Shown here in pieces: positions 1 through 64,000 of a stretch of DNA of 64,000 nucleotides. How positions within the stretch are numbered: the stretch's first letter is position 1; every line of letters begins with the position of its first letter. Location: positions 134,864-198,863 of the forward strand of contig CBDCYR010000009.1 in NCBI GenBank assembly GCA_965224275.1. Direction: 5' to 3'. A program made the translations under genes and the position numbers. The notes under the pieces were generated by a model. That model had not been told where the DNA came from, searched no databases, and was given only the letters and a program-made list of their open reading frames with translations. Origin of the DNA: Alphaproteobacteria bacterium. GTDB taxonomy: Bacteria > Pseudomonadota > Alphaproteobacteria > SHVV01.

Positions 1-1192
1 CGACCACCGCCGCATCGGGCGCGAGATGAGTCTGTTCCACTTTCAGGAAGAGGCGCCGGGAGCGGTATTCTGGCACCCCAATGGCTGGACTCTGTTTCGC
101 TTGCTGGTTGACTACATGCGCGGGCGCCAGGATCGCGGTGGTTATGTCGAGGTCAGTACGCCGACAATAATGGACCGCACGTTGTGGGAGAGTTCAGGCC
201 ACTGGGAAACCTTCCGCGAGCACATGTATACGTCTGAGACCGAGGACGGGCGCGTCTATGCGGTCAAACCGATGAATTGCCCGGGTCACATTCAAATCTA
301 TAAGCAGGGCATTACGAGCTATCGCGGGCTACCCCTGCGGATGTCGGAATTTGGCAAGGTCGACCGCTACGAACCCTCTGGCGCCCTCCATGGGTCGATG
401 CGCGTGCGCGAATTTACCCAAGACGACGCGCATATCTTCTGTACACCGGACCAAATGGAATCGGAGTGCTGCACGGTCGTCGAGCTAATCATGGATATCT
501 ATCGTGACTTCGGTTTTGAGGACGTGGCGATCAAATTCGCCGATCGCCCCCCCAAACGCGTTGGCGATGACGCGACGTGGGATCAACTGGAAGCCTCGCT
601 GCGCGGTGCGCTCGACTCGATGGGGTATGCCTACACGCACAATCCTGGCGAAGGCGCATTCTACGGGCCCAAACTCGAGTTCGTTCTGCGCGATGCAATT
701 GGTCGTGATTGGCAATGCGGAACGCTGCAAGTCGACATGAATCTACCTGAGCGATTCGACATGACCTATGTCCGCGAAGATGGTGAGCGCCATCGTCCGG
801 TCATGCTTCACCGCGCCCTATTCGGGTCGCTCGAACGCTTTATCGGCATTCTTGTCGAACACTATGCCGGCCACCTGCCATTGTGGCTGTCGCCAACTCA
901 AATCGTCGTCGCGACGATCACCCAGGATGGTGACGGGTTCGCGCAAGAGGTGGCGGTTACATTCAAAGAGGCCGGCATGCGTTGTGTTTTGGATCTTTCG
1001 AACGAAAAAATCGGCCATAAGGTGCGCCAACACTCGCTCGAAAAAGTCCCGGTGATCGTGGCAATCGGCAAACGCGAAGCCGAACAACGCAGCATTTCGA
1101 TCCGCCGACTAGGCAGCAAGGATCAAGAAAGCGTTGCACTGGGTGCCGCAGTCGATAGACTTGTCGACGAAGCAAGGGCGCCGAGCTCTTGA
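1..1192 (+). CDS. thrS: threonine--tRNA ligase, C-terminal catalytic and anticodon-binding part (5' end lies outside the window)
   Basis: ORF 26..1192 is open back to the window start; class II aaRS core and ThrRS-like sequence (HPNGW...FREHMYT...NCPGHIQIY...[11 protein letters not shown]); followed by infC-rpmI-rplT-pheST as in the conserved operon. Confidence 0.9.
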
Positions 1193-1326
1193 TTTCGCGC
1201 GGTCATTGGTCTGGCCGGGGGGTAACTGACATTCGGAGGCGAGCGATCAGAACGATAAGCGTTTGCGATCTCCGAATACCAAAAGAGGAGATACAGTAGA
1301 TCGCAAGACGTCCATATCTGGGGTCC

Positions 1327-1842
1327 GTGCAAAAGGACAAAGGACCCCGCGCCAATGACGAGATCGATTCAGCACGTGTTCGTCTCGTTGGTGAAGATGG
1401 TGAAATGGTTGGCATCGTCGAGCTTGCGCAAGCGCTACAAGCTGCCGAAGAAGCTGGCCTTGATCTGGTAGAGATATCACCCAATTCGGATCCGCCGGTT
1501 TGCAAGGTGCTCGATCACGGGAAGTTCAAATACGAAGAGCAAAAGAAAAAGAACCTGGCGCACAAGAAGCAGAAGCTTGTTGACGTTAAGGAAATAAAGA
1601 TGCGACCCGGCATCGATACCCACGACTACCTAACCAAGATGCGCTCGATGAAGAAGTTCCTCGACGAGGGGGACAAGGTGAAGGTGACAGTGCGGTTTCG
1701 CGGTCGCGAAATGCTGCACCCTGACCGCGGGATGAACGTCCTCAAGCGAGTTCAAGGAGACGTTGAAGAAATCGGTAAGGTCGAGCAGTTCCCGCGAATG
1801 GAGGGTCGACTGATGACGATGGTGGTCTCGCCGCGAGTTTGA
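1327..1842 (+). CDS. infC: translation initiation factor IF-3
   Basis: Typical IF-3 sequence ([16 protein letters not shown]...[27 protein letters not shown]...[10 protein letters not shown]). The listed start at 1327 is GTG. An in-frame ATC at 1300 follows a stop and sits 9 nt downstream of a strong AAGAGGAG Shine-Dalgarno, so the true start may be a non-canonical AUC at 1300. Confidence 0.9.
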
Positions 1843-1897
1843 GCCGGCAATGGCGCTGCGCGAAACCGTCTTATGCCTGCTCACGGATCAGCGTCTC

Positions 1898-1914
1898 AGA
1901 TTCCATCCACTAAG
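1898..1914. repeat. copy of the dispersed palindromic motif (agattccatccactaag, half-degenerate) overlapping the stop codon of the CDF gene
   Basis: Matches GTGGATTCCATCCACTAG at 9247 and CTAGTGGATTTCATCCACTAG at 42205. Confidence 0.5.
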
Positions 1915-2536
1915 TTACCGGTGATACTTCACGACCGGTGCCGCGCCACTCTTGTCGCGCCTGGCGTGCAATCTGAATGGCGGCGCTAAGCGCGAGCACC
2001 GCCATCACTGAGCCGACCGCGATATCGGGCCAAGCGGTGGTGGTTGCGAAGACGCCGCCAGCCGCGGCGATCACCGCGATGTTGCCAAGGACATCATTGC
2101 GGCTGCACAGCCACACCGACCGCAGGTTTGCGTCACTGCCGCGAAAGCGGAACAGCAAAACAGCACTTACGACATTGGCAGTTAGTGCGGCCAGTCCGAC
2201 ACCGCCCATGATCTGGGCGGCTGGCGTGATCGGGTTCAACCCGTTGCCGAGAGCACTCAACAATATCCAGATCCCAAAAACACCAAGACTGGCGGCCTTG
2301 GCAAAAGCCGCCGCGGCGCGCCAGCGAATCGGTGCCGTCAACAGCGCCAGCGTGATGGCATAGGTCGCGGCGTCACCGAGAAAATCGAGCGCATCGGCCT
2401 GCAACGCAATCGAGCTCGCGTGAAGGCCGGCGAAGATCTCGATTGCGAACATTGCGGCATTGATGATCAAGACAACCCAGAGAATTCGACGCGTGGTCGA
2501 CTGGTGGTCGTGGTGATGGGGGCGGGCCTTACTCAT
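1910..2536 (-). CDS. cation diffusion facilitator (CDF) family metal efflux transporter, short 6-TM form without a C-terminal cytoplasmic domain
   Basis: His-rich N-terminus MSKARPHHHDHQ followed by the CDF TM1-2 signature (ILWVVLIINAAMFAIEIFAGLHASSIALQADALDFLGD). Start chosen at the ATG at 2536, whose codon overlaps the arsR stop by 8 nt (ATGCATGAGTAA); the longer ORF up to 2716 would overlap arsR by 188 nt. Confidence 0.75.
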   Translation of the reverse strand: MSKARPHHHDHQSTTRRILWVVLIINAAMFAIEIFAGLHASSIALQADALDFLGDAATYAITLALLTAPIRWRAAAAFAKAASLGVFGIWILLSALGNGLNPITPAAQIMGGVGLAALTANVVSAVLLFRFRGSDANLRSVWLCSRNDVLGNIAVIAAAGGVFATTTAWPDIAVGSVMAVLALSAAIQIARQARQEWRGTGREVSPVT

Positions 2537-2813
2537 GCATATCAGCCGTGGAGCGGCCCTCGGCTTCTGCGACGTGGGTCGCCATATCTTCAATAACCCG
2601 CTCGATATGCCCATCCGCCGGTGAGTAATAGACGCGGCGGCCGTCGCGTTGCGCCCTGACGATACGTAGCGCGCGCAGCAAGCGCAGATGATGGCTGATA
2701 AGCGAAGGCGACGCACCGAGGGCGGCGGCGATGTCGCCGACTGCGACCCGGCCCCTGGCGCAGATCAAGACGACGATGTGCAACCGCGTGTGGTCGCCCA
2801 TCAAGCGAAACAT
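2529..2813 (-). CDS. ArsR/SmtB family metal-responsive transcriptional repressor
   Basis: Winged-helix ArsR motif (HTRLHIVVLICARGRVAVGDIAAALGASPSLISHHLRLLRALRIVRAQRDGRRVYY). Start uncertain: Met at 2813 (MFRLMGDH) is preferred because it places the 34-bp palindrome in the promoter; alternative Met at 2855 lies inside the palindrome. Confidence 0.8.
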   Translation of the reverse strand: MFRLMGDHTRLHIVVLICARGRVAVGDIAAALGASPSLISHHLRLLRALRIVRAQRDGRRVYYSPADGHIERVIEDMATHVAEAEGRSTADMHE

Positions 2814-2850
2814 TTCGGCGAGAATCGCACCTTTTTCATCATCCCATTCA

Positions 2851-2884
2851 ATCATATATATGAATATATATTCATATATATGAT
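2851..2884. promoter_or_regulatory. perfect 34-bp AT-only palindrome ATCATATATATGAATATATATTCATATATATGAT, likely ArsR-type operator overlapping the promoter of the arsR-CDF operon
   Basis: Sequence is its own reverse complement; sits 38-71 bp upstream of the preferred arsR start, in the region divergent from rpmI; a striking AT block in a GC-rich genome. Confidence 0.6.
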
Positions 2885-3038
2885 ACGTCAAGAGTTGAAG
2901 TAGATTCTCGACTGGCCAGCGCCACCGCCGACCTTGCATTCGCGCGACGCTGTGGCTATAACGCCGCCTCGAACCGGTGTCGGGAGCGGCTCTTCTTGAG
3001 TACGCGGGGGCCGGTTCGTCTGCGTTGGTGCGGCGATC

Positions 3039-3236
3039 ATGCCGAAGATGAAATCAAAGAGCGGCGCGAAGAAGCGGTTTCGCCTGACCGCATCCGGCAA
3101 GGTGCGAATGAACCAGGCCGGCAAGCAGCACGGTATGATCAAGCGAACCAACAAGCAGATTCGAAATCAGCGAGGAACCGCGATCATGGCACCGCAAGAT
3201 GCCAAGATCATCAAGCGATTCCTTCCGTACGCCTGA
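3039..3236 (+). CDS. rpmI: 50S ribosomal protein L35
   Basis: [46 protein letters not shown]; position between infC and rplT. Confidence 0.95.
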
Positions 3237-3248
3237 GGAGAGGCGACG

Positions 3249-3614
3249 ATGGCGCGGGTCAAGCGGGGCGTAACCAGCAAGGCGCGGCACAAAAAGGTGC
3301 TGAAGCGCGCGAAAGGCTATTACGGTCGCGCGCATAGCAATTACAAGACAGCGCTCCAATACGTCGAAAATGCGCTTCAATACGCCTATCGGGATCGGCG
3401 CCAGCGCAAGCGCCAATTTCGTGCGCTGTGGATCCAGCGAATCAATGCTGCGGCACGTCAGAATGGAATGACTTACGGACGATTTATCAACGGCCTCAGT
3501 GTCGCGGGCGTGGAGATCGACCGAAAAGTTCTGGCTGATCTGGCTGTTCGCGAACCCGTGGCCTTCACAACCTTGGTGGAGCAAGCAAAGGAAGCGCTCG
3601 CCAAGGCCGCTTAA
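3249..3614 (+). CDS. rplT: 50S ribosomal protein L20
   Basis: [37 protein letters not shown]...; conserved L20. Confidence 0.95.
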
Positions 3615-3648
3615 GCCGGCCCATTTCCGAACGATAATCGATGACGAA

Positions 3649-3674
3649 GGGGCCGCGAGACAGGCCCCTTTTTT
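3649..3674 (+). terminator. rho-independent terminator or attenuator hairpin (GGGGCC-N8-GGCCCC followed by TTTTTT) between rplT and pheS
   Basis: Perfect 6-bp GC stem plus T6 tract ending 11 nt before the pheS ATG. It lies inside a 12-codon mini-ORF ([12 protein letters not shown], 3640..3678) whose stop overlaps the pheS ribosome-binding site. Confidence 0.6.
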
Positions 3675-3684
3675 GGTGATCGAT

Positions 3685-4761
3685 ATGGAAGACCTGAACA
3701 CTCTCGAAACAGACCTGATGGGCGCGATCGACGTGGCCGACGACCTTGCTGCGCTCGACGCTGCCCGGGTTACCGCACTCGGGCGCAAGGGCCGGCTCAC
3801 AACCCTGATGCGCGGCCTCGGTGACCTCGACCCCGACCAACGCAAGGATCGCGCGGTCACGCTGAACGCGCTGAAAGATCGCATTAATCAAGCGATCGAC
3901 ACGCGCAAGACCGCGCTCGATGCGGTCGCGATCGAAGCCCGCCTCGCGACCGAAAAGATTGATGTGACGTTGCCGATCGCCAGCGAGAACGCCGGCCGCA
4001 TCCACCCCGTGAGCCATGTCACCGACGAAGTGATCGCGATCTTTGCCGATATGGGGTTCGAGGTCGCCGAAGGTCCCGACATCGAGGACGATTTCCACAA
4101 CTTCACCGCGTTGAACATCCCCCCCGAGCACCCCGCCCGCCAGATGCACGATACGTTCTATTTCCCTGCCGCTGATGAGCGTGAACGCAAGCTGCTGCGC
4201 ACGCATACCTCGCCAGTGCAAATTCGTCATATGCAGACCACCAAGCCGCCGCATCGCATCATCGTCCCCGGGCGTACCTATCGTTGCGATTCCGACCAGA
4301 CGCATACACCGATGTTCCATCAGGTGGAAGGATTGGTAATCGATACCGAAACCCATATGGGTCACCTCAAGGGGTGTCTGTATGAATTCGCGCGCGCGTT
4401 TTTCGGCATCGACGAATTGCCGATGCGGTTTCGGCCGAGCTATTTCCCCTTCACCGAACCCTCTGCCGAGATGGATATTGGCTGCACGCGAACTGGCGGC
4501 GAGCTTATCGTTGGCGAGGGCAGCGATTGGCTTGAGATTCTCGGATGCGGCATGGTCCACCCGCGGGTATTGGAGGCCGTCGGACTCGACGCCACCGTTT
4601 ATCAGGGCTTTGCCTTTGGCATGGGCATCGATCGCCTGGCGATGCTCAAATATGGCATTCCCGATCTACGTGCCTTTTTCGATAGCGATCTGCGCTGGCT
4701 CACGCATTTCGGATTTGTTCCGCTGGATGTGCCGACCTTGGCCGAGGGGTTGACGTTATGA
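3685..4761 (+). CDS. pheS: phenylalanine--tRNA ligase alpha subunit
   Basis: Start taken at MEDLNTLE (ATG 3685, GGTGA upstream); the longer ORF from 3499 overlaps rplT and the terminator; typical PheS class II core (FYFPA...[12 protein letters not shown]...[14 protein letters not shown]). Confidence 0.9.
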
Positions 4762-7163
4762 AGTTCACCCTCGGCTGGTTGAAGGAGCATCTCGACACCA
4801 ATGCGGGGCTCAGCGAGATCATCAATCAACTCACGGCGAATGGTCTTGAGGTCGAAGAGGTCGCCGATCGCGCCACCGATCTGGCCGCTTTCATTACTGC
4901 GCGCGTCATCGAAGCCAAACCCCATCCCAACGCCGACAAGCTCCAACTCTGTCTCGTCGACACCGGGTCCGAGCAAGTCCAGGTTGTTTGTGGCGCGCCC
5001 AATGCGCGCACCGCCATGAAGGGTGTCTTCGCGCCGGTCGGCACCACGATACCAGGGACCGGTCTCTATCTTAAGAAGGCGAAGATTCGCGGCGAGGAGT
5101 CGCACGGTATGCTGTGTTCAGAGCGCGAGATGGGGATCTCCGATGAACACGAGGGCATTATCGAACTTCCCGACGACACCCCGGTCGGCGTGCCCTTTGC
5201 CGAGCTGCAAGGGCTGGACGACCCGGTCGTCGAAATCCAGATAACGCCCAATCGACAAGATTGTCTTGGGATCCATGGCATTGCCAGAGATCTCGCTGCA
5301 TCGGGAATCGGGACGGCTAGACCACTGGTCATCGATCCTGTCGCGGGATCTTTCACCAGCCCGATCGACGTTACGTTGAAGTTTGGTGAGACCGCACCCA
5401 TGCCGTGCCCGTTGTTCGTGGGTCGCTATTTTCGTGGGGTAAAGAACGGCCCGAGCCCGAAATGGCTGCAGGACCGACTGACCGCCATCGGCCTGCGGCC
5501 GATCTCGGCTTTGGTCGATATGACCAACTACTACACCTTCGATGTTGGCCGTCCCTTGCATGTGTTCGACGCCGATAAAGTCGCCGGTCATATCCACGTT
5601 CGCCTATCGACAAAAGGCGAGCGCCTCGCTGCCCTGAACGGCAACGAATACGAGACCGACGATGCCATGACCGTGATCGCCGACGATGATGGTGTGCTCG
5701 GATTTGGCGGCGTGATCGGGGGTGAGCCCTCTGGTTGTACTGACGATACCGTCAATGTTTTCATCGAAGCGGCATTGTTCGATCCGATCCGAACCGCCAT
5801 GACCGGGCGCAAACTGCAAATCGAAAGCGACGCCCGTTATCGTTTCGAGCGCGGGGTCGATCCGGCCTTCGTCGTTGACGGGATGGAGATCGCCACCCGG
5901 TTGGTGCTCGACGTCTGTGGCGGCGAGGCCAGCGAGTTGGTCGTCGCCGGTGCTGCACCCGATTGGCGGCGGTCGCTCTCCCTTCGCCCCTCGCGGGTTC
6001 GCGAGTTGGGCGGTCTCGATGTTTCGTCCGACGAAATCGTTCGCATCCTCACATCGCTCGGGTTTGGCGTCGGCCCCGAAAATACACACCTCAACGTCGA
6101 GATCCCGTCGTGGCGGTCGGATATCGACGGTGAAGCCGACTTGGTTGAAGAGGTCGTTCGAATCAAGGGCTACGATGCGATTCCACCGGTGCCAATCCCG
6201 CGTCGGAGCGCGGTAACCCAACCGGTCCTGTCGCCCCTGCAGCGTCGCCGCAGCGCAGTGCGCCGCACGCTCGCCGCGCGCGGGTTAGTCGAAGCGGTTA
6301 CATTTTCGTTCGCGCCGAAATCGCAGGTCGAGCTGTTCGGCGGCACCGACGACACCTTGCTCCTCGCCAACCCGATCAGCAGCGATCTCGACGCGATGCG
6401 GCCGAGCCTGTTGCCCAATCTTGTCGCCGCCGCCGGTCGCAATCACGATCGCGGTGCCGATGGAACGGCGCTGTTTGAGGTCGGGCCGGTCTATCACGAC
6501 GATTCGCCGCAGGGGCAGTCGCAGGTCGCGGGCGGGGTGCGCTCGGGCGCTGCGGGATCACGTCATTGGCGCGACCGGTCGCGTGCGGTCGATGTATTCG
6601 ACGCCAAAGCCGATGTCGCGGCAGCACTGGAGGCGCACGGTTTCAACTCGGATAACGCTCAAATCGTGGCCGATGCGCCGGCTTGGTACCATCCGGGCCG
6701 TTCTGGGGTGCTCAAGCGCGGCCCGCACAAGACATTGGCTCATTTCGGTGAGCTTCATCCCGCGATATTGGGGCGCATGGATCTAAAAGTGCCGGTGGTG
6801 GCATTCGAGGTGTTTCTCGATGACGTACCGCTTCCCAAGGTGAAACTGCGCCATACCCGGGCTAAGCTCGATCTGGCCGATCTGCCGGCGGTCGAGCGTG
6901 ACTTTGCGTTCGTCGTCGATCAGGACGCCACGGCGGCGACGCTGGTCGCCGCAGCGCGGGCCGCCGAAAAAAAGCTCATCACCGAGGTATCCGTATTCGA
7001 TGTTTATAGCGGTGAGGGCATTGAACCCGGTAAGAAATCGATTGCCTTTTCCGTACGCCTGCAACCAACCGAGAAAACCATGACGGAAGCTGAGATCGAC
7101 GCCGTTGCAGCAAACATCGTCGCGGCTGTGAGCAAAGCGACGGGGGGAACGTTGCGCGGATGA
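4758..7163 (+). CDS. pheT: phenylalanine--tRNA ligase beta subunit
   Basis: 801 aa; start overlaps the pheS stop (ATGA); tRNA-binding, B3/4, B5 and FDX-ACB-like regions recognisable. Confidence 0.95.
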
Positions 7164-7370
7164 TCCCACTCACGGGCGATCTGTATCAACTTGGCGTTTC
7201 GAAGCGAAATCGCCACAGTCAAGGTTATGAGATAAATATTCACGGCTAGCGTTCAGCGAGAGGGGGATTGGTTTGTCTGCCAGTGCCTCGAAATCGACAC
7301 CTTACGAGGCATTCTGCGCCAGGCCAGACTGAGCCCTGACACTTTTGATGACCTTTGAACGCCCAGCGTC

Positions 7371-9179
7371 ATGACGGATCCGGCGCACATTCGCAACTTC
7401 GCGATCATCGCGCATATCGATCATGGAAAATCGACGCTCGCCGATCGCTTGATCGAAGTGTGCGGTGGGTTGAGCAAACGCGAGATGAAGGCGCAGGTGC
7501 TCGATTCGATGGACCTCGAACGCGAGCGTGGAATTACCATCAAAGCGCAGACCGTTCGTTTGGCTTACTGCGCCGAGGGCGGCGAAACCTATCAGCTCAA
7601 TCTGATGGACACGCCCGGTCACGTCGACTTCACCTATGAGGTAAGCCGATCGCTGGCCGCGTGTGAAGGGTCGCTGTTGCTGGTCGATGCGAGTCAAGGC
7701 GTCGAGGCGCAAACCCTGGCCAACGTCTATCAGGCGCTCGATGTCGACCATGAAATCGTCATCGGACTCAACAAGATCGACCTTCCCGCCTCTGAGCCCG
7801 ACCGCATTGCCCAGCAAATCGAGGACGTCATCGGCCTTGATGCGACCCATGCTCTGCGCATCTCGGCTAAGACCGGCACCGGCGTGAAAGAGGTGCTGGA
7901 GGCAGTGGTGCATCAAATACCGCCACCACAGGGCGATCCGGACGCGCCGCTCAAAGCCCTGCTGGTTGATTCCTGGTACGACCCTTATCTCGGCGTCATG
8001 ATCCTGGTGCGCCTCCAGGACGGAGTCCTGCGCAAAGGTATGCGCATCAAAATGATGGCGGCGGGGACTACCCATCTGGTCGAGCGGGTCGGTGTGTTTA
8101 CGCCAAAGCCGGATGTCCTCGATCAACTTGGCCCGGGTGAGATCGGGTTTATTACCGCGGGCATTAAAGAGGTGGCCGATACCAATGTCGGCGACACCAT
8201 CACCGAAGAAAAACGGCCGACGGCGGTCGCGCTGCCGGGTTTCAAACCCAGCCTGCCGGTGGTTTTCTGTGGTGTTTTCCCGACCGACACCAATGATTTC
8301 GAACATCTGCGCGAGAGCCTGGCCAAGCTGCGGCTCAACGATTCCAGTTTCCACTACGAACCCGAATCTTCGGCCGCCCTCGGTCTCGGATTCCGGTGCG
8401 GCTTTCTCGGCTTGCTGCACCTCGAGATTGTTCAGGAACGGCTCGCCCGCGAGTTCGATCTCGATCTGGTCACCACCGCACCGTCGGTGGTCTACCGGCT
8501 CCACCTCAGCAACGGTGACGAGATCGAGCTGCACAACCCAGCCGATATGCCGGACCCGGTACGGATCGCATCGATCGAAGAGCCCTGGATCAAAGCGACG
8601 ATCATGGTGCCCGATGATTACCTCGGCAGCGTTCTGAAGCTGTGCGAAGAACGCCGAGGCGTCCAGCTTGATCTCACCTATGTGGGCAGTCGCGCGATGG
8701 TGGTCTATCGATTACCGCTCAACGAGGTTGTGTTCGATTTTTACGACCGTTTGAAATCGGTGAGCCGCGGTTATGCCAGCTTCGATTATGACATCGAGGG
8801 ATATCAAGCCGGCGACCTGGTCAAGATGCAGATATTGATCAACGCCGAGCCGGTCGATGCGCTCGCGCTGGTGGTCCATGCTGGTCGTGCCGAAGCCCGC
8901 GGGCGGGCGTTATGCGAGCGCCTCAAAGAATTGATTCCGCGCCACTTGTTCCAAATACCGATCCAGGCTGCGATCGGCGGCCGAGTCATCGCCCGCGAAA
9001 CCATTCGTGCCCTGCGAAAAGATGTGCTTGCCAAGTGCTATGGCGGCGATGTCACGCGCAAACGCAAACTGTTGGAGAAACAAAAGGCCGGCAAGAAGCG
9101 GATGCGGCAAGTTGGCCAGGTCGACATTCCGCAGGAAGCGTTTATCGAGGCCCTCAAGATCGGCACCGGCGAGGGTTGA
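7371..9179 (+). CDS. lepA: elongation factor 4 (LepA)
   Basis: G domain [16 protein letters not shown]...DTPGHVDF...NKID and conserved LepA C-terminus; 602 aa. Confidence 0.95.
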
Positions 9180-9246
9180 GTATTTACGTTTGGATCGGCT
9201 CAGCAGGTTGGCTTAAGCAAGCGATGCAATGCTAGCCGGCCGCTCG

Positions 9247-9263
9247 TGGATTCCATCCACTAG
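9247..9263. repeat. palindromic motif GTGGATTCCATCCACTAG (6-bp stem, 3-nt loop, then CTAG) downstream of lepA and of the convergent membrane-protein gene
   Basis: Inverted repeat GTGGAT/ATCCAC; same motif at 1898 and 42205. Confidence 0.55.
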
Positions 9264-9275
9264 CCCATTTGATCG

Positions 9276-9593
9276 CTAATGGTTGCGGAGGCCGCTGCGG
9301 CGCAGTTTGCGCGCGCGAAATGCGTAGATCAGGATGAGGCCGATAACGCCAAACACCGCCCAGGTCGGCCATAACAACACCGCGACGATGATCGGATCCC
9401 ACAATTCGGGAAGCACGTAGCGCTGGATCGCGGCTTGAGCGAGCCCAATGCTGGCCCGGTTGAGTTCGAACCATTGTTGGCCAAGCGGGGTAATGTCGAT
9501 CGCGCGGGCTGCTAGCGAGGCCACAATGTCGGCTCCCAACGCCACCAGTGCGATGATTAAAAACAGCCACCCAATGATCCGGCCGACTATCAC
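9276..9593 (-). CDS. hypothetical small membrane protein (two predicted TM helices)
   Basis: 105-aa ORF with hydrophobic segments (IIGWLFLIIALVALGADIVASLAA; IIVAVLLWPTWAVFGVIGLILIYAF); convergent with lepA. Confidence 0.5.
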   Translation of the reverse strand: MIVGRIIGWLFLIIALVALGADIVASLAARAIDITPLGQQWFELNRASIGLAQAAIQRYVLPELWDPIIVAVLLWPTWAVFGVIGLILIYAFRARKLRRSGLRNH

Positions 9594-9711
9594 TACAATC
9601 CCCTCAAGCCCGTCTGGGCCCCCAGGTTAGCGCGCTTTTGGCATCACGCCCACGGGTTTGCTTGCGTGCTGCCGGTTGCCGACTATATTTCCGCGACGCG
9701 CTGCGTCAACC

Positions 9712-9801
9712 GGAGGGGTGGCCGAGTGGTCGAAGGCGCACGCTTGGAAAGCGTGTGTACGTGCAAGCGTACCGTGGGTTCGAATCCCACTCCCTCCGCC
9801 A
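9712..9801 (+). tRNA. tRNA-Ser (anticodon GGA), class II with long variable arm
   Basis: Cloverleaf readable by eye: acceptor GGAGGGG/UCCCUCC, D-arm GCCGAGUGGUCGAAGGCG, anticodon arm CACGC-UUGGAAA-GCGUG (GGA), long extra arm, T-arm GUGGG-UUCGAAUC-CCCAC, discriminator G and encoded CCA. Confidence 0.9.
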
Positions 9802-9890
9802 TCCGCCTCCGCCAAGGCTTCGGCGGGATTAGCTGAGTTTTCTCTGGAGGCGGATGTCACGCCGTAGCTTTAGCGAAGGCGGACCCACTG

Positions 9891-9935
9891 ATGCATTATG
9901 TTTACATCTTAGAGTCCGACTCGAAACTCTATGTT
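9891..9935 (+). pseudogene. 5' fragment (MHYVYILESDSKLYV) of a GIY-YIG nuclease family (UPF0213/COG2827-like) gene interrupted by an IS insertion
   Basis: N-terminal GIY-YIG signature YVYIL...KLYVG; the reading frame continues seamlessly into 10880..11065 once the about 944-bp insertion is removed. Confidence 0.7.
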
Positions 9936-10762
9936 TGATAACAGTACCTTGCGAGCCGCCTTGTGAGGAGTCGGATGTTGGCGACAAGAATCCATGCCTG
10001 TGCGGAGGCGATTGATTTCTCCCAATCCTTGGCCAGTCGACGGCATCGGTTGAGCCAGGCGAAGGTCCTCTCGACGACCCATCGTCTGGGCAGGAGCTCG
10101 AAGCCCTGGGCGGTGTCTGAGCGCTTGATGATCTCGAGCTTCCAGCGGCCGATGTCCTCAAGGGCGCCCTCGAGTTTCGGTCCCGCGTAGGCGGCGTCGG
10201 CGAAGAGGTGACGCAGCCGGGGGAAGCGATGACGGATCGATTTGAGGACCTCGGGCGCGCCGTCGCGGTCCTGGATATCGGCTGCGTGCACGATCAGGCC
10301 GACCAGCAGGCCGAGTGTATCGGTGACGATGTGACGCTTGCGGCCCTTGATCTTCTTGCCCGCGTCATAGCCCCGAACACCACCGCTTTCCGTGGTTTTC
10401 ACGCTCTGGCTGTCGATCACCCCGGCGCTCGGGCCGGCCTCGCGTCCTTCCAGCTCCCGGGCCGCCATGACCAGGTGATGGTTGATGCTCTCCAGCAGGC
10501 CGTTGGAGCGCCAGTCGTAGAAATAGCGCTGGACCGTGGAAGGCGGAGGGAAGTCGTTCGGCAACATCGCCCACTGGCAGCCCGTCGAGGCCATGTACAT
10601 GACCGCATCCATGACATGGCGCAGGTCCGTCGTCCTCGGCCGGCCGATCTTCTTGCGCGGCGGCATGAGCGGCGCGATCAACGCCCACTCTCGATCCGTC
10701 AGGTCGCTTGCGTAGCGCCCGCCACGGCGCTCATAATTCGGGCGAGTGATTTCGGTCCACAT
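9929..10762 (-). CDS. IS5-family DDE transposase
   Basis: 277 aa from MWTEITRPNYERRGG with a GAGGAGG Shine-Dalgarno; IS5/IS427-type DDE transposase sequence (DREWALIAPLMPP...YDAGKKIKGRKRHIVTDTLGLLVGLIVHAADIQDRDGA...WVVERTFAWLNRCRRLAKDWE); its stop codon lies in the junction 8-mer. Confidence 0.85.
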   Translation of the reverse strand: MWTEITRPNYERRGGRYASDLTDREWALIAPLMPPRKKIGRPRTTDLRHVMDAVMYMASTGCQWAMLPNDFPPPSTVQRYFYDWRSNGLLESINHHLVMAARELEGREAGPSAGVIDSQSVKTTESGGVRGYDAGKKIKGRKRHIVTDTLGLLVGLIVHAADIQDRDGAPEVLKSIRHRFPRLRHLFADAAYAGPKLEGALEDIGRWKLEIIKRSDTAQGFELLPRRWVVERTFAWLNRCRRLAKDWEKSIASAQAWILVANIRLLTRRLARYCYQT

Positions 10763-10879
10763 GTTGTGCCTCCTCGTTTGCTTTGACACAACCGAGTAAG
10801 CCACAACCGACTGAAATCACTCAACTAGTTTCGGGTTGGCCTCTTAGAAAGCGTCACAGATCCCGGGCATTTCTATGTT
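9929..10879 (-). mobile_element. IS5-family insertion sequence, about 0.94 kb, single transposase ORF
   Basis: Removing about 944 bp (9936..10879, plus or minus 8 bp) restores an intact GIY-YIG ORF; contains a DDE transposase gene; identical 8-mer tctatgtt at both junctions (9928-9935 and 10872-10879), so exact ends cannot be fixed; no convincing terminal inverted repeats found by eye. Confidence 0.7.
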
Positions 10880-11065
10880 GGTTTGACAGCGAATGTTGAG
10901 CGTCGTTTGCAGAATCACAATGCCGGCGGTTCCACTCACACCGCAAAGTACCGGCCATGGAAACTTTCGACGTTTATCGGGTTTTCGGATCGTGCCAAGG
11001 CGCGTCGGTTTGAGCGGTATCTCAAGTCTGGCTCCGGACGCGCCTTCTCTAAGAAACACTTCTGA
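10880..11065 (+). pseudogene. 3' fragment of the IS-disrupted GIY-YIG nuclease family gene
   Basis: GLTANVERRLQNHNAGGSTHTAKYRPWKLSTFIGFSDRAKARRFERYLKSGSGRAFSKKHF matches the GIY-YIG/UPF0213 C-terminal half (ERRLxEHN...). Confidence 0.7.
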
Positions 11066-11106
11066 ATCATCATAGAGACGTTCGATTCACACCATGAAAG
11101 CCGCTA

Positions 11107-11811
11107 ATGCTTCGTCGCCGTACCCGGGTTGATGCTCTGATAGGTCCTGGCGGCGTTCCGGTCGTCGTGCAACGCACCAATCGTAAAAAGACGGTCGGGA
11201 TCATCGTTGAGAATGGGGGGGTCCGTATTCGGGCACCCAAACGCCTTGCAAATTGGCGAATCCAGGAACTTATTAACGATCGAGCGGAATGGATCAGCGC
11301 CAAGCTGCGCCGCCAAGCGGCGCGACCCGTCCCGTCCCCGCGATGCTACGCCAATGGCGAGGAGTTCCTCTATCTCGGCCAATCCCATCGGCTCATGATC
11401 GTCGACGACGAAGACCAGCCGATCACGATCGAAAACGATTGCCTAGTGGCGCCTCGATCGCTCGATCCGGCTTCGCGTATTGCGGCGTGGTACCGGCGCC
11501 AGGCCGAGATCGTCTTGCGTGAAACCACAGACCGATTCGCGCTACTTATCGGGGTTGTCCCACGCTCGGTCACGGTGCGGGAGTACAAGAGCCAGTGGGG
11601 GAGCTGCAATTCACGGGGTGACGTCCGCTACAATACGCGGCTCATCCTAGCGCCCATCGATGTCGTCGAATACGTGGTGGTTCACGAACTCGCGCACTTG
11701 CTCCATCTCAATCATTCGCCGCGCTATTGGGAGCGCGTGAGCGCTATCATTCCTGATCACCGGGAACGGCGAAAATGGCTTAGGAAAAACGGAGCAACGC
11801 TCCAGATCTGA
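11107..11811 (+). CDS. M48-family zinc metallohydrolase (YgjP/DUF45-like)
   Basis: HEXXH-type motif VVVHELAHLLHLNHSPRYWE near the C-terminus, typical of the YgjP/DUF45 family; 234 aa. Confidence 0.7.
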   Translation: MLRRRTRVDALIGPGGVPVVVQRTNRKKTVGIIVENGGVRIRAPKRLANWRIQELINDRAEWISAKLRRQAARPVPSPRCYANGEEFLYLGQSHRLMIVDDEDQPITIENDCLVAPRSLDPASRIAAWYRRQAEIVLRETTDRFALLIGVVPRSVTVREYKSQWGSCNSRGDVRYNTRLILAPIDVVEYVVVHELAHLLHLNHSPRYWERVSAIIPDHRERRKWLRKNGATLQI

Positions 11812-11880
11812 GCCGCCCGCTGGAGATGGTTAGGTTCGCCAGGGCTTTCCCGTGGCCGCGCTATCGACTCTTGTGGTTCG

Positions 11881-12519
11881 TTGGATCGAGTACGACAATT
11901 TTTCGAATTGGGGGAATTAGAGATGACGGATGCATACGGACTGTACGAGTTTGTCGACGAGGTGCGTCGCTGTATCGCCCAACAGCAATCGCCGGCGGCA
12001 GTGTTGGAGGCTGTGTCTCCCGGGTTTGAACGTTTGCTCGCGAACCCGACCTTCCTGCGCGAAAAGATCGAGGAAGTTGGGGTCCATAGCGACGAAGTCT
12101 GTTTGCACGCGGAGCCCAATAACGGCTTTGTCGTGCTTGCTCGCGGCGTTTCGCAGAAGCAGACCTATCAGGGAAAGTCGCATGCCGTCGTGCCGCATGA
12201 TCACGGCCCGTTGTGGGCGCTGTATGGCATTTACGAGGGCAGCTCCAACCTGCAGCGCTGGGAGCCGGATGCGTCAGAACAATCCGGTCCGTTTCCGGGG
12301 CTGAAATTGGCATCCGAGCGCCCCGTAAGCCCCGGTGGGATGGATGCGATCGAACCCCACAACATGCATTTACCGGTGCACACCCCAGGGGCTGGCACGA
12401 TCATCATTGTGGTTTACGACCATCCGTTGGATGCAGTTGTGCGCCGCGGCTACGTCGCGTCCGCGAAAACGGTGACCGATTTCCAAGGCATTTTTCCACC
12501 GCTCGAACTACCCACATAG
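11881..12519 (+). CDS. hypothetical protein, cupin-like (possible thiol dioxygenase-like fold)
   Basis: 212-aa ORF with His-containing beta-strand motifs (HSDEVCLHAEP...HAVVPHDHG...HNMHLPVHTPGAG); true start may be Met15 at 11923. Confidence 0.45.
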   Translation: MDRVRQFFELGELEMTDAYGLYEFVDEVRRCIAQQQSPAAVLEAVSPGFERLLANPTFLREKIEEVGVHSDEVCLHAEPNNGFVVLARGVSQKQTYQGKSHAVVPHDHGPLWALYGIYEGSSNLQRWEPDASEQSGPFPGLKLASERPVSPGGMDAIEPHNMHLPVHTPGAGTIIIVVYDHPLDAVVRRGYVASAKTVTDFQGIFPPLELPT

Positions 12520-12547
12520 TGTGCTTTCGTCGGCTACGGACAATGAG

Positions 12548-12575
12548 AAAGGGCGGTCCCCGAAGACCGCCCTTT
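12548..12575. terminator. bidirectional rho-independent terminator hairpin AAAGGGCGGTC-cccgaa-GACCGCCCTTT between two convergent genes
   Basis: Perfect 11-bp inverted repeat with A-run on one side and T-run on the other; downstream of both the cupin gene (+) and ppiC (-). Confidence 0.7.
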
Positions 12576-12704
12576 CAACACGCGATGGAAACCTGAGCTT
12601 AGCTGCTCAACGCGTCGCTCGCCTTGGCAGTGTGGGTCGCGATCACATCCATCAAAACCGGTGACAGACAATCGTAGGGCCTAAGCGCGCCCTCGAAGCT
12701 GGGC

Positions 12705-13025
12705 CTATGCCGTGCGATGGATGAGGTGGTAGCCAAATGCGGTTTCGACGACGTCACTGATCTCGCCGACACCCATCCCGAAGGCGGCCTGTTCGAATTC
12801 CGGCACCATCATGCCACGGCCAAAATCACCGAGTTCGCCACCTTGGCTGCTGGACGGGCAATCAGAATGTTCTTTCGCGAGTTCGCTAAACTCGGCGCCG
12901 TCATCGATCTTTGCTTTAAGCCCGCCGATTTCTTCAAGCGCGTCCTCGCGCGAACGCGACGAACTCGCGTTTTGCGAACCGTCAAACGAAAGGAGAATGT
13001 GCGAAGCGCTAACTTGGTCGGTCAT
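12705..13025 (-). CDS. ppiC: parvulin-type peptidyl-prolyl cis-trans isomerase (PpiC-like)
   Basis: ASHILLSF...EFSELAKEHSDCPSSSQGGELGDFGRGMMVPEFEQAAFGM...GYHLIHR matches the E. coli PpiC pattern. Confidence 0.8.
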   Translation of the reverse strand: MTDQVSASHILLSFDGSQNASSSRSREDALEEIGGLKAKIDDGAEFSELAKEHSDCPSSSQGGELGDFGRGMMVPEFEQAAFGMGVGEISDVVETAFGYHLIHRTA

Positions 13026-13180
13026 GGTTTCCGTCCCTTCTTAGGAAAACAACTAATCGAGCGGACAGCGCATCTCCAAGGCTGGAGCGCACGGCGCGCA
13101 AGCATGCACAATACGCGGGTTTTCAGCTATTCAAATATGCCCATCGGGTTTGGGTTAGGCGGCGCCCGGCTAACGTCAAC

Positions 13181-13720
13181 TCAGCCCGATGTGTATGTCT
13201 TCACCGGTGAGTCGTCCATAAATGCCAGGTGTTCGTACTCGACCAGTTCGAGTTGATTGCCCCACGGATCGAGGAAATAGTTCACGCGCAAACCGGCGCA
13301 CGGGCCATCGTCGAGGACAATAGGTCCGGCCATCACCCGACACCCGTTTTCAGCGAGATAGGTTTTTGCAACCTCAAGGTCGGTTACCTTGAAGGCGAGG
13401 TGATGGCCGCCATAATCGCAATTACGCGGCGGCGTGGTGCTGCGATCGTCGGGCTTGTCGTATTGGAACAGCTCGAGCATGAGGTTCGGTCCGACCTGCA
13501 GCATCGCGATTGTCAATCGGGCGCCGACAACGTTGAGGTGGGCCTCGGTCCAACCGCGACCATCGTCCATCGGCGGGATCTCGGCGTTGTCGAACGGGCC
13601 GAGCCGATAGAGCTCGGTACCGCCAATTACCTGGCTATAGAAGGCAACTGCGTCGTCTAGGTTTGGTACGGTAATCGCCGTATGGTCGACATGCTGCAAT
13701 CCGGGTATCCCTCCAGCCAT
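13181..13720 (-). CDS. VOC family protein (glyoxalase/bleomycin resistance/extradiol dioxygenase fold)
   Basis: 179 aa; VOC-like N-terminus (LQHVDHTAITVPNLDDAVAFYSQVIGG); last gene of the dioxygenase operon. Confidence 0.65.
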   Translation of the reverse strand: MAGGIPGLQHVDHTAITVPNLDDAVAFYSQVIGGTELYRLGPFDNAEIPPMDDGRGWTEAHLNVVGARLTIAMLQVGPNLMLELFQYDKPDDRSTTPPRNCDYGGHHLAFKVTDLEVAKTYLAENGCRVMAGPIVLDDGPCAGLRVNYFLDPWGNQLELVEYEHLAFMDDSPVKTYTSG

Positions 13721-13753
13721 GATTCTCCCTCCTACGGATGTTGTGCGTGGCGG

Positions 13754-14212
13754 CTAAAGCGGTAGTGGCGACGGCATCGCCAGTAATCGTGTGCGCAGGG
13801 CCACGACGCGCTCGGTAATTTGCCAACGCAACCGAGAATGGTGCCAACAATCCTCGTAACGGGCGAGTGCGTAGCACGTCGTGCGACCGTCATCATCGGT
13901 ATGGTAGATGGCCACGGTTGACGAGGTCTGCGCATGATCTGTGTCGATGGTGATGCTATCTACCGCGATCAATCGGTTTTGTTGGTAACGCCGCCATTCG
14001 TGCTTGTGGAGCGTTTCGTAGCGCTCTTTGAGCTGGTTGCGATCGAGTTCCATCCAGACCATCGTATCGGGCAGTTCCGGCGCGTTGACTTCCACCCGGT
14101 AATTGCCGGACTCTTCGAACAAGTCGACAAACGACTGATAGGCGCAATCGTCGAGAAAGCGTGCCGAGGCGTGCACCAGCGAGCGCAGCATCTCTCGAGA
14201 CTCGGCGGTCAC
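13754..14212 (-). CDS. aromatic ring-hydroxylating dioxygenase beta (small) subunit, NTF2-like
   Basis: 152 aa, NTF2/SnoaL-like fold, directly downstream of the Rieske alpha subunit. Confidence 0.75.
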   Translation of the reverse strand: MTAESREMLRSLVHASARFLDDCAYQSFVDLFEESGNYRVEVNAPELPDTMVWMELDRNQLKERYETLHKHEWRRYQQNRLIAVDSITIDTDHAQTSSTVAIYHTDDDGRTTCYALARYEDCWHHSRLRWQITERVVALRTRLLAMPSPLPL

Positions 14213-14221
14213 TGACCCTGC

Positions 14222-15433
14222 CTAGGCCTGCGGTTGCGGTGACGCAGGTGGCGCATCGATGTCGTGCGGCTGGCGGCCAGTTTTGCGCTGCCATTCGGCG
14301 TAGAACGCGCGTAGCGTTGCATCGTCCATCGGGCCAAGATTCTCTTCACGAGCGATCATGCTGAAGGCGCTGGCGCCCGACGCCATGTTGCGCCATTGCG
14401 TTTCAACCGCCCAGATATCCTCGGGTAAGTTTCGGCCCATCGGCCCCCATACCTGGTTGTGTTGCGCGACACGTTGGCGTCGCACATCGGGTGGGTCACC
14501 CTTGAGGCCGAGGCCGCGACATTCCAGCAAGGTGCGGCCTGGAGCTATCGGGGTGAGCGAATCGATCCGTAGCACGGTCGAGCGGCAGTTCAGCATCATG
14601 TCGGGGAAGAGATCGACTACCAGGTGGCCGTTGGGAAGCATCCCCGGCAGCAGGTTTTCGTCGCGGGCGCCGAGATCGAGGCGGTCGTAGCCAATCGCGG
14701 CGTGTTCGAAAACCAGATGCCCATTGCGGTGCACGTGCCAGCGACGGTTACGGTACTCTTTCAGGCCAACCGCGGTCGTCCGGTTCAATAAATGGAGGAG
14801 CTCGTGATAGCCCTCCGCATTGGTTTCGACGAACAGCTTCCAGTTGGCGGCAAGTTCGGCGCGGTGCAGGTGAAAGACCTCGAATTCGGCATCCGCGAAC
14901 GGTCCCCGCAACTCTTCAACAATCTCCGATCCGAGAAAGTCGACAAGCGGTTCAACCTCATCGTCGAGGCAGACAAACACCAACCCGAACAGCTCCTCGG
15001 TTCGCACCGCTTGCAGCGAAACCTGTTCCGGCTTGAGTCCACTCGCGGCATAGCCATCGTGTTGCGGGATGGTGATGCATTGCCCACGGCTGTCATACGA
15101 CCACAAGTGGTAGAAGCAGTTGATGGTGTTGTTGGCCAACCGGCCGGCAGGTTCGCGAATCAATCGGGCACCGCGATGCGCGCACACATTAACAAACGTG
15201 CGAAGTTGGGCGTCGTCGCCGCGTACCACGATCAGTTGGCGGCCGGCGACAGTTACTAACCTAAAGTCACCGGGCTCGGGAAGTTCTCCCGCGCAACACA
15301 CGAATTTCCAGGTGGCGGCGAAGATCCGGTCGCGCTCAAGCGCAAATATTTCTTCGTCGGCATAGATGCGGTTGTCGAGGTAGTGCGACGGCGGAAGATC
15401 CCTAGCAATCCATCCGTCTACGGCGTTGGTCAT
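14222..15433 (-). CDS. Rieske (2Fe-2S) aromatic ring-hydroxylating dioxygenase alpha (large) subunit
   Basis: Rieske motif CAHRG...(17 aa)...CFYHLW and a C-terminal catalytic domain with mononuclear-iron His ligands (EGYHELLHLLN); 403 aa. Confidence 0.85.
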   Translation of the reverse strand: MTNAVDGWIARDLPPSHYLDNRIYADEEIFALERDRIFAATWKFVCCAGELPEPGDFRLVTVAGRQLIVVRGDDAQLRTFVNVCAHRGARLIREPAGRLANNTINCFYHLWSYDSRGQCITIPQHDGYAASGLKPEQVSLQAVRTEELFGLVFVCLDDEVEPLVDFLGSEIVEELRGPFADAEFEVFHLHRAELAANWKLFVETNAEGYHELLHLLNRTTAVGLKEYRNRRWHVHRNGHLVFEHAAIGYDRLDLGARDENLLPGMLPNGHLVVDLFPDMMLNCRSTVLRIDSLTPIAPGRTLLECRGLGLKGDPPDVRRQRVAQHNQVWGPMGRNLPEDIWAVETQWRNMASGASAFSMIAREENLGPMDDATLRAFYAEWQRKTGRQPHDIDAPPASPQPQA

Positions 15434-15499
15434 ACTGAGAAACTCTCGGTCGCGTAAGCGGCCGCCGTCAATGCATACCTCACACCGCCGCTAACGTCG

Positions 15500-16192
15500 C
15501 TACTCGGCAGCCGCGCTTTCGAACAAGGTGCCGACGTAGAAGCCTCGTTTTTGCATCGATGCGATGAACTCATCTTCGAAATTCGCCGGCACCGAACCGA
15601 TAACACGCTCGTTGGCGAGGATCGCGTCGGACCACGCCTGAACCAGCGGGAACGCGCCGAGCAGGCCGGTATGAAGCCGTGCCTCGACGAAAGCAAAACG
15701 CTGCAGAAACGGCGCATAGGCGGCGTCAACAAGCGATAAAGTGTCGCCGTTGAAGTAGGGTCCAGAGCCTTCACGTTCTACGGAAAGAGCTTCTTCGAGT
15801 TTGGCCACGCGCTTGGCGGCAACCTCAAGTTTCTCGTCGATCTCGTCCTTCGATTTAGTCCAGTAAACGCCGCTGAGCCCGCTCGCGAAATCGGGCGCGA
15901 AATCCGTCCACGCCCGATTGCGGGCGCGTTTGATTGGATCAGCCGGGTGGAGCCGGGGCTCGGCCATCTCATCAAGGAACTCGGCAATGGCATTCGATTC
16001 GAACAGGGGCTGCTCGTCGACCGACAGCACCGGCACTTTGCCATGCGGAGATATCTCCAGGAACCAATCGGGCTTATCGCTCAGATTGATATAGGTAACG
16101 TCGAAATCGACCTGTTTGGCGCGCAAAACGATCACGGCGCGCTGGACCCAAGGTCACGTAAACGAGCTGATCAGATGGTATTTCTTTGTCAT
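15500..16192 (-). CDS. omega-class-like glutathione S-transferase with an in-frame TGA at the catalytic Cys position (candidate selenoprotein; alternatively a pseudogene or sequence error)
   Basis: From ATG 16192 (GAGGG Shine-Dalgarno 7 nt upstream) the frame reads MTKKYHLISSFT-[TGA at 16156-16154]-PWVQRAVIVLRAKQVDFDVTYINLSDKPDWFLEISPHGKVPVL..., the GST N-terminal thioredoxin fold with TGA where omega-class GSTs have the CPxxxR active-site Cys. The listed ORF (15500..16135, GTG start) is the part downstream of the TGA. Confidence 0.6.
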
Positions 16193-16299
16193 GGTATTTC
16201 CCTCTGCCGCCAACCATAAATGGGCGACAGATCCGGGTCAAAACCCTTTACGCGGTGATGTGGTGGAAATTCTGATGACGGCGGCGATCGCTTGGCGGC

Positions 16300-16842
16300 G
16301 TGCCTGCTCATAATGCTGATTTCAGTTACGTGCCTTTGGCATCGTCGAACTTGGCTCGGGCTGCCAGTGACGATCCGGTGGTGCTAACCATCGCCGGCGA
16401 CATCGCAAAATCAAATCGCGGCGCGACCGACGGATTCGCTGATGCCTTTTTCCGCTATCACGACATCACATTCGCTCGTGCGTTCGCCTTTACCGGTGGC
16501 GATCTCGAAAGGCTTGGAACCCATCAGTTGACGGCAACATATCCGGGAAAGGATCTGTCGGTGACGGTCGAAGGGCCGCGCCTCAGTGACGTATTGGACG
16601 CGGTCGGTGCGCGCGGCGAGACCGTTCACGTCCTGGCGTTTGATGGCTATTCAGCCGCAATACCGATCGCCGAGCTGCGCCGGTATCCCGTTGTTTTGGC
16701 GCTCAAACGAAACGGACGCTACCTCGATATCGGGGGACGCGGCCCGGCATGGGTGATCTATCCGTCCAACGAGTACCCGGAACTGGCGGACCGCGATGAT
16801 GCCAAATGGGTTTGGAGCGTGTTTTTCATCCGCGTCGAATGA
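16300..16842 (+). CDS. hypothetical protein with weak resemblance to the molybdopterin-binding oxidoreductase (sulfite-oxidase-like) domain
   Basis: 180-aa ORF; C-terminal pattern PVVLALKRNGRYL...GPAWVIYP resembles the Mo-oxidoreductase substrate domain; start and function uncertain. Confidence 0.4.
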   Translation: MPAHNADFSYVPLASSNLARAASDDPVVLTIAGDIAKSNRGATDGFADAFFRYHDITFARAFAFTGGDLERLGTHQLTATYPGKDLSVTVEGPRLSDVLDAVGARGETVHVLAFDGYSAAIPIAELRRYPVVLALKRNGRYLDIGGRGPAWVIYPSNEYPELADRDDAKWVWSVFFIRVE

Positions 16843-16848
16843 CGCGGT

Positions 16849-17211
16849 TTACACGGTCAGAATCTCGAGGATATGGCCATTGGGATCGCAAAAGTACACG
16901 CCTCGCCCACCTCGCCGGTGGTTGATCTCCATGTTGTCGACCTGGCGAGGGCCGCTGCCATAGACGATTCCCTCGCGCTTGATGCGGCTGAAGATTTCGT
17001 CGAATTCCGCGTTATCAACTTTGAACGCGTAGTGGTGATGGTGGAAGTCTTCGGCGTTGTCGAAGTCGAGCGTTAGCGCAGCGTTCACTCTGACCGGCGC
17101 AAAGTGCGATTGGGTTCCTTTGTAGGTGAGGCCGAAAATGCGCGCGAAAAACTCTGCCGACGCCACTTTGTCGTGGGCGGGAACGATGGTGTGGTTGAGT
17201 TCGATGGCCAC
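16849..17211 (-). CDS. VOC family protein (glyoxalase-like)
   Basis: 120 aa; VOC-like N-terminus (LNHTIVPAHDKVASAEFFARIFGL). Confidence 0.6.
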   Translation of the reverse strand: MAIELNHTIVPAHDKVASAEFFARIFGLTYKGTQSHFAPVRVNAALTLDFDNAEDFHHHHYAFKVDNAEFDEIFSRIKREGIVYGSGPRQVDNMEINHRRGGRGVYFCDPNGHILEILTV

Positions 17212-17399
17212 CTCTGGAGTTTAGCTGATCTGCACGCGTCTCGTCGTAAAACGCCAAGCAATGAGGTTTCGTCACGATTGTTCCCTGGCAGCGGCTGCAA
17301 TCGATCTGGACAATGCAGCGTCTAATGATCAATTTGGCCACAATGCCGTCCATCTGTTTGAGTTTCGTTGCCATCCAGAATCTTGAATAGGCTACAGCG

Positions 17400-17789
17400 A
17401 TGACAGGAACGGAGAAGCTATCGGCTGACCAACGCGACTTGCGGGACTATGCGTTGTCGTTGCCGGGCGCGCATGAAGATTTCCCATGGGGCGATCGCGT
17501 CGCCAAAGTCGGCAAAAAGGTGTTCGCCTTTATGGGGCACGACGACAAGTCGGTGGGGGTATCGGTTGCCGTCAAATTGCCGCACAGCAGCACCGAGGCA
17601 TTGGCGCTCCCGTTTACCGAGCCAACCGGTCACGGCCTCGGACGCCACGGATGGGTGTCGGCGCGTTTCGCGCCCGACGAGCAGGCGTTGGTAAAACTTC
17701 TTAAGCAATGGATTTTGGAAAGTTACCGGGCGGTCGCGCCCAAACGCCTGATCGCCGAACTCGATCGCGGGGCCGAGTCGAACGACTAA
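17400..17789 (+). CDS. MmcQ/YjbR family DNA-binding protein
   Basis: 129 aa with the characteristic LPGAHEDFPWGDRVAKVGKKVFAFMGHDD motif. Confidence 0.7.
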   Translation: MTGTEKLSADQRDLRDYALSLPGAHEDFPWGDRVAKVGKKVFAFMGHDDKSVGVSVAVKLPHSSTEALALPFTEPTGHGLGRHGWVSARFAPDEQALVKLLKQWILESYRAVAPKRLIAELDRGAESND

Positions 17790-17791
17790 GT

Positions 17792-18331
17792 TTAAATCGG
17801 AATCGAAATCGGAAAGTGGAAGTCGTCGCAATTGATCACGGTGACTTTTTTGGAGCGGATCTTGAAGCTGGTTCCGTCGCGAAGAACGGCATACTCACAG
17901 CGTCCGCTAAATGCTCGTTGTTCCATCTCGGGGCGGTATTCGTGCATCACGAAGCGACAAGCGAACGCGTATTCTCCGGTCGCATCGTCAGCGGCGTTGA
18001 CGACAAAATTCCCTGCCACATGGGTCGTGCGGGTGTAGGGAATCTGAGCGTGGACGCGAGGGTGACGCAGCCGCTGAATGCGTAGATCCATAATTTCGCG
18101 GTCGTCGTAGAACAACGATAGCTCGTCGTCGGGACTCTCCTGATCGATGCGCGACGGCACCCAATAGTAACCGTCCTCCGTAAACAGATCGCGCCAGGCT
18201 TCGAAGTTGCGGCCGTCGAGCAATTCGAGCTCCGCGGTAACAAACTTCTCGAAGTCGCGAATCAGAAGCAACTCGTCGAGTCCGACGGGAAGATTGGCGG
18301 TCGCCGGCTTGGTGGGGGCAGCTTTGTTCAT
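17792..18331 (-). CDS. ring-hydroxylating dioxygenase beta-subunit-like / NTF2 (SnoaL-like) protein, orphan (no adjacent alpha subunit)
   Basis: 179 aa; FVTAELELLDGRNFEAWRDLFTEDGYYWVPS is the typical N-terminal motif of RHD small subunits. Confidence 0.65.
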   Translation of the reverse strand: MNKAAPTKPATANLPVGLDELLLIRDFEKFVTAELELLDGRNFEAWRDLFTEDGYYWVPSRIDQESPDDELSLFYDDREIMDLRIQRLRHPRVHAQIPYTRTTHVAGNFVVNAADDATGEYAFACRFVMHEYRPEMEQRAFSGRCEYAVLRDGTSFKIRSKKVTVINCDDFHFPISIPI

Positions 18332-18398
18332 CGTCGTGGTGATTGCCTGTTCGGGTGGAGCTTACCGTCTCGGCTTGATCCAACTCAATCTGGGTGTT

Positions 18399-19058
18399 CT
18401 AAATCTTTGGCGTATCGATGGTCCACGGTTCGGTGGCGGCGGCTCCGATCCAGGCCCGCACCGCGTCTGAGCCGATAAGCGCATCGCGATAATCTGCGGC
18501 GATCGCAGGCAAGCCAACACCGTAGGTGGCAAAGCGCGATGCCACCGGCGCGTACATCGCATCGGCGATGGAAAAACCGCCAAACAAGAATCCATCATCG
18601 TTGGATTTACCGAAGCGGGTCCGACAATGGTTCCATAACTCGACGATGCGATCGATGTCGTTTTGTGCGGTCTCCGACCAGTGCCAATCGCTGTGGCGGG
18701 CACGGCAATCCATCGGCAGGTCACGGCGCAGCGCCGCGAATCCGGCGTGCATTTCGTGAGCCACGGCGCGTGCATGGGCGCGCGCGTCAGCGTCAATCGG
18801 CCACATCGGTCGGGTTTGGTGGGTCTCGGCGACGTATTCGCAGATTGCCAGGGATTCCCAAACCGTCAGGTCGCCATCGTGCAAAACCGGTACCCGACCG
18901 GCCGGCGAATGCGCCCGGATACGCGCACCGCTATCGGCTTGGTCGAGCGGGATGACGACTTCCTCAAAGTCGATATCGAACTGGTTGAGCGCAACCCCAG
19001 CGCGCATCGACCAGGATGAGTAGTTCTTGTTTCCGAGAACGAGCGTTAATTGAGCCAC
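18399..19058 (-). CDS. glutathione S-transferase
   Basis: Start assigned to GTG 19058 (VAQLTLVLGNKNYSSWS, GGGAG Shine-Dalgarno 8 nt upstream); GST N-terminal (PVLHDGDLTVWESLAICEYVAE) and C-terminal helical domains. Confidence 0.8.
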   Translation of the reverse strand: MAQLTLVLGNKNYSSWSMRAGVALNQFDIDFEEVVIPLDQADSGARIRAHSPAGRVPVLHDGDLTVWESLAICEYVAETHQTRPMWPIDADARAHARAVAHEMHAGFAALRRDLPMDCRARHSDWHWSETAQNDIDRIVELWNHCRTRFGKSNDDGFLFGGFSIADAMYAPVASRFATYGVGLPAIAADYRDALIGSDAVRAWIGAAATEPWTIDTPKI

Positions 19059-19071
19059 GACACCACTCCCG

Positions 19072-20571
19072 TTGGCTAATTGCGAGTTAATTGCCGGACC
19101 GACACGATTGGGTCTTTCCACCGAGTCCCGACTAAGGCATGCTGGGCTTAGTCGTTTCGGTACCAAATCGAATCCCTTGCGCGCCTTATCCCAGTCAACG
19201 CCTCGCGATGCAACCGTCCTGTGGCCGGTATCGGGCAAACACCTCGATGGGTGGCTTGCCGGTCGCGGACAGGCTCATGCCACGTGGGTAGGGAATGCGG
19301 ACTTCAAAGCCAAGCCTGGCGAGGTGCTGCTGATACCCCAGCCTGATGGAAGCCTGGCCGGCGCCTTGGTCGGCATGCCGGAAGAGCCCGATTTGTGGTC
19401 CTATGCCGGTTTCCCCGACAAACTGCCGCCGGCGGTCTACCGGATCGACGCCGAACTCGCCACCGCGGCCGCGACCGCGGCGGCGATCGGCTGGGCGCTC
19501 GGGGACTATCGTTTTGATCGCTACAAGAAAGCCTCTAATGCGGCTGATCAGGAGAGCGACCGAGTTGCCATTCTGGCCGTCCCCAGCGCGGCCGACTGGC
19601 CCGACATCAAACGAACGGTCGAGGCGATCTCATTGGTCCGAGATCTCGTCAACACGCCAGCCGAACACATGGGACCGCCCGAATTGGCTGATGCGGCGCG
19701 GGCCCTTGCCGAAACCTATGGCGGTTCGTGCACTGTGGTCAGTGGCGCGACACTGCTCGATGAGGATCTGCCGGCAATTCACGCAGTCGGACGGGCCAGC
19801 GAGCGACCGCCTTGTCTGATCGACATCGTCTGGGGTGATTCGAACGCGCCCAAAGTGACCCTGGTCGGCAAGGGAGTGTGTTTCGATTCGGGTGGTCTTG
19901 ATCTTAAAAGCGCGGCGGGTATGCGCTTGATGAAGAAGGACATGGGGGGTTCGGCCAACGTACTCGGACTGGCCAAATTGATCATGGATGCTGAGCTACC
20001 GGTGCGACTTCGAGTTTTGATTCCCGCGGTCGAGAATGCTGTGGCCGGAAACGCGATCCGGCCCGGCGATGTGCTGGCAACGCGCAAGGGGTTAAGCATC
20101 GAGATCGGCAATACCGATGCGGAGGGCCGAGTCGTTTTGGCCGATGCGCTCGCGGTCGCGGACGAAGAGACACCCGATCTGCTCATCGATTGCGCGACGC
20201 TGACGGGTGCCGCGCGTGTTGCCCTCGGCCCCAGCCTGCCGCCGTTCTACACGCCTGACGATGACTTGGCGCAAGCCATTACCCACCACGCCGAGGCGCA
20301 AGCCGATCCGTTGTGGCGAATGCCGTTGTGGGCGCCGTATCGCGAGATGATCAACAGTGAGATCGCCGACATCAACAACGCCGGCGACAGTCCCTTTGCC
20401 GGCAGTATCACCGCGGCCTTATTCCTCAAGGATTTCGTCACCGCAACGCCGAGTTGGGTGCATATCGACCTCTACGCGTGGAACCCGAAAGCGCGCGCCG
20501 GACGCCCGATTGGCGGCGAGGCGCAAGGCATCCGCGCGCTCTACAGCCTGATAAGGGAAAAGTTTGGCTGA
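19072..20571 (+). CDS. leucyl aminopeptidase family protein (peptidase M17)
   Basis: M17 catalytic signatures VGKGVCFDSGG and NTDAEGR. The listed ATG at 19072 is only 14 bp from the divergent GST start, so the real start is probably an in-frame downstream TTG or GTG (around 19175). Confidence 0.85.
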   Translation: MANCELIAGPTRLGLSTESRLRHAGLSRFGTKSNPLRALSQSTPRDATVLWPVSGKHLDGWLAGRGQAHATWVGNADFKAKPGEVLLIPQPDGSLAGALVGMPEEPDLWSYAGFPDKLPPAVYRIDAELATAAATAAAIGWALGDYRFDRYKKASNAADQESDRVAILAVPSAADWPDIKRTVEAISLVRDLVNTPAEHMGPPELADAARALAETYGGSCTVVSGATLLDEDLPAIHAVGRASERPPCLIDIVWGDSNAPKVTLVGKGVCFDSGGLDLKSAAGMRLMKKDMGGSANVLGLAKLIMDAELPVRLRVLIPAVENAVAGNAIRPGDVLATRKGLSIEIGNTDAEGRVVLADALAVADEETPDLLIDCATLTGAARVALGPSLPPFYTPDDDLAQAITHHAEAQADPLWRMPLWAPYREMINSEIADINNAGDSPFAGSITAALFLKDFVTATPSWVHIDLYAWNPKARAGRPIGGEAQGIRALYSLIREKFG

Positions 20572-21043
20572 CCGACGATCACCCGTGCAGGCGGTACGCC
20601 ATCGAGGGCTCCGCCTGAAAGCGCATCGGCTGTTGTTTGTTTACGGTACATTGCGCCGTGGAACGCCCGGGGGTGCGCGACGGCTGCTCGACGAGCGCGC
20701 CGTCTATCTCGACGCGGGCGCTTACCAAGGCAAGCTCTACGATCTCGGCGCCTATCCCGGGCTCACCTCATCACCCGACCCTGCCGACCGGGTGATCGGT
20801 GATGTTTATGCGCTGCATGCCCCGCGTCGCACACTACCGCGGCTTGATGCCTATGAAGGGGGCGACTACCGCCGTCGCGTCGGTGTTGTCGAAACTCGGA
20901 CACATGGGCGCATCCAGGCGTGGGTCTATTTGTACCAGGGCGGGCTGGCGGGCCGATGCCGCATTAAAGGTGGCGATTACCTGGCCCATTTACGTCGCAA
21001 TCCGGCGTCGCGTCGCGCTGCCCAGTGGTCTCGAATGATCTAG
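20564..21043 (+). CDS. gamma-glutamylcyclotransferase family protein (AIG2/GGCT-like)
   Basis: LFVYGTLRRG motif; 159 aa; start overlaps the end of the aminopeptidase gene. Confidence 0.7.
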   Translation: MADRRSPVQAVRHRGLRLKAHRLLFVYGTLRRGTPGGARRLLDERAVYLDAGAYQGKLYDLGAYPGLTSSPDPADRVIGDVYALHAPRRTLPRLDAYEGGDYRRRVGVVETRTHGRIQAWVYLYQGGLAGRCRIKGGDYLAHLRRNPASRRAAQWSRMI

Positions 21044-21077
21044 CCGGCTGCTGGATTGTTCAACGAGGGAGTATCGG

Positions 21078-21437
21078 ATGGAGATTCGTCTCACCGCCCA
21101 ACAGGCGCTCAACCTCTGGCGTATCGCGCTCAGCCGTGCCGTGCACGAATTGGAACCGGATCTCTCAGCCCGGCAGATGGCGATACTGCTCAACGTCTAT
21201 TTGATGCCGGCGCCCCACACCGTGCGCGGGCTCGCCGGTCAATTGGGTTTGGCCAAGCCGGCGGTGACCCGCGCGCTTGATCGTCTGGAAGCTGCCGGCC
21301 TCGTTCGCCGCGCGCCGGATCGCCGCGACGGTCGTAGCGTTGTCGTCGAGCGCACCGTAAAAGGTGCTGCATTCCTGGGTGAATTCGGGGCCTACGTTAG
21401 CGAAGCCGGCCACGATGTGGTTGCAGAGGTGGCCTAA
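21078..21437 (+). CDS. MarR family transcriptional regulator
   Basis: 119-aa winged-helix protein (MAILLNVYLMPAPHTVRGLAGQLGLAKPAVTRALDRLEAAGLVRR). Confidence 0.75.
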   Translation: MEIRLTAQQALNLWRIALSRAVHELEPDLSARQMAILLNVYLMPAPHTVRGLAGQLGLAKPAVTRALDRLEAAGLVRRAPDRRDGRSVVVERTVKGAAFLGEFGAYVSEAGHDVVAEVA

Positions 21438-21465
21438 GTCGATCGTGGGTGAGGCCGGACCCAAC

Positions 21466-22392
21466 TCAATATCCGCGACGACGGTCAACAAGATTAAGCA
21501 TCGGCTGACCTGCTAAAGCGCGGCGAATATTGTCGGCAACCGCCGGGGCAACCGAATCAGGCCGTGGATCGGCAGCATTGTGTGGTGTCATGGTGACCCG
21601 AGGGTGATCCCAAAATGGGCTGCTCTCGCTTGGCGGTTCCTGGTGAAAGACATCGACTGCGGCCCCGGCCAAGTGGCCGGAATCGAGGGCGGCCAAAAGA
21701 TCGTCCTCGATAACGTGGCCGCCGCGACCTGCATTGATCAAATAGGCGCCGGCCGGCAGTTGATCCAGCGTGGTGGCGTTGATGATTCCCTCTGTTTCCG
21801 GGGTTAGCGGGAGGGTGCAGACGCAGACCTGGGTGGTCGATAGAAACTCTTCGAGGCGATCGCGACCACAGAAGATGGGGATACCGTCACCACTCGATCG
21901 CGCGGTTCTGGTCCAACCGAGGACGTTGAATCCGAGGCCGATTAACATGTCGGCTGCGGCCCTGCCGATTGCGCCGAGTCCCATGATGCCGACGGTTAGG
22001 GCCACGGGCGGCGGCTCGATGTGCTGCCACAGGTGGGCGCGTTGATTGGCTCGGATCAACGGCATCGATCGAAAGTGATTGAGGGTGTGCAAGACCACGT
22101 AGTGGCCAATGTCGCGGGCAATCAGCGGGTCGACCATGCGCGCGATGGGCACGTCCGGCAAGTCGCGGCGTTCAAGGATGTGCTCGACACCCGCCCACAT
22201 GCCGATCAACGCCTTGAGATTAGGAAACTGGCCGAGAATGCCAGGGTCGGCCTTGTGAACGACCGCGACATCGACAGCCCTGGGGTCGCCGATCGCGGGC
22301 CATCTGAGGATTTCGATATCGGGAAGCAGCGCCTGGATGGGCTGATACCAGGCCTCCCGGTCCGGCTCGCGCGCAATGATGATGACCGTCAT
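21466..22392 (-). CDS. D-isomer-specific 2-hydroxyacid dehydrogenase (glyoxylate/hydroxypyruvate reductase A-like), paralog 1
   Basis: 308 aa; NAD-binding GxGxxG (GIMGLGAIGRAAA) and catalytic region typical of GhrA-like enzymes. Confidence 0.8.
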   Translation of the reverse strand: MTVIIIAREPDREAWYQPIQALLPDIEILRWPAIGDPRAVDVAVVHKADPGILGQFPNLKALIGMWAGVEHILERRDLPDVPIARMVDPLIARDIGHYVVLHTLNHFRSMPLIRANQRAHLWQHIEPPPVALTVGIMGLGAIGRAAADMLIGLGFNVLGWTRTARSSGDGIPIFCGRDRLEEFLSTTQVCVCTLPLTPETEGIINATTLDQLPAGAYLINAGRGGHVIEDDLLAALDSGHLAGAAVDVFHQEPPSESSPFWDHPRVTMTPHNAADPRPDSVAPAVADNIRRALAGQPMLNLVDRRRGY

Positions 22393-22401
22393 CGTCGTCC
22401 A

Positions 22402-23328
22402 CTAGTAGCCGCGCTTGCGGTCGACCGGAACCAGCGGCGCCTCACCCGCGAGCACGCGTCGAATGTTTGCCGCCAACACTTGCGATTTGGTCGCGACGCG
22501 GGTGGTCCCGCTGTGGTGCGGTGTGACGGTTACCTTGGGATGGTCCCAGTAGGGGTCGGTGGCGGGCAGGGGTTCGGTGCGAAACACGTCGAGTGTCACG
22601 GCCGCGATCTGACCAGAGTCGAGCGCCGCGAATAAATCTTCATCGACAACGTGCTCCCCGCGCCCGACGTTGATCAAGTAGGCACCGCGCGGCAGCATCG
22701 CCAAGGTTTGGGCATTGATGATGCCGATCGTGGCAGCGGTCTTGGGGAGCACCACAACCAGGATCCGGGTGCCATTGAGAAAGGCTTCCAGGCCCGCTTC
22801 ACCGTGGAAGCAATCGATGCCGTCAATTTCTCCGGCCGAACGGCGCCAACCCCGCACCACGAGGCCGGCCGAGGTCAGCATCTCTGCGGTCGTTAGGCCC
22901 ATGGCACCGATCCCCATAACCCCGACCGTGTATTCCTCAACCTTGGGTGCCGTAAGCCACTCCCAGGTGTGGGTGCGCTGATGCTCTTCGACGATCGGCA
23001 TCTGGCGGAAATATTTGAGCGCATGGAGCAGGACATATTGAGCCATGTCATGGGCCATTGCCGTATCGACCATACGTCCGATCGGCACATCTGGGAGATC
23101 GGGGTCACTCAATAGTGGATCGACGCCGGCAAACAGATTGATGATCGCCTTGAGGTTGGGAAGGCTCGCCAGCAGGCCGGGCGGCGGATCGTAAGCCAGC
23201 GCCACGTCGATGTCGGCGGGATCGCCGATATCGGGCCAGACCCGAAATTCGACCCCGGGAACGTGTTCGCGTATCGCGGGAAGCCAGATCTCGGGATCGT
23301 GAAAATTGCTGATCAAGAGGACGGTCAT
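22402..23328 (-). CDS. D-isomer-specific 2-hydroxyacid dehydrogenase (GhrA-like), paralog 2
   Basis: 308 aa, clearly homologous to the adjacent gene (MTVLLIS... vs MTVIIIA...; GVMGIGAMGLTTA); tandem duplicate. Confidence 0.8.
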   Translation of the reverse strand: MTVLLISNFHDPEIWLPAIREHVPGVEFRVWPDIGDPADIDVALAYDPPPGLLASLPNLKAIINLFAGVDPLLSDPDLPDVPIGRMVDTAMAHDMAQYVLLHALKYFRQMPIVEEHQRTHTWEWLTAPKVEEYTVGVMGIGAMGLTTAEMLTSAGLVVRGWRRSAGEIDGIDCFHGEAGLEAFLNGTRILVVVLPKTAATIGIINAQTLAMLPRGAYLINVGRGEHVVDEDLFAALDSGQIAAVTLDVFRTEPLPATDPYWDHPKVTVTPHHSGTTRVATKSQVLAANIRRVLAGEAPLVPVDRKRGY

Positions 23329-23382
23329 GTCGGCCGGCGTGTCGTGTGTATTTTGGGCGTCGTGGGAAAAAGGTCGCAGACG

Positions 23383-25014
23383 TTAGCCACGGATAGCGCC
23401 GGTCTCGATTGCCTCGAGTTCGAACGCCGCCGCCATCAGCGCCTTTGTGTAGGCCTCCTTGGGGGCTTCGAATATCTCGCGGGCAGGTCCCAGTTCGACC
23501 ACCTTGCCGTCGCGCATGACGATCAGTTCGTCCGACAGCGCGCGGACGACTTTGAGATCATGGCTGATGAACATGTAGGCCAACTGGTAGCGGGCCTGGA
23601 GCTCCCGCAACAGGTCGACGATCTGCGCCTGGACCGACATATCGAGCGCCGAGGTCGGTTCATCCAAAACGATGAATTTCGGCCGCAGCACGATCGCCCT
23701 GGCGATGGCGACACGCTGACGTTGGCCGCCGGAAAATTCGTGCGGGTAACGATTGCGGGTCTCGGGGTCGAGCCCGACTTCTTCGAGCACCTGATCGATC
23801 ATTGAGCGTCGTTCATCGGACGTGCCGCCGATGCCGTGAATCTTCAGCCCTTCCTCGACGATCTGGCCGATCGACATACGCGGGCTCAAACTGCCGAACG
23901 GATCCTGAAAAACCACCTGCATTTCATTGCGCAGGGGGCGGATTTGCTTGAACGTTTGGCCTTGGATTTCCTGGCCCTCGAATTGGATGGGTCCCTCGCT
24001 TTGGATGAGGCGAAGAAGCGCGAGGCCGAGCGTGGTCTTGCCGGAGCCGCTCTCGCCGACGACGCCGACTGTGTGACCCCGGCGGATGGTGACCGTGATT
24101 CCATCGACCGCCTTCACATAATCGACCGTGCGGCGAAAAACACCGGCCTTGATCGGAAAGTAAACCTTGAGATCACGCGCCGACATGATCTCCGGCGCGT
24201 CCGCAGCGGCTTGCACGGGATCACCCTTGGGTTCGGCGGAGAGCAACATCTGGGTGTAGTCGTGCTGCGGGTTCTTAAATATCTGTTCGGTGGGCCCGTC
24301 TTCGACGACATCACCCTGGCGCATGACCGCAACCCGTTTGGCCATTTTGCGCACGATGCCGAGATCGTGGGTGATGAGCAGCATTGCCATGCCGAGCTGA
24401 TCCTGGAGCTCGCGGAGCAGTTTCAGAAGTTGCGCCTGAATGGTGACATCGACCGCGGTGGTCGGTTCGTCGGCAATCAGCAGGTCGGGTTCGTTCGCTA
24501 GCGCCATTGCGATCATGACGCGTTGTCGCTGGCCGCCCGAGAGTTGGTGGGGAAATGAGTTAAGCCGATTTTCAGCGCCCGACAAGCCGACCAGGTCCAA
24601 TAGCTCGAGCGTGCGGGCCCGCGACGCGGCGGTGTCGAGGCCTTTGTGAATGAACAAGACCTCATTGATCTGACGCTCCACCGTGTGCAGCGGATTGAGC
24701 GAGGTCATCGGTTCCTGGAATACCATCGAGATACGGTTGCCGCGAACCGACCGCATCATCGCTTGCGGCGCGCCGACCACTTCCTCGCCGCGGACTTTGA
24801 TCGAACCGCTCGGATGCCAAGCCAGCGGATAGGGCAGGAGTTGGAGAATCGATAGCGCCGATACCGACTTACCGGAACCGCTCTCGCCGACCAGAGCCAT
24901 GGTCTCGCCGCGGTCGATGGTGAAGGACACGTTCTTGACGGCTTTGGTTTCGCGTTCGCCGTGGCCGAAGGAGACCGAGAGATCGTCGACGGTGAGGAAA
25001 GGGACGTCGCTCAT
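23383..25014 (-). CDS. yejF: ABC transporter ATP-binding protein, fused double-ATPase YejF type
   Basis: Two Walker A motifs (GESGSGKSVSAL and GESGSGKTTLGLAL) and two LSGGQRQR signatures; start at MSDVPFLTV (25014) overlaps the yejE stop. Confidence 0.85.
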   Translation of the reverse strand: MSDVPFLTVDDLSVSFGHGERETKAVKNVSFTIDRGETMALVGESGSGKSVSALSILQLLPYPLAWHPSGSIKVRGEEVVGAPQAMMRSVRGNRISMVFQEPMTSLNPLHTVERQINEVLFIHKGLDTAASRARTLELLDLVGLSGAENRLNSFPHQLSGGQRQRVMIAMALANEPDLLIADEPTTAVDVTIQAQLLKLLRELQDQLGMAMLLITHDLGIVRKMAKRVAVMRQGDVVEDGPTEQIFKNPQHDYTQMLLSAEPKGDPVQAAADAPEIMSARDLKVYFPIKAGVFRRTVDYVKAVDGITVTIRRGHTVGVVGESGSGKTTLGLALLRLIQSEGPIQFEGQEIQGQTFKQIRPLRNEMQVVFQDPFGSLSPRMSIGQIVEEGLKIHGIGGTSDERRSMIDQVLEEVGLDPETRNRYPHEFSGGQRQRVAIARAIVLRPKFIVLDEPTSALDMSVQAQIVDLLRELQARYQLAYMFISHDLKVVRALSDELIVMRDGKVVELGPAREIFEAPKEAYTKALMAAAFELEAIETGAIRG

Positions 25015-26066
25015 TGGAGCGTCTTTCGCGGATCGAACGCATCGCGGACGGCTTCGCCGATAAAAATCAACAGGCTCAGCATCAGCGCGAGAACCACGAA
25101 CGCGGTGATCCCAAGCCATGGCGCTTGCAGGTTCGCTTTCCCCTGGGCCAGCAACTCACCGAGTGACGGCGAGCCCGGCGGCAACCCGAATCCCAAAAAG
25201 TCGAGTGACGTCAGCACGGTGATCGAACCCGATAGGATGAACGGCAGAAAGGTGAGCGTCGCCACCATCGCGTTTGGCAACACGTGACGGAACATGATGG
25301 GGATGTTGTCGAGACCTAGCGCCCGCGCGGCGCGGACATAGTCGAAATTTCGGGCCCGCAAAAACTCAGCCCGGACCACCCCGACGAGCGCCATCCAACT
25401 GAACAACAGCATCAGTCCCAACAGCCACCAGAAGTTTGGTTCGACGATGCTGGCGAGAATAATCAACAGGAATAGGGTGGGCAGGCCCGACCAGATTTCG
25501 ATGAAGCGCTGGAACAGCAGGTCGGTCCAGCCACCGAAATAGCCCTGTACGGCGCCCGCGACGACACCGACGATGGAGCTGAAAAAGGTCAACACCAGGC
25601 CGAACAGCACCGATATTCGAAACCCGTAGATCGTGCGCGCGGTGACGTCGCGGCCCTGGTCGTCGGTGCCGAGCCAGTTTTCGGCATCCGGCGCCGATGG
25701 TGCCGGTGTCGGTAGATCGTAATTGATGGTGCGGTAGCTGTAGGGAATCAACGGCCATAGGATCCAACCGGTTTCGTTGATTAGCTCTTGAACGAACTCG
25801 TCGCGATACTCCGTTTCGGTTTCAAAATCGCCGCCAAATGCGGTTTCCGGATATTCGAAGAAAACCGGGTAGAAATAGGCGCCCTCGAATTTGACGAGCA
25901 GCGGTTTGTCGTTGGCGATGAACTCGGCCGGGATCGTGACCACAAAGATTATGAGAAAGATCCACAACGACCAGTAGCCGCGCTGATTGGCTCGGAAGTT
26001 GCGCAAACGCCGGTGGGTGAGCGGCGTGATGCTCAGCCCGAGAAAACGATCCTGGTAGGTCGCCAC
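25011..26066 (-). CDS. yejE: ABC transporter permease, YejE type
   Basis: 351-aa permease with family-5 (Dpp/Opp-type) fold; downstream of yejB and overlapping yejF. Confidence 0.8.
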   Translation of the reverse strand: MATYQDRFLGLSITPLTHRRLRNFRANQRGYWSLWIFLIIFVVTIPAEFIANDKPLLVKFEGAYFYPVFFEYPETAFGGDFETETEYRDEFVQELINETGWILWPLIPYSYRTINYDLPTPAPSAPDAENWLGTDDQGRDVTARTIYGFRISVLFGLVLTFFSSIVGVVAGAVQGYFGGWTDLLFQRFIEIWSGLPTLFLLIILASIVEPNFWWLLGLMLLFSWMALVGVVRAEFLRARNFDYVRAARALGLDNIPIMFRHVLPNAMVATLTFLPFILSGSITVLTSLDFLGFGLPPGSPSLGELLAQGKANLQAPWLGITAFVVLALMLSLLIFIGEAVRDAFDPRKTLQ

Positions 26067-26069
26067 GGC

Positions 26070-27188
26070 TTAGAGCTCGCGGCGCTCGAAATCGATGCGC
26101 GGATCGATGATCACGTACATCAGGTCGCCAATGAGATTCAGAACCAGGCCCATCAGCGTGAAGACGAACATGGTGCCAAACATCACCGGGTAGTCGCGCG
26201 CGATCACCGATTGGAATCCAAGCAATCCGAGCCCGTCGAGTGAGAAGATGATCTCGGTCAGAAGCGCGCCGGTAAACAAAATGCCAATGAAGGCGCCGGG
26301 GAAGCCGGCGATAACGATCAGCATGGCATTGCGGAAAACGTGCCCGTAGAGCACCCGGTGCTCGCTCAGCCCTTTGGCGCGCGCCGTCATCACATACTGC
26401 ATGTTGATCTGATCGAGAAACGAGTTCTTGGTCAGCATCGTGAGACCGGCGAACCCACCGATGACCAGCGATAGGACCGGCAATGCAATGTGCCAGAAAT
26501 AGTCGAGGATCTTCTCGCCGAAGTTGAGCTCGCTGAAATTCTCGGAAAACAAGCCGCGCAGAGGAAACCAATCGAGATAACTGCCGCCGGCAAACACCAC
26601 GATCAAAAGTACGGCAAACAAGAAACTAGGGATGGCTTGCCCGACGATGATCACGCCGCTGGACCAAACGTCGAACCGGCTCCCGTCGCGCACGGCCTTG
26701 CGAATTCCCAGCGGGATCGAGATCAGATAGACGAGCAAGGTTGTCCAGATACCGAGCGAGATCGACACCGGCATCTTGTCGATCACCAGCTGCACGACCG
26801 ATCGGTCGCGGAAATAGCTGTTTCCGAAATCAAAGCGGATGTAGTTGCCCATCATCATCAGGAAACGCTCGTGGGCAGGCTTGTCGAAGCCGTACAGCTT
26901 CTCGATTTCCTTGATGAATTCGGGATCGAGGCCGCGGGCACCACGGTACTTGCTGGTGATACTGCTGCCGGACCCAGCCTGGGCTTGTAGGCGCTGGTTG
27001 GATTGAACTTCCGAGCCGCTGGCCCCACCGATCCGTGCGGTCGGATCAACCGCAGTGCCGCTGATCTGAGCGATCAGTTGCTCAACCGGACCGCCCGGCG
27101 CGACTTGGACCACAACAAAGTTGATCACCATAATCCCGAACAGGGTCGGGATGATGAGCAACAGGCGGCGGACGATATAAGCGAGCAT
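26070..27188 (-). CDS. yejB: ABC transporter permease, YejB type (microcin C / peptide uptake)
   Basis: 372 aa, closely parallels E. coli YejB along the whole length ([33 protein letters not shown]...RFDVWSS...[11 protein letters not shown]...TARAKGLSE...DPRIDFE). Confidence 0.85.
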
Positions 27189-27322
27189 CAGACGTGTCGG
27201 TCGGGTCGGATGTACGATTCAAGCATGGAACGAGCGGACCTTAACAGGTCGGCATGATCGTGGATATTTTCTGACCCGGGGCAGTTGTCGGTAATTGCAG
27301 ATGATGGCGAAAACAAAAAAAT

Positions 27323-27365
27323 CCCCTCCCCCCCCCTCTAAACGGGGAGGAAGCAGATGGGAGAC
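27323..27365 (-). terminator. putative intrinsic terminator of the upstream Dpp-like operon: C/G-rich hairpin (cccctccccccccc...ggggagg; minus-strand RNA CCUCCCC-loop-GGGGAGG then AUUUUUUUGUUUU); contains a C9/G9 homopolymer
   Basis: Inverted repeat cctcccc/ggggagg with a T-rich run on the minus strand, 150-190 bp downstream of the last Dpp-like ATPase gene and upstream of yejB. Confidence 0.45.
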
Positions 27366-27509
27366 GCGGTGTACGCCCTCGCCCCTTGCGGGGACGGCGG
27401 CGTCGGCGACATCGACCCCGCGCTTTGCGGGGCTTCATCGAGGCGAGCGCGACGACGCGTTGATCCGCCACCTCCTCCAAGTGAGAATTTCAGATTATGG
27501 AGCGTACTA

Positions 27510-28553
27510 TCAGGCCGTGTTGGCGGAATCGGTCGTGTAGAGGTGGCACCGGACCATTGAAGTTTGCGTCGGCGCGCCTTCGGCCAGATAGAGGGGCTCC
27601 GGTACGGCCTGATCACAAGGGGCAAAGGTTTTGGGGCAACGCTGATGAAAAGCGCACCCTGGCGGCACATTAATTGGCGAGGGAACGTCACCTTCTAGCA
27701 CGACCGTTTTCATCGGCACACTTGGGTCGGGGACGGGATTCGCCGAGAGTAGCGCTTGGGTGTAGGGATGCTTTGGTGAAGCGAATAACTCGGCAGTTCC
27801 TGCCAATTCCACGATCTTGCCGAGATACATCACAGCAACCCGATCGGCGATGTAGCGCACGACGTTGAGATCGTGCGAGATGAAAAGATAAGTCAGGCCG
27901 AGATCGCTTTGCAGCTCTTTCAAAAGGTTGATGACCTGGGCCTGAACAGAGGCGTCCAAGGCAGACACGGCTTCGTCGCACATGATGAAATCAGGATCGT
28001 GCACGAGCGCCCGGGCTATGCTGATCCGTTGACGTTGTCCGCCTGAGAATTCGTGGGGATAGCGATCGCGAAAGCTTGACGAGAGCCCAACACGCTCCAG
28101 CGTCTCAGAGACCCGCTTTGGAATCGCGTCTTCCGGTACGATCCTATGGACCCGCAATGGCTCGCCCAAGGCCTGGCCGACCGTCATCCTGGGGTTCAGA
28201 GAGCCGAACGGATCCTGAAAGACGATCTGCATCCGTGGCCGCAACCGGCGGAGTTGATTTCGAACCATGGTATCGAGTTGATGCCCGTCGAACTCGATCG
28301 AGCCATCGGTGGGTGTCAGAAGGTGGAGCAGACAACGGCCGGCTGTGGTTTTGCCACAACCAGACTCGCCGACGAGTGCGAGTGTCTCCCCTTTGAAGAT
28401 GTCGAACGAAATGTCGTCGACCGCTTTGACAGCGTTAACGACTTTCCGGAACCAGCCCTCGCGCACCGGGAAATGCATTTTGAGATTGCGGACACGGACC
28501 AATGGCCGGACATTTTGCTGACCGGTGGGAGGCTTGTTGACAATGTCATCCAT
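27510..28553 (-). CDS. peptide/nickel ABC transporter ATP-binding protein (DppF/OppF-like)
   Basis: Walker A GESGCGKTT, signature LSGGQRQR; 347 aa. Confidence 0.85.
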   Translation of the reverse strand: MDDIVNKPPTGQQNVRPLVRVRNLKMHFPVREGWFRKVVNAVKAVDDISFDIFKGETLALVGESGCGKTTAGRCLLHLLTPTDGSIEFDGHQLDTMVRNQLRRLRPRMQIVFQDPFGSLNPRMTVGQALGEPLRVHRIVPEDAIPKRVSETLERVGLSSSFRDRYPHEFSGGQRQRISIARALVHDPDFIMCDEAVSALDASVQAQVINLLKELQSDLGLTYLFISHDLNVVRYIADRVAVMYLGKIVELAGTAELFASPKHPYTQALLSANPVPDPSVPMKTVVLEGDVPSPINVPPGCAFHQRCPKTFAPCDQAVPEPLYLAEGAPTQTSMVRCHLYTTDSANTA

Positions 28554-29583
28554 CGCCGTTCTCCATCAGCCAGCAGCTGAGCGTGTGCAGAGCAGATACC
28601 CGTGTCGGCTTGGGACGTTTTTCGTGGCAATGCGCGAGCCGCTCGGGACATCTCGTCGCGAACCGGCAACCAGACGGAAAATGGTCTGGCGTGGGGACCA
28701 TGCCAGCAATTGATGTGAGCGCCTGGCCCGATTTCCGCGCGTCCGGCAGGGCGCCCAGCAATGCTCGTGTATAGGGGTGCTGCGGTTCGGCAAAGAGGTC
28801 CTTGACTAAGGCCTGCTCGACGACTTCGCCGGCATACATCACCGATACCCGGTCAGCATGGTGGGCGACCACCCCCAAATTGTGAGTGATCAGCAAGACG
28901 GACATGTCGAGCGCTTGCTTCAGCTCGCGCATCAACGCGAGGATCTGGGCCTGGACGGTGACATCGAGCGCTGTGGTCGGCTCGTCTGCGATCAAAAGGT
29001 CCGGATCGCAAGCAAGGGCAATCGCGATCATCACCCGCTGCTTCATTCCGCCGGAGAGCTCATGGGGGTATTGCCTGGCGCGCTCCTTCGCTGCGGGAAT
29101 ATGTACGAGTTCTAGAATCTCCACGACCCGTCTCTCCGCCGCGGCGCCTAGCAGGCCGAGGTGCACTTTCAAGACCTCACCGATTTGCTCACTTACGCGC
29201 ATGACCGGATTGAGCGACGTCATTGGCTCCTGAAAAACCATCCCCATGCGTCGGCCCCTAAATCCCCGGAGCTCGCGTTCGGACTTATCGGTCAGTTCCT
29301 CGCCGCGTAGTCTTATGGTGCCCGAGGTGATCCGGCCCGGCGGATCGATCAATCCCATCACCGCCAACGCGGTCAGGGATTTGCCGCAGCCGGACTCTCC
29401 GACCATCGCGAGCGTCTCACCCTTTTCAACTACGAGATCGAGATCGCGAATGATAGAGAGGTGGCCGTCCTCGGTATCGAAACCGACCGACAGGCCTGAG
29501 ATCTCAAGCGCAGGAGCCGCGTTGCCGGGAGTTGTTTCGTTCCGGTTAGCATGGGGGCCGGAGGTGACCGCGGGGCTAGGCAC
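28546..29583 (-). CDS. peptide/nickel ABC transporter ATP-binding protein (DppD/OppD-like)
   Basis: Walker A GESGCGKSLT, signature LSGGMKQR; 345 aa. Confidence 0.85.
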   Translation of the reverse strand: MPSPAVTSGPHANRNETTPGNAAPALEISGLSVGFDTEDGHLSIIRDLDLVVEKGETLAMVGESGCGKSLTALAVMGLIDPPGRITSGTIRLRGEELTDKSERELRGFRGRRMGMVFQEPMTSLNPVMRVSEQIGEVLKVHLGLLGAAAERRVVEILELVHIPAAKERARQYPHELSGGMKQRVMIAIALACDPDLLIADEPTTALDVTVQAQILALMRELKQALDMSVLLITHNLGVVAHHADRVSVMYAGEVVEQALVKDLFAEPQHPYTRALLGALPDARKSGQALTSIAGMVPTPDHFPSGCRFATRCPERLAHCHEKRPKPTRVSALHTLSCWLMENGDG

Positions 29584-30568
29584 GGCGCGTCATCAATTTG
29601 GGATTCGAGGCTTCACGCACACCTTCCCCGACGAGGTTAAACGCCAGGACCACAACCAAGATCGCAAATCCCGGTACGAAAAACAGCCAAGGCGCATCGA
29701 AGATGTAAGCCTTGCCGTCGGATAGAATATTGCCCCAAGTGGCGAAGGGCGGTTGAACGCCAAAGCCGAGGAAGCTTAATGCGGATTCGATAAGAATCGC
29801 CGTGGCAACGCCGATGGTCGCGGACACCAGAACTGGAGAAAGCGCATTCGGCATGACGTGCACGAAGATGATGCGCCATTCGGGCAAGCCCGAGGCCTGG
29901 GCCGCGACGACGAAATCTCGGGATTTCAAGGACAGGAACTCGGCCCGCACGAAACGTGCCGTTGGCATCCAACTGGTGACGCCGATGACGATCATGATGT
30001 TGTAGATGCTCGCCGGCAACAGCGCGATCACGGTAAGAATAAGGAAAAAGGTCGGGAAGCAAAGCATCAGATCGGTAAAGCGCATGATGATCGAATCAAG
30101 CGTGAACGGTCCGATTTTCAGTTCGTCGTAGTAGCCCGCGAGCCCGCCGAGGATGATACCTAAAAGGGTAGATATGCCCACGGCAATGAAACCGATCGAC
30201 AGGGACACGAAGGATCCTTGGAGCATTCGCGCAACGACATCACGGCCCAGATCATCGGTCCCGAGCAGGTAAAGTCCGAGGAACGGGCCCTCCATTTCCG
30301 CAAGCTCCGCCGACGCCCAGGTCAAGGGCGGCTGAAGCTTGTCCGAAAGCCGTACGGTCGCAGGATCGAACAGGACATACCACTCGGTCAGCACTTTGCC
30401 GAGGACTGCGAATAGGGCGAGCACGATGAGCACCCAAAGCCCGAACATGGCCAACCGGTCGCGCCGGAACAGGGCCCAGGTTCTGGCAAACGGCGACTCC
30501 AAGCCGGCATCGTCAGGTCCGCCGTCATCGAAGGAACGGAATGGGTCAGCGGGCGTCGCGGAGGTCAT
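29576..30568 (-). CDS. ABC transporter permease (DppC/OppC-like)
   Basis: 330-aa integral membrane protein with the binding-protein-dependent permease motif (AAQASGLPEWRIIFVHVMPNALSPVLV). Confidence 0.8.
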   Translation of the reverse strand: MTSATPADPFRSFDDGGPDDAGLESPFARTWALFRRDRLAMFGLWVLIVLALFAVLGKVLTEWYVLFDPATVRLSDKLQPPLTWASAELAEMEGPFLGLYLLGTDDLGRDVVARMLQGSFVSLSIGFIAVGISTLLGIILGGLAGYYDELKIGPFTLDSIIMRFTDLMLCFPTFFLILTVIALLPASIYNIMIVIGVTSWMPTARFVRAEFLSLKSRDFVVAAQASGLPEWRIIFVHVMPNALSPVLVSATIGVATAILIESALSFLGFGVQPPFATWGNILSDGKAYIFDAPWLFFVPGFAILVVVLAFNLVGEGVREASNPKLMTRRA

Positions 30569-31527
30569 CTCAAGCTAATCCTTGGATCGACGACCGCGTA
30601 GAGGATATCCGACAGAAAGGTTCCCGCCAGGGTCAGGGCCGCGGCAAAGAAATTGATTGTCAGAATCAGCGGGAAATCCCGGGTCAGGATGGCATCGTAG
30701 CCAAGCCGTCCGATACCGGGCCACGCGAAGATTTGTTCGAAAATGACCGAACCGCCGATGAGTCCCGGCAGAAGCAATCCGAACATGGTCACGAAAGGCA
30801 GCAGCGCATTTCTAAGCGCGTGTTTGTAGATGACCGTGTCGCTATCGAGACCCTTCGCCCTTGCCGTGCGCACGTAGTCTTGAGAGATCACCTCCAACAT
30901 CTGCGAACGGACGTACCGCGACAGGATGGCAATCCCAGCAAGCGCAGATATGAACGATGGAATGGCGAGGTGCCACAACCTGTCCATGATCTGAAACGCG
31001 TAAGGCGCATCTTCCATACCGAAGGTGCGCATGCCGATGACTGGCACACCAAGCAAATTTACCGCACCGAGAATGAGAAGATAGGCAAGGAAGAATCCGG
31101 GAACCGAAATCAGGGCATAGGCCAGAAAGGTTGTACTTCGGTCGTAGGTGGACCCTCGCCGAATCGCCGCGTGGATACCGGTCGGAAAGGAAATGGTCCA
31201 GACCACGAGCGTGGCACAGAGGAACAGCGGAAGCGAGTTCAGGAACCTGGTCCAGATCTTCCCCAGGACCGGCTGACTGTCCTTGAACGACTTCAACTCA
31301 CCGGTGACCAGATCGCGCATCCAGTAGACATATTGCAGGTGGATCGGCGCATCGAGATGGAACGCCGCCCTGATCTTGGCCACGTCCTCCGCTTTGAGGC
31401 GCGGGTTTGACGGATCGACCGCCGTCGGTTCGCCAGGTGCCAGATGCACGACCGAATGTGCCACGATCGACACGAAAAACAGCAGCACCAGGCGCTGAAG
31501 CAGGTTGCGGAAAATGTAGGACCACAT
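30565..31527 (-). CDS. ABC transporter permease (DppB/OppB-like)
   Basis: 320 aa; TARAKGLDSDTVIYKHALRNALLP motif. Confidence 0.8.
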   Translation of the reverse strand: MWSYIFRNLLQRLVLLFFVSIVAHSVVHLAPGEPTAVDPSNPRLKAEDVAKIRAAFHLDAPIHLQYVYWMRDLVTGELKSFKDSQPVLGKIWTRFLNSLPLFLCATLVVWTISFPTGIHAAIRRGSTYDRSTTFLAYALISVPGFFLAYLLILGAVNLLGVPVIGMRTFGMEDAPYAFQIMDRLWHLAIPSFISALAGIAILSRYVRSQMLEVISQDYVRTARAKGLDSDTVIYKHALRNALLPFVTMFGLLLPGLIGGSVIFEQIFAWPGIGRLGYDAILTRDFPLILTINFFAAALTLAGTFLSDILYAVVDPRISLR

Positions 31528-31536
31528 GCGCCGACC

Positions 31537-33612
31537 CTAGAACCTCGGGGCGTGTTCGAGCTTGCGCCACCGGCTCAAAAAGAACAACAAGGGTTCAGCG
31601 TTGCGGGCGGCACGCACGGGAGAGAACTTACCGTCTGAATCGACCATGACGATTTTGCGGTCCAATACAGACATCGCGCGCCCGGTCATCAAGAACGTGT
31701 ACGGCTGATCCGCTGCGATGACCGCGTGAAGCTGATGGGCGAGCCTCTCCTGCTCGGCAGGATCGTACTCGCGCCGGATGCGCTCGATCAGGTCGTCGGC
31801 CTGCGGGTTGTTGTAGCCAACGAAATTGAGCTGCTTGGGCCCGGCCTGACTCGAATGCCAGAGCTGGAACTGATCGGGATCAAACCCCAATCTCCAACCC
31901 AGGATCACGGCATCGAAGTTCCCGTTGTCTACGAAATCGGACAAGAACACGGTCCATTCGAAGACCTGCGTATGGACCCTCACACCGATCTGTCGCCACG
32001 CCTGCTGCACGATCGTCATGATCGCTTTACGGACGGTGTTCCCGTTGTTGGTAATCAAGTTGAATTCCAGGACTTTGCCGCCCTTCTCGAGCCAGCCGTC
32101 GTCGTTGCGCGACCAACCCGCTTCCGCAAGCAGTTCGAGCGCACCCGCCGGATCGTAGGGCAGTGGCTGAATGGCGGGATCATACCACCGGGTGATGATT
32201 GGATAGGGTCCGGTGACGCGCTCGCCCTCGTCATAGAGGACGTGCTTGATGATCTGGTCGACGTCGATCGCCATTCCCAAGGCTCGAGGCACGCGGCGAT
32301 CTTTGAATAAGGGCCGACGATTGTTATAGCCGATGTAGCTGTAACCGGGCGTCACGGTCGAAATCCCGCGATAGCGATCGTCCTTCCGGTAACGTGCGAT
32401 CTGGTGAGGCAAGGGCGAAAAGGCGTCGACCGCACCGCTGCGGAACTCCACTTCCTGGGTCAGCAGGTCCGGGATGACGCGATAATGAAAACTGCGATAG
32501 AACGGTGGGCTGTCCCAATAGTCGTCGTTGCGTTTGAGATGGATCAGCTCATCGCTCTGCCAGGCGACGAACCTAAAAGCACCAGTCCCGACAGGGGCCC
32601 GGTTGAACGGTGACTCGCGCATTCCGGCGACCGCCGCATCGTCGTCTGCGGTATCTCGCGCCCTCGGGTCAAGCAGGTGTTGCGGCAGGATACCCATGAG
32701 CCAGGCATTGATGGCAGGCGAGAACAAACGCTTGTAAACGACTTTGATCGTGTGGCTGTCGATTACTTCGATCCGGTCGATGGGCTCGAAATCGGACGTT
32801 CGCGGCGAAAGGTTTTTCGAATCCATAATCGCGTTGAAAGTAAATACGACATCGTTGGCATCGAACGGCTCACCGTCGTGGAAACGGACGTCGCGGCGCA
32901 ATTTGAAGGTGATTTCCGGATTGTGGGAGAGCACCGGAAATCGGGCGAAAAGTGCTGTCCTGATTTGCTCTGTGTCCTTCGGCTCGACCTCGGTCCAGGC
33001 GGCGCGGTCGATGTTTTCGCCATAGCCGTTCGGCAGTACCGGCGACAACCTCGACAATAGATCCGGGTCCACCTTGCTCAAACGAAGTGCGATCCGTGAC
33101 GGTCGCTCGATAGCGATTGTTCTTGCCTTTTCCCCCGATTTTACGGGCACGAGGTCACCAAGGATGAGCTCTCTGGCGGGCTCTATAGCAATCTCTACTA
33201 CCGATGATTTCAGGGTCTCGTCCGCAGAACCGGATATGTGCGCCTTGAGTCTTCGGACAAGCTCAGGGCCCGTTGCGCTGACACCATCCGCGAACTGCGC
33301 CGTGTCGTCGATCAGTAGATATGCGGTTTCGGAGATCCTCCAAGACTCGGCCAGGCGCCCTTCGAGGTGGCCGTTCTCGTCGAGTCGCAGCAAGCCATCG
33401 AATACAAGGTCTACGATACGGCTGCTGGCCGTATCCGCATTCAGAATAGGATTGAGAATCTGGGCGTCGCCGATCGAACCCAAGATAAATTTCGAAAGCC
33501 GCGACGGCCCAGCCACCGTTTGGTTGTCATAGCCCGGCACCCAGAAATAGGCTTGCAATAGGGCAAGAAGCACCAGTAACGGAGCCGCCAACAAAATAGT
33601 CTTCGGCTTCAT
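31537..33612 (-). CDS. ABC transporter substrate-binding protein, family 5 (peptide/opine type), unusually long (691 aa)
   Basis: N-terminal signal peptide (MKPKTILLAAPLLVLLALLQA) and family-5 binding-protein fold; first gene of the Dpp-like operon, 13 bp after yejA. Confidence 0.8.
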   Translation of the reverse strand: MKPKTILLAAPLLVLLALLQAYFWVPGYDNQTVAGPSRLSKFILGSIGDAQILNPILNADTASSRIVDLVFDGLLRLDENGHLEGRLAESWRISETAYLLIDDTAQFADGVSATGPELVRRLKAHISGSADETLKSSVVEIAIEPARELILGDLVPVKSGEKARTIAIERPSRIALRLSKVDPDLLSRLSPVLPNGYGENIDRAAWTEVEPKDTEQIRTALFARFPVLSHNPEITFKLRRDVRFHDGEPFDANDVVFTFNAIMDSKNLSPRTSDFEPIDRIEVIDSHTIKVVYKRLFSPAINAWLMGILPQHLLDPRARDTADDDAAVAGMRESPFNRAPVGTGAFRFVAWQSDELIHLKRNDDYWDSPPFYRSFHYRVIPDLLTQEVEFRSGAVDAFSPLPHQIARYRKDDRYRGISTVTPGYSYIGYNNRRPLFKDRRVPRALGMAIDVDQIIKHVLYDEGERVTGPYPIITRWYDPAIQPLPYDPAGALELLAEAGWSRNDDGWLEKGGKVLEFNLITNNGNTVRKAIMTIVQQAWRQIGVRVHTQVFEWTVFLSDFVDNGNFDAVILGWRLGFDPDQFQLWHSSQAGPKQLNFVGYNNPQADDLIERIRREYDPAEQERLAHQLHAVIAADQPYTFLMTGRAMSVLDRKIVMVDSDGKFSPVRAARNAEPLLFFLSRWRKLEHAPRF

Positions 33613-33624
33613 ATGCGGCCGCGA

Positions 33625-35490
33625 TCAGTTCGATTTCTTCAACGACGACACACCGGCTTTGAGCGCTTTGGCTTTCGTTGAGTCGATCCACCAGGTGTCG
33701 AAGCCAAACCCGTATTTGGGAGCGATTTTGGGTCGGCTGAACTTGTTCCAATACGCGACTCGGAAGCTTTGGCTGTGATATTGCGGGATCACGTAGTGAC
33801 CCCATAGAAGCACACGATCGAGGGCCCGGGTTCGCGCGATCAGACTTTCACGGGTTGGCGCGTTGATTACGAGAGAAATCAGTTCGTCGACGACCGGATC
33901 GCGGATACCAATGATGTTGCGGCTGCCGTCGACGTCAGCCTTCGAAGAATGCCAGAAATCTATCTGTTCATTACCCGGCGATAGCGACTGGCCGAACGAC
34001 GAAACCACGATATCGAAGTCGAAACTGTCGGTGCGGTTCTGATATTGAGCGGTATCGACTACGCGAATACGCGCTTTGATGCCGAGCCGAGCCATGTTTT
34101 TGACTATCGGTCCAACAATGCGCTCGAAGGTCGGCTGCACGATCAGGAACTCGACTTCCATCTCCTGGTTGGTATTAGGGTCGATGAGCTTGCGGTCTTT
34201 GACGCGAAAGCCAGCGGATTCGAGAAGTTTCTTGGCTTGGCGTAGGTTGCGGCGGATCTTGCCCGAGCCGTCAGTCTTCGGCGGTTCAAAAGTCTGGGTA
34301 AAGACTTCATCAGGCACCCTACCGCGATAACGTTCGAGGATCTTGAGCTCCTCGCCACTCGGCAGTCCGCTCGATGCTAGCTCCGAATTGCTGAAGAAGC
34401 TCTTCGTGCGCGCGTACTGGCCGTAAAACAGGTTGATGTTCGACCACTCGAAATCAAACGCGAGGGAAAAGGCCTGGCGGACCCGGCGGTCAGAAAACAT
34501 CGGGCGACGCGTGTTGAATACGAAGGCCTGCATTCCCGTGGGAATCTCGTGGCGGATTTCCTCGGTGACCACCAGACTGCTGCGTGCGGCAGGGAAATCG
34601 TAACCAGTTGCCCAGGCTTTCGCGACGTTCTCCAGACGAAAGTCGTACTCGCCCGCCTTGAACGCTTCGAGCGCGACGGTTTGATCGAGATAATAGTCGA
34701 TGCGGATACGATCGAAATTATGGCGACCGCGGTGGACCGGGAGGTCTTTGCCCCAATAATCCGGAACCCGTTCGTAGGTGATCGAGCGACCGGAATCGAG
34801 TTTGAGTACACGGTAGGGGCCGCTGCCGAGCGGCGGCTCAAGGGTCGTTTTCTCGAAATCGTGAGTCTCGTAATAGTGCTTGGGTAGCACGGTGAGTTGA
34901 CCGAGAATTCCGGGTAGTTCGCGATTGTTGGGATCGTTGACCGTGAACTTCACCTGGCGCGGTCCGAGCGCTTCGACCTTGGTCACCGCGCTCCAATACG
35001 CGCGATAGAAGGGGTGGCCGCGTTTGGTCAGCGCTTCGAAGCTGAACACCACATCTGCCGAGGTGATCGGCATGCCGTCGTGCCAGCGTGCTTCAGGCCG
35101 CAGGTTGAACACCATGCTGCGGTTGTCGTCGGCGATTTCTAGCGATTCAGCGATCGCGCCGTAGCCGGCGAACGCCTCATCGAGCGAACTTTCCGTCAGT
35201 GATTCGTAGATCAGGCCGATACCGTTCGCCGGCTGCCCCTTCAGAATAAATGGATTGAGGCTGTCGAAAGTCCCGATAGCGTATTGGCGCACAAAGCCGC
35301 CCTTGGGCGCGGATGGATTTACGTAGTCGAAATGCTTGAAATCGGGTGCGTATTTGAGGTCGCCGAGTAGCGCAAAACCGTGCAGGCGCTCCGCCGCAAA
35401 GACGACCCCTGTCGCCAAGGCGGTCAGAGCCAACGCACCAGCAAGCGAGAGGCTTGCTCGCAACCATGTCGTTATCCAGATCTTGCGCAT
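33625..35490 (-). CDS. yejA: YejA-type periplasmic substrate-binding protein (family 5)
   Basis: Start at MRKIW (ATG 35490, GGAGGAAAG Shine-Dalgarno) with signal peptide; parallels E. coli YejA over the full length (KHFDYVNPSAPKGG...RWHDGMPITSADVVFSFE...NRGRHNFDRIRIDYYLD...FDFEWSN...DTWWIDSTKA). Confidence 0.85.
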   Translation of the reverse strand: MRKIWITTWLRASLSLAGALALTALATGVVFAAERLHGFALLGDLKYAPDFKHFDYVNPSAPKGGFVRQYAIGTFDSLNPFILKGQPANGIGLIYESLTESSLDEAFAGYGAIAESLEIADDNRSMVFNLRPEARWHDGMPITSADVVFSFEALTKRGHPFYRAYWSAVTKVEALGPRQVKFTVNDPNNRELPGILGQLTVLPKHYYETHDFEKTTLEPPLGSGPYRVLKLDSGRSITYERVPDYWGKDLPVHRGRHNFDRIRIDYYLDQTVALEAFKAGEYDFRLENVAKAWATGYDFPAARSSLVVTEEIRHEIPTGMQAFVFNTRRPMFSDRRVRQAFSLAFDFEWSNINLFYGQYARTKSFFSNSELASSGLPSGEELKILERYRGRVPDEVFTQTFEPPKTDGSGKIRRNLRQAKKLLESAGFRVKDRKLIDPNTNQEMEVEFLIVQPTFERIVGPIVKNMARLGIKARIRVVDTAQYQNRTDSFDFDIVVSSFGQSLSPGNEQIDFWHSSKADVDGSRNIIGIRDPVVDELISLVINAPTRESLIARTRALDRVLLWGHYVIPQYHSQSFRVAYWNKFSRPKIAPKYGFGFDTWWIDSTKAKALKAGVSSLKKSN

Positions 35491-35577
35491 AGCTTTCCTC
35501 CGTCGATCTCGCTCGCTGCGCGGACCCTCCTGATTATTGGTGGGTCGGCAGGTATCGACAACCCGTGTTGGATGCAC

Positions 35578-36366
35578 CTATTCGTGAAGAGCGGCAAGCG
35601 CCCGCTCGTGAAGCGTGCGATCGCCCGCGGCCAGCACGCATCCGGCACTGTTGAGGTCGAGCGGCTGACCGTGCCAGTCCGTCATGATCCCACCAGCACC
35701 CTCGACAACCGGCACCAGCGCGGCGATGTCATGATTGTGCATCGAGCACTCGCTCACGAGATCGACAAACCCGGTCGCCAGCAAGGCGAACGCGTAGCAG
35801 TCAGCGCTGTACTGGGTCATACGCACCTTTGCCTCGAGGTGTTTGAAGGCGGTAAGCTGAGAATCGCCATACCATTCGTGTCCGGTGGTAAAGAGCACCG
35901 CCTCGGCAAGATCCGGGCACGGCCGTACTGTCACCGGTTGGTCGCCGAGCAGGGTCGAGCGGCCGTGACAACCGAGCCATCGCTCTCCTGATATCGGCTG
36001 ATCGATCACCCCGAGCACCGGTGTTTTCCGATGGCACAGCGCGATCAACGTGCCAAATAGCGGTTTGCCGGTGATAAACGAGCGCGTGCCGTCGATCGGA
36101 TCGAGCACCCACACGAACTCTGCGTCGACGCGAACATCGTCGAGTTCTTCGCCGATGATGCCATGGTCGGGGTAGCTGTTCTCGATCAACGCCCGCAGCG
36201 CCGCCTCGGCTTCGCGATCGGCGATGGTTACCGGGCTGTGATCGGATTTGGTGTCGACCGGGATGGGTTGGCGGTAGTAGCGCCGGATCACGTCGCCCGA
36301 GGCATCCGCGAGTCGCCGGGCAAATCCGGCCAACGAATCCAGCAGCGCCGGATCAAGATCCGGCAT
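35578..36366 (-). CDS. inositol monophosphatase family protein (possibly histidinol-phosphatase HisN)
   Basis: IMPase motifs (EELD...WVLDPIDGT...); 262 aa. Confidence 0.75.
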   Translation of the reverse strand: MPDLDPALLDSLAGFARRLADASGDVIRRYYRQPIPVDTKSDHSPVTIADREAEAALRALIENSYPDHGIIGEELDDVRVDAEFVWVLDPIDGTRSFITGKPLFGTLIALCHRKTPVLGVIDQPISGERWLGCHGRSTLLGDQPVTVRPCPDLAEAVLFTTGHEWYGDSQLTAFKHLEAKVRMTQYSADCYAFALLATGFVDLVSECSMHNHDIAALVPVVEGAGGIMTDWHGQPLDLNSAGCVLAAGDRTLHERALAALHE

Positions 36367-36406
36367 CTCAAGAACCGATTTCAGCGGGCCGCGACGGGAC
36401 GGCGAA

Positions 36407-36936
36407 TTATTGGGGTAGTGGCAGCGGCGAGGCGCTGAGGCTGCGCAAATAAAAGATCAGATTGGCACGTTGTTCGGCCTTTCTGAGGCCCTTGAAGGTC
36501 ATTTTCGTGCCCTTAACCGCTTTCTTGGGGCTGGTCAGGAACGCATCAAGCCGGGCGTAGTCCCAGGCACCGCCAAATTTTTTCAGGGCGCCGGAATAGC
36601 CAAATCCGGCAACCGAAGCGACGTTACGGCCCAACACGCCCCAAAGATTGGGGCCGACCTTCTTTTTGCCACCCTGATCGAAGGTGTGGCACGACTTGCA
36701 TTTCTTGGCGACTTTGACGCCGGATTTGACATCGCCCGACGCCAGCAAGACGGGTAATGGCGGAACCTCTTTGGCTACGGTCGCAGCGCCGCTGCTGCCG
36801 TCGACAGCGACGGCCATTGCCGTCTCTACTGGGATGTGCGGATGGAAAACCTCATTGGCAAGAATATGCAGCACGACGATGAAAAGAACGGTGGCCAATA
36901 GGGCGCCAGCGATCTTATTGATGAATAAGGTGTCCA
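36407..36936 (-). CDS. membrane-anchored c-type cytochrome (CycM / cytochrome c552-like)
   Basis: N-terminal TM anchor then a heme-binding CKSCH motif and a Met-containing C-terminal region; start taken at [11 protein letters not shown] (36936). Confidence 0.75.
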
Positions 36937-37057
36937 TTGGGTTTTCCCGATGATCGATTGGCCGGAGATTAACGGCTTCCGCGCTGTACACGCAACCCGT
37001 ATAAAGGTTTTTCACCCGCCTCCGACCCGCTCAAGCGGTCCCAGGCTGCGCTATCGG

Positions 37058-37831
37058 ATGAGCTCACCCCACGCCCCTGCGATTGTCATTCCCGCGCGGA
37101 TGACCTCAACCCGGCTTCCGGGCAAGCCGCTCGCCGACATTGCCGGTGAGCCCATGATCGTGCACGTCTGGCGGCGCGCGTGCGAAGCCGATATCGGACG
37201 GGTGATCGTCGCGTGTTCAGAATCTGAGGTCGCCGACGCCGTACGCGACCATGGCGGTGAGGCCGTGATGACGCGGCCAGATCACCAGAGCGGCTCGGAC
37301 CGTATCTTCGAGGCAATGAGCCGCATAGACAGCGACCAGCAAATCGACGCGGTGATCAATCTTCAGGGCGATCTGCCCCTAATCGATGCCATTGCGATTC
37401 GTGCGTCACTTGCTCCGCTGGCGGATGTCGATGTCGATATCGCGACCCTGATTGCCGAAATCGTGGAGACCGGGGAGCGCGACGACCCTAATGTGGTCAA
37501 GGCAATCGTGTCGTTCGATCCGGCAGCCGACGGTGATCGGGCACGGACTGGCCGCGCACTCTACTTTACGCGGGCCACCGCACCGTCGGGCGAAGGTCCG
37601 CTCTACCACCACATTGGCCTCTATGCCTTTCGCCGAACTGCGCTCGAACGCTTCGTCGAACTGCCGCCGTCGACCCTGGAGCAGCGGGAGCGACTCGAAC
37701 AGTTGCGCGCGCTCGAAGCCGGCATGCGGATCGATGCGGTGCTCGTTGACAGCGTTCCGGTCGGTGTCGATACTCCGGCCGACCTTGCGCGGGTGCGGCA
37801 GCTATTCGCCGCAAAGCAAGGCGATACCTAG
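37058..37831 (+). CDS. kdsB: 3-deoxy-manno-octulosonate cytidylyltransferase (CMP-KDO synthetase)
   Basis: Start at [38 protein letters not shown]; typical KdsB sequence (NLQGDLP..., ...HIGLYAFR...). Confidence 0.85.
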
Positions 37832-37843
37832 GATTCTTTCGCG

Positions 37844-38725
37844 ATGAGCAGGCCGGAAACCGCCGTCAATGCCGACCCCGAGCGGACGGTCGCCTTCCAG
37901 GGACTGCCGGGCGCTTACTCCCATTTGGCGTGCCGCGAAGCGATGCCCGATATGGTGCCGTTGCCGTGCGCGGCCTTCGACGATGCCTTCGCCGCAGTCA
38001 GCGACGGCAGCGCGCGTTACGGTATGATCCCAATCGAAAACTCAGTCGCGGGCCGAGTCGCCGATATTCACCATCTGCTGCCCGATTCCAGTCTCTACAT
38101 CGTCGGTGAGCACTTTCAACGCGTGCAGCATCAATTGCTGGGGATCGAAGGCGCACCGATCGACGGGATCGCACACGTTCACAGCCACATTCACGCGCTA
38201 TCGCAATGCCGTGCGTTTCTGCGCCGTCATGCCTTGAACCCCACCGTTCATGCCGACACCGCAGGAGCCGCGGCAGAGGTCGCCAAACGCGGCGATCCCA
38301 GCCAAGCCGCGATCGCATCGGCGCTCGCGGCCGAGACCTATGGGTTGGAAATTCTAAAAGCCGATATCGAAGACGCTGAGCACAACACGACCCGATTTGT
38401 CGTGTTATCGAAGCGCCAGGAGCGGCCCGAGGTCGGCACCGTACCGTGCATGACGAGTATGGTGTTCCGGGTTCGCAACGTGCCGGCGGCGCTCTACAAA
38501 TCGATGGGCGGATTTGCCACCAATGGCGTCAATATGGTGAAACTGGAGAGCTATCAGCTCGGCGGCAGCTTCGCGGCGACCCAGTTCTACGCCGATGTCG
38601 AAGGCCATCCTGACGATCCCGCGGTCGCCCGCGCGCTCGACGAATTGCAGTATTTTTCCAGCCACGTGAAGATATTGGGCGTCTACCCGGCCCATCCGGC
38701 GCGCGCGGAGACGCTTGGGGGCTAA
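37844..38725 (+). CDS. pheA: prephenate dehydratase
   Basis: PDT domain (VAFQGLPGAYSH...IPIENSVAGRV...TRFVVLS) followed by an ACT domain (SMVFRVRNVPAALYKSMGGFATNGVNMVKLESY). Confidence 0.85.
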   Translation: MSRPETAVNADPERTVAFQGLPGAYSHLACREAMPDMVPLPCAAFDDAFAAVSDGSARYGMIPIENSVAGRVADIHHLLPDSSLYIVGEHFQRVQHQLLGIEGAPIDGIAHVHSHIHALSQCRAFLRRHALNPTVHADTAGAAAEVAKRGDPSQAAIASALAAETYGLEILKADIEDAEHNTTRFVVLSKRQERPEVGTVPCMTSMVFRVRNVPAALYKSMGGFATNGVNMVKLESYQLGGSFAATQFYADVEGHPDDPAVARALDELQYFSSHVKILGVYPAHPARAETLGG

Positions 38726-38740
38726 CGCTTTCCGGCGCCG

Positions 38741-39661
38741 CTAAGCTTCGTCGTCGACCCACCATCGGATCAATTGGTGGGCGATCGCCAGGGATGGTGG
38801 GATTTTTAGGCCGGTTTCCGGATCACCGCCGTTTAGCGCGTTGACCACCTGGGCGCGGTTGAACCAGTTGGCATCCTCGATCTCGACCGGATCGCGCTCG
38901 ATCTGTTCACTCTTGCCTTCGCCGATGCAGCCGATCATGAGCGAGGCCGGAAACGGCCATGGCTGGGAGGAGTGGTAGCGCACATCGCCGACCGCGATCC
39001 CGCACTCCTCGAGCACCTCACGGCGCACCGCCTCTTCAATCGATTCGCCGGGTTCCATGAAGCCGGCCAGGCACGAGTAGAGGTCGGTCGGGAAGCGGGC
39101 CGATCGTCCCAGCAGGCAAACGCCGGGCCGTCGTATCAGGGTTATCACCACCGGGTCGGTGCGCGGAAAGTGTTGCGCCGCGCATGCCGGTGCCGTGCAA
39201 TTGCGCTGGTAGCCACCCTCTAACGCGATCGTCGGTGCACCGCAAACCGCGCAGTGGGTATGACGATTGTGCCAGTCGATCAGCGCCCGCGCCTGGGCAA
39301 TGATGCCGGCCTCAGCCAGTGGTACCAACGAGCCCAAGGCGCGAACCTCGCCAAACCGGCCGAGTTCTGTGAACGGCGGAGCGTCGTCGTCGGATGCGTG
39401 CGAGACGTCGATCGCAAACCGCGCCGCGTCGCCGTCAAGACCGAGGAAAACGCATTTGTTGTCCGCGCCGAGGAAGGGGCTCGCGACGGTGGCGGGCTGC
39501 CAAGCTATTTGCGGCGCAGCCGCGTCGGTGACCAGAGCATTGAGCTTCCACAACAGCAGAAAACGAGTGCCGGGCTCCTGCAGCCGGTCGCCCAGCCAAG
39601 CTTGGTCACGACGCAGATTGGCGGCGCGATCGAGCGGATTGCCGGCAAAGACATTGATCAT
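38741..39661 (-). CDS. nudC: NAD+ diphosphatase (NADH pyrophosphatase NudC, Nudix hydrolase with zinc ribbon)
   Basis: Zn-ribbon CAVCGAPT...C...C followed by a Nudix box (GFMEPGESIEEAVRREVLEECGI). Confidence 0.8.
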   Translation of the reverse strand: MINVFAGNPLDRAANLRRDQAWLGDRLQEPGTRFLLLWKLNALVTDAAAPQIAWQPATVASPFLGADNKCVFLGLDGDAARFAIDVSHASDDDAPPFTELGRFGEVRALGSLVPLAEAGIIAQARALIDWHNRHTHCAVCGAPTIALEGGYQRNCTAPACAAQHFPRTDPVVITLIRRPGVCLLGRSARFPTDLYSCLAGFMEPGESIEEAVRREVLEECGIAVGDVRYHSSQPWPFPASLMIGCIGEGKSEQIERDPVEIEDANWFNRAQVVNALNGGDPETGLKIPPSLAIAHQLIRWWVDDEA

Positions 39662-39778
39662 GGAGTGTGAGGTATCAGGGATGGGGAAACAGATAAAGGG
39701 ACCGATAACAAATTTGGGAAAATTGACGGATCACTCGCTCTGAATCCTGATTTCCGCTCGACGAGCCTGATATAGTGC

Positions 39779-39877
39779 GGTGGGGGCTGGCGGTGGACGG
39801 AACGCTCGCCAACCCGGTCAGGTCCGGAAGGAAGCAGCCGTAACGAGTTTGTCTCCGGGTCGCCTCACCAGTCCCCA
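39779..39877 (+). ncRNA. ffs: signal recognition particle RNA (4.5S RNA, small bacterial type)
   Basis: Contains the invariant domain IV sequence GGUCAGGUCCGGAAGGAAGCAGCC; 5' GUGGGGGCUGG pairs with 3' CCAGUCCCCAC (one G-U); located just upstream of dnaX. Confidence 0.9.
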
Positions 39878-39965
39878 CTGATTTGGTCGCTGCCCCTGGT
39901 TAGCTGCGCTTGATCCAGCTACCTTTTGGGCAATCCGTCAGAGTTCGGGAGTTCCGCGCGTCGCG

Positions 39966-41885
39966 ATGTCCGATTCCGCGTCCAGCAACGCCGGCGACGC
40001 ATCCTATCGGGTGCTCGCCCGTAAATACCGGCCCACCACGTTCGCTGAGCTGGTCGGCCAGGAAATTATGGTGCGGACCCTCACCAATGCGCTCGAGAGC
40101 GGTCGGCTGGCGCACGCCTTCGTGCTGACCGGTGTGCGCGGCGTGGGTAAGACCACGACCGCGCGCATTATCGCCCGGGCGCTCAATTGCGTTGGACCCG
40201 ACGGCACCGGCGAGCCGACCGAAGCGCCGTGCGGGGTGTGTGAGCAATGCATCGCGATTAGCGAAGATCGTCACGTCGACGTATTGGAGATCGACGCCGC
40301 CAGTCATACCGGCGTCGCCGATGTTCGTGAGCTGATCGATGCGGTGCGCTACGCACCGGTATCGGCTCGCTACAAGATCTACATCATCGACGAAGTCCAC
40401 ATGCTGTCGACGCAGGCGTTCAATGCTCTTCTGAAGACACTGGAGGAGCCGCCGCCACGCGTTAAGTTCATTTTCGCAACGACCGAGATCCGAAAGATCC
40501 CGATCACGGTGCTGTCGCGCTGCCAACGCTTCGATCTGCGCCGGCTCGACGGCGATACCATGCTCGCGTTTCTCGGCGACATCGCGGCCAAAGAGGCGGT
40601 GACGGCTGAACCCGGAGCCCTGCAGCTGATTGCCCGCGCTGCCGAGGGCTCGGCGCGGGACGGCTTGTCGTTGCTCGATCAGGCCATCGCGCATGGTGGC
40701 GAAAAGATCGACGAAGCGCTGATCGGCGAAATGCTCGGCCTGGCCGATCGCGGCCGCGTGCTCGATCTGCTCGATACGTTGTTTGCCGGTGACTTACCAG
40801 CGGCACTGCAGCATTTGGCCGATATGAACGCCGCCGGTGCCGATCCTATCGTGATTGTCCAAGACCTGCTGGAGCTCACCCATTGGCTCACTCGGCTCAA
40901 GGTTACGCCGGAGGCCGGTGAGGATCTGGCGGTGGCGGAAGCCCAGCGCAAGCAAGGCCGAGAGATGGTCGACAAACTGTCGATGGCGATGATCGCACGC
41001 GCCTGGCAAATGCTGCTCAAGGGGCTGCAAGAGGCGCAGACCGCACCGATGCCGCTCATCGCGGTAGAGATGTTGCTGGTCCGTTTGGCCTACGTCGCTG
41101 ACATACCCGATCCTGCTGAACTCCTGCGCCAGGTCAAAGGCGATGAGACCGGCGATGCCAAACCGGAGACAGCGATTGAAACGCCGGTTGGCGAGGCGTC
41201 ATCTCCACCGGCAAGGCCGAGCGCAGCGGCCGACGAAGCGGTGGTCGGTGCCGCAAATGGGATGTCGGGCCCGGCATCGGCCCAGAGATCAGCCCAGAGA
41301 TCAGCCGAGAGTTCAGCCCAGAGATCGGCCCAGGCGTCTGCCCAGACATCTGCTCAGGTACGACCGCTCGAGGTGCCCAGCCCGGATCCCGTCGATCCCG
41401 TCGCTGCCAACCCCGACGGAGCTGACACGGTCGAACCGCCGACACTGGATTTATCCGATTTCGACGCCCTGGTCGCATTGGTTGAACGCCAGCGCGAGCC
41501 GACATTGCACGCTGCGCTGCTCGGTGACGTTCACCTGGTTCATTACGAACAGGGTCGGCTCGAGTTGCGGCTTGAGGATCGCGTGCCACGCGATTTCACA
41601 CACCGATTGCAAACCCTGATCGAGCAATGGACGGGGCGTCGGTGGGTGGTCAGCATCTCTGGAGAGCCGGGGGCGCCGACGATCCAGGAGCAGCGTCTGC
41701 AACACACGGCCGCGCTGCGCGAGTCCGTCGCCGATCATCCTCTCGTCGCGACGACCCTGGCAACATTTCCAGATGCAGAAATTCGCGACGTGCGTCGGGT
41801 CGGACTCGCGCAGGTCGACTACAACGACGTATTGGGCGATCAAACCGACGACGACGCGGCGTCGGACGACGGAGACGAGGTATGA
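39966..41885 (+). CDS. dnaX: DNA polymerase III subunits gamma and tau
   Basis: AAA+ motifs (RPTTFAELVGQE...GVRGVGKTTTARIIARALNC...YIIDEVHMLS...SRCQRFDL); 639 aa with a low-complexity linker. Confidence 0.95.
   Translation: MSDSASSNAGDASYRVLARKYRPTTFAELVGQEIMVRTLTNALESGRLAHAFVLTGVRGVGKTTTARIIARALNCVGPDGTGEPTEAPCGVCEQCIAISEDRHVDVLEIDAASHTGVADVRELIDAVRYAPVSARYKIYIIDEVHMLSTQAFNALLKTLEEPPPRVKFIFATTEIRKIPITVLSRCQRFDLRRLDGDTMLAFLGDIAAKEAVTAEPGALQLIARAAEGSARDGLSLLDQAIAHGGEKIDEALIGEMLGLADRGRVLDLLDTLFAGDLPAALQHLADMNAAGADPIVIVQDLLELTHWLTRLKVTPEAGEDLAVAEAQRKQGREMVDKLSMAMIARAWQMLLKGLQEAQTAPMPLIAVEMLLVRLAYVADIPDPAELLRQVKGDETGDAKPETAIETPVGEASSPPARPSAAADEAVVGAANGMSGPASAQRSAQRSAESSAQRSAQASAQTSAQVRPLEVPSPDPVDPVAANPDGADTVEPPTLDLSDFDALVALVERQREPTLHAALLGDVHLVHYEQGRLELRLEDRVPRDFTHRLQTLIEQWTGRRWVVSISGEPGAPTIQEQRLQHTAALRESVADHPLVATTLATFPDAEIRDVRRVGLAQVDYNDVLGDQTDDDAASDDGDEV
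41281..41356 (+). repeat. in-frame tandem repeat, about 6 copies of the 12-bp unit cccagagatcag, encoding (SAQR)n in the tau linker of dnaX
   Basis: cccagagatcag/cccagagatcag/ccgagagttcag/cccagagatcgg/cccaggcgtctg/cccagacatctg read directly; protein SAQRSAQRSAESSAQRSAQASAQTSAQ. Confidence 0.85.
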
Positions 41886-42208
41886 AGAATATTAGTCAGA
41901 TGCTCAAACAGGCTCAGCAGGTCCAGTCGCAAATGGCGGATATGCAGGCTCAGCTTGCCGAGATCGAAATCAGCGGCCGGGCGGGAGGCGATATGGTCAC
42001 CGTCACACTCAACGGCAAAGGCGAGATGCGCCGCCTCAAGATCGATCCGACGGTGTTCGCGAGCGGCGACGCCGAAGTCATCGAAGACCTGATTGTCGCG
42101 GCGCACAATGATGCCCGCACCAAAGTTGAAAAGCACATGGCTGAAGAGATGGCCAAGCTGACCGGCGGACTGAGTTTACCGGAAGGGTTCAAGCTGCCGT
42201 TTAGCTAG
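41882..42208 (+). CDS. ybaB: nucleoid-associated protein YbaB/EbfC
   Basis: 108 aa (MKNISQMLKQAQQVQSQMADMQAQLAEIEISGRAGGDMVTVTLNGKGEMRRLKIDP...); start overlaps the dnaX stop (ATGA); conserved dnaX-ybaB-recR order. Confidence 0.9.
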   Translation: MKNISQMLKQAQQVQSQMADMQAQLAEIEISGRAGGDMVTVTLNGKGEMRRLKIDPTVFASGDAEVIEDLIVAAHNDARTKVEKHMAEEMAKLTGGLSLPEGFKLPFS

Positions 42209-42225
42209 TGGATTTCATCCACTAG
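42205..42225. repeat. perfect palindrome CTAGTGGAT-TTC-ATCCACTAG (9-3-9) overlapping the ybaB stop codon
   Basis: Exact inverted repeat; best-preserved copy of the motif also seen at 1898, 9247 and (half-site) 22394. Confidence 0.6.
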
Positions 42226-42279
42226 GGGCGCTTCAGTCGACCCGATCGTGGCATGCGTTAGAGGTCTTCACGGGCACAG

Positions 42280-42903
42280 GTGATGAGCGAACCAAGTCTT
42301 GGTGGGCCTGAGATCGAAGGCCTGATTCGGTTGTTGGCCAAGTTGCCCGGTCTCGGACCGCGTTCAGCCCGGCGGGCCGTTCTCCATCTCATCCGCAACA
42401 AGGACGGCTTGCTCACGCCACTCGCCAACGCGCTGCATGCGACCGCCGCGAACGTCGCGATCTGCGCCAATTGCGGCAATGTCGATACCGTCGAACCCTG
42501 TACGATCTGCCAGGACCCGCGGCGCGACGGCAGCTTGTTGTGCGTCGTCGAAGAAGTCGCGGATCTGTGGGCGTTGGAACGTGCCCAGACCTATCAAGGT
42601 CGGTATCACGTCCTCGGCGGCACCTTGTCCGCTCTGGACGGCGTCGGTCCCGACGATCTGCGCATCCCCACCCTCGTTACGCGGGCCCGCGCTCCCGAAA
42701 TCAGCGAGGTTATCCTCGCGACCAACGCAACGGTCGATGGACAGACCACCGCCCACTACATCTCGGATGCGCTCGAAGAGTGTACGGTCGTGGTGTCGCG
42801 TCTGGCTCACGGTGTTCCGGTTGGCGGCGAGCTCGACTATCTCGACGACGGCACGCTCTCGGCGGCGTTCGCCGGTCGCAAACGGATTAGCGACTCTCCG
42901 TAA
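42280..42903 (+). CDS. recR: recombination protein RecR
   Basis: HhH motif ([14 protein letters not shown]), C4 zinc finger ([16 protein letters not shown]) and Toprim domain; 207 aa. Confidence 0.9.
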
Positions 42904-44043
42904 ACGGGATCTGTAGTTCGGGCTGGTCGTCGTCGATCGCTTTCTCGGTCAAGTCTTCACCCAACTTTTCGCCCAACTTTTCACCGAGTTCGATGTCGAC
43001 GATCATCTGGCCGCGACGCCCAATCTTGTTGGTCGACGTGAAAATCTGATCGACATCCTCACTCGCCTGTTTGAAGTGACGTTGCAATCGGCCGACGCGC
43101 TCGCCCAAACGCGAGACGTCTTCGAGCATTTTTCGCACTTCGCTTTGAATGACCGCGGCTTGTTCGCGCATGTTGGCGTCTTGTAATACGGCGCGAACTG
43201 TATTGAGCGTCGCCATGAGCGTCGTCGGCGAAACGATCCAAACGCGGGCTCGATATGATTGCTGCACGAGGTCGGGGAAGTTCGCATGCAGTTCTGCGTA
43301 AATTGCTTCCGACGGTAGAAACATCAGCGCGGATTCGGCGGTTTCTTCGGGCACGATATAGCGCTCCGAAATGTCCTTGATGTGCTTGAGGATATCGCGG
43401 CGGAAGGTGCTCGCGGCTTGGTTCTTCTGCTGTTCATCGGCAGCCGCGCGAAGGGCTTCGAACCCTTCGAGCGGAAACTTCGCATCGACCGCAATCGGCC
43501 CTGGCGGCATCGGCAGCTTGATCACGCAGTCGGCGCGCCGGCCGTTCGAAAGCGTCGCTTCAAATTGATAGGCCGAAGGCGGCAGGGCGTTGCGCACGAG
43601 GTCGCGAAGTTGCACGTTGCCGAAGGCGCCGCGGGCCTGCTTGTTGGAAAGAATGTCTTGCAACCCAACCACCTGCCCGGACAGTTCGGTGATGTTCTTT
43701 TGTGCCTCATCGATGATATTGAGATGCTTGCGCAATTCGCCGAGGGTTTCGGCGGTTTTGTTCGACGTTTGGGTGAGGCTGTCACCGAGCCGTTTCGACA
43801 CCGAATCCAGGCGTTCGTTCAACCCTTGACTGAGGCTCGCCTGCCGCGTCTCTGAATCGGTGGCGAGTTGGTCGAAACGGCCGGCAAGCTCGCTCTGGGT
43901 GTGCAACACCGAAGTGACCGCGCGGGCAAGGTATTCGGTATCGTTTTGGAACTGCCGCATCTGCCGGATCATGATCACCAATCCGACCACGACCACGGCA
44001 ATGATAATCACGGTGTAGAGAAGGCCCGGCTCTTCCATCATGC
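42887..44043 (-). CDS. rmuC: DNA recombination protein RmuC
   Basis: N-terminal TM segment then long coiled coil and a conserved RmuC C-terminal domain; start assigned to ATGATG at 44043/44040 ([21 protein letters not shown]). Confidence 0.8.
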
Positions 44044-44162
44044 TCTCTGCTACTCGAATGCCCACCATATCACGGCCGGGGACAGCGGTGGTGGTCGGTA
44101 CCGGCTTGACGCTTAATTGGCGCTGTCCTACCAAGGTGGCTGCGACGTCAACACGAAAAGCT

Positions 44163-44687
44163 ATGTCTCAGCTGCCTATTATTATTGCGCCCGACCCGCG
44201 CCTAAAGGTCAAATCCGAGCTCGTCGAGGAGATCGATGATGCCGTTCGGTCGCTGATCGATGACATGGTCTCAACCATGTATGCGGCGCCAGGCGTCGGC
44301 CTGGCGGCGGCGCAAGTGGGCACGCACAAGCGTATCATCGTCGTCGATCCCCAGGACGGGAACGGCAATCCGCGACAGACGCGTTTGATAAATCCCGAGA
44401 TCATCGCCGTTTCGGATAATGCTGTTATGCGCGAGGAGGGCTGCCTTTCGCTGCCCGAATTCTATGAGCCGCTTGAGCGACCGGATGAGGTTGAGGTGCG
44501 TTACACCGACTACGACGGCAACGAGCAGTCGCTTGCCGCCAACGGTCTGCTGGCCCGGTGTATCCTGCACGAGCTAGATCATCTTGACGGCATCATCTTC
44601 GTCGACCACATGAGCGCCGTGAAACGAAACATTATTCTGCGCAAACTCACCAAGATCAAAAGACAACAGCTCCGCGAGAGCGCGTAA
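44163..44687 (+). CDS. def: peptide deformylase
   Basis: Start at MSQLPIIIAPDPRL; motifs GVGLAAAQVG, EGCLSLP and HELDHLDG. Confidence 0.9.
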   Translation: MSQLPIIIAPDPRLKVKSELVEEIDDAVRSLIDDMVSTMYAAPGVGLAAAQVGTHKRIIVVDPQDGNGNPRQTRLINPEIIAVSDNAVMREEGCLSLPEFYEPLERPDEVEVRYTDYDGNEQSLAANGLLARCILHELDHLDGIIFVDHMSAVKRNIILRKLTKIKRQQLRESA

Positions 44688-44701
44688 TCGCGGCAACAGG
44701 G

Positions 44702-45640
44702 ATGCCCGAATCGCTTAACCTGGTGTTCATGGGAACCCCGGACTTTGCCGTGCCGACCCTGCAGGCGCTGATTGTCGCGGGGCACGAGATCCGCGCTGTT
44801 TATACCCAACCACCGCGCCCGGCCGGCCGCGGCCACAAAGAACGCCGCTCCGCCGTGCATGAAATTGCCGCCGCGAGCGGCATACCCGTGCGCGTTCCAA
44901 GCAGTCTCAAGCCGGTCGAGGTTCATGACGCGTTTGCGGCTTGCGATGCCGATGCCGCGGTCGTGGTGGCCTATGGCCTGCTATTGCCAAAATCGATCCT
45001 GGAGGCGCCCAGATTGGGTTGCGTTAATCTCCATGCATCGCTGTTGCCCAGGTGGCGGGGCGCCGCCCCGATCCAGTGGGCGATCCTAAGCGGCGATACC
45101 GAAACCGGCGTATGCGCGATGATGATGGAGGCGGGCCTCGATACCGGCCCGGTGCTGGGCTGCCAGCGAGCCCCGATCGGACCGATGACCACGGCCGGCG
45201 AACTGCACGACAACCTAGCCTCCTTGGGTGCGCCGCTCATGCTCGAAATGCTCGCCGGTTTGGCCGATGGTAGCGTTGCACCGACGCCGCAGCCCGACGT
45301 GGGTATCACCCGGGCGCCGAAAATACTGCCTGGTGATTCGCGTCTCGATTGGGGTCGATCCGCGACCGAGCTCGAACGTGTCGTTCGCGCGATGGCGCCG
45401 ACGCCGGGTGCCTGGTTCGAGCACGACGGTGCCCGCATCAAGGTTACGTTGGCGCTCGCCGCAGACTCCGTCGAGGAGGTTGCGCCCGGCACCGTGATCG
45501 ACGAAGAACTGACCGTGCGATGCGGGGCGGGCGGCCTGCGATTGCTGCGCCTGCAGCGGGCCGGACGTAAACCGATGTCGGCGACGAATTTTCTGCGTGG
45601 CTACCAGCTCGATCGCGGCACGATCTTGCCGCCGCCTTGA
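44702..45640 (+). CDS. fmt: methionyl-tRNA formyltransferase
   Basis: LVFMGTPDFAVPTLQAL...formyltransferase core with SLLPRWRGAAPI; def-fmt pair. Confidence 0.9.
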   Translation: MPESLNLVFMGTPDFAVPTLQALIVAGHEIRAVYTQPPRPAGRGHKERRSAVHEIAAASGIPVRVPSSLKPVEVHDAFAACDADAAVVVAYGLLLPKSILEAPRLGCVNLHASLLPRWRGAAPIQWAILSGDTETGVCAMMMEAGLDTGPVLGCQRAPIGPMTTAGELHDNLASLGAPLMLEMLAGLADGSVAPTPQPDVGITRAPKILPGDSRLDWGRSATELERVVRAMAPTPGAWFEHDGARIKVTLALAADSVEEVAPGTVIDEELTVRCGAGGLRLLRLQRAGRKPMSATNFLRGYQLDRGTILPPP

Positions 45641-46422
45641 TGCCTCGCTACCGGCTCATTGTTGAGTATGACGGCAGCGACTATGTCGGCTGGCAGCGCC
45701 AAGCCAATGGCGCCTCGATTCAGCAATCGCTCGAACAAGCGATCGCATCCTACTGCAGCGAAACCACCAGAGTATTCGCGGCCGGACGCACCGATGCGGG
45801 CGTGCATGCGCTGCGCCAGACTGTCCATGCCGATATCGCGCGCGGCGATCCCGCGTCGACAGTTCAGAAGGCCGTCAACTTTCACCTGAAAGATGAGCCT
45901 ATTAGCGTGCTCGATGTTGTAGAAGTCGATGCGGATTTCCATGCCCGCTTCTCAGCGACGGCGCGCCAATATCTCTATCGAATTCTCAATCGACCCGCGC
46001 CACCGTCGCTCGATATACTTCGTGTTTGGCACGTGCCGCGAAAATTGAACGTTCGAGCCATGAATCGGGCGGCGCAACGCCTGATCGGCAACCACGATTT
46101 CACAACCTATCGATCGAGCCAGTGCCAGGCTGATTCGCCGGTCAAAACTCTCGACCGGTTGGTCGTGGTCCGCCATGGCAATGACGTGCAGATTACCGCT
46201 CGCGCGCGTTCGTTCCTGCACAACCAAGTTCGATCGATGGTTGGGGCGCTGAAACTAGTCGGTGAGGGGCGTTGGAAGGAGGCGGCGGTAACCGAGGCGC
46301 TAGAGGCCCGTGATCGGACGGTGGCGGCGCCAACCGCACCTCCGTGGGGGCTCTATCTTGCCGATGTTGACTACACGCAGGTAGCGCCAACCACCGCAAC
46401 GAGCGCCGACAGACGGGATTGA
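45637..46422 (+). CDS. truA: tRNA pseudouridine(38-40) synthase
   Basis: RYRLIVEYDGSDYVGWQRQ...AGRTDAGVHA catalytic Asp motif; overlaps the fmt stop. Confidence 0.9.
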   Translation: MMPRYRLIVEYDGSDYVGWQRQANGASIQQSLEQAIASYCSETTRVFAAGRTDAGVHALRQTVHADIARGDPASTVQKAVNFHLKDEPISVLDVVEVDADFHARFSATARQYLYRILNRPAPPSLDILRVWHVPRKLNVRAMNRAAQRLIGNHDFTTYRSSQCQADSPVKTLDRLVVVRHGNDVQITARARSFLHNQVRSMVGALKLVGEGRWKEAAVTEALEARDRTVAAPTAPPWGLYLADVDYTQVAPTTATSADRRD

Positions 46423-46451
46423 GGCGACGGGCCGATCTGTCGCGAGGAACC

Positions 46452-47018
46452 TTAGAAAAGCTTTTGGACGCCCCCGTAAAGCAGCAAATCGATGATCACC
46501 TCGAGGATCACCAGAGCGGCTGCGGTCAGCCCGTCGGCACCCAGCGCAACCCGCGCGATAAACCAACGATAGCCAAAGACGGCGAAGGTGACGGCCAAGA
46601 GCGCAAAATCGACCAAGCCGTGTGGCACCAGGCCGAGGATCGCCGGCAACATGATCGGCACGATAAGCAAGGCTGGAATCACGTGCGACCAGTTATACGC
46701 AATGATGTAGCTCACGTAATATTCGGTGAGGCTCATCAGGCGGCACACCAGTAATGCGACCACGGGAAACACAACCCAACCCAGCCCATAGCTAATCAGC
46801 TCGGTCGTTATGGTGTGGCCGATGTCGATCTCATCGGCGGATACCATCGAGCGGAATATCAGCGCTGGTGCCAGTAGCGGGGCCACCAAAACCGCAACGA
46901 AGAACGAGCGCCAAAATCCCTGGATGGAATGGTTGAACCAATTCATTCCCTGGCGATCGACCCGCGCCAGACGCCAAGCCCCGTATATCGAGGAGGAGAT
47001 TTCCTTGGTCGATAACAT
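46452..47018 (-). CDS. hypothetical integral membrane protein (4-5 predicted TM helices)
   Basis: 188-aa ORF, hydrophobic throughout after a short N-terminal segment; no recognisable motif. Confidence 0.5.
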   Translation of the reverse strand: MLSTKEISSSIYGAWRLARVDRQGMNWFNHSIQGFWRSFFVAVLVAPLLAPALIFRSMVSADEIDIGHTITTELISYGLGWVVFPVVALLVCRLMSLTEYYVSYIIAYNWSHVIPALLIVPIMLPAILGLVPHGLVDFALLAVTFAVFGYRWFIARVALGADGLTAAALVILEVIIDLLLYGGVQKLF

Positions 47019-47029
47019 GCGCGCGCCGT

Positions 47030-48205
47030 TCAGGCCGCGAAGTATCTGTCGAGCACTGTCTTGTAGACGCGCGTCAAGGCGCCGATATCGGCGATGGCGG
47101 CGCGTTCGTCGACCTTGTGCATGGTTTGACTAATGAGGCCGAATTCAGCGACCCGGCAGTAGTCCTTGATAAAGCGGGCATCCGACGTGCCGCCGGTCGT
47201 GCTCAACGTCGGTTCGCGACCGAGCGTGTCCTTGACGGCGGCCGAGAGCAGTTCGGAAAACGCTCCTGGCGGTGTCAGGAAGGCCTCGCCGGTGACATGG
47301 GTTTCGAGGTCGTAATCACCGCCCACCGCGTCGAACGTTGATCGTAGCCAGGCAATAAGGGACTCCGAGGTGTGCTTGGTGTTGAAGCGAATGTTGATCG
47401 TCGCCTTGGCTCGTGCCGGGATGACGTTGGTCGCGGGATTGCCAACATCGATTGATGTCACTTCGAGGTTGGATGGTTGGAAATGTTCGGCGCCATCATC
47501 AAGGGGCGTGGCGGCGATCGCGTCGAGCATCTCCAAGAGGCGAGGAATGGGGTTGTCGGCGAGATGCGGGTACGCCACATGACCTTGGGTTCCGTTGACG
47601 GTGAGCCATGCGCTCACGCTGCCGCGCCGACCGATCTTGATCATTTCGCCCAAATCGTTGGGATTGGTGGGTTCGCCGACCAGGCAATCATCCAACGTTT
47701 CACCTTGCGCCGTCATCCACTCCAGCACTTTCTTGGTGCCGTTGATCGCCGCGCCTTCCTCATCACCGGTAATCAGCAGGCTGACTGATCCAGCCAATGT
47801 GCCGTCGTGCTCATTTAGGAACTCCGCGAGCGCTGCAACGAACGCCGCGATTGCACCTTTCATATCGGTTGCGCCGCGCCCGATTAGATTTTCATCGATG
47901 ATTTCCGCCGCGAAGGGGTCGACCACCCAATCCGCCCGATCACCCTCTGGCACGACGTCGGTATGGCCGGCGAAGCAGAAGTTGGGCGCTTCCGTGCCGA
48001 TGCGGGCGTAGAGATTATCAACCCGTTCGGTGCCGGGAGCCTGGAACGGGAGCCGGTGGCAAGTAAGCCCGCAACTTTCGAGAACGCCGCCCAACACAGT
48101 GAGCGCACCACCTTCGCGCGGCGTCACGCTCTCGCAGCGTATCAATTCGACCGCGAGTTCAACCGGATTAATGGAGCGCACATTCGCCATGGGCGGGATC
48201 AGCAC
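47030..48205 (-). CDS. dapE: succinyl-diaminopimelate desuccinylase
   Basis: M20 peptidase/DapE sequence ([20 protein letters not shown]...HTDVVPEGD...GRGATDMKG...); adjacent to dapD. Confidence 0.9.
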
Positions 48206-48207
48206 CG

Positions 48208-49053
48208 TTAGTCGCGCAGCAATTCGTTAACCGACGTCTTCGATCGGGTCGAGGCGTCAACCTGTTTGACGATGACCGCGCAGTAAAGACTGGGGCCGGG
48301 AGTTCCGTCCGGCAACGGCTTGCCGCCTGTGCTCCCGGGGACGACTACCGAATAGGCGGGGACGCGGCCGAAATGTACGTCGCCCGTCGCCCGATCGATA
48401 ATTTTGGTGGAGGCACCGATATATACCCCCATCGCCAGCACCGAGCCCTGTTCGACAATGACACCTTCGGCGACCTCCGAGCGCGCGCCAACGAAGCAAT
48501 CGTCCTCGATCACCACCGGGTTCGCCTGCAGGGGCTCGAGAACGCCGGCAATCCCGGCACCTCCGGAAATGTGGCAGTTCTTGCCAACTTGGGCGCAACT
48601 CCCAACGGTCGCCCAGGTATCTATCATGGTGCCGCTATCGACATAAGCGCCGAGATTGACGAACGAGGGCATCAAAACCACGCCCGGCGCGATATATGCT
48701 GAATGGCGTACAACACAACTTGGCACAGCGCGAAACCCGGCCTCGCGGAAGTCCTTGTCCTCCCATCCGGCGAACTTGGATTCAACCTTATCGAACCACC
48801 CCGTCTTATCGCCCGGACCGCCTGCGATGGTCGTCATGTCGTTCAGTCGAAACGACAACAAGACCGCTTTCTTGAGCCATTGATTGACATGCCAGGCGCC
48901 GTCGCGTTTCTCCGCGACACGCATTTCGCCGCGATCCAGCGCGTTCATCGCGGTTTCGATCGCATCTCGGACCTCGCCGCCGGTGTCGATTGAAATTGTC
49001 TCGCGCTGCTCCCACGCCTGGTTGATCGGGGCTTCGAGCTCGGCAGCCGTCAT
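48208..49053 (-). CDS. dapD: 2,3,4,5-tetrahydropyridine-2,6-dicarboxylate N-succinyltransferase
   Basis: Left-handed beta-helix hexapeptide repeats and the conserved DapD N-terminus (AWEQRETIS...[24 protein letters not shown]). Confidence 0.9.
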
Positions 49054-49130
49054 GTGTGTCCTCCGAGGGTTAGAAAAGCGGGCCTACCGGCCAAAAACAA
49101 GGCGCGACAATAACTCTGGTCGGCCCCCTG

Positions 49131-49859
49131 TCAACCGCCGCCAATCGCGTGTTGACGATGCCGCCCGACCGAGCTCAGCCAGGCCGCCAGATCGTCGACG
49201 ACGAAGTCGATATGGTCCCCGTCGGCACCCTGCTGAGAGAAATCGGTGTGATTTGGCAACCATACGGTGACCATCCCGAGCGCCGCCGCCGGTTCGAGGT
49301 TGCGGGCGGAGTCTTCAAACATCGCCGCGCGTCGTGGCTCGACCGCACATGTTTGGATCATATGCTCATAAACCTGCCGATGCGGCTTGGGCACATAGGC
49401 GGAACTCTCGATCGAAAATAGATGTTCGAAGTGATGCCGAATGCCAAGGCGATTGAGCACCCGTTCGGCGTGGTCTCGGTTGGCGCTGGTGAAAATCAAT
49501 TTCCGCCCTGTAAGCGCGCCCAGTGCGGCATCCAATGCCGTGTTTTGCCCGATCACAGTCACATCGATATCGTGGACGAAAGCGAGATAGTGATCGGGAT
49601 CGGTTGCGTGATTCGTCATCATCCCGCGCAGTGTGCTGCCATGATGGCGAAAGTAATCCCGGCGCACACGTTCGGCCGCCACCATTTCGAGATCGAGCGC
49701 GGTTGCGACGAATTTTGTTATCCGTTCGCTCACCTGTTTAAAGAGCTCGGTTTTGGCCGAATATAGGGTGTTGTCGAGATCGAAGACCCAGTCCTCAACG
49801 TGCGTGACACCTGAGAACTCATTGTTTTCAGGGCCTTTTTTCCGAGAATCTCTCATCAT
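49131..49859 (-). CDS. HAD-superfamily pyrimidine 5'-nucleotidase-like hydrolase
   Basis: HAD motif I (WVFDLDNTLY) near the N-terminus; 242 aa. Confidence 0.7.
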   Translation of the reverse strand: MMRDSRKKGPENNEFSGVTHVEDWVFDLDNTLYSAKTELFKQVSERITKFVATALDLEMVAAERVRRDYFRHHGSTLRGMMTNHATDPDHYLAFVHDIDVTVIGQNTALDAALGALTGRKLIFTSANRDHAERVLNRLGIRHHFEHLFSIESSAYVPKPHRQVYEHMIQTCAVEPRRAAMFEDSARNLEPAAALGMVTVWLPNHTDFSQQGADGDHIDFVVDDLAAWLSSVGRHRQHAIGGG

Positions 49860-50023
49860 CGCGGGTCGTACAGCATGGTGTTGAAGCCGATTGTTACGCC
49901 GGCCACGATAGCGGTGCCGGTTGGCGGTGTTCTAGTCCTAATGTGATAGTCTGCACAGCGCGACAACGCCGAAAAGCATACATTCGGCGGGTAGAAACGT
50001 GTGAGCAGAGCGGCCCCGGTGCG

Positions 50024-51679
50024 ATGAACGATCAGGCCACCATGGTGACCAACTTACGGACGGATCGGGATCGATTCGTCGCGTTTGCGTTTGCGTCGGC
50101 CGATGCGCTGGTCGAGCTCGATGACAACCGATGCATCTCCTACGCCGTCGGCGCGGTGCATTGGCTGGCCGGAAAATCCGCGGACGCGCTGATCGGAATG
50201 CCGTTCATCGATCTCGTATCCAAGGAAGATCAGGCGTTTCTAAAGGCCGCCTATTCGACCGTCGTGAAACAAAGCCGATTTGGGCCGATCGAAGTAAACC
50301 TTCGAGGTGCTGCCGACAAACCTCAGCGCGTGACGTTGTTTGCCTCGCACCTGCCGGATCGGGCAAATCGTTTGTTCATCACCCTGAGTGCGCGGCGTAT
50401 TTCGCCACAGACCAAAACGCCAGACGACGTCGATCGAGATGCCGAAACCGGCCTCCTCGACAAGGATTCATTTGCCGACGTCGCGATGGAGGTCCTCAAG
50501 GGCAGCGCCAACCAGGACAAAAACTACTCCATGACGCTCCTCAACATGGATGGTTTGCAGAACCTTGAAAAGCGCCTGGACAAGAAGGCGGCTGAGGAAC
50601 TGATGACCGAAGTGTCGGCCTATTTGCAGGTCAACTCGGTAAATGGCGAATCGGCCTCGCGGATCGACGAAAACCAGTTCGGTATCGTCCACGACGCTTC
50701 CGTCGACGTCGCCACGCTTGAACAAACCATCAGCGAGCGCGCCCTCGAAGCGGATCCCAACGGCGAGGGTTTGACGGTCAATTCCTCGACCATTGAACTC
50801 GACGCAGACGATCAGATTTCCGAAGAGGATGCCGCCCGTGCACTGGTCTATTCGATCAACAAGTTCTCCGAACAACCGGGAGATTTCACCGTCAGCGCCC
50901 TAAACGACGGCTACAAGCTGATGCTCGACGAGACCGTCGAGAAAATCGCTGAATTCAAAGCCATGATCCAGGCCGGCCGGTTTGATGTCGTGTTCCAGCC
51001 GATCGTCGACCTTAAGACCCGTAAGGTCCATCATTCGGAAGCGCTGGTCCGGTTCCACGATAGTGAGCCCGGCGTATCACCATTCGCACTTATTACGTTT
51101 GCCGAAGAAGTCGGCGTCATCGGCGATTTTGATCTCGCGATGTGCGAGCGGGTTATCAAAAAGATTAATCAGGCCAACGACAACGGCCACGAGCTCTATA
51201 TCGCGGTTAACCTTTCTGGGCGTTCCCTGGAAGATAAGTCGTTTCTGGAAGCGTTTGCCAAACTCTTGAGCAAACATGAGAAGATCCGTACGCAACTGAT
51301 GTTCGAAGTAACGGAATCGGCGGAAATCATAGATCTTGATGCGACGAATAACTTCATTACGGGCTTGCGCGAAAAGGGTCATCACGTCTGCCTCGATGAT
51401 TTCGGCGCTGGCGCGGCCGCGTTTCAGTATCTCAGGGCACTCGATATCGATTTCGTAAAGATCGACGGCATGTATGTTCGCGAAGCACTCGTCAAAGCGA
51501 ACGGAAAGTCGTTTTTACGCGCCATGGCGAACCTGTGCAGCGACATTGGGATCGACACGATCGCGGAGATGGTTGAAGACGAAGAGGTCGCAGGGTTTTT
51601 GATTGAATCCGGCGTTCGTTACGGACAGGGCTACCTGTTTGGCAAACCCTCCCTTGGCATCATGGGCCAGAGCGGTTAG
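50024..51679 (+). CDS. EAL-domain c-di-GMP phosphodiesterase with N-terminal PAS-like region and a degenerate GGDEF-like domain
   Basis: EAL signatures (FQPIVDLKTRKVHHSEALVRF, DDFGAGAAAFQYLRALDIDFVKIDG); the central domain has DENQFGIV in place of GGDEF; start taken at MNDQATM. Confidence 0.8.
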   Translation: MNDQATMVTNLRTDRDRFVAFAFASADALVELDDNRCISYAVGAVHWLAGKSADALIGMPFIDLVSKEDQAFLKAAYSTVVKQSRFGPIEVNLRGAADKPQRVTLFASHLPDRANRLFITLSARRISPQTKTPDDVDRDAETGLLDKDSFADVAMEVLKGSANQDKNYSMTLLNMDGLQNLEKRLDKKAAEELMTEVSAYLQVNSVNGESASRIDENQFGIVHDASVDVATLEQTISERALEADPNGEGLTVNSSTIELDADDQISEEDAARALVYSINKFSEQPGDFTVSALNDGYKLMLDETVEKIAEFKAMIQAGRFDVVFQPIVDLKTRKVHHSEALVRFHDSEPGVSPFALITFAEEVGVIGDFDLAMCERVIKKINQANDNGHELYIAVNLSGRSLEDKSFLEAFAKLLSKHEKIRTQLMFEVTESAEIIDLDATNNFITGLREKGHHVCLDDFGAGAAAFQYLRALDIDFVKIDGMYVREALVKANGKSFLRAMANLCSDIGIDTIAEMVEDEEVAGFLIESGVRYGQGYLFGKPSLGIMGQSG

Positions 51680-51697
51680 CGCGCAGGGCCGATAGTC

Positions 51698-53428
51698 ATG
51701 CCAGTACGGAGTCTGCTCGGGAAGCGCAATCGTGAACGTCAGAAGAGCGTAGAGTCGGCGCCGCTCGGCCTTGGACTTGAGGATATCGTCTCGAATCATC
51801 CCGAGCCGGCGCTGTTGGTAGATAACGCCGCAAATGTGGTCATCGCAAATCAATTGGGCTCGGCGTTGGCGGATGCCATCACCCAGCACTCTTTGCCTGG
51901 CATCACGAAGCGAATCGCCGACGTTGCCACGACCGGCCGGCCGGCGGTCGATCGAGCGGAACTCCGTTTGGCCGAGGGTGACCGGACCCTCGATGTCACT
52001 TTCGTTCCCGATGGCAGGGCACCGGCGGAAAGGGTTGCTCTCCTCACCCACGATGTTACCAGTGATCGCAACCTAACCAACGCCCTGGTCGCATCGCGTC
52101 AGCTGTTCAAGGATCTGGTCGGCTGTTCATCGGATTTTGCATGGGAGACCAAGGCGGACGGCACGTTCGGCTTTGTCTCACCGAGAGGTGCGCTCGGCTT
52201 CACAGCACGGGAACTCGAGGGCCGCCCGGCGCGCGACTTGCTCGATGCCGATTACGCGCCGCCAATCCCGTTACCCTTCGAGGCGAAAGCTGCGGTTGAC
52301 GATATCGAGATATGGGTGCGGCAAGTTGATGCCTCGTTGGCTTGCTTGGAAGTTTCCTCGGTTCCGGTTCTTGACGATGACGGCCGCTGGCTTGGCGCGC
52401 GCGGTGTTTGCCGCGATGTGACCGAGGCCCGTGAACGCGATATGGCGCTGCAACGGGCACGCAGTCGAGAAGAGTTGCAGGCCCGGATTATCGATTCGAT
52501 GCGCAACGAGATTGATACCCGACGGATGTTGGAAGTTGCCGCTGAATCGATCGCCGAATCGGTGGCGGCGACTCATTGCTGGATCTACATGCGTGAGGAA
52601 GCAGGGGCCCTCTACCTGGCGGCCGACAGCGGCGGTCGCAAAGATGCGCCGGCGCCAAGCGACGTCGCGGATGTAATAGAGCGATCACCAAACGCGGCTC
52701 CGTTACAGGACAACATCGGCGCCGACGCCGCCAGCGTCCTGGTAATACCCACCCTTAGCCATGAAATCGTGAACGGAGCCGTGTGCGTCGCGCGGGATCA
52801 GGATGGTGGCGAACTTGACGACGATCAGCGCCAGATGCTGTCCGGCATCGCCGGGCATATCGGGATAGCGATTGAGCAAATTGCCAACGTCCTCAAACTC
52901 GAGCGGATTTCGCGCACCGACGAGTTGACTGGATTGCTTAATCGCCGCGCCTTCTTCGAAGAGGTGACCCGTCGCTACAAGCATCTTGGTCGCATGAAAC
53001 GACAGGGAGCGCTGCTCTATGTCGACCTCGATAACTTCAAGCAGGTCAACGACGTTCACGGGCACCAGCGCGGCGACGACGCCTTGAAAGCTCTAGCCGG
53101 CCTCCTGAAAGATAGCCGCATCGGCGACATTCCGGCCCGGCTCGGTGGCGATGAATTCGCGCTGTGGCTGGAGGAAGTCGATCAAAGTGCCGCCATTGCC
53201 AAAGCTGAGAAACTTCTGGAGGCATCGCAGTCGCTGCGCCAATACTCCGGCTCGATCGAACGCCCGCTGGGTATTTCGATCGGCATCGCCGTGAGTGACG
53301 GTGAGGTGCGGGAAACCGTGCCCGAACTTGTCGCGCGGGCCGATAGCGCCATGTACCAGGCCAAGCGCGGCGGCAAAGGCAACTATGCAATCACGCCGCT
53401 GGGCGCCGTCGAAGCTATGGAGTCCTAA
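51698..53428 (+). CDS. diguanylate cyclase (GGDEF) with N-terminal PAS and GAF-like sensor domains
   Basis: Intact active site RLGGDEFALWL preceded by ELTGLLNRRAFFEEV...LLYVDLDNFKQVND; 576 aa. Confidence 0.85.
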   Translation: MPVRSLLGKRNRERQKSVESAPLGLGLEDIVSNHPEPALLVDNAANVVIANQLGSALADAITQHSLPGITKRIADVATTGRPAVDRAELRLAEGDRTLDVTFVPDGRAPAERVALLTHDVTSDRNLTNALVASRQLFKDLVGCSSDFAWETKADGTFGFVSPRGALGFTARELEGRPARDLLDADYAPPIPLPFEAKAAVDDIEIWVRQVDASLACLEVSSVPVLDDDGRWLGARGVCRDVTEARERDMALQRARSREELQARIIDSMRNEIDTRRMLEVAAESIAESVAATHCWIYMREEAGALYLAADSGGRKDAPAPSDVADVIERSPNAAPLQDNIGADAASVLVIPTLSHEIVNGAVCVARDQDGGELDDDQRQMLSGIAGHIGIAIEQIANVLKLERISRTDELTGLLNRRAFFEEVTRRYKHLGRMKRQGALLYVDLDNFKQVNDVHGHQRGDDALKALAGLLKDSRIGDIPARLGGDEFALWLEEVDQSAAIAKAEKLLEASQSLRQYSGSIERPLGISIGIAVSDGEVRETVPELVARADSAMYQAKRGGKGNYAITPLGAVEAMES

Positions 53429-53434
53429 CAAGGC

Positions 53435-54724
53435 ATGCTCAAAGAGCTCCTGAAGATTTTTCGCAAACCGACCGACGACAAGGGCGACGATCTGCCGCCG
53501 CTCTCGTTCGACGAGGCGACCGAAATCGCCCAGCGCGGCGATGCGGAAAAACGTGCCCAGGTCGCCGAGCGCGAAGACACCCAACCGGAGCTTTTATATT
53601 TCCTGGCCGACGATGACGAGGCGGCGGTCCGGCGCAAAATTGCCGCCAACCCCAATACGCCACGCCAGGCTGATCGGCTGCTCGCCGAAGACGGGGATGA
53701 TCAGGTTCGCTGCGAACTCGCCGTCAAGATCTCGCGCCTGGTGCCAGGGCTTTCGGCCGGCGAGACTGAGGCACTGCAGGATCTTACCGTTGAGATCCTC
53801 GATGTTCTGGCCCAGGATCAACTGCCGCGCGTCCGCGAGATCGTCGCGGAAGAGCTTAAGTTCGCCACCGACGCGCCGATCGTGCTGATCCGGCGCTTGG
53901 CGATCGACCTCGATCTCATCGTCTCGGCGCCGATTCTCGAATACTCATCGATGCTTACCGACGATGAGTTGTTGGAAATTATCTCGGCGAACCCAATTGA
54001 CGGTGCCCTCAATGCGATCGCCCGCCGCGACGAGGTTAGTCCGCAGGTGTCGGATGCCATCGTGTCGGCGCGAGATGATCCCGCCGTCACCGAACTTCTC
54101 GCCAACCCCAGTTCGCAGATCCGAGAGGAAACGCTCGATCAGATCATAGATCGTGCCCCCGAGGTGCCGCCGTGGCACGAACCCTTGGTACAGCGCCCCC
54201 AATTGTCGCAGGATGCGATCCGGCGAATCGCGTCTTTCGTCTCGTCATCGCTGTTGACGACGCTTGTTGAACGATCGGATCTTGATGAAGAGACGGCTAA
54301 GATCGTTCAGGAAAACGTGCAGCGCCGGTTGCAGGAAACCGACGATGATCCCGAAGCGGCCGAGCAGCGGCGCGCCGAAATGCTGTTTGATCGCGGACGT
54401 TTAGACGATCAATCCATCATCACCGCGGCCGAGGCGGGTCAACGGGCATTCGTTATCAAAGCGCTTTCGTTGCTCGCCAAGTGCCCTGCCGAGGTTGCTC
54501 GCCGGATGCTCGACTCACGGACCGGTCGGGTGGTTGCGGCATTGTGCTGGAAGGCGGACCTTTCGATGCTCACCGCGACCGCGGTACAGCGCCATATCGC
54601 CGCGGTTCCCGAGCAAACGCTGGTCGTTGACGGTGGTGGTAATAGCTATCCGCTGACCGAAACCGAGATGGATTGGTTTGTCGACTATTTTCAGAACGGC
54701 GAATCCGAGGTCGTTTCACTTTGA
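53435..54724 (+). CDS. hypothetical alpha-helical repeat protein (DUF2336-like), possibly part of the c-di-GMP module
   Basis: 429-aa acidic protein with HEAT/ARM-like repetitive helices; begins 7 bp after the GGDEF gene. Confidence 0.5.
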   Translation: MLKELLKIFRKPTDDKGDDLPPLSFDEATEIAQRGDAEKRAQVAEREDTQPELLYFLADDDEAAVRRKIAANPNTPRQADRLLAEDGDDQVRCELAVKISRLVPGLSAGETEALQDLTVEILDVLAQDQLPRVREIVAEELKFATDAPIVLIRRLAIDLDLIVSAPILEYSSMLTDDELLEIISANPIDGALNAIARRDEVSPQVSDAIVSARDDPAVTELLANPSSQIREETLDQIIDRAPEVPPWHEPLVQRPQLSQDAIRRIASFVSSSLLTTLVERSDLDEETAKIVQENVQRRLQETDDDPEAAEQRRAEMLFDRGRLDDQSIITAAEAGQRAFVIKALSLLAKCPAEVARRMLDSRTGRVVAALCWKADLSMLTATAVQRHIAAVPEQTLVVDGGGNSYPLTETEMDWFVDYFQNGESEVVSL

Positions 54725-55624
54725 CGGCGTGATCATTGTCCCGACACCGTGCGCGGTGAAGATTTCCAGCAGCAATACGTGCGGGATGCGCCCGTCGATA
54801 ATGTGGGCGGCCGCGGTGCCGTTCTTGAGTGCGTCAAGGCAGGTTTCGATTTTGGGAATCATTCCGCCGGTGATTGCCTTGCGTCGTAGCAAGCCGCTCG
54901 CCTGACGCGGAGTCAACGTTGCAACGAGATCGCTGTTAGCGTCCAACACGCCGTCTACGTCGGTCAGCATAATCAACTTACTTGCATTAAGCGCACCCGC
55001 GAGCGCACCGGCGACTGTGTCGGCGTTGATGTTGAAGGTTTCGCCGCGCTTGCCGCTGCCAATCGGCGCAATCACCGGAATGACCTGAGATTTTGTAAGT
55101 TCAGCAAGCAGTTCGGTGCGAACTTTGGCCGGTTCACCAACAAAACCCAGATCCAGGACTCGCTCAATATTCGATTGTGGATCGCGATGGCGCCGGGTCA
55201 CTTTACGCGCCTCGATCAAATTGCCGTCTTTGCCGGAGATCCCAACCGCGCGGCCGCCGGCCCGGTTGATGGCGGCGGTAATTTGCTTGTTGATTGATCC
55301 TGACAAAACCATTTCGACGATCTCGACCGTGTCGGCATCAGTGACGCGCAAGCCTTCAACGAACGAGCTCTTGATTTTGAGTCGATCGAGCATCTTGCTG
55401 ATTTGCGGCCCGCCGCCGTGCACGACGACCGGGTTAATACCGACATGCTTGAGCAGAACGATATCCCGGGCAAAGAGATCGGTGAGCGATTCATCGCCCA
55501 TTGCGTGGCCACCGAATTTGACAACGAAGGTCTGACCGGCGAAGCGCCGCATATAAGGCAGTGCTTCAGCAAGTATTTCCGCCTTTGCCGGTTCGGGTTT
55601 CTTACGCCTGGTGCTCTTTGCCAT
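54716..55624 (-). CDS. argB: acetylglutamate kinase
   Basis: Amino-acid kinase family (FVVKFGGHAM...VVHGGGPQI...); 302 aa. Confidence 0.9.
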   Translation of the reverse strand: MAKSTRRKKPEPAKAEILAEALPYMRRFAGQTFVVKFGGHAMGDESLTDLFARDIVLLKHVGINPVVVHGGGPQISKMLDRLKIKSSFVEGLRVTDADTVEIVEMVLSGSINKQITAAINRAGGRAVGISGKDGNLIEARKVTRRHRDPQSNIERVLDLGFVGEPAKVRTELLAELTKSQVIPVIAPIGSGKRGETFNINADTVAGALAGALNASKLIMLTDVDGVLDANSDLVATLTPRQASGLLRRKAITGGMIPKIETCLDALKNGTAAAHIIDGRIPHVLLLEIFTAHGVGTMITPSK

Positions 55625-55645
55625 GGTGGCGGGGTTATAGCCCGA

Positions 55646-56320
55646 TCACGATGTCGCAGCTAGCGTCGCCAAGGCCGCGCGTAGCTCGGCAATTCCCTCG
55701 CCCTTAGTGGCGCTGGTCGGCCAAATAATCGGATAGGCGGCGGGATGGGTGACGAGTTCATCAGCGATCGCCTGCGCGACGTCGTCGCGGCTGCCTTTCA
55801 CCTTATCGATTTTGGTGAGGATGATTTGATAGGTAACGGCCGCGCCGTCTAACACCGTCATGAGTGACCGATCTGAATCCTTTAGCCCGTGCCGCGAATC
55901 GACGAGCAGGGTCGTCCGCCTCAGGTTGGGCCGACCCTTGAGGTAGCTTTCAATGAGTTCGGGCCAGTTATCTCGTTCATGCTTCGGAACTTTGGCATAG
56001 CCATAGCCGGGCAGATCAGCGATGTAGAGCCGATCGGCTAATGAGAACAGGTTGACCTCTCGCGTACGCCCTGGGGTGTTGGATGTTCGCGCCAAGGCTT
56101 TGTGGCCGGTCAGTGCGTTTATCAGGCTCGACTTGCCGACATTGGAGCGGCCAATAAACGCAATCTCGGGAATGGTGGTTGACGGAAGCGCGCTGGCCTT
56201 CACCGCACCCAGCAAAAACTCGCAGGCTTGCGCAAACAGGTGGCGGCCGCGTTCGATTTCGTCGTCGTCGAAAGTCTCGCGCCATGGCGGAGCGGGTGTC
56301 GGTCGCGCGGCCTCGAGCAT
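55646..56320 (-). CDS. engB: ribosome biogenesis GTP-binding protein YihA/YsxC (EngB)
   Basis: G1 motif FIGRSNVGKSSLINALTG, G3 DLPGYG, TKIDK; 224 aa. Confidence 0.9.
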   Translation of the reverse strand: MLEAARPTPAPPWRETFDDDEIERGRHLFAQACEFLLGAVKASALPSTTIPEIAFIGRSNVGKSSLINALTGHKALARTSNTPGRTREVNLFSLADRLYIADLPGYGYAKVPKHERDNWPELIESYLKGRPNLRRTTLLVDSRHGLKDSDRSLMTVLDGAAVTYQIILTKIDKVKGSRDDVAQAIADELVTHPAAYPIIWPTSATKGEGIAELRAALATLAATS

Positions 56321-56336
56321 CGTTTGGGCTACGTGA

Positions 56337-58112
56337 TCATGCCGCGGGGTTAACCACGCCCTCGCGTTTCATAATGATCCACTGCTGGGTGATCGAGAGA
56401 ATATTGTTCCAAGTCCAGTAGATGACCAACCCGGCCGGGAACGCGGCGAGCAGAATGGTGAAGAAAAACGGCAACAGCATAAAGATCTTCGCTTGCACCG
56501 GGTCCGGCGGCGCCGGGTTTAGTTTCTGCTGAAGAAACATGCTGGCGCCCATGATCATCGGCCAGATACCGATCATGAGGAACGAAGGCGGGTCCCACGG
56601 GATCAGGCCGAAAAGATTGAAAATGGTTGTCGGATCGGGCGCCGACAGGTCTTGGATCCAGCCGAAAAATGGTGCGTGCCGCATCTCGATGCTAACGAAC
56701 AAAACTTTGTACAGCGCGAAAAAGACCGGAATCTGCACCGCGATCGGCAGGCAGCCGGCAAGCGGATTGGCCTTTTCCTTTTTGTAGAGCGCCATCATCT
56801 CCTGATTGAGGCGCTGGCGGTCGTCCTTATAGCGATCGCGCAGTTTCATCATTTCCGGCTGCAGTTTCTTCATGCCGCTGAGCGCGCGGTATGATTTGTT
56901 CGCCAGCGGAAAGAAGATCAACTTAACGATGATCGTCAAGACCAGGATCGCCAACCCAAAGTTTCCGAGCAGGTTGTAGAAGTAGGCGATCACATAGAAC
57001 AGCGGCTTGGTGAGGAAATAGAACCATCCGAAGTCGACGGCTTTGTCGAAATTTGAAACGCCGAGCGTGTCTTTATATCTGTCGAGAACCTGGACTTCTT
57101 TGGCGCCGACGAACACCCGGTTGACGGTCTCGGTCGTCGCACCCGGCACGACGGTTTTGCCGCCACCGATGTAGTCGACCTGATAGCGGTCCCGCCCGTC
57201 GTTGATGCTGTGATTGAAGCTGCCGGAAAAAGCTTCTTCCTGATTGGGTATCAGCGCGGTTAGCCAGTATTGGTCGGTGATGCCGATCCAGCCGCCTAGG
57301 CTGTTAACGTCGATGCGGCCGTCATTCGCGTCCTCAAGATCGTCGTAATCATGTTCTTCAAGACGTTCGTTGAAAACGCCGATCGGCCCCTCATGGAGTA
57401 TGAAGAAGCCAAGCGTCGGGGGTTCGTCGACCCTGGCGATGAAGCCATAAGGGTAGAGCGTGACCGGGTTGGTGCTGTTGTTTTTGACGCGCTGTTTGAC
57501 CGTGAACATGAAATCCCGATCAAGTTCGATCGTGCGTTCGAACAACAGGCCGGCACCATTGTCCCAGGTCAGGGTTATCGGTGTCGCTGGTGTGAGTTTG
57601 CCGGAGGAGGATTGCCAAACCGTGTCGCTCGTCGGCATGGTGCCGGCGCTTTCGTCGGAAGCCGTCCAACCGAATTTGATGTAGTAGGGATGCGGCGTCC
57701 CGACCGGCGACAACATCGTGATGTTGGCGCTGTCTGGCTTAACCGAATCGCGATACACCTTGAGGATGATGTCGTCGAGTTGCCCGCCGGTAATGGCCAC
57801 CGTTCCCGATAGCTTGGGTGAGTCAATAGCGATCCGACGGGTCTGCTGGAGCTGCTTGGCGCGTTGCGCCGCGGTATTCACCTGGGGCCGAATTATCGGT
57901 TCTGATGTTCCTGTCCGCGGCCGTATCGCTGGCGTGCTGTCGGTCGATTGTGGGCTAGGTTTGCTGCCTGTTTGTGGCAGCGATTGTTCGATCGCCTGCT
58001 GACGCGCGGTTTCTTTCTGCAGCCTCGGTGTGTTGTAGAGGAACTCGAAGGCCAGCAGGATCGACAACGACAAGACGATCGCGAGGATAAGGTTGCGCTG
58101 ATCGGAAAACAT
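56337..58112 (-). CDS. yidC: membrane protein insertase YidC
   Basis: 591 aa, N-terminal TM, large periplasmic domain and conserved C-terminal 5-TM insertase core. Confidence 0.9.
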   Translation of the reverse strand: MFSDQRNLILAIVLSLSILLAFEFLYNTPRLQKETARQQAIEQSLPQTGSKPSPQSTDSTPAIRPRTGTSEPIIRPQVNTAAQRAKQLQQTRRIAIDSPKLSGTVAITGGQLDDIILKVYRDSVKPDSANITMLSPVGTPHPYYIKFGWTASDESAGTMPTSDTVWQSSSGKLTPATPITLTWDNGAGLLFERTIELDRDFMFTVKQRVKNNSTNPVTLYPYGFIARVDEPPTLGFFILHEGPIGVFNERLEEHDYDDLEDANDGRIDVNSLGGWIGITDQYWLTALIPNQEEAFSGSFNHSINDGRDRYQVDYIGGGKTVVPGATTETVNRVFVGAKEVQVLDRYKDTLGVSNFDKAVDFGWFYFLTKPLFYVIAYFYNLLGNFGLAILVLTIIVKLIFFPLANKSYRALSGMKKLQPEMMKLRDRYKDDRQRLNQEMMALYKKEKANPLAGCLPIAVQIPVFFALYKVLFVSIEMRHAPFFGWIQDLSAPDPTTIFNLFGLIPWDPPSFLMIGIWPMIMGASMFLQQKLNPAPPDPVQAKIFMLLPFFFTILLAAFPAGLVIYWTWNNILSITQQWIIMKREGVVNPAA

Positions 58113-58126
58113 AGTCGTCGCAATTC

Positions 58127-58396
58127 CTAGCGGTGACCGCTATCGGTTTGCGTTGCCGGCGGCACCGGATCGTAGCCGAGGCTGCCCCACGGATGACAGC
58201 GAAGGATTCGGCGAATTGCGAGATTGCTCCCTTGCACCGCGCCATGCACCGCGATCGCCTCTTCGGCATATTCCGAGCAGGTTGGAGTAAACCGGCAGCG
58301 CGGGCCGATCACCGGCGACACCAGGTATCTGTAGATGCAGATGAGAATGCGCAATGCCGCGCCAAGAGGCCATGTGATCAGAGTGGCAAACGTCAT
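58127..58396 (-). CDS. yidD: membrane protein insertion efficiency factor YidD
   Basis: 89 aa with the conserved [11 protein letters not shown] motif. Confidence 0.9.
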
Positions 58397-58397
58397 C

Positions 58398-58802
58398 TTA
58401 GCTAGTCTCGGCTGCCGGGTCTGGCTCGTTTGAACGAGCCGACCCCTTGGGCTTTAGGCGCATGAGTGCGGCTTCCATGTCTCCGACAAGGTCTCGATAC
58501 GGTCGGATCGGTGTGCTGTGGCGCGCAATTAACACATAATCGTACCCGGCCAGCGCACCGGTCGGGAAAACTTGACTTGCCGCCGCTCGCAGCCGGCGGC
58601 GTGCGCGGTTACGTACGACCGCATTGCCAACCCTTTTAGTGACAGTAAAGCCAATGCGCAAATCACAGTGCGGTGCCAACTTGGTATCGACGGGAATGGG
58701 CGCAACCTGAAGAACCAATCCGCGCATTGCGCATTTGCGGCCTGTACGGGCAACGCGCAGGAAGTCTGCACGTCGCTTCAGCCGCCCAATTATGGCCGGC
58801 AT
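58398..58802 (-). CDS. rnpA: ribonuclease P protein component
   Basis: Basic 134-aa protein with the RNR motif region ([24 protein letters not shown]); between rpmH and yidD. Confidence 0.9.
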
Positions 58803-58805
58803 TGA

Positions 58806-58940
58806 CTACGCGGAGAGGCGCTTACGTCCCTTTGCCCGGCGCCGCGCCAAGACCTTGCGACCCGCTTTGGTCGCCATGCGCGACCTGAAACCATGACGCC
58901 GTTTGCGCACGACATTGCTGGGTTGAAACGTTTGTTTCAC
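58806..58940 (-). CDS. rpmH: 50S ribosomal protein L34
   Basis: Not in the ORF track (44 aa). GTG start at 58940 with GGAGC Shine-Dalgarno; translation [44 protein letters not shown] matches the L34 consensus. Confidence 0.85.
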
Positions 58941-59222
58941 AGACTGAGGCTCCGACCGTTGACTGGTCCGGCGCGATCGCGCACGTTAAGAAACAAGGGA
59001 CGCTGTATAGGGACTTGAAGAATCGAAGTCAACGGAGCTCATCGAGCCCGCCCGCTGGTCACAGACTGGTGATTGGGGCGCGGCGCCCGGCCTCCTAAAT
59101 AACTGAGAACCAATCGAAATCGCGATGCCAAGTTCCTGAACGTCAACCCCTTGTTTTGACGAGTTCGAACAAACCCGTTTCCCGCAACTTCCGGCTTAAG
59201 AATTTCTCACCAAAGACGCCCC

Positions 59223-59963
59223 GTGCCGACAGAAAAGACCTTTCGAATTCGTCGTTTGTGGCCGCTCGCAGTTATCGGGGCTGGCTTCGTGGCCTTCTTC
59301 GCTTTTGGGTTCGATAGCTATGTAACCCTGGAGTCACTCCGCGATCACCGCTCCGAGCTCATCGCGTTCGTGGCCGACAACGCCCTTGTTGCTGGGCTGC
59401 TCTTTGTCGCCGTCTATGCCACCGCGACCGCGCTGTCAGTGCCCGGCGCATTGCTCCTGTCGCTCACCAGTGGGTTTCTGTTCGGAACCTGGCTCGGCGG
59501 GTGTTTGGCGGCGATCGGCGCAACGATCGGCGCTTCGGCGATATTCTTGATTGCGAAAACCTCGCTGGGCGATGCCATGTTGGCGCGCGCAGGAACGGTA
59601 ATTAAGAAAATGGAGGCCGAATTTCGTCGCGACGCGGCGTCATACATGTTGATTCTGCGGCTCGTACCCCTGTTTCCATTCTGGTTGGTCAACATCGTAC
59701 CTGCTTTTCTCGGCGTGCCGTTTCGCACGTATTTCGTGACGACGGCCGTGGGTATTCTGCCCGCGGCGTTTATTTATACGAGTGTCGGCAACGGTCTCGG
59801 CCGCTTGTTCGAGATCGGCGAGGATCCAAACCTGGGTGTGATCTTCGAACCTCAATTTCTACTACCGCTACTGGGTCTGGCCGTGCTTGCGATGGTTCCG
59901 GTTGCCTACAAGAGGTGGCGACCCGGCGCAGATGCGGAAGTCGTTGGCGACGATGCCGGATAG
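59223..59963 (+). CDS. TVP38/TMEM64 (DedA/SNARE-associated) family membrane protein
   Basis: 246 aa, multi-pass membrane protein with the characteristic G-rich re-entrant helix region (ALLLSLTSGFLFGTWLGG...). Confidence 0.7.
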   Translation: MPTEKTFRIRRLWPLAVIGAGFVAFFAFGFDSYVTLESLRDHRSELIAFVADNALVAGLLFVAVYATATALSVPGALLLSLTSGFLFGTWLGGCLAAIGATIGASAIFLIAKTSLGDAMLARAGTVIKKMEAEFRRDAASYMLILRLVPLFPFWLVNIVPAFLGVPFRTYFVTTAVGILPAAFIYTSVGNGLGRLFEIGEDPNLGVIFEPQFLLPLLGLAVLAMVPVAYKRWRPGADAEVVGDDAG

Positions 59964-59999
59964 GCCGACGAACACCGATCGCAACCGAGGTATCCGTCG

Positions 60000-61530
60000 G
60001 TGAGCGATCGGTTGCGCGCGGATCTTTGCGTGATCGGTGCCGGCTCGGGCGGGCTGACGGTCGCGGCGGGTGCGAGCCAGATGGGTGCCGACACCATCCT
60101 CATCGAAAAAGGACTGATGGGCGGCGATTGCCTCAATTATGGATGCGTCCCCTCAAAGGCCTTGCTCGCCGCGGCCCGCGAGGCTCAGACCGTCCGCGGC
60201 GCCGGTCGTTTCGGTATCAACAGCCCCGAGCCGCAGGTCGATTTCGCAAAAGTCCATGCCCACGTTCACGATGTAATTGCCGGTATCGCACCTCATGATT
60301 CGGTGGAACGCTTTACCGGGCTCGGCGTTCGCGTGCTGCAGGGGCACGCATCCTTCATCAGTCCGCGCGAGGTCGAAGTAGCCGGTCATCAGATCGTGGG
60401 CGGCGCGGTCGAGGTGGACGAGGCTCGCCGCCTGATCCCTTCGTTGTGACCACCAGCCGGCATCGTCATGCCACGAGTGCATCGCGTGGCCGCTCTGCTT
60501 GATCGCTGGTGGCTGGGCATCCACCATGGGATCATCGCCGGCGATTCCACCGGTGCCGGGGCTTTCGGAGACCGACTTCTTCACCAATGAAACGATATTC
60601 GAGCAAACCACCCTACCCGAGCATCTGCTCGTCATTGGTGGGGGACCAATCGGCCTCGAACTGGCGCAAGCCTTCCGCCGGCTCGGCGCGAAGGTGACCG
60701 TTTTTGAGATGCTCCAGGCGCTGTCGGCCGATGACAATGAGGTGGCCGAAATCGTCGTGACCCAGCTGCGCCGTGAAGGGGTCGAAATTCACGAACGCAC
60801 CAAGGTGGTGCGGGTCGAGGACAACAGCCCGAGCTTACGGATCGTTGCCGAGGGTCCCGCGGGTGGGGTAACGGCGACGGGTTCCCACATATTGGTCGCG
60901 GCCGGACGCCAGCCAAATGCGGAAGGAATCGGTCTCAGCGCGGCCGGTATCGACACTTCGGCGCGCGGGATCACCGTCGACGATCGGCTGCGCACCACCA
61001 ACAGGAACGTCTTTGCGATCGGTGATGTCGCGGGTCACCTTCAGTTCACTCATGTCGCCGGCTATCACGCATCAGTGGTGCTGCGTAACGCTCTATTCCC
61101 CTTCAAGACCCGCGTCCGGCATCAGAATATCCCCTGGGTCACGTTTACCGATCCGGAACTCGCCCACGTTGGCTTGCATGAAGCGATGATCACGGATGAA
61201 CCGCGTGACATTCGCGTCCTGCGATGGCCATTCTCGGAGAACGACCGGGCTATGGCCGACCGCAACGAGAATGGATTGATCAAGGTCCTTACCAATAAGA
61301 AAGGCCGTATCCTGGGTGCGACGATCGTCGGGCCTCACGCCGGCGAGTTAATTGCGCCGTGGGCGTTGGCGCTCAGCCATGGTTTCAAAATTGGCGCCAT
61401 GGCGAGTTTGATCGCGCCCTATCCAACCTATGGCGAAGTCAGCAAGCGTGCGGCCGGCTCCTATTACACGCCCACTCTGTTTGGGCCACGCATGCAGAAA
61501 TTGGTTCGACTGCTTTCACGACTGCCTTAG
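60000..61530 (+). pseudogene. class I pyridine nucleotide-disulfide oxidoreductase (dihydrolipoyl dehydrogenase / mercuric reductase-like), apparently disrupted between about 60436 and 60505
   Basis: ORF 60000..60449 carries the FAD-binding GAGSGG motif and the redox-active CLNYGCVPSK disulfide. ORF 60499..61530 (different frame) carries the NAD-binding domain (LLVIGGGPIGLELAQA) and dimerisation domain (PWVTFTDPELAHVGL...). The conserved block GSSPAIPPVPGL is in frame 1 while the upstream half ends at TGA 60446. Deleting 65 bp (60440..60504, flanked by ctgatc/ttgatc) rejoins the frames. Confidence 0.55.
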
Positions 61531-61607
61531 TTTTCACTTGGCGGTGAGCGCTAAAATGGCTGCTTAATTGGATACAAATGGGGAATTGAAATAGCATTCG
61601 AGGTGTT

Positions 61608-63029
61608 ATGACCAATGCGATGAAACCATCATCGGGTCTGTTCAAAAGCCTATCGGTGCGGCTTGTGGTGCTGACGATTGGATTCGTCATGCTCGCCGAG
61701 GTGCTAATTTTTGTGCCCTCGATCGCGCGGTTTCGACTGGTTTACATGGAAGAGCGGATCGACGCGGCGCACTTGGCATCGCTGGCACTAGAGGCAACCC
61801 CCAATCAGATCGTCAGTCCGGAACTCGAAGCGCAATTGTTGACCCGCGCGATGGTGCATGCCGTCGTCATTAAGCGGCTGGAATCGAGGAGCTTGATGCT
61901 TGGCGGTGATATGCCGCCGGCAATCGATGCCGACTACGATCTGCGCCGGGCCACACCGACCACGCTAATCGCGGATGCGTTCATGGCGCTGTTGCCATGG
62001 CACGATCGGGTCATTCGCGTCGACGGTCTGGTTGGCGCCGATCCAAATGTCGTTGTGCAAGTGATTATCGATGAGAAACCGATGCAGGCCGCGATGTACG
62101 ATTATGCGGGTCGGATCATCACCCTCTCGATTGTTATCTCGCTGATTACGGCGGTGCTGGTCTATTTCAGCCTGCATTGGTTGATGGTTCGACCGATGCG
62201 CCGGATCACCCAAAGCATGGTTGATTTCCGAGACGATCCGGAGGATCCGTCACGAACGATCGCGATGTCCGATCGCAGCGACGAAGTTGGCATTGCCGAG
62301 CGCGAACTTGCGGACATGCAATCACAACTGCGTTCCGCATTGCGCCAGAAAACCCATCTCGCGGCATTGGGCACGGCGGTGGCTAAGATCAATCACGATC
62401 TGCGCAATATTCTAGCGACCGCGCAGTTGGTGTCTGACCGGCTGGCGGGGAGCGAAGACCCGGAAGTCAAGCGCGTGGCGCCAACCCTGGTTCGCTCGCT
62501 CGATCGCGCCGTGGCATTGTGCACCAATACGCTGCGCTATGGCCGTGCCGAGGAGGCAAAGCCGAGCCGCGTGCCGTTCGAATTGCAGGCGCTGATCGAT
62601 GATGTGACGGTCGCTCTGGGGCTATCGTTGCCGGTTGGCGTTGAGGTTGAAAACGAGGTCAGTGCCAACTTCGTAATCAACGCCGATCGCGAACAAATCT
62701 TCCGTGTGATCCTAAATCTGACCCGCAACGCCGCCGATGCGTTAAGCGGAACCGACGGCGGCAAGATCACAATGCAGGCAAGCCGCGACAATGGGTTCGT
62801 CGAAATTCGCATCGAAGATAACGGTCCGGGCGTGCAGGAGGAGGCGCAGGAGGGACTGTTTGAGGCGTTCAGCGGGTCGTCTCGCAGCGCCGGGACCGGT
62901 CTCGGCCTGGCGATTGCAAAGGATCTCATGGTTGGCCATGGCGGCGACGTCAAACTGCTGGAGACCGGCCCGGAGGGGACGGTTTTTCAGTTGATAATGC
63001 CGGATGCGCAATCGGTTTCGGCGGCCTAG
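61608..63029 (+). CDS. sensor histidine kinase (two TM segments, HAMP-like linker, HisKA and HATPase_c)
   Basis: H-box (KTHLAALGTAVAKINHDLRN) and ATPase N/G boxes (ILNLTRNAADAL, EDNGPGV, GTGLGLAI); no adjacent response regulator in the window. Confidence 0.8.
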   Translation: MTNAMKPSSGLFKSLSVRLVVLTIGFVMLAEVLIFVPSIARFRLVYMEERIDAAHLASLALEATPNQIVSPELEAQLLTRAMVHAVVIKRLESRSLMLGGDMPPAIDADYDLRRATPTTLIADAFMALLPWHDRVIRVDGLVGADPNVVVQVIIDEKPMQAAMYDYAGRIITLSIVISLITAVLVYFSLHWLMVRPMRRITQSMVDFRDDPEDPSRTIAMSDRSDEVGIAERELADMQSQLRSALRQKTHLAALGTAVAKINHDLRNILATAQLVSDRLAGSEDPEVKRVAPTLVRSLDRAVALCTNTLRYGRAEEAKPSRVPFELQALIDDVTVALGLSLPVGVEVENEVSANFVINADREQIFRVILNLTRNAADALSGTDGGKITMQASRDNGFVEIRIEDNGPGVQEEAQEGLFEAFSGSSRSAGTGLGLAIAKDLMVGHGGDVKLLETGPEGTVFQLIMPDAQSVSAA

Positions 63030-63116
63030 CCGCCCAAAAACAACGCGATAAAAGGGAATCTGCTCGCGTGGGGGCGCTCGACGGAACCGACGGATGCCAG
63101 GTAAGACGTTGATATT

Positions 63117-63437
63117 ATGAGAAAGATAGGAACGATCGCCGTTCTCTTAGTGAGCGCGTCGCTGCTTGGCGGCTGTGGCGTGGCCGCCGTGACGATGATC
63201 GACGAAACCATGTCGAGTTTCACCGGTAAAGAATGCCGGGTTCGGCACGTTTTCCAAGACGACAAGGCGATTTGCTATGAGGCGGTGGCCCTTCCGGAGG
63301 GTCCACGCGTGTACTGCTACCGTACCCTCGGCGGCATCGATTGCTACCGCGAACCCAACCCACTTGGTGGTGCCGAGTTCAAAGTCGAGCCGAAAGGCCC
63401 CCTCGGTGGCCTGCCACCGTTCGGGGTCGGCTCGTAG
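63117..63437 (+). CDS. hypothetical lipoprotein
   Basis: Signal peptide with lipobox (AVLLVSASLLGGC); 106 aa with four further Cys residues. Confidence 0.5.
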   Translation: MRKIGTIAVLLVSASLLGGCGVAAVTMIDETMSSFTGKECRVRHVFQDDKAICYEAVALPEGPRVYCYRTLGGIDCYREPNPLGGAEFKVEPKGPLGGLPPFGVGS

Positions 63438-63473
63438 ACTGGTCCGTCCCGGCCAAGCTGCAATCAATAACGC

Positions 63474-64000
63474 CTAATCGCCGCGCGCCACGCCTTCTCG
63501 GCGGGGATCGGCGCCGCCCTGCAACCCGTTCCAGACTCGCTCGATTCCATGCAGCCCGCTATTGAGGCCGCGCACGGCCACTTTGTGTCCGAGCGTCTCG
63601 AGCGCCGGTGCGATCGCCGCGATCGCGGTATCCGCCTCGAGATCGGTTTTGCGGTTGCGGTTGGTGTGATGCGGTAGATCGATCGCCGCCTGGATATCAA
63701 AGCCCCAGTCGAGAACCGCAATGATGGTTTTGGCGACGTAAGGAATGATGCGGCTGCCGCCCGGCGAACCGATCACAAGTTTCAGGCTGCCATCGGCGTT
63801 GAGCACGATCGTCGGCGACATCGAACTGCGCGGGCGTTTGCCTGGCTCGACTCGATTGGCAATCGGTTGACCCTCGCGTGATGGCACAAATGAAAAGTCG
63901 GTGAGTTCATTGTTAAGCAGGAAACCCCCGACCATGAGGCGCGAGCCAAACGCGTTTTCTATGCTCGACGTCATGGAGACGGCGCTGCCGCGCGAGTCAA
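63474..64000 (-). CDS. ggt: gamma-glutamyltransferase, C-terminal (small subunit) part; the gene starts beyond the window end
   Basis: GGT small-subunit region (TSSIENAFGSRLMVGGFLLNNELTDFSF...GSPGGSRII...) open to the window edge; the catalytic Thr of the small subunit would be just upstream of this segment. Confidence 0.8.
   Translation of the reverse strand, partial: DSRGSAVSMTSSIENAFGSRLMVGGFLLNNELTDFSFVPSREGQPIANRVEPGKRPRSSMSPTIVLNADGSLKLVIGSPGGSRIIPYVAKTIIAVLDWGFDIQAAIDLPHHTNRNRKTDLEADTAIAAIAPALETLGHKVAVRGLNSGLHGIERVWNGLQGGADPRREGVARGD

Follow-up and report, generated by a model that had tools for sequence, protein, structure and literature searches.

The window analysed here (the whole 64-kb stretch of DNA) carries on its minus strand a gene for a glutathione S-transferase (GST) with an in-frame TGA at codon 13, at the position of the catalytic cysteine of related enzymes. 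The frame runs MTKKYHLISSFT-TGA-PWVQRAVIVLRAKQV... and ends with TAG at 15502-15500. The gene and its signals are the following:

15500-16192, minus strand: predicted Sec-GST coding sequence, 230 codons including UGA-13, then TAG at 15500-15502; two-domain GST
16192-16190, minus strand: start codon ATG of the GST, from the letters of the sequence
16204-16200, minus strand: Shine-Dalgarno sequence GAGGG, separated from the ATG by a gap of 7 nt, read off the sequence
16157-16192, minus strand: codons 1-12 (MTKKYHLISSFT), translated, 5' of the UGA
16154-16156, minus strand: UGA codon 13, predicted selenocysteine (Sec) codon at the catalytic Cys position, from the TGA/Cys comparison
16213-16241, minus strand: promoter-like site TTGACC-17-TATGGT, 5' of the GST start, from a consensus scan

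The ATG at 16192, the GAGGG ahead of it, the reading frame and the in-frame TGA were all found where the preliminary description of this DNA had placed them. Its claim that a GST N-terminal thioredoxin fold surrounds the TGA is likewise borne out, since the 230-aa product with Cys at codon 13 matches the Pfam family GST_N_2 over residues 12-75 (E 2.9e-18), followed by GST_C_2 (E 3.5e-10) and GST_C. The promoter-like site agrees with 9 of 12 consensus positions and such sites are no commoner in the region than in shuffled sequences, so that a promoter at this place is plausible at best. Gene callers start the GST at GTG 16135, which yields a form of 211 aa (protein P0001) devoid of strand beta-1 and of the catalytic residue, and relatives too are called at 207-213 aa in every source database. 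With the catalytic residue cut off in all of these public gene calls for the GST and its relatives, the predicted selenoprotein would be invisible in the databases concerned.

Close homologues retrieved by protein search fall into two length classes, one of 207-213 aa, whose members begin with MIVLRAK or MRAKQV directly past the position of the TGA, and one of 230-233 aa, whose members read SSxTCPWVQR. Given these two length classes, we compared the DNA of the loci. Among the best 80 loci from species-representative bacterial genomes (61-95% identical; MAGs of Alpha- and Gammaproteobacteria), codon 13 is TGA in 78 and TGC or TGT in 2. A metagenome scan seeded with Cys forms, with the best 80 hits taken per scan, provided 76 loci, 53 of them with TGA and 23 with Cys. 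De-duplication left 151 distinct relatives, namely 129 with TGA (Sec forms) and 22 with TGC or TGT (Cys forms), and neither TAA nor TAG occurs at codon 13 in any of the 151. The suggested Sec/Cys pair at the catalytic Cys is therefore realised within a single alignment column, and the accompanying question whether orthologues carry Cys or TGA receives the answer that both occur, with TGA in the majority (129/151). At least 3 switches between Sec and Cys have taken place in the family.

In every one of the 129 Sec forms, codon 13 is the first in-frame stop, and the segment ahead of it is conserved as protein. Residues 5-12, leaving aside the variable residue 11, are 83-100% conserved (Y5, H6, L7, S9, S10 and T12 94-100%, I8 83%), despite synonymous variation of their codons: T12 uses 4 codons, and Y5 is encoded 64 times by TAC and 58 times by TAT. 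Amino acids kept in the face of synonymous change indicate that the upstream segment is translated in frame with the downstream part, and, as judged from these alignments, the peptide upstream of the TGA is under purifying selection. Conservation at the protein level also continues throughout the sequence 3' of the UGA. As TGA is the normal stop of 26 of the 61 putative genes in the window, the genetic code is not reassigned; none of the further in-frame TGA codons considered in the window was a convincing candidate.

Immediately 3' of the UGA lie two overlapping features at the level of the RNA:

16131-16144, minus strand: 14-nt block CAGCGCGCCGUGAU, nucleotides 13-26 counted from the U of the UGA, comprising the 5' arm of the stem and the start of the loop with G-U
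16119-16142, minus strand: SECIS-like hairpin, in which GCGCGC at 16142-16137 pairs with GCGCGC at 16124-16119 around the 12-nt loop CGUGAUCGUUUU

In the window, the order is UGA, 11 nt, GCGCGC, 12 nt, GCGCGC, as the preliminary description had it. The block CAGCGCGCCGUGAU is present without mismatch in 119 of the 129 Sec forms and in 1 of the 22 Cys forms (Fisher p = 3e-17). Third-position entropy at codons 18-20 amounts to 0.33-0.38 bit in the Sec forms versus 1.2-1.7 bit in the Cys forms; the Sec forms themselves have 0.9-1.9 bit at most of their remaining codons. At codons 17-20 and 23 (CAG CGC GCC GUG ... UUG), the Sec forms are 95-100% fixed in their synonymous positions, against typically 40-80% for third positions elsewhere in them. 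All six core pairs (G15-C38 to C20-G33) can form in 122/129 Sec forms versus 6/22 Cys forms. By these alignments, a nucleotide-level constraint bound to the presence of the UGA is shown, and the conserved block would most naturally be taken for a SelB-binding SECIS.

As a structure, the hairpin is less distinctive. In the bacterial SECIS consensus, a stem of 4-16 bp carries a loop of 3-9 nt that has G as its first or second base and lies 16-37 nt from the UGA (PMC13188914). Here, the stem has 6 bp, the distance from UGA to loop is 17 nt and the loop opens with C-G-U, that is, with G in second place and then U; stem, spacing and the G-U of the loop fit the consensus, but the 12-nt loop exceeds 3-9 nt and would come within the consensus size only if positions 21-22 paired with 31-32, pairs that are available in some of the sequences only. 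Folding energy is at the level of dinucleotide shuffles (z = -0.07, with 88 of 200 shuffles at least as stable, for a sequence of 59% G+C), and therefore the hairpin by itself is no better than chance and derives its significance from the sequence comparison. Nor does hairpin energy differ between Sec and Cys forms, and we dropped it as evidence in favour of site-specific conservation. Because the stem is nearly invariant, the alignment contains no compensatory (double-sided) changes in it. Column shuffles equal the real alignment. A register slid by 2 nt pairs in 77.5% versus 81.5% and is the one favoured by RNAalifold, an ambiguity due to the GC repeat. An Rfam search of the SECIS region at a permissive E-value returned one chance snoRNA match and no family. 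A second potential SelB-binding block at 26379-26390 (1 mismatch) was rejected, as no UGA lies upstream of it and the count of such blocks is at chance expectation. The putative SECIS hairpin of the preliminary description stands as to position, spacing and conservation in the Sec forms; its energy is unremarkable and its loop larger than the consensus allows.

The encoded protein shows the hallmarks of cytosolic two-domain GSTs: a thioredoxin-like N-domain, a helical C-domain, and the cis-Pro and Glu-Ser of the glutathione site. Its nearest solved structures by sequence are Leishmania TDR1, GSTO1, Drosophila pyrimidodiazepine synthase and plant DHARs, and U13 falls in one alignment column with the catalytic Cys of TDR1 (E 9e-28), GSTO1 (E 1e-18 to 3e-21) and the DHARs as well as with the Cys in the CPF motif of the Drosophila synthase. 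The glutathione-site residues, cis-Pro P54 (KVPVL, K52-V-P54) and E65-S66 (FESNAI), are invariant in the homologues. In the AlphaFold model of a Cys homologue with 68% identity (pLDDT 85), strand beta-1 spans residues 5-9 and helix alpha-1 residues 14-25, so that residue 13, located between the two, would cap the helix. In Foldseek, this model is most similar to tau and omega GSTs of the PDB (TM 0.7-0.8). Members of one GST class usually share roughly 40% identity or more, and omega GSTs carry a proline-rich N-terminal extension of about 19 residues. With 22-24% identity to GSTO1 and GSTO2 and no such extension, the protein appears omega-like in mechanism and lies outside the omega class. Of the earlier label "omega-class-like", the Cys/Sec-P-aromatic motif at the start of alpha-1 is therefore retained, and class membership is not.

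Selenoproteins of this type have been predicted before. In 2005, Zhang, Fomenko and Gladyshev described 15 new selenoprotein families from the Sargasso Sea, one of them a GST with 4 sequences (PMC1088965), and the supplement to that study lists MTSKYHLISFVTuPWVQRAVIVLRAKNVEF... and MAKNIHLISSVTuPWVQRAVIVLRTKEVEF... (PMC1088965). Over 157 aa, the latter sequence (AACY01726075) and the window protein share 69% identity (E 4e-82), the motif U-PWVQRAVIVLR is identical in the two, and the TGA is at nt 37-39 of the ORF. Twelve Sec GSTs were counted in the GOS analysis of 2008 (PMC2398784), and reviews of 2022 and 2026 include a "GST-like protein" (PF13409) among the selenoproteins of uncharacterised function (PMC9312934, PMC13188914). 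The selenoprotein status of the family comes from bioinformatics only, no member having been experimentally shown to hold selenium (PMC13188914). Since the published UPWVQR GSTs have Sec at the same position, the window gene is a new member of a known computational family, and the original assessment of such a protein as unusual has to be toned down, UPWVQR Sec-GSTs having been in print since 2005 and on later lists. NCBIfam contains no dedicated model for a GST selenoprotein, and the matches to its generic GST models scored far under the respective cut-offs.

Other explanations of the TGA have to be weighed against this background. If the TGA were a true stop, the gene would be a pseudogene or an N-terminally shortened GST, with any product starting at GTG 16135 (211 aa). 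This is what the gene callers in every source database opted for, here and in the relatives (207-213 aa), and it would agree with the outcome of the searches for Sec machinery: ARAGORN and Rfam found no tRNA-Sec in the 64-kb window, part of a 10.0-Mb contig, only a tRNA-Ser and the SRP RNA, and tblastn searches of the window and the compared loci with the E. coli SelA, SelB and SelD proteins matched only the GTPase domain of LepA. A 211-aa product, however, would have a thioredoxin fold without beta-1 and without its catalytic residue, and full-length Cys homologues align across this very region. Moreover, the 12 codons 5' of the TGA are preceded by a start codon and a ribosome-binding site and have retained their amino acids in 129 sequences although their synonymous positions drifted, and no stop other than TGA occurs at codon 13 among sequences that are only 60-95% identical. 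We consider a pseudogene or shortened gene extremely unlikely. That a TGC or TGT was turned into TGA by faulty base calling or assembly is suggested by the origin of the DNA, a long-read metagenome assembly, and by the apparent frameshift that splits the neighbouring Rieske gene in assembly L081; yet three independent assemblies of the source organism (L081-L083) agree on the TGA, unrelated projects contribute 128 further distinct orthologues that have it, and the probability of an error is negligible. Upstream conservation, a stop that is TGA only and the agreement of three assemblies in practice exclude the alternatives that the preliminary description had listed, namely pseudogene, base-call error and GTG start.

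A different possibility is that the UGA is recoded, but not as Sec: it could be read through by near-cognate Trp or Cys insertion or be decoded as Cys via the Sec pathway, the conserved block then acting as a read-through promoter or translational attenuator. The block proves a constraint at the RNA or DNA level and not the identity of its ligand, and the loop larger than that of the consensus SECIS and a fold that is not fixed by covariation would both suit this explanation. On the other hand, homologues without the TGA all have Cys at the redox-active residue 13, as is classic for Sec/Cys pairs; the element lies where a bacterial SECIS would lie and shows the G-U feature of its loop; and specialists have independently classed the family as a selenoprotein. 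No read-through element of such a kind that works independently of a SECIS is known from Proteobacteria, which further counts against non-Sec recoding, and we regard it as very unlikely.

We conclude, with a probability of roughly 0.9, that the gene encodes a genuine selenoprotein, a 230-residue, Cys-type, omega-like GST the catalytic residue 13 of which would be Sec encoded by UGA. Translation of this selenoprotein would begin at ATG 16192. At UGA-13, SelB-GTP-Sec-tRNA(Sec) bound to the hairpin 11 nt downstream would bring about insertion of Sec instead of termination; we infer this decoding step from the mechanism established for bacteria and from the conservation of the RNA block. The selenolate, situated at the N-terminus of alpha-1, would attack a glutathionylated or oxidised substrate, and the resulting Se-S-glutathione intermediate of the enzyme would be resolved by a second GSH, with release of GSSG. 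Homology and the conserved glutathione-site residues suggest that the enzyme most likely works like the omega, lambda and DHAR-type GSTs, that is, in thiol transfer, reduction or deglutathionylation and not in conjugation.

The GST is followed on the same strand by genes for a Rieske-type oxygenase, and a second GST is encoded nearby:

14222-15433, minus strand: Rieske oxygenase alpha subunit, 403 aa (Pfam Rieske and Ring_hydroxyl_A), beginning 66 nt past the GST stop
13754-14212, minus strand: beta-like small subunit (SnoaL_4 / Ring_hydroxyl_B)
13181-13720, minus strand: VOC/glyoxalase-fold protein, 179 aa, third gene of the alpha-beta-VOC module
12705-13025, minus strand: parvulin-type PPIase, downstream of the VOC gene
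18399-19058: second GST, near the same Rieske module and of another GST class

The preliminary description had the selenocysteine candidate heading a Rieske operon. This gene order exists here, in the assemblies of the source organism, and in loci L164 and L166, which have GST(TGA)-alpha-beta-VOC with the GST 85-87% and Rieske alpha 81-82% identical; L164 runs on into the PPIase and L166 stops inside the third gene. Beyond this group, the arrangement does not hold. Of the loci in which 1.4 kb or more is available 3' of the GST (99 Sec and 17 Cys, 116 together), none has Rieske alpha after it, and no neighbour of the GST is common to more than about 10 of 156 loci. In L001, the closest species-level relative (95% aa identity), the GST is directly followed by the PPIase; alpha-beta-VOC is missing there, and so are the second GST and the pair of small ORFs found upstream of the Sec-GST in the window. 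A single recent insertion of the Rieske cassette into the source genome was considered and, in this simple form, rejected, because L164 and L166 have the cassette and the closer L001 does not. The alpha-beta-VOC module also occurs apart from the Sec-GST, in L167, where a Cys-less nu-like GST follows it, and in L168, where a thiolase does; on a third contig, pirin takes the place of VOC in the module. The trio looks like a mobile module, and the Rieske neighbourhood of the GST is a local acquisition and no feature of the family.

The nearest structures of the alpha subunit are generic ring-hydroxylating oxygenases, and even the best of the named models (AndAc, GbcA, anthranilate and benzoate dioxygenases) remain far short of their cut-offs, AndAc with 136 bits versus 750. 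The name "methanesulfonate monooxygenase", given to alpha homologues by JGI, was not adopted, in view of the 19-residue spacer of the Rieske motif here and of scores far below cut-off for the named families. The cluster includes no reductase or ferredoxin gene. GSTs of other classes are found near the same module, at 18399-19058 in the window and in L167; the cassette-adjacent GST of L167, Cys-less and nu-like, was examined as a possible member of the Sec-GST family and discarded.

No terminator-like site is present in the 66-nt gap between GST and alpha, so that co-transcription of the two is possible, and in the source genome and a few close relatives the GST may be co-transcribed with alpha-beta-VOC. 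A functional link between the GST and the Rieske genes is offered here as a hypothesis. It seems unlikely that the Sec-GST of this small alphaproteobacterial clade was taken into a Rieske alpha-beta-VOC operon, as its first gene, for a thiol-transferase or deglutathionylation step that would depend on selenium and serve breakdown of the substrate. An example of such a role would be the rescue of adducts that glutathione forms with a quinone or hydroquinone intermediate, and if recruitment of this kind had occurred, catabolism of the substrate would depend on the supply of selenium.

None of these results overturns current understanding. To the picture of this selenoprotein family, the comparison adds several points. 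Among the closest relatives (best 80 hits per scan), codon 13 is by sequence far more often a predicted Sec than a Cys codon, with a ratio of 78:2 in species-representative genomes. From Alpha- to Gammaproteobacteria, the putative 14-nt SECIS block hardly varies. The family has switched between Sec and Cys at least 3 times, and adjacency to Rieske alpha-beta-VOC is confined to one small clade. The closest sampled relatives are marine and sediment Alpha- and Gammaproteobacteria, mostly with predicted Sec and with a near-invariant recognition block, which would make a clean test case for the specificity of SelB-SECIS recognition outside E. coli. An omega-like GST with Sec in place of Cys would also constitute a natural experiment on the benefit of selenium in thiol-transferase chemistry.

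Comparison with known systems places the individual parts of the locus. With the SECIS elements of the E. coli fdhF type and those modelled by bSECISearch, the element shares its form as a hairpin in the coding region right 3' of the UGA, the G+C-rich 6-bp stem, the 17-nt spacing between UGA and loop, and a loop start with G and then U. By contrast, its loop is of 12 nt (consensus 3-9), no bulged U is evident, and the structure is backed by sequence conservation only, with two possible registers. The protein has the thioredoxin-like N-domain and helical C-domain in common with GSTO1/GSTO2, pyrimidodiazepine synthase, TDR1 and the plant DHAR and lambda GSTs. It further shares with the omega GSTs and their Cys-type relatives the catalytic C-P-aromatic position at the start of alpha-1, the cis-Pro and the Glu-Ser, but differs from them in having predicted Sec instead of Cys, UPW instead of CPF, and 22-27% identity; unlike in omega GSTs, no N-terminal extension precedes the fold, beta-1 starting from residue 5. 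The fold matches that of the tau-class (Ser-type) GSTs as well as that of the omega class. From the catalytic and glutathione-site features shared with the omega-type GSTs, thiol transfer or reduction via a mixed enzyme-glutathione intermediate would be expected.

GSTs are also known from oxygenase clusters of aromatic catabolism, such as BphK of the bph operons and the PcpF/xi-class GS-hydroquinone reductases. The GST described here likewise lies directly 5' of genes for Rieske alpha and beta subunits and a VOC protein, but the linkage is limited to a small clade. The closest resemblance is to the marine GST-like selenoproteins. They and the window protein have in common the motif (K)YHLISSxT-U-PWVQRAVIVLR, a UGA at codon 12-13, assignment to PF13409 / COG0625, Cys homologues and a hairpin after the UGA, with no essential difference between them.

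The neighbor-joining tree of 151 members of the GST family requires at least 3 switches between Sec forms (TGA at codon 13) and Cys forms (TGC or TGT). Most of the Cys forms fall into one clade in this tree, and 2 others, those of loci L029 and L135, are isolated, with Sec forms as their nearest relatives. Among the Sec forms, a small group (L127, L131, L133, L134, and L138) deviates from the invariant block that follows the UGA, over nucleotides 13 to 40 after this codon. The variant block of this group reads CAGCGUGCAGUAAU..., with CUG as codon 23; replacement of C21 by A and of U31 by C adds the pairs A21-U32 and G22-C31 at the top of the stem. These changes hint at compensatory evolution, and are the sole sign of it within the element.

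Upstream of the Sec-GST gene, the window carries the following genes, including a second GST:

16300-16842, + strand, small ORF with a weak Oxidored_molyb match
16849-17211, − strand, small ORF with a faint glyoxalase match
17400-17789, + strand, YjbR gene
17792-18331, − strand, orphan Ring_hydroxyl_B/SnoaL-like gene (179 aa)
18399-19058, − strand, second GST, Cys-less and of another type (nu/YfcF-like, NYSSWS motif)

Four loci (L001, L002, L165, and L166) keep the SnoaL-like and YjbR genes as a pair upstream of the Sec-GST, and L164 keeps the first of the two there. This pair is a steadier neighbor of the Sec-GST than is the Rieske alpha gene. Counterparts of the 16849-17211 ORF are present in L164, L165, and L166, and those of the 16300-16842 ORF in L165 and L166; these relatives are the close ones with the alpha-beta-VOC block (Rieske alpha, beta-like, and VOC genes), L165 with the limit that its contig stops at the GST, ahead of the place of the block. 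The closest species-level relative, L001, has neither small ORF nor the block, and also lacks the second GST, which in the window lies 2.2 kb upstream of the Sec-GST on the same strand.

Elsewhere, the window carries 3 other features, and a strain-variable island is located near the first 2 of them (9712-10804):

9712-9801, tRNA-Ser(gga)
9929-10804, − strand, IS4/IS5-family DDE transposase ORF, directly adjoining the tRNA gene
39782-39879, + strand, bacterial small SRP RNA (Rfam RF00169, 62.9 bits)

The 3 assemblies of the same organism differ at one place: 2 of them have lepA there, and L082 has an integrase of the phage type together with AlpA. The presence of the SRP RNA confirms the chromosomal context.

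In another of the 3 assemblies, L081, the Rieske alpha gene (10703-11919) is broken into ORFs of 92 and 313 aa, which probably reflects a long-read frameshift error rather than biology. The Rieske alpha of the window (14222-15433, − strand) has the Rieske motif CxH-19-CxxH. Its scores against the named NCBIfam models are all far below the cut-offs of those models, and several of its homologues (P0127, P0130, and P0140), with 52% to 68% identity, bear the JGI name "methanesulfonate monooxygenase large subunit."
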